Source of the DNA: Pseudomonadota bacterium
GTDB taxonomy: Bacteria > Myxococcota_A > Polyangia > Palsa-1104 > JAEUJZ01
Direction of reading: 5' to 3'
NCBI GenBank assembly: GCA_035345715.1
Contig: DAORCY010000081.1
Coordinates: 1-23,534, forward strand
Length of the DNA stretch: 23,534 nt
Below are positions 1 through 23,534 of the stretch, piece after piece. Positions within the stretch are counted from its first letter, which is position 1, and each line of letters starts with the position of its first letter. The translations under genes and the position numbers were made by a program. The notes beneath the pieces are model-generated. The model saw only the letters and a program-made list of their open reading frames with translations. It was not told the DNA's origin and ran no database searches.

Positions 1-994
1 CGTCGGTGCATGGTCCGTTTCATGAAAACGGTAGTTCTGCACAAACACGCGGTAGCGTCCCGCTGGGGCTTCACCTTTGCGCCAGCGGACGTTCTCTACA
101 GGCTTTGTGGTTTCGCCGCGAACATTGCGATCGACATCGAGCTCGCCACGACAACGCGACTGTTTATGGGCGTAGTAGATGTGCTCTCCCGATGGCGTGA
201 TCACATGCAGATCCAGATCATTGCGGTTGTCCCAGATCAGACTGGCGCGCACATCGACACCTTCGTACACGCCGCCCGCTGCTTCGACGCGCTTTTTGAT
301 CTCTGCATCAATGTCGCGCCGCCGCTCGGTCATCGACTTTTGCGGATAGATGAAGAACACATGGTACTTCTTTTTGAGCTCTTCAAAAATCGCAGCAGAG
401 TCCAGGTCGGACGACTCATCACGGCCCAGAATCCGACGGACCTGTTCGCGACTCACTTTGGGATAAAATCCCTCATCTCCCAGGAAGAAAAAGAATCCCT
501 TGCGACCTTGACGCAGACATTCCAGCTTCGCATGGCGGGCATAAAAGTACGCCGCCAGCTCGTAGGATTCCTGACCTGTGCCGCCGCCGCCTTCCTCGAT
601 CCAGATTTTCGACAGAACGTCATCCAGCCGATTGTCTGCTTCAAACTGTCCAACCTGGAGCGGTGCCTGATCGGAATTCGCATCCCCAATCGCCGCAAAG
701 CTCACCGCCGGACCCGGAACGTAGTTCCGCATGATGATCTGCCCGATAAACATCGGCAGCTTGTCATAGATGATGCGGGTGTCGTCGCCTCTTGATCGGG
801 TTACGTCCATCGCCACCACGATCGGCGTTTCGTTCATGCACTCGCGGATTTTTCCGTGCGGTTCCAAGATCGGATGCACACCGCGGCGCGCAGCAGACTC
901 CCCTGACGAACCATAGCCGCGATAGGTAAACACATCGCGGTTGGACGATCGCGCTTCGATCGCAATGTCCTCATCATAATTGCCACCACCCATG
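1..994 (-). CDS. von Willebrand factor A (vWA) domain protein, TerY-like; partial (3' end beyond window)
   Basis: Minus-strand frame is open from the ATG at 994-992 to the window edge; it is absent from the ORF track only because no stop lies inside the window. Translation MGGGNYDEDIAIEAR...PIVVAMDVTRSRGDD has the DxTxS MIDAS-type beta1 motif. ...EEGGGGTGQESYELAAYF supplies the MIDAS Thr and ...GFFFFLGDEGF the beta4 Asp, so this is a vWA fold. The C-terminal ~90 aa are beta-rich (IWDNRNDLDLHVITPSGEHIYYAH..GELDVDRNVRG..GRYRVFVQNY), reminiscent of DUF2135/YfaP-like modules, but that is unverified. A strong SD (GAGGGAGG) sits 4-5 nt upstream of the ATG, and the start lies 21 nt after the stop of the upstream kinase-like gene, suggesting an operon. 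Confidence 0.75.
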
Positions 995-1015
995 GGTTCC
1001 TCCCTCTGCTTTCTG

Positions 1016-2230
1016 CTACATCTCAAGCGGCAGGAAGCGATGCGGACCAAATACGTCTGTCCGAAGCTGCGCAAGCTGCTCTGCGGTTTCCCACGCATCT
1101 TGCGCACGCTGCCGCGGACTTTCCATCACCATAAACTGAATGAAACGAGCAAAGCGCCCATCGACGCGCGGAGGCAGCGTTGCTTGGCGAACATCGCCTC
1201 CCAAAAGATAGATCATTGTCTTGCCGAGCGAGTACAGATCCGATGCTGGAAGCGGCGCTTTGCGGGCCAAGACTTCCGGCGGACTGAAGTCAGGATTGTG
1301 CGCGCGGAACCCCTGCCCGGTCTTTTCCGGCGCAACAATGGAGTATGTCCAGTCGATCACAAAGACATTGTGATCGCTTGGCCGAACCAGCACATGCGCA
1401 GGCTCGACGTTGCCGTGAATGATTCCCAGTTTGTGGGCATGACCCAGCGCGGACAGAGCCCGCATCAGCACCCAGGCAACGTGTTCCGGATTGAGTCCGT
1501 CCGGGTAACGCTCGCGCACTTCATCCAGATCGAAACCATCGAGATAGGACAAGATCGATCCGGCCTGACCCGACGGTGTTTGGAACTGATCGAATATCTC
1601 TGGCAGATGCTTGCGCTGCGCGCCTTCCGCACTGTGGATTGTCCGCAAGATCCGCGCTTCATCTAGCAGCAGATCATTGTCCGCGCTCTCCATCGCAATC
1701 TTCACGGTGACTTCCGCACCGCTGCGCAATCCTGAAGTGCAGACGCCGCGATACAGCATCGCGACATCCCCTTGGGTCAGCAATTTGGTCGCGCGATAGC
1801 TTCCGCTCTGCGTCGTGATCGTAAAGTCCACAGCCGAATCCGCTGGCGGATTTGGAACACTGCGGAGACGCGGCGGCGGCGGACGGTATCCCGATTCCGC
1901 AGCGCTGTCTGTTTGGGAATCATCTCTTTGAGAGCCTGCTTCGGCACGGGTCGGTTCCGCAGCAGCACGCTCTTGTTCTAGCTCCTGCACTGCCCGCTGA
2001 TGCCAGTCGTAGATTTTGCTGAGCAGGTGTCGCGCACTGTTTTGGGCCAGGCTGTTTCCGCCAAATCGTTCAGGACGCAGCCTTCGCACCAGCACGACAT
2101 ATTCCTCTTCCAACAGAACCTGTTTTTCGTCGATGTCCACGTCGCGCAGCGCCATCGATGGAAAGACATCTTGGGTTCCGCGAGCCGCCGATAGCAGGCT
2201 TTGAATCTCGGCCAAATCGTCGTGTAGCAC
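1016..2230 (-). CDS. Ser/Thr protein kinase-like protein with degenerate catalytic loop (probable pseudokinase or atypical kinase) and N-terminal unknown domain
   Basis: A 404-aa ORF with a GTG start at 2230 preceded by GAGAGGGGG. The C-terminal half aligns by eye to the Hanks kinase fold. It has a glycine-loop-like LTQGDVAMLYRGV, a VAIK-like VTVKIA, an alphaC Glu (LLLDEARIL), a catalytic-loop position reading GIIHGNVEPAHVLV instead of HRDLKPxN, a DFG position reading IDWTYS, and an APE motif (IVAPE). A Pro-rich linker (RPPPPRLRSVPNPP) separates it from a ~120-aa N-terminal domain that is not FHA-like. Confidence 0.7.
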   Translation of the reverse strand: MLHDDLAEIQSLLSAARGTQDVFPSMALRDVDIDEKQVLLEEEYVVLVRRLRPERFGGNSLAQNSARHLLSKIYDWHQRAVQELEQERAAAEPTRAEAGSQRDDSQTDSAAESGYRPPPPRLRSVPNPPADSAVDFTITTQSGSYRATKLLTQGDVAMLYRGVCTSGLRSGAEVTVKIAMESADNDLLLDEARILRTIHSAEGAQRKHLPEIFDQFQTPSGQAGSILSYLDGFDLDEVRERYPDGLNPEHVAWVLMRALSALGHAHKLGIIHGNVEPAHVLVRPSDHNVFVIDWTYSIVAPEKTGQGFRAHNPDFSPPEVLARKAPLPASDLYSLGKTMIYLLGGDVRQATLPPRVDGRFARFIQFMVMESPRQRAQDAWETAEQLAQLRTDVFGPHRFLPLEM

Positions 2231-2390
2231 AACGCCCCCTCTCGATGTACAGGCAGTCGCCCAAAGCGACCGCCGACTACGAGGATAGGACCCCCGAAAG
2301 CCCTAAGAAAGCGGCTTGCGCAAGTGGACGAAATGCTTGGGTTATTCACGCTGCTGGGCCATCGCGAAAAAGACCGAGTACCGTATTGCG

Positions 2391-3485
2391 ATGCACATTG
2401 TGCGCATTCAGCGTGGGCCCCAGCCCCAGGTGTCCCTTCTGCAAGAACATCGCTACGAAAAGGAAAAAGACCTGGAGCGCGATCTGGCATCGTCCCCGCT
2501 CTTGATTCAGCAAGTGATGGGAACGCCGATCCACCTGCTCGCGTCTTCCTTCCGCTTGCCTGGTGATGAACGGGTCGCCGGTCTGTATATCGACAGCGAC
2601 GGAAGATTGCTTATCTGTGAAGCCCGGCTTGCACGCAACCTGGGATCTGCACGCGAAGTGCTCGGACAGCTTCTCGATCATGTCTCTGCACTGTCTCAAT
2701 ACCGAATCGAAAACCTCAGTGCCGCACTGTCCGGAAAACTAGAAGAAGTGCTGCGCACGATAAGCCGCGGCGACATCGATCGCTACACCGCACTGTGGCA
2801 ACAGGTCAGCGATCACCTCACGGCAGGACGGGTCGGAATGGCGCTGGTGCTTGATCGCGCGCCGGCCCATCTGCAGCGAATCTGTCGTTATCTGTGCCAA
2901 AACGTCAGGATTCAGTTTGTGCTGCTCACACTCAAACGATTCCGGGCAAGCGATGACAGCGACATCATTGTTCCGACGCTGATTGCGCAAGCAGCGCAGC
3001 AACAAGCGCAGGCCAACCTGCTGGAACTGGCGGTTCAGTACGCCCACCAAGGACCGGCTGCGATACAGATCGAACACATCAAACACCGCGGCAATTCCTT
3101 GGCGATCCACCCACGCGGCTGGCCGACTGCGGTCCGATATGAATTCCTGATCCATCCAGAGCAAGACTGTCGCATCGGCATCGAGCTTCGCATCGACGAT
3201 CGCGACATGCCGCAAGCGCGCGATCTCATCCGGGTGTTGGGATCGTCGGATATTTTGGAAGTGTTAAAGATTCACTTTGACAGCGCGCGGATCATCTGGG
3301 AAGCGGCGCAGAGCCCAGTCGGACTTGCCATCTTGTTTGATGCAGCAAGCGAGCCCGAAGCGCTGTCTTCCGCGATGTCGGTGTTGATGGAACTGACCTA
3401 CGCCCGAGTGACCGAGCGACTGCGGCACCTAGTCCGCCCGCCCGAATCACAACCAAAGCCGGCCAGTGGAAAAGAGGAATCCTAA
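2391..3485 (+). CDS. hypothetical protein (conserved-looking, function unknown)
   Basis: The long ORF 2316..3485 starts with TTG at 2316; the first ATG is at 2391 (MHIVRIQ...), and the true start is uncertain. Codon usage (ctg/cgc/gaa/gag-rich, GC3 bias) resembles the neighbouring real genes. It is divergent from the kinase operon and convergent with the protease gene, with a hairpin between them. A weak PD-(D/E)xK-like motif is present (GLYIDSDGRLLICEARL), but no confident domain assignment. Confidence 0.5.
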   Translation: MHIVRIQRGPQPQVSLLQEHRYEKEKDLERDLASSPLLIQQVMGTPIHLLASSFRLPGDERVAGLYIDSDGRLLICEARLARNLGSAREVLGQLLDHVSALSQYRIENLSAALSGKLEEVLRTISRGDIDRYTALWQQVSDHLTAGRVGMALVLDRAPAHLQRICRYLCQNVRIQFVLLTLKRFRASDDSDIIVPTLIAQAAQQQAQANLLELAVQYAHQGPAAIQIEHIKHRGNSLAIHPRGWPTAVRYEFLIHPEQDCRIGIELRIDDRDMPQARDLIRVLGSSDILEVLKIHFDSARIIWEAAQSPVGLAILFDAASEPEALSSAMSVLMELTYARVTERLRHLVRPPESQPKPASGKEES

Positions 3486-3496
3486 CCACGGAAGGG

Positions 3497-3523
3497 GGAT
3501 CTCCTTTTGAACAAAAGGAGTCC
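3497..3523. terminator. stem-loop between convergent genes (possible bidirectional terminator)
   Basis: ggaTCTCCTTTTgaacAAAAGGAGtcc forms an 8-9 bp perfect inverted repeat with a 4-nt loop. It sits exactly between the stop of the + gene (3485) and the stop of the - protease gene (3536). The T/A tracts lie inside the stem rather than flanking it, so this is not a textbook intrinsic terminator. Confidence 0.3.
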
Positions 3524-3535
3524 TTACACGCTCGC

Positions 3536-4465
3536 TCACTTCGGTTTTTGCAGCGTGCAGCCGGCGCGGTTTAGATCGATGTTGTTGCTTGCATCAAGAC
3601 ACGCATACACCTGGTAAAGCTGCTGTCCGTAGGCAGCGCCTTTCGTCGCTGTGATCTTGCCGCTGGCATCCACTTCGCATGGATTGTTGAGCGTGCAAGT
3701 TGCGCCGCTTTCGTTGCCGGTGTTGTTGATTCCGATCACGGCGCGCGTCTCTGCATCAATGATCGGGGAACCGGATGTACCACCGATCGTTTCGCAGCCC
3801 GGCTGCTTGAAACGGATCGAGTCACGGAACGTCCAGGTGCCTTCGCGCAGCTCTGGAACAAACGCATCAATCGAGCAGGAATAGATCCGGCGCCAATATC
3901 CGGAGACAATCCGGATCGGGGTTCCTTCTCCCGGACGGCGGGACGAAATCGTCAGCGCGGTCACGCGATAACGAGACGAAAGCTGGGCATACGTCTGCGT
4001 CAGCTTGTAGATCGCGAAGTCCGATCCAGTCATCGTCGCATACATCATCCGCTGTGCCCGCAGCGTGGCCAACGATCGCGCACTGGCATCCAGCAGCGTG
4101 AACGTCCGGCTCGACGCTTGATCCACCACCGCATCACCGGCAGGAACAAAGCCGCTCAAGCAGTGACCATTGGTGAGCACCAGCGCATAGTCATCGGGCT
4201 TCGACGTACTAAAACGGACCAGCGATCCCGAACAGTTGGAAAGCGCCACAATCGACGCGAAGTCCACCGCGGCTGCATCGATCTCATCCCAGGTTGGCAG
4301 CTTGGATTCTGCTTCGGCGGCTTCCTGCGGATTCCCAACCGGCAGTGCTTGCGCCTGGTTTTGCGCCAAAAGCTGAAACGAAGCGATCAGCGCGGCACCA
4401 GCCCAGCGACGTGAAAACAGGGATGAACTACGCGACGAAGTTGCCTTTGTTTGTGGACTACGCAT
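3536..4465 (-). CDS. secreted trypsin-like (S1 family) serine protease
   Basis: The ORF is 3536..4510. The ATG at 4465 is preferred because of a strong SD (AAGGAGGAGAGAGG) immediately upstream and a signal peptide (MRSPQTKATSSRSSSLFSRRWAGAALIASFQLLAQNQAQA). The catalytic triad motifs are TNGHC (His), DFAIYKL (Asp) and GGTSGSPII (the GDSGGP-type Ser). Several Cys are consistent with disulfides. Confidence 0.75.
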   Translation of the reverse strand: MRSPQTKATSSRSSSLFSRRWAGAALIASFQLLAQNQAQALPVGNPQEAAEAESKLPTWDEIDAAAVDFASIVALSNCSGSLVRFSTSKPDDYALVLTNGHCLSGFVPAGDAVVDQASSRTFTLLDASARSLATLRAQRMMYATMTGSDFAIYKLTQTYAQLSSRYRVTALTISSRRPGEGTPIRIVSGYWRRIYSCSIDAFVPELREGTWTFRDSIRFKQPGCETIGGTSGSPIIDAETRAVIGINNTGNESGATCTLNNPCEVDASGKITATKGAAYGQQLYQVYACLDASNNIDLNRAGCTLQKPK

Positions 4466-4596
4466 CCTCTCTCCTCCTTGCTGTTTGTGAAATTCGCAAG
4501 CGCCAAACACTCATCGCTTAGGAATGTGCAAGCAGACAAGATGGGAGTTTTCTTCCCGATTCGCAGGATGGCTGGGGACTTCACCCCCATGCACAT

Positions 4597-6717
4597 CTAC
4601 AGCTCCCCACGGACTCCCAACGAAGGCAGAATCGGTAGTCCCGTGATCGCGGCGCGCTGGGAGTAATCATAGGAATAGACAAGCTGCTCCTGCGCCGGAC
4701 TATTGTACACATTTGACACGTCAAGATACAGCTTGAACACCATTTTTTTCGTCACAAACGTCCGATCAATTCGCAAATCAAGCTGATGAAACGGAGCCAG
4801 TCTGTCTGTATTCCGTTCCGACGCTGGAATCGGCTGATACAGATCGGTGTCGCTGTCGAAAAAACCGCCGCGCACCGGAGTCTGGGGAATTCCACTTATG
4901 TACCGGAAACGCAGACCGATCTCGAACTTGTAGGGCAGGTATGCGTGCGCAGCGACAATCAGGATGTGGGTCTGATCAAAGTCAAACAAGCGATAGGAAC
5001 ACGACGGACAATCGGCTCTCTCACTTCGCAAGAGCGAATAGCTTACCCAACCAAAAAAGTACTTCGACAGGCTCTGCCGCAAGAGCAGCGTGCCACCGAA
5101 AATCCGTCCATGAACCTGCGAAGCAGTCCGTTCAGGCTGCAGCTCGAGCGGATTTTCCCCACCACCAAAACGCCGCGACAGCGTCGATGTTCCGGCAAAA
5201 TCCCACAGGTATTTGTAAAGCCCGGTAAGCTCCAGAACCAGTCCTTTCCAGATCGCTTGTTCGACCGCCAAAGACAGATGCACCGCGCGTTCAAGCCGCA
5301 GCTCCCGATTCCCAAACGATGAAAAGTAGTCCTGCACTGCGGGGTCTTGGGAATACAGTCCGGCGCCCCACTTCAGCTGTGTGATCGGTGTCAGCACCAC
5401 TTTTCCGGAAAGCCGCGGATCGATCGAATAGCGACGCAGATAACCAAAATAATCAAAGCGCACGCCAGACACGACAGAGACCCGCGGGTGAAGCTGCGCC
5501 GATAGCTCGGCATAGAGCGCGGGATTCACAAAGTATGCTTCAGCCTGCGCAACGACTTGGGACAGAGATCCGGGCGGTTTCTGAAACTCGCCTTCGCGCA
5601 CAGGCGATGGCACCGCCGCAGACAGCCAGACATAGGAAGTCTGCACATCGGTTCCGAAAAACAGGCGATATTGTGGAGTGATTTGACGGCTGGCTTCGAC
5701 GCGAAAGTCGTTCCCCAACGTCTTTACCGACATCGAAACCGTGCGCCCCAGATCAAGGTCTGTCTGGGTGTATCCGCTGGTGCTTTGGAACAGTACGTCC
5801 CAGCCGGAAAACTGTCTTTGATAGCGCAGTTGCAAGCGGTGAAACAGAATGTGGGTTGCAAAATTCCCGTTCACCGAGGGATCGACATCCTGCGGACGCG
5901 CAAACTTGAGCGAGATTTGATCGTCCGCACCGAGCACCATCACCCGCAGCGTCCCGCCAGCGAGCGCGTACTTTAAGACCGCTTGGTAGTCCCAATAGAC
6001 CGGCGCATTCACAAAGCGCAGCCCCGGCGGATCACCCAGCACAGCCCCGACAAACGCCAACCCCGCATCCACATAGCTGCGCCGCAGCCCGAGCAAAATC
6101 GATCCGCTCGGCTGCTGCGTCTGCGCGTTCCTTGGTGGCAGCGGACCTTCGACTTCGACCCCAATGTGGATCGGATTTACATCGAGCGCAGCATGCCAGC
6201 GATCGGTTTTCCCGGCTCGCAGATCGACGTCAATGGTGCCCGCGGTCGCCCGTCCGTAACGCACGCCGAAGTTGTGGGGAAGATACGTCACGGACGATAA
6301 AAAATCCGCCGGCACCACCGATGTAAAGCCGCCATAGTGGTAGAGCTGCGGCACCTCGGCGGTCGCCAAATAGACGCGAGAATCCGACGGACGCGCGCCT
6401 TCGATAATGAAAAGTCCGGTGTTCAGCGGTGGCCGCGCCGCCCCCGGCAAGTTCTCGATGGCACGCAGCGGATCGCCGAGCGTTCCGGGCATCTTGCGCA
6501 GCTCTTCGGTGTGGAGCGTCTGCTTGCTGACTTCCGCACGCAGCGCCGGATCTTCGGCCCGCACGACCACGTCAAAGGACGACTCCGCATGGGCCATCGG
6601 CAAAGCACAGCACAGCCAGGCGCAGATGCCAGCGACGCTGCATTGGGGCGGAATCACAAGCGACGCCGCCCGACGCCACGTCCAAGGAAACGGCGAACAA
6701 GGGCTCATGACCCACAC
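4597..6717 (-). CDS. TonB-dependent receptor-like outer membrane protein (plug + beta-barrel)
   Basis: A 706-aa ORF starting with GTG at 6717, or ATG at 6708. The long signal peptide ends AHA-ESS. The N-terminal plug-domain signature is EELRKMPGTLGDPLRAIENLPGAA ... IIEGARPSDSRVYLAT ... VTYLPHNFGVRYGRATAGTIDVDLRAG, which matches the TBDT plug consensus by eye. The remainder is Gly/Tyr-rich with alternating hydrophobics typical of a 22-strand barrel. The C-terminus (..LGVRGEL) lacks the usual terminal aromatic residue. Confidence 0.65.
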   Translation of the reverse strand: MWVMSPCSPFPWTWRRAASLVIPPQCSVAGICAWLCCALPMAHAESSFDVVVRAEDPALRAEVSKQTLHTEELRKMPGTLGDPLRAIENLPGAARPPLNTGLFIIEGARPSDSRVYLATAEVPQLYHYGGFTSVVPADFLSSVTYLPHNFGVRYGRATAGTIDVDLRAGKTDRWHAALDVNPIHIGVEVEGPLPPRNAQTQQPSGSILLGLRRSYVDAGLAFVGAVLGDPPGLRFVNAPVYWDYQAVLKYALAGGTLRVMVLGADDQISLKFARPQDVDPSVNGNFATHILFHRLQLRYQRQFSGWDVLFQSTSGYTQTDLDLGRTVSMSVKTLGNDFRVEASRQITPQYRLFFGTDVQTSYVWLSAAVPSPVREGEFQKPPGSLSQVVAQAEAYFVNPALYAELSAQLHPRVSVVSGVRFDYFGYLRRYSIDPRLSGKVVLTPITQLKWGAGLYSQDPAVQDYFSSFGNRELRLERAVHLSLAVEQAIWKGLVLELTGLYKYLWDFAGTSTLSRRFGGGENPLELQPERTASQVHGRIFGGTLLLRQSLSKYFFGWVSYSLLRSERADCPSCSYRLFDFDQTHILIVAAHAYLPYKFEIGLRFRYISGIPQTPVRGGFFDSDTDLYQPIPASERNTDRLAPFHQLDLRIDRTFVTKKMVFKLYLDVSNVYNSPAQEQLVYSYDYSQRAAITGLPILPSLGVRGEL

Positions 6718-7314
6718 AGCCTACCACTCGGATGCGGCGGCGGGTCTGCAGCGAATCGGCGCGCTGGCCGGAACGCGGTCCTAGCGGCGGGCCTTTTTCT
6801 TGGGTCGCGGCGGCGGACTGGGCTGCGCCCCCGGATATCCCACGAGCCACGTCGGACATGTCAGCACAGGAGTCATACCCCCCAGAACGCAGAACGGGGC
6901 GCGAAGTTTTTTCCGATTTTGACTTGTTTTTTGTTTGGCATGTTACATGCAACTAACAAAGGGTATTGCGCACCGGAACCACCCGACCGATAAACATGTG
7001 TCCGGCCTTGTCAGATCCAAGCTCGCTTCAAGCGATTGCTTTGTCGAATGGGTTGAAAGGATCGCGCAGCGGCCCGGCCTAGACACACGGGGTTTTAGCT
7101 GAACCGATCGGATGGGATCAGCGGATTGAGCAGCCCGATGCAACAAAAAAATTTTGTGTTTTGGAACGCAAAACTCGCAAGTATGCTAAAGATCGGTTAA
7201 AAACAAACGAGCGCCCGTGCCAGCAGGAGCCGGGAGCCACTCAGGGGGGACGTTTCTTTGCAGCGGGCGCTTCGCGCGCCGTCCCGCCTGAATACAGAAC
7301 ACAGGGAGGAATCA

Positions 7315-8970
7315 ATGAGCCGTCCACTTCTCACGCGCACGCTGTCCGGGGCCATGCTTGCCCTGTCGCTCGGCGCGTGCACCGCGCCACAGGTTGGCAG
7401 CCCTTGTCCGATTCCGACGAACGCCGACAGTGCGACGCGGCTCGCGGCGGTCCAAAAGTGCTTTGGTCTCATCGCCCAGGACCACAATGACTACAGCCTG
7501 AAAAAAGATGTCGACATCCTGTTTATGATCGACAACTCGCCGTCGATGTCGCCCAAGCAGAAGGCGCTTGCCGACAACATCCCGAAGTTCATTCAGTCGA
7601 TCGAGTCGTTCGGCGTAAACTACCACGTCGGCATCATCACGTCTGACGTCGGCACGACGGTATCAGACGGCGCGACGTGGGGCGGCGGCTCCGAACCAGC
7701 CTGCGATACGTTTAGCGGCGACGATGGACGGCTCCAGGACATCACCTGCGACAAGCGCAACACCGTATCGCCCGACGCTCGCAGCGCTTGCGCGACGCTG
7801 TGTCCCGACAACCGTTTCCGGCCCACCGACGGCAGCAAGTTCATCTCGAAGATCGACGGCAAGACCAACGTGCCGCAGGACGTTCGTCCTGATCCGATGA
7901 CCGGCGCAATGGTCGACTACGGCCCGTCGAATGCATTTAAGTGCATGGCGCTCGTCGGCGATGCTGGCTGCGGTGTCGAAGGCCCGCTCGAAGCGGTCAA
8001 GCGCGCGCTCACCACCAATTCGACGACGGCGAATGCAAACTTCCTGCGCAGTGGATCGCTGCTCGCTGTGATTTTCATTACCGACGAAGACGACTGCTCG
8101 GTCAAGGCGTCTCGTCGCAGCGAGCTAAACCCCAACTACCGCAACTGCACCCCAGGCCAGCCCGACAGCTACGACTGTTACAAAGTCGATCAGCGCTGTC
8201 TTTTGCGCTCGCTTCAGTGCAACGAACCGATGAGCACGCCGGGTGGCAAGACCGGCTGCGTCGAGCGCCCGGACAACTTCCTGGAGCCGGTGAAGACCTA
8301 CTTTGACGCGCTGCGCCAGATTCGCCCCGACGATGACAAGCTGCTGATCAGCGGCATTTGGACCCAGCCAAACATCGACTCCGCCAAGGGTGGCACGGTC
8401 GGCATTGTCGGTGGTCCGCTGACGTCGGATCTCAAGCGCGACCCAGCCTGCAAAAATGCCACGGACACGACCATCGTCGGTCAGCCGCAGTTCCGCCTGT
8501 CGCAGCTTGCGACGATGTACGGTGTAGGCAAAGACGGAAGTGCCAACGCGCCGCAGCTCAACGTCTGCAACACTGCGGACTATCCGACGGCGCTCGACAA
8601 GATTGCCAAGGCGATTCAGATCAAGCTCAATCCGTGTCTACCCGTCAATGTGAAGACGATCAATGGCACAGCGATCTGCTTGGTCGGCGATGTCGACGCG
8701 AGCACGCCTGACGCAGTGCCCACGACGTACTTCCCGCAGTGCTCGAACACCTGCTGCGATGCCTGGGCCAGCAGTTCGACGCCGTCTCTCGCGGACAAGA
8801 CGATCCAAGCGGCCTGCGCTGCCGAGACCACCGACGCCTGCTTCTGCGCGGTCAAGCCCAAAGATCCGACGGTCTGCAAAGACGGCGGCACCGTGACCGC
8901 CGTGTGGCGCAAGGGCGGCGTTAACACTCCGCTCGGCAAGACCGTGAACTTCCGCTGCGCCGGCTTCTAG
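7315..8970 (+). CDS. secreted Cys-rich vWA-domain lipoprotein (paralog 1)
   Basis: The ATG at 7315 is preceded by AGGGAGGA with a 6-nt spacer. The signal peptide with lipobox is MSRPLLTRTLSGAMLALSLGAC. The vWA beta1/MIDAS motif is KDVDILFMIDNSPSMSPKQKAL (DxSxS), followed by VGIITSDVG and the beta4 motif LLAVIFITDEDDCS. Many Cys (more than 30) are spread through large insertions, consistent with an extracytoplasmic disulfide-rich protein. It ends ..VNFRCAGF. Confidence 0.75.
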   Translation: MSRPLLTRTLSGAMLALSLGACTAPQVGSPCPIPTNADSATRLAAVQKCFGLIAQDHNDYSLKKDVDILFMIDNSPSMSPKQKALADNIPKFIQSIESFGVNYHVGIITSDVGTTVSDGATWGGGSEPACDTFSGDDGRLQDITCDKRNTVSPDARSACATLCPDNRFRPTDGSKFISKIDGKTNVPQDVRPDPMTGAMVDYGPSNAFKCMALVGDAGCGVEGPLEAVKRALTTNSTTANANFLRSGSLLAVIFITDEDDCSVKASRRSELNPNYRNCTPGQPDSYDCYKVDQRCLLRSLQCNEPMSTPGGKTGCVERPDNFLEPVKTYFDALRQIRPDDDKLLISGIWTQPNIDSAKGGTVGIVGGPLTSDLKRDPACKNATDTTIVGQPQFRLSQLATMYGVGKDGSANAPQLNVCNTADYPTALDKIAKAIQIKLNPCLPVNVKTINGTAICLVGDVDASTPDAVPTTYFPQCSNTCCDAWASSSTPSLADKTIQAACAAETTDACFCAVKPKDPTVCKDGGTVTAVWRKGGVNTPLGKTVNFRCAGF

Positions 8971-9206
8971 TCCCCATGGGCAGCCGCTAACGACTGCCCC
9001 ACCCGCCTGATCTCCCCGTCGTCACGCTACAAATTCCGCAAAAACGCAGTCCTTCCGTAAGGTTTTCTTGCGTCCGTGGCCTAACCCACCAAGTAGTCCA
9101 TTGGCGGTGACTGTCGCTTGCTCTCCCCCGTTCGATCAGGTACGGTGCCGCCGAACGCCAACGACTTACACGGTTTGCGACCCCGAAATTCGCACGGAGG
9201 CTTGTG

Positions 9207-17438: not shown

Positions 17439-19064
17439 ATGGGCGGGGTGCTTGGATATCCATCGCTGCTGTGTGCAGTGATGTTGCTCATCGGCTGCGG
17501 CAGTGCGCGGACTCCGCAAGGAACGCGGACGCAGTGCACAAGCTGGAAAGACGATGTAGCACAGATCATGAAAGACAACTGTGGCAGTTGTCACAGCGGC
17601 CCGGCACCTGCGGGTGGGCTTGATACATCGGATTATTTGTCCGTCTTGGGAGGCGGTTCCCAGCCTGTTCGATCCGTCGCTGGGGATGCAAACTCCCGGC
17701 TTCTTTCGATCATCGCGAGCGACACCACATCGGATTCCCACAAGCGCATTTCCGATGCAGTCCGTGATTCGCTGCGGACCTGGATCGTGGACTGTGGTGT
17801 GTCCTACGTTCGATCGATCTATCACCAAGCCGGAATCCTAAACCCCGAAGATCCAAACGGGCAGTTTCACGGTGCGCTGCTGCGGCAAGCAAACTACAAG
17901 CTCAGCGCGTGCAGCGGCTGTCACGGTCAAGACCTGACAGGGGGCGAAGTCAAGGTGTCGTGCCTGACCTGTCATCCGCAAGGCGTGACCACCTGCGATA
18001 CGTGCCATTCCCGTCTGCCAAGTGCCCACCGAGCGCACGCAACCGGCGCTTCACTGGGTCGTCAAATCGCGTGTACAGAGTGCCATCCAAAGCGTGTCTC
18101 TTGGCTTGATCCGGGGCATGTGTTTAACAGCGATGACACCCTGCGCACGTCGCCTCCGATCATTGCATTTGGAAGCTTGGCCAGTGCGACTCCCTACGCG
18201 ATGTATCGCACAAGTCCGCCGCTGTTTGATGCCGGGACCAAGCAGTGCACAAATGTCTACTGTCATGGTGCTGTGCTCGGCGATCTCAATGCAGCGAATA
18301 CGACGCCAACGTGGACAGGACCGAGCACGCAAGCGATCTGCGGAACCTGTCACGGCGCGCCCCCTGCGAGCCATGATCCAAGCATCACCCGCTGCGTGCT
18401 TTGTCACAACCGCACGGTGGACGATGCCAAACACTTTGTCACAGGGGGTCTGCACGTAAACGGAAAGAGCGATGCAGGCGATGGCAAAGGCCAGTGCTCA
18501 TCTTGCCACGGATTTGGCGGCAGCAGTCCTTTTCAGGATCTGTTGCGGAAGACCGATACAAGCCTCGTCAGCGTCGGCGCACACGCAGCGCACGTCAATG
18601 CCAGTCACAAGCTGAGCGCTCCGATTGCGTGCTCTGAATGCCACCGCAACGACCTGCAACTTCTGGGCAGCGGCAACCTTCACAAAGCGTTCGGACAAGG
18701 TGTCACCATCTTTCCGGCCTCGCTTGCGGCGCAGCTTAGCAATCGAGAAGGAGCCAGTCCCAAGTGGGATCGCGCAGCCGCCAAGTGTTCCAGTACGTAC
18801 TGTCACGGCAGCGGCAGCAAGCTGCTGACAGACACCAGTACGACGGTGAATCGGAATCCGATCTGGAACGCAGAGAACCAAGCGTCGTGCGGATCATGTC
18901 ACGGCATTCCGCCCAAAGATGCCAACCACACCGCCACCATGCGACTTGTCGACTGTGTGACCTGCCACGCCAAGACCATGGACGCAAGCGGCACGATTCT
19001 CTTTTCTGGTCCGCCGGGAGCCCAGACCACGACGCACCTAAACGGAGTCGCCGATGGAAACTAA
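17439..19064 (+). CDS. multiheme c-type cytochrome lipoprotein (11 CxxCH + 2 CX4CH-like motifs)
   Basis: The ATG at 17439 lies 6 nt after the upstream stop, with SD AAAGGAG 8 nt upstream. It has a perfect lipobox (MGGVLGYPSLLCAVMLLIGCGSA). CxxCH motifs are CGSCH, CSGCH, CLTCH, CDTCH, CTECH, CGTCH, CVLCH, CSSCH, CSECH, CGSCH and CVTCH, plus two CX4CH-like motifs (CTNVYCHG and CSSTYCHG). The C-terminal half carries internally repeated modules (..Q.xCGxCHGxPP...C.xCH..T.D......H.NG..D). Confidence 0.85.
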   Translation: MGGVLGYPSLLCAVMLLIGCGSARTPQGTRTQCTSWKDDVAQIMKDNCGSCHSGPAPAGGLDTSDYLSVLGGGSQPVRSVAGDANSRLLSIIASDTTSDSHKRISDAVRDSLRTWIVDCGVSYVRSIYHQAGILNPEDPNGQFHGALLRQANYKLSACSGCHGQDLTGGEVKVSCLTCHPQGVTTCDTCHSRLPSAHRAHATGASLGRQIACTECHPKRVSWLDPGHVFNSDDTLRTSPPIIAFGSLASATPYAMYRTSPPLFDAGTKQCTNVYCHGAVLGDLNAANTTPTWTGPSTQAICGTCHGAPPASHDPSITRCVLCHNRTVDDAKHFVTGGLHVNGKSDAGDGKGQCSSCHGFGGSSPFQDLLRKTDTSLVSVGAHAAHVNASHKLSAPIACSECHRNDLQLLGSGNLHKAFGQGVTIFPASLAAQLSNREGASPKWDRAAAKCSSTYCHGSGSKLLTDTSTTVNRNPIWNAENQASCGSCHGIPPKDANHTATMRLVDCVTCHAKTMDASGTILFSGPPGAQTTTHLNGVADGN

Positions 19065-20316
19065 ATCCCATCAAAGACTCAAGCGGTCGATTCTGTGCGG
19101 CGCGCTGTGTTTGGCTTCCGTAGCGCGTGCGGACTCGGTCGAATTCAATGTATCGACGCTGCTGTCCGGGCGGGCCGACCCACGGGACGGAGAGATCCAC
19201 ACCGTCGTTCCGGTCTATCAATCGCTTGGTGTCACAGCGCAGATCAAGCGCCCCTATTTCGACAGCATCAACATTGTGATGTCGGGCTGGGGCTCTGTAC
19301 AACTGGACATAGGCCGTGACGAGTACTGGTCCGGAGACATCGATCTTGGCTATCTGGAAGGCAGCTTCTGGAAAAAAAGGGTGCAAGTACGTCTGGGTCG
19401 TCAGTTTGTCTTTGGTGGGGCCGCGCGCAGCACCCAGCTCGACGGTGGATCGGCGACTCTGCAAATCTACAAAGGACTTGGGATCAGCGGGTACGGGGGC
19501 GTTCCGGTCACGCCGCGTTTTTCGGTCAGCCGCGGGGACGTGGTGTTCGGCGGCAGGATGTTTTACCGCCACTCCGTGGATACCGAAGTCGGGGTGTCTT
19601 TTCACCAAGTGATGGGGGAAGGCCGCGCCGCCCGTCAGGACATCGCCGTCGATGCACGCTATGTTCCCCATGAACAGATCGCGCTGACCGGATATACGCT
19701 GTATTCGATTCCAGAAGCGAGGGTTGCGGAAGCCGATGTGGCAGCAACCTGGATTCCCAATCTGATGTTTCAGATCGGCGCCGATTATCGTCGGACAGCA
19801 CCCGATCTGTTTCTGCCGCTCAACTCGATTTTTTCGGTGTTTTCGCAAGAGACACGCGATGAAGTCGGCGGGAATGTCTTTTTCAAGCCGATCCGCAGAC
19901 TCCGTTTCTATGGCGATCTCCGCGCAGTCGTGAACATGGAAGGAGTCGGAGCGCGCGGCGGAATCAAGGCCACAGTCGCACTGGGACAGCGCGATCACAC
20001 GACGCTAAACGGCGAGCTGCGCGTACTGAAACTGCCAAACAATGGCTACGTCCAAGCGCGGCTTTACAGCACCCACAAGCTGACTCCGGCTTGGTTTGTG
20101 ACGCTGGGTGCCAACAGTTACTTTTTGGATCAACCGATAAACGGACAAGCGTTTTCGTTTACGGGAACCGGAACCGTTGCAGGCAACTTGGGTCGCGGCT
20201 TCCGAATCGTGGCGACAGGCTTTGCCGACGTGACTCCGTTTGTGGAAAGGCGCGTTGAGTTTGTCGTAAAGCTCGCGTACAACGCAACGCAAGTCTTCCG
20301 TGAGGTGCAGCAATGA
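19054..20316 (+). CDS. outer-membrane beta-barrel (porin-like) protein, candidate porin component of a porin-cytochrome conduit
   Basis: 420 aa. The start overlaps the upstream stop by 11 nt (ATGGAAACTAA). The signal peptide is METKSHQRLKRSILCGALCLASVARA-DS. The mature protein is rich in Gly/Tyr/aromatics with alternating hydrophobic stretches (VQARLYSTHKLTPAWFVTLGANSYFL; RFYGDLRAVVNMEGVGARGGIKATVALG). There is no heme motif and no obvious catalytic motif. It sits between multiheme cytochrome genes with start/stop overlaps on both sides. Confidence 0.55.
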   Translation: METKSHQRLKRSILCGALCLASVARADSVEFNVSTLLSGRADPRDGEIHTVVPVYQSLGVTAQIKRPYFDSINIVMSGWGSVQLDIGRDEYWSGDIDLGYLEGSFWKKRVQVRLGRQFVFGGAARSTQLDGGSATLQIYKGLGISGYGGVPVTPRFSVSRGDVVFGGRMFYRHSVDTEVGVSFHQVMGEGRAARQDIAVDARYVPHEQIALTGYTLYSIPEARVAEADVAATWIPNLMFQIGADYRRTAPDLFLPLNSIFSVFSQETRDEVGGNVFFKPIRRLRFYGDLRAVVNMEGVGARGGIKATVALGQRDHTTLNGELRVLKLPNNGYVQARLYSTHKLTPAWFVTLGANSYFLDQPINGQAFSFTGTGTVAGNLGRGFRIVATGFADVTPFVERRVEFVVKLAYNATQVFREVQQ

Positions 20317-21374
20317 GCGCCCGAGCCCTCCGCTGGTTTTTGCTGGCCAGCGTTCTATTTACCGTCGCCTGTGCGACATTCTGGGCCAAGATCGGTGGGG
20401 GCGACACGATCAAGGTTCCACACAGCGTCCACAGCAAAGCCAAGATCGACTGCGTGGTCTGCCACGAGCCGATTTACGACGCGCACGACATGAAAGGGGA
20501 CTTCTTTCCCAAGGAGTCAAAGTGTCTGGAATGCCACGAAGACAACAAAAAGAAAGGCGAGTGCGGATTCTGTCATTCTGATCCGATTCGCCCGACTTCC
20601 TATCGGCGGACTCCATCGACGCTGAAGCTGTCGCACGCCAAGCACATCGAGCAGACCAAAGAAGACTGCACCCGCTGCCACAAGACGCTGTCGGAAAAAG
20701 GCCAACCCGGTACGCCGCCGACCATGGAGTCGTGCTTTGGTTGCCATACCCACAAGCAGGAATACGAGCAAGGAAGCTGCGGCACCTGTCACAAGGATCT
20801 GCGCCGCTATCCGCAGAAACCGATCACGCAGTTTTCGCATCGCGGCAACTTTGTACTGGGCCATGCTCGACCGGCGCGATCCTCGCCAGAGAGCTGCGCG
20901 ACCTGTCATGAACAGACATTCTGTGCCGACTGTCATGCCAAAACGGTGTTCGCTCCGATTGAGCTGAAATTCCCAGAGCGCGCCGACAGCGATCTGATTC
21001 ACCGCGGCGACTTCATCGGCAGACACAGCATCGAAACGCGCGCCGATCCGGCATCGTGTCTGCGCTGCCACGGACAGAGCTTCTGCGAAAACTGCCACAA
21101 AGAGCAGGGCGTAAGTGGTCGCAGCGACAACCCACGAAACCCACATCCATCGGGATTCAACATTCCGGGTACGCCGCAGTTTCACGGTCTTGCAGCCCGA
21201 CGGAACATCACAAGCTGCGCAAGCTGCCACGATCAAGGTCCGCGCTCAAACTGCGTAAACTGTCACAAGGTCGGCGGACTCGGTGGGAATCCGCATCCGC
21301 CTGAATGGATGGAGCGACACGACCGTCAAGAGATCGTGCGAAACGGAATGTGTCGCTACTGCCACACGCTGTAG
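20313..21374 (+). CDS. multiheme c-type cytochrome, 13 CxxCH (probable periplasmic component)
   Basis: The ATGA start/stop overlap with the upstream gene indicates translational coupling. The signal peptide is MSARALRWFLLASVLFTVACATFWA. There are 13 CxxCH motifs in 353 aa, about 27 aa per heme: CVVCH, CLECH, CGFCH, CTRCH, CFGCH, CGTCH, CATCH, CADCH, CLRCH, CENCH, CASCH, CVNCH and CRYCH. A repeated c7/c3-like unit appears three times: SC.TCH.Q.FC..CH. Confidence 0.85.
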   Translation: MSARALRWFLLASVLFTVACATFWAKIGGGDTIKVPHSVHSKAKIDCVVCHEPIYDAHDMKGDFFPKESKCLECHEDNKKKGECGFCHSDPIRPTSYRRTPSTLKLSHAKHIEQTKEDCTRCHKTLSEKGQPGTPPTMESCFGCHTHKQEYEQGSCGTCHKDLRRYPQKPITQFSHRGNFVLGHARPARSSPESCATCHEQTFCADCHAKTVFAPIELKFPERADSDLIHRGDFIGRHSIETRADPASCLRCHGQSFCENCHKEQGVSGRSDNPRNPHPSGFNIPGTPQFHGLAARRNITSCASCHDQGPRSNCVNCHKVGGLGGNPHPPEWMERHDRQEIVRNGMCRYCHTL

Positions 21375-21436
21375 TGCTGCACAAAGCACAGACGACAACA
21401 AATCATCGCTCACACACAAGATGTAGGGAGAACATC

Positions 21437-21790
21437 ATGCGCAAAGTCCTCATCATTGCCTCGCTGCTGTCGTTTGCCCTGTCGGCTTCTGCCGATGAAA
21501 ATGATCCGCGTGTCAAGCGCGCGTGGAAAGCAAAGTGCGCATCTTGTCACGGCGAAGATGGCAAAGGCGACACCGAGCAAGCACGCAAAAAGTTCGGTGG
21601 TCCACTGCGCGATCTGACCGATCCGAAAGTGCAGGAAAGCTTCAAGGACGCCGATCTGAAAGACAGCATCACCAAGGGCAAGACCGTGCAAAAGGACGGC
21701 AAAGAACTGAAGATGCCAGCGACGCCAGAGATCGCGGGTGATCAGCTCGATGGTCTGGTGATGTTCGTTCGCAAGCTGGCCAAGAAGTAA
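21437..21790 (+). CDS. monoheme class I cytochrome c (periplasmic)
   Basis: The ATG at 21437 is preceded by AGGGAG with a 6-nt spacer. The signal peptide is MRKVLIIASLLSFALSASA. A single CASCHGE motif and a downstream Met (ELKMPATPE) serve as the probable sixth ligand. It is small (117 aa) and Lys-rich. Confidence 0.8.
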   Translation: MRKVLIIASLLSFALSASADENDPRVKRAWKAKCASCHGEDGKGDTEQARKKFGGPLRDLTDPKVQESFKDADLKDSITKGKTVQKDGKELKMPATPEIAGDQLDGLVMFVRKLAKK

Positions 21791-21835
21791 CCACGCTTCA
21801 CTTTCATACAGCAGCGCAGCGTTCAGGGAGGGAAG

Positions 21836-22438
21836 ATGCTCGCGGTACTGTTTGGACTGGCGATTCTGCTTGCGGCGCTGATCCTGATTCGGCCAGCCCA
21901 CGCGAGCAAGACGCTGGCATTCACAGGTCTGTTTGTGCTGCCGGTGACTGCCAGCGTGATTGGTGTCGACAGACATATCGAAAACTCGAAACAGACTTCT
22001 TTTTGTACTTCGTGTCATGTGATGCAAAAGCACGGAAGGAGTCTGCTTGTCGACGATGCTACGCTCCTGGCGGCGTCCCACTTTCAGGGTGGACGGATTC
22101 CGCGTGAGCAAGCCTGTTTTAGCTGCCACACCACGTACACGATGTATGGTGGTCTACAGGCCAAGCTGCGTGGCGTAAAGCATGTACTCGTAAACTACTT
22201 TGGCAAAATTCCGGACAAGCTCGCGCTGTATGAACCATACAACAACCGCGAGTGTCTGCACTGCCATGAAGGCGCGCGGCGCTACCTCAAAGGAGAGACG
22301 CACAGCGCCGAGCCAGGACGGATGGAAAAGATGCGGCGCAATGAGCTGTCGTGCGTAAGCAAGGACTGCCATGACACGGTGCATCTTACGAGCGAAGTCG
22401 ACAGCATTCCGCTGTGGAAACCGGAGGCGGCCAAATGA
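21836..22438 (+). CDS. NapC/NirT/NrfH/CymA-family membrane-anchored tetraheme cytochrome (quinol dehydrogenase)
   Basis: The SD is AGGGAGGGAAG. An N-terminal TM helix (MLAVLFGLAILLAALILIRPAHA..) is followed by the family-typical first heme motif FCTSCHVM. Further motifs are CFSCH and CLHCH, plus a CX4CH variant (CVSKDCH). Its 200-aa size fits the family. Confidence 0.8.
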   Translation: MLAVLFGLAILLAALILIRPAHASKTLAFTGLFVLPVTASVIGVDRHIENSKQTSFCTSCHVMQKHGRSLLVDDATLLAASHFQGGRIPREQACFSCHTTYTMYGGLQAKLRGVKHVLVNYFGKIPDKLALYEPYNNRECLHCHEGARRYLKGETHSAEPGRMEKMRRNELSCVSKDCHDTVHLTSEVDSIPLWKPEAAK

Positions 22439-22689
22439 ACACCGAGCTATCGCGCATTCGGCTCGCTGCCGCGCTGGTCCTTCTGGGCCTGCTCGTGGAA
22501 AGACTCACCCTTCAGTGGTCACACCCCACCGCATTTTTTGTTTACGCCGGCGTAGGACTTCTGTTTTTGGGCGTTGGTGTGCTGCTGTTTTTGACGACCC
22601 TGCTCGGTGGGGCAAGCGCCCACACATCTTCAAGCCAAGACACCGCCAAGCCAGCGCCTTCTTCCGACGAAAAAACAGCCAAAGCCTAG
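22435..22689 (+). CDS. small membrane protein (2 predicted TM helices), operon accessory
   Basis: The ATG overlaps the NapC-like stop (ATGA). The 84-aa product MNTELSRIRLAAALVLLGLLVERL...FFVYAGVGLLFLGVGVLLFLTTLLGG has two hydrophobic helices followed by a Ser/Pro/Lys-rich tail. There are no recognisable motifs. Confidence 0.4.
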   Translation: MNTELSRIRLAAALVLLGLLVERLTLQWSHPTAFFVYAGVGLLFLGVGVLLFLTTLLGGASAHTSSSQDTAKPAPSSDEKTAKA

Positions 22690-22740
22690 TCCGATCGCTG
22701 GCCGACTGCCACTTCTTGTCGCGCCGCGATATCATGGGCC

Positions 22741-23534
22741 ATGGACCCGAGCCACGAGCGAGCACTTGCTGAGCAGCTCGCCCGCGAGATCATGGCAACC
22801 GAACGAATCCGCGCGTGGATCATCGCGGTGGTGTTTTCGATCGGCTTCATCGTTGCGTCCGTGGTCTTCAAGCTCATCAGCGGTCACGCAAATGACCCTG
22901 CGGATTCCTTGCTCGTGCTCATCGGTCCAAGCCTGCGCGCGATCATCGGGGTATTCACCCTGTACTGCTGGATTTCATACCTTCACATCAGTCGCAAGCT
23001 AAAGTCGGGCAAACCACTTCCCTATCTTTATGTCCTGGCCAACACTGTGGTGGAAGTGTCATCTGTCACCGCCCTTTTGTGGATCGTCGGACACTTTTCC
23101 TCCGTCGAGTTTGCGGTGAGTGCGCCGCCGATTCTGATCTACTTGGGACTCATCATGCTGTCGATCCTGCGGCTGAGCAGTGCCTATTCGATGTTTGTGG
23201 CCGGACTCTGTGCGGCGCAGTATCTGCTGTTCGGAGTCTGGTCACTTACTCACCTTCGCTCGATTCCTGACTCGATTTTTTCTTCGCCGGTTCCGGTGGC
23301 GCTGCGCACTTCGATCATGCTGGTGTGTGGTCTGGGCGCGGCGATGATAAGCCGGGACTTGCGCGCGCGGCTTCTGCGCACTGCCGAGGCTGTCTTGGAA
23401 CGCGACCGCACCGTGGCGATGTTTGGACAGCATGTCTCTCCGCAAGTGGCAGAGCGCTTGCTCACGACCCACGCCGGCCAAGTCACAGAGACCCGCCAGG
23501 TCTGCATTCTGTTCTTCGACATCCGCGACTTTAC
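22741..23534 (+). CDS. membrane-anchored class III adenylate/guanylate cyclase; partial (3' end beyond window)
   Basis: The frame is open from the ATG at 22741 to the window end; it is not in the ORF track because there is no stop. About 6 hydrophobic helices (IIAVVFSIGFIVASVVF; IIGVFTLYCWISYL; LYVLANTVVEVSSVTALLWIVG; ILIYLGLIMLSILRL; MFVAGLCAAQYLLFGVW; IMLVCGLGAAMI) are followed by FGQHVSPQVAERLL....RQVCILFFDIRDFT. This is the canonical opening of the class III cyclase homology domain (compare VTVLFADIVGFT). Confidence 0.7.
   Translation, partial: MDPSHERALAEQLAREIMATERIRAWIIAVVFSIGFIVASVVFKLISGHANDPADSLLVLIGPSLRAIIGVFTLYCWISYLHISRKLKSGKPLPYLYVLANTVVEVSSVTALLWIVGHFSSVEFAVSAPPILIYLGLIMLSILRLSSAYSMFVAGLCAAQYLLFGVWSLTHLRSIPDSIFSSPVPVALRTSIMLVCGLGAAMISRDLRARLLRTAEAVLERDRTVAMFGQHVSPQVAERLLTTHAGQVTETRQVCILFFDIRDF

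Follow-up and report, generated by a model that had tools for sequence, protein, structure and literature searches.

Tandem Cys-rich vWA/MIDAS lipoproteins encoded beside an MVP homolog in Polyangia: probable adhesins in a lineage-specific gene order

Genes and intergenic elements of the locus

The window analyzed here (the whole stretch of DNA under study, 23,534 nucleotides in length) contains two tandem genes for Cys-rich lipoproteins, designated lipoA and lipoB, followed directly by a gene for an MVP homolog. All three genes lie on the plus strand and are separated by gaps of 236 nt (lipoA to lipoB) and 173 nt (lipoB to MVP); the gene coordinates, the common orientation and both gaps agree with a preliminary description of this DNA that was made from the sequence. 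The features discussed in this study are as follows.

4597-6717, minus strand: TonB-dependent receptor gene, divergent from lipoA
About 7143-7209, plus strand: AT-rich non-coding block of ~60 nt upstream of lipoA, with its core at 7186-7208; probable promoter/operator region
7315-8970, plus strand: lipoA, from ATG at 7315 to a stop at 8970; Cys-rich vWA/MIDAS lipoprotein of 551 aa, the faster-evolving paralog
9118-9146, plus strand: promoter-like element of lipoB (TTGCTC, 17-nt spacer, TACGGT)
9207-10874, plus strand: lipoB, from ATG at 9207 (or GTG at 9204) to a stop at 10874; 555 aa, the slower-evolving copy
10943-10963, plus strand: hairpin between lipoB and MVP, CACCGTCT-tgctg-AGACGGTG, with an 8-bp stem
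10987-11015, plus strand: promoter-like element of MVP (TTGACC, 17-nt spacer, GATGAT), from a promoter scan
11048-13984, plus strand: MVP homolog of 978 aa with the Pfam domains MVP_shoulder, Vault_3 and Vault_4

MtrC-like multihaem cytochromes are encoded further downstream in the window (15004-21374), and no tRNA genes were found in the window.

The 23-mer that forms the core of the block upstream of lipoA shows 100% identity across the 14 fetched loci that include this region (chance expectation 0), whereas the lipoA protein itself is just ~75% identical. An RNA structure was rejected for this block, since RNAalifold revealed no compensatory pairs and Rfam gave no match, and the block is probably a regulatory site acting at the DNA level, either a promoter or an operator. 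Inspection by eye also led to the rejection of sigma-54 sites in the upstream blocks, since the spacing of GG and GC is unsuitable. The element in front of lipoB has conserved hexamers and a variable spacer, and it also precedes a solo lipoB-like gene in another locus (L066) where no lipoA is located upstream. Likewise, the element in front of MVP, whose spacer is variable as well, is kept both in lipoprotein-bearing loci and behind unrelated genes (L012, L056, L023, L044, L046, L022, and L020). Judged by their sequences, both elements are promoter-like and may act as promoters.

The hairpin between lipoB and MVP has a dG of -18.5 kcal/mol with flanks and a z value of -2.8, and in relatives a GAGACGG-type inverted repeat is again found at this site, even in some that have no lipoB upstream. 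It may represent a terminator or an operator. The preliminary description had considered a terminator active at this site; the hairpin is indeed real, but it has no U-tract and was not reported by the terminator scan. There is therefore no support for a canonical intrinsic terminator in the gap between lipoB and MVP, and read-through from lipoB into MVP could occur.

Protein features of the MVP homolog and the two lipoproteins

The neighboring gene encodes a true MVP homolog, as had been proposed, considering that its shoulder and vault repeat domains all score above Pfam cutoffs (MVP_shoulder PF11978, 66.6 bits with a cutoff of 25 and E 2.6e-18; PF17795, 30.6 bits with a cutoff of 28.8; PF17796, 23.2 bits with a cutoff of 22.9), with E-values of 3.7e-07 for Vault_3 and 7.8e-05 for Vault_4. 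No signal peptide was detected on this protein. In total, 284 MVP homologs were identified, mostly in Polyangia.

Both lipoproteins have a basic N-terminus followed by a hydrophobic signal peptide that ends in a lipobox containing Cys22 (LGAC in lipoA and MSAC in lipoB). The Cys22 column is kept in 98% of 65 aligned homologs, most of which also fit the lipobox regular expression. The MIDAS motifs DILFMIDNSPSM and DILFLVDNSPSM were found in the pair, and the MIDAS pattern D-x-S-x-S ... T ... D is complete in both proteins: in the 65 homologs, D73, S75 and, in the TDEDD strand, D257 do not vary at all, and conservation reaches at least 90% at S77 and T109 as well as at T256 and D259 of that strand. 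Each protein contains 27 Cys residues, 23 of which are invariant, the other four (including the lipobox Cys22) being present in 95-98% of members. Apart from the lipobox residue, 26 Cys are conserved across the 65 homologs, an even number spread along the chain, and no clustering of the conserved Cys in CxxC or CxxCH motifs was seen. These residues probably form about 13 disulfides per lipoprotein, which would staple the large loop insertions and the C-terminal beta-rich domain. Because of the lipobox and the 26 conserved Cys, lipoA and lipoB are most likely extracytoplasmic and lipid-anchored, with lipidation predicted from the N-terminal sequence. The earlier reading of this region as encoding tandem secreted Cys-rich vWA/MIDAS lipoproteins is upheld by the lipobox, the MIDAS and the 27 Cys in each of them, and so is its caveat that these lipoproteins and the MVP homolog, which has no signal peptide, belong to different compartments.

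A vWA fold (Rossmann-like alpha/beta) is recognizable by structure comparison of the lipoprotein AF2 model (pLDDT 85.5), with integrin beta I-like domains among the top-ranking structures. In Pfam searches with PF00092 and PF13519, the VWA match of lipoB stays below the cutoff (14.5 bits versus 23.8, E 0.043), lipoA has no match, and weak VWA matches were obtained for only 21 of the 65 family members (best E 0.001); the large insertions break the profile, so that vWA sequence profiles score below threshold. No other Pfam domain, including PARP and any haem or Fe-S motif, was found in either protein, and a PDB sequence search with the lipoprotein family profile returned nothing at E<=1. The sole NCBIfam model matched at E<=0.1 is NF052240 (the Bd0875 equivalog; E 1.5e-11 for lipoA and 1.1e-10 for lipoB). 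This match is local, spanning positions 56-107 of the 378 in the profile and, in the proteins, only the ~52 residues from 65 to 116 that surround the MIDAS, and the scores of 44.1 and 41.2 bits fail the membership cutoff of 700. Neither lipoA nor lipoB passes any curated family model of Pfam or NCBIfam at its cutoff.

At E<=1e-3, the lipoprotein profile A2 detected 12,430 cluster representatives, and the superfamily members found here are mostly from Myxococcota. lipoA and lipoB are members of this very large superfamily of vWA/MIDAS lipoproteins that are probably rich in disulfides. Few motility and predation adhesins of this kind (CglB, CglD, and Bd0875) have been characterized. With a curated model and one characterized lipoprotein member, thousands of proteins of predatory and social bacteria now labeled "hypothetical" could be annotated better. 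The two paralogs are ~55% identical to each other (56% in alignment A2), and they have diverged unequally, as orthologs in the same genomes are 89-94% identical for lipoB and 75-84% for lipoA.

Gene neighborhoods of MVP and of the lipoproteins

MVP loci were collected by a contig scan with a single MVP protein, which gave 14 loci from close relatives only, and by a metagenome scan with alignment A1, which gave 41 loci. The adjacency counts below refer to gene neighborhoods (6 kb around MVP and 10 kb around the lipoproteins); lipoprotein and MVP genes may co-occur elsewhere in the same genomes. The lipoproteins flank MVP in 16 of the 60 MVP loci (the window and 15 related loci), all of which fall into one shallow terminal clade, and lipoA and lipoB are retained together in 16 of 16 loci of this clade. 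Lipoprotein-free sublineages are present inside the same clade (L012/L025, L044/L046, and L023/L061), where the adjacency disappeared on at least two occasions; flanking lipoproteins are missing from all of its sister clades and all deeper MVP clades. In the remaining 44 loci, no ORF closer than 6 kb to MVP belongs to a vWA family or is MIDAS-like, and a vWA/MIDAS neighbor is absent from all 31 loci in which MVP is less than 80% identical. Looking up the contigs of five more distant lipoprotein homologs (8 loci) revealed no MVP within 10 kb of them. Solo homologs without lipoA or MVP include one of 57% identity (L006) and the lipoB-like protein P0039 (L066). In L021, both lipoprotein genes are intact, whereas the MVP gene, 5.7 kb away, is interrupted. 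When checked in this way, conserved synteny of vWA lipoproteins and MVP was absent outside one shallow clade and had already been broken within it.

The loci that keep the adjacency largely keep unrelated flanking genes too, such as those for a trypsin-like protease, the TonB-dependent receptor and an EF-hand protein; that flanking genes stay together along with the lipoprotein-MVP adjacency is expected from shared descent. The EF-hand gene was rejected as a candidate partner of MVP because it tracks MVP only inside the same shallow clade. Moreover, when the genes lying up to 6 kb from MVP in the 60 loci were clustered all-against-all, no conserved neighbor common to distant loci emerged. In this sample, bacterial MVP genes are without any conserved neighbor, which should be a useful negative for those seeking vault partners.

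Likeness to known adhesins and the relation to MVP

CglB of Myxococcus xanthus (MXAN_3060), a gliding-motility adhesin, is a 416-aa outer-membrane lipoprotein whose MIDAS is needed for function and which contains 17 Cys, 16 of them in predicted loop-stapling disulfides; its DTT-dependent mobility shift is consistent with disulfides (PMC9946355). It resembles lipoA and lipoB in having a lipobox Cys near residue 20, a vWA domain with a DxSxS...T...D MIDAS and a high Cys content, a likeness drawn from the published description, whereas lipoA and lipoB exceed it by ~135 residues, contain larger insertions and have a C-terminal Cys-rich domain in place of the N-terminal beta-jellyroll of CglB. No Agl-Glt genes were found in the window. 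Bd0875, a MIDAS-family adhesin of Bdellovibrio bacteriovorus, is likewise a lipoprotein, composed of a vWA domain with a cap insertion and a small beta-rich domain, with four predicted disulfides, and MIDAS mutants of it lose function (PMC11003981). While it shares the lipid anchor, the vWA/MIDAS, the predicted disulfides and the small beta-rich domain with lipoA and lipoB, it comes from another phylum and is smaller (378 aa with 4 predicted disulfides versus 551-555 aa with ~13).

The integrin-like gliding lipoprotein CglD of M. xanthus (NCBIfam NF033765) is unlike lipoA and lipoB in its length of 1124 aa and its additional domains, and neither of them matches NF033765 directly at E<=0.1. However, three proteins (P0318, P0312, and P0371) match the vWA region of this model (profile positions ~605-934; E 8e-8 to 4e-6), and the profile of the lipoA/B family in turn matches them at E ~1e-45 to 1e-53, which provides transitive evidence that CglD and lipoA/B may share a vWA lineage. 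Matches to the Bd0875 model were likewise obtained with distant members of the family. A homolog search started from the distant member P0318 returned only entries labeled "VWA domain-containing protein" or hypothetical, with no link by name to CglB. More remote are the Gram-positive pilus-tip adhesins (PitA, SpaC, RrgA, and GBS104) and integrin beta I-like domains, whose identity to the lipoproteins is only 12-16%; these belong to sortase pili or transmembrane proteins rather than being lipid-anchored, and their inserted elements are non-homologous. By fold and motif, lipoA and lipoB can be grouped with the adhesins CglB/CglD and Bd0875 as proteins of one kind. The suggestion of an undescribed adhesin or metal-binding family therefore holds in so far as no curated model is passed at its cutoff, but not with regard to kind, as adhesins of this kind are already known.

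Taken together, lipoA and lipoB are likely to be vWA lipoprotein adhesins that are independent of MVP, and their adjacency to it is likely a recent arrangement of one narrow lineage without functional coupling. The tandem paralogs would be lipid-anchored in the outer membrane or on the surface of the cell, where a divalent cation bound by the MIDAS could bind a ligand such as the substratum, matrix, prey, or a carboxylate of a partner protein. Fold, motif and remote relatives suggest that metal-ion-dependent ligand binding or adhesion is their most likely role. Both CglB and Bd0875 depend on the MIDAS for function (PMC9946355, PMC11003981), and the MIDAS dependence reported for the experimentally characterized lipoproteins CglB/CglD in gliding of Myxococcus and Bd0875 in prey invasion by Bdellovibrio is the most likely model, by analogy, for binding by lipoA and lipoB. 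Each of lipoA, lipoB and MVP would be transcribed from a promoter of its own, if the promoter-like elements are active, and the position upstream of MVP may simply reflect a lineage-specific gene order.

We also considered whether lipoA and lipoB could form a heteromeric integrin-like pair, with lipoB as the conserved subunit and the fast-evolving lipoA as the specificity subunit. The retention of both genes throughout the 16 loci, their asymmetric evolution and the integrin beta I-like domains among the best structural matches would fit such a pair, but family members are mostly single genes, lipoA and lipoB are each preceded by a promoter-like element of their own, and asymmetric rates are also usual after any duplication, which makes this arrangement rather unlikely. 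We consider it unlikely, too, that the lipoproteins are substrate-capture partners of the TonB-dependent receptor, in the manner of surface lipoproteins that pass ligands on to such transporters. Upstream of lipoA and divergent from it, an ortholog of this receptor is found in the window and in seven further loci (L004, L005, L011, L013, L014, L024, and L045), and a 60%-identical receptor is located ~7 kb from a solo lipoprotein homolog in L006/L007; however, the receptor is missing beside lipoA in L001, L002, L016, L026, and L027, where a DUF1003 gene is found instead, and also from the distant solo loci L008, L010, L066, and L068. vWA/MIDAS proteins are not known to act as partners of TonB-dependent transporters.

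The eukaryotic VPARP (PARP4), which associates with MVP, has a vWA domain, and the preliminary description had pointed to this parallel in proposing a three-gene module, in which the vWA lipoproteins would act together with a vault-like MVP shell. Co-oriented and closely spaced genes in the window and 15 related loci, as well as the lack of a canonical terminator between lipoB and MVP, are in line with such a module. Nevertheless, it is very improbable, considering that the adjacency is limited to one shallow clade and was lost there more than once, that the 44 other MVP loci have neither a vWA nor a MIDAS neighbor, that more distant lipoprotein homologs stand alone and never adjoin MVP, that lipoA and lipoB persist in L021 where MVP is interrupted, that each gene is preceded by its own promoter-like element, and that extracytoplasmic lipoproteins are set against an MVP without signal peptide. 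The parallel with VPARP is not borne out either: VPARP is a cytoplasmic protein with PARP catalytic and MVP-interaction domains, whereas lipoA and lipoB are lipobox-bearing secreted proteins with 26 further conserved Cys, lack a PARP domain according to Pfam, and have no conserved adjacency to MVP. A real module of this type would have given a rare functional clue to bacterial MVP homologs, which the comparative evidence removes. There is only a very slight chance that the shallow Polyangia clade newly recruited the envelope lipoproteins and the cytoplasmic MVP to a common function, for example one in which a signal from surface adhesion would be linked to a vault-like compartment together with the EF-hand Ca2+-binding protein encoded nearby; if such a recruitment were true, it would provide the first genetic handle on what bacterial MVP does.

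Finally, it is highly improbable that the Cys residues are metal or cluster ligands of metal-binding or redox proteins linked to extracellular electron transfer: although there are 27 Cys per protein, the homolog P0011 is labeled "metal-sulfur cluster biosynthetic enzyme" by JGI and the multihaem cytochromes are encoded nearby, the even number and dispersion of the 26 Cys after the lipobox and the absence of CxxC/CxxCH clusters and of Pfam haem or Fe-S motifs speak against such ligands, the cytochrome genes are not beside the lipoproteins in L001, L004, and L013, and the DTT-dependent shift of the related CglB fits disulfides (PMC9946355).

The lipoprotein pair and its superfamily

The window (G+C of about 58-60%), most closely related to metagenome-assembled genomes that bear the label Polyangia or Myxococcales, carries two tandem lipoprotein genes (lipoA and lipoB) followed by a gene for a major vault protein (MVP) homolog, all co-oriented, with intergenic gaps of 236 nt (lipoA/lipoB) and 173 nt (lipoB/MVP). 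The main genes are as follows, the remaining ones encoding a Ser/Thr kinase and a trypsin-like protease.

4597-6717, minus strand: TonB-dependent receptor, divergent from lipoA
7315-8970, plus strand: lipoA, ORF of 551 aa
9207-10874, plus strand: lipoB, ORF of 555 aa
11048-13984, plus strand: MVP homolog, ORF of 978 aa with Pfam matches
14190-15152, minus strand: EF-hand Ca2+-binding protein, convergent with MVP, beginning about 200 nt past the MVP stop
15004-21374, plus strand: cluster of MtrC/MtrF-like and cytochrome c7-type multihaem cytochromes (809, 573 and 353 aa)

LipoA and lipoB are 55-56% identical. In both, an N-terminal signal peptide, basic at first and hydrophobic thereafter, leads up to a lipobox with Cys22. 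In A2, an alignment of 65 lipoA/lipoB homologs, 98% of the members have the lipobox Cys, and the MIDAS residues (D73-x-S75-x-S77, T109 and D257) are conserved. Each protein has 27 Cys, 23 of them invariant and 4 (including the lipobox Cys) 95-98% conserved; since the 26 conserved Cys beyond the lipobox are even in number and scattered along the chain, they fit about 13 putative disulfides in an oxidising, extracytoplasmic compartment. Thus, what the preliminary description had observed of the window's features is fully confirmed: the lipoprotein signals, MIDAS and Cys-richness are all present (27 Cys in each protein), and the adjacency, co-orientation and both gap lengths agree exactly with the ORF coordinates.

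The Pfam VWA match is sub-threshold (14.5 bits vs a cutoff of 23.8), weak VWA matches occur in 21 of the 65 family members, and PDB sequences searched with the family profile yielded nothing. When the predicted structure was compared with known folds, 60/60 among the matches listed were vWA domains, and Foldseek agrees. According to the secondary-structure map of the model, vWA strands (65-72, 102-109, 249-255 and 343-348) are interrupted by two long insertions (about 113-247 and about 263-341), and a separate beta-rich, Cys-rich domain lies at the C-terminus (about 441-551).

With the A2 profile as query, 12,430 cluster representatives are found at E<=1e-3, 5,957 of them at E<=1e-10, among them variants of ~570 aa whose N-terminal region differs and a subfamily of ~460 aa. 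Members of the latter match the Bd0875 model and, at E 8e-8 to 4e-6, the vWA region of CglD in NCBIfam; where a name is given for them it is 'VWA domain-containing protein' or hypothetical, and those with a name stem mostly from Myxococcota MAGs. Because lipoA and lipoB themselves fall below the curated thresholds of Pfam VWA and NF052240 and have no direct match to CglD, they are not filed as members of these families. Proteins of this kind have been characterized. CglB of M. xanthus is an outer-membrane lipoprotein with a vWA/MIDAS domain and 17 Cys (16 in loop-stapling disulfides), which is exposed at focal adhesions and needs the MIDAS residue D56 (PMC9946355), and Bd0875 of Bdellovibrio is a lipoprotein with a capped vWA/MIDAS domain, whose MIDAS is necessary for prey to be invaded normally (PMC11003981). 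Both window proteins show the structure and motif that define MIDAS-bearing vWA domains, and the features that define bacterial lipoproteins; they are Cys-rich vWA/MIDAS envelope lipoproteins of a kind known from predatory or gliding bacteria. The family, previously described as unrecognised, passes no curated model; a large superfamily is delineated here, of a kind familiar from CglB and Bd0875.

Possible functions of lipoA and lipoB

By analogy with these proteins, lipoA and lipoB would be lipid-anchored at the outer membrane and possibly surface-exposed, an acidic group of the ligand might complete the coordination of a MIDAS-held divalent cation, and the disulfide-stapled insertions may shape and gate the binding surface. 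We give about even chances to such a role as adhesin or ligand-binding protein acting through MIDAS. LipoB evolves more slowly than lipoA (in the same genome pairs, orthologs are 89-94% vs 75-84% identical), an asymmetry that fits subfunctionalisation or specificity diversification after duplication. The surplus divergence of lipoA is found throughout the insertions, in the C-terminal half of the vWA domain and in the C-terminal domain. A putative integrin-like heteromer of the two proteins is compatible with the data and seems unlikely. A partnership with the TonB-dependent receptor is decidedly unlikely: the receptor is divergently upstream of lipoA in 8 loci, and a 60%-identical ortholog (927-3125 of L006, a fetched locus from a distant genome) lies ~7 kb from a lipoprotein homolog that has no MVP neighbour, but the association fails in at least nine other loci, so the link is weak. 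A metal-cluster or redox role of the cysteines is highly improbable given their even number, scattered spacing and lack of the corresponding motifs.

Gene neighbourhoods of MVP

The preliminary description had proposed lipoA, lipoB and MVP as a three-gene module, which we examined from both the lipoprotein and the MVP side. Among close homologs (lipoA about 74% identical), the order lipoA-lipoB-MVP-EF-hand is retained, together with most unrelated flanking genes. Five more distant lipoprotein homologs (P0066, P0072, P0104, P0033 and the lipoB-like P0039) have unrelated neighbourhoods on long contigs, with no MVP within 10 kb. Fourteen MVP loci were fetched from genomes and, with an MVP alignment as query, 41 from metagenomes, and both lipoproteins and the flanking genes were searched over all loci by tblastn. 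Lipoprotein genes lie upstream of MVP in 16 of 60 loci (window counted), all 16 having an MVP at least 84% identical to that of the window, and are absent by tblastn from 39 loci whose upstream sequence spans 1.6 kb or more. Some negative loci have an MVP that is still 85-89% identical (L012/L025, L056, L023/L061, L044 and L046), and in L021 the pair is present, parted from MVP by 5.7 kb of unrelated genes. When the N-terminal domains of MVP are placed in a neighbour-joining tree, the positive loci form a single shallow terminal clade (identity in this domain at least 96%) that encloses negative sublineages, and the sister and deeper clades are all negative.

When the ORFs lying within 6 kb of MVP were clustered all against all, no family recurred among the 31 distant loci, and neither an HMM of the lipoprotein family (E<=1) nor a MIDAS regular expression matched beyond the 16 positive loci. 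Given this clade-limited adjacency and the empty neighbour surveys, bacterial MVP genes in this sample have no conserved neighbour of the MIDAS-type vWA kind, be it these lipoproteins or another such protein, and a lack of neighbourhood conservation is among what the preliminary description had itself named as refuting its proposal. The three-gene module is therefore not supported, and for MVP gene neighbourhoods the outcome is plainly negative; lipoA and lipoB are very probably extracytoplasmic vWA lipoproteins whose function is unrelated to MVP, and a functional module specific to the clade, for which the proximity of the genes speaks and nothing beyond, is a very remote prospect.

Several further features of these neighbourhoods were observed. 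Upstream of the MVP gene of L012 (88% identical), positions 3277-8218 encode a BNR/YCF48-like protein, an ABC transporter and an MvdD-type ATP-grasp enzyme, which looks like a microviridin-type RiPP cluster in place of the lipoprotein pair. Fourteen loci of the shallow clade described above have the EF-hand gene beside MVP or beside the C-terminal half of MVP; in distant MVP loci it is not beside MVP. The multihaem cytochrome cluster, which encloses a 420-aa ORF without Pfam match, is suggestive of extracellular electron transfer, here in a genome of Polyangia-like type; in relatives it is not kept beside the lipoproteins.

Upstream elements and the MVP gene

Each of the three genes is preceded by an element of its own.

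7143-7209 (core 7186-7208), plus strand: AT-rich, non-coding block of ~60 nt with a 23-nt core, upstream of lipoA
9118-9146, plus strand: conserved promoter-like element of lipoB (TTGCTC, 17-nt spacer, TACGGT)
10987-11015, plus strand: promoter-like element of MVP (TTGACC, 17-nt spacer, GATGAT)

The AT-rich block stands ~110 nt ahead of lipoA in a 60% G+C genome, and its core 23-mer, CTAAAGATCGGTTAAAAACAAAC, shows 100% identity across all 14 fetched loci holding this region, whereas the protein is only about 75% identical. With no RNA covariation and no Rfam match, the block is probably a promoter plus a transcription-factor site. Just upstream, relatives have a palindrome, TTGCA-N-TGCAA, where the window reads TTTTG-N5-CAAAA. 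The lipoB-type element also occurs in L066, ahead of a lipoB-like gene that has neither lipoA nor MVP as neighbour. For the MVP element, a single match in the promoter scan is not significant by itself (2 matches vs 1.1 expected); in an alignment of upstream regions, both hexamers of the MVP element are kept and the spacer is variable, whether lipoB or different genes lie upstream (L012, L056, L023, L044, L046, L022 and L020), so this putative promoter travels with MVP. At 10943-10963 stands a stable hairpin (-18.5 kcal/mol, z -2.8), which has no U-tract and gives no call in the terminator scan; since a similar inverted repeat is found in some lipoprotein-free loci at an equal distance from the MVP element, it may be part of the MVP control region. 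Taken together, the conserved upstream elements of lipoA, lipoB and MVP point to three separate transcription units, with possible read-through.

The evolution of MVP has reportedly been treated by Daly et al. in 2013. The predicted product of 11048-13984 is a true MVP homolog (Pfam MVP_shoulder 2.6e-18, with Vault_3 and Vault_4 also above cutoffs), for which no signal peptide was found. Bacterial MVP homologs have already been described in Myxococcales, Cytophagales and Oscillatoriales, in a preprint with no mention of neighbourhood, operon or vWA (bioRxiv 10.1101/872010). Residues about 240-350 form a Pro/Ala/Ser-rich, low-complexity linker of ~110 residues between a conserved N-terminal domain and the vault-repeat and shoulder part, and this region is poorly conserved in a 15-homolog consensus. 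In one sublineage the gene is broken after residue 516 (GIDQKSGI), as in L021 (10001-11674) with L019 (10001-11365), both from contig JBGAUT010000014.1, and the interruption is also listed for L023/L061, L044, L046 and L018. The N-terminal half continues into 46 unrelated codons and then a stop, the C-terminal half lies ~13 kb off, past ordinary genes (amidase, kinase fragment and amidohydrolase), and each half is still 85-88% identical to the window's MVP; possible readings of the interruption are a rearrangement, a pseudogene and a functional split.
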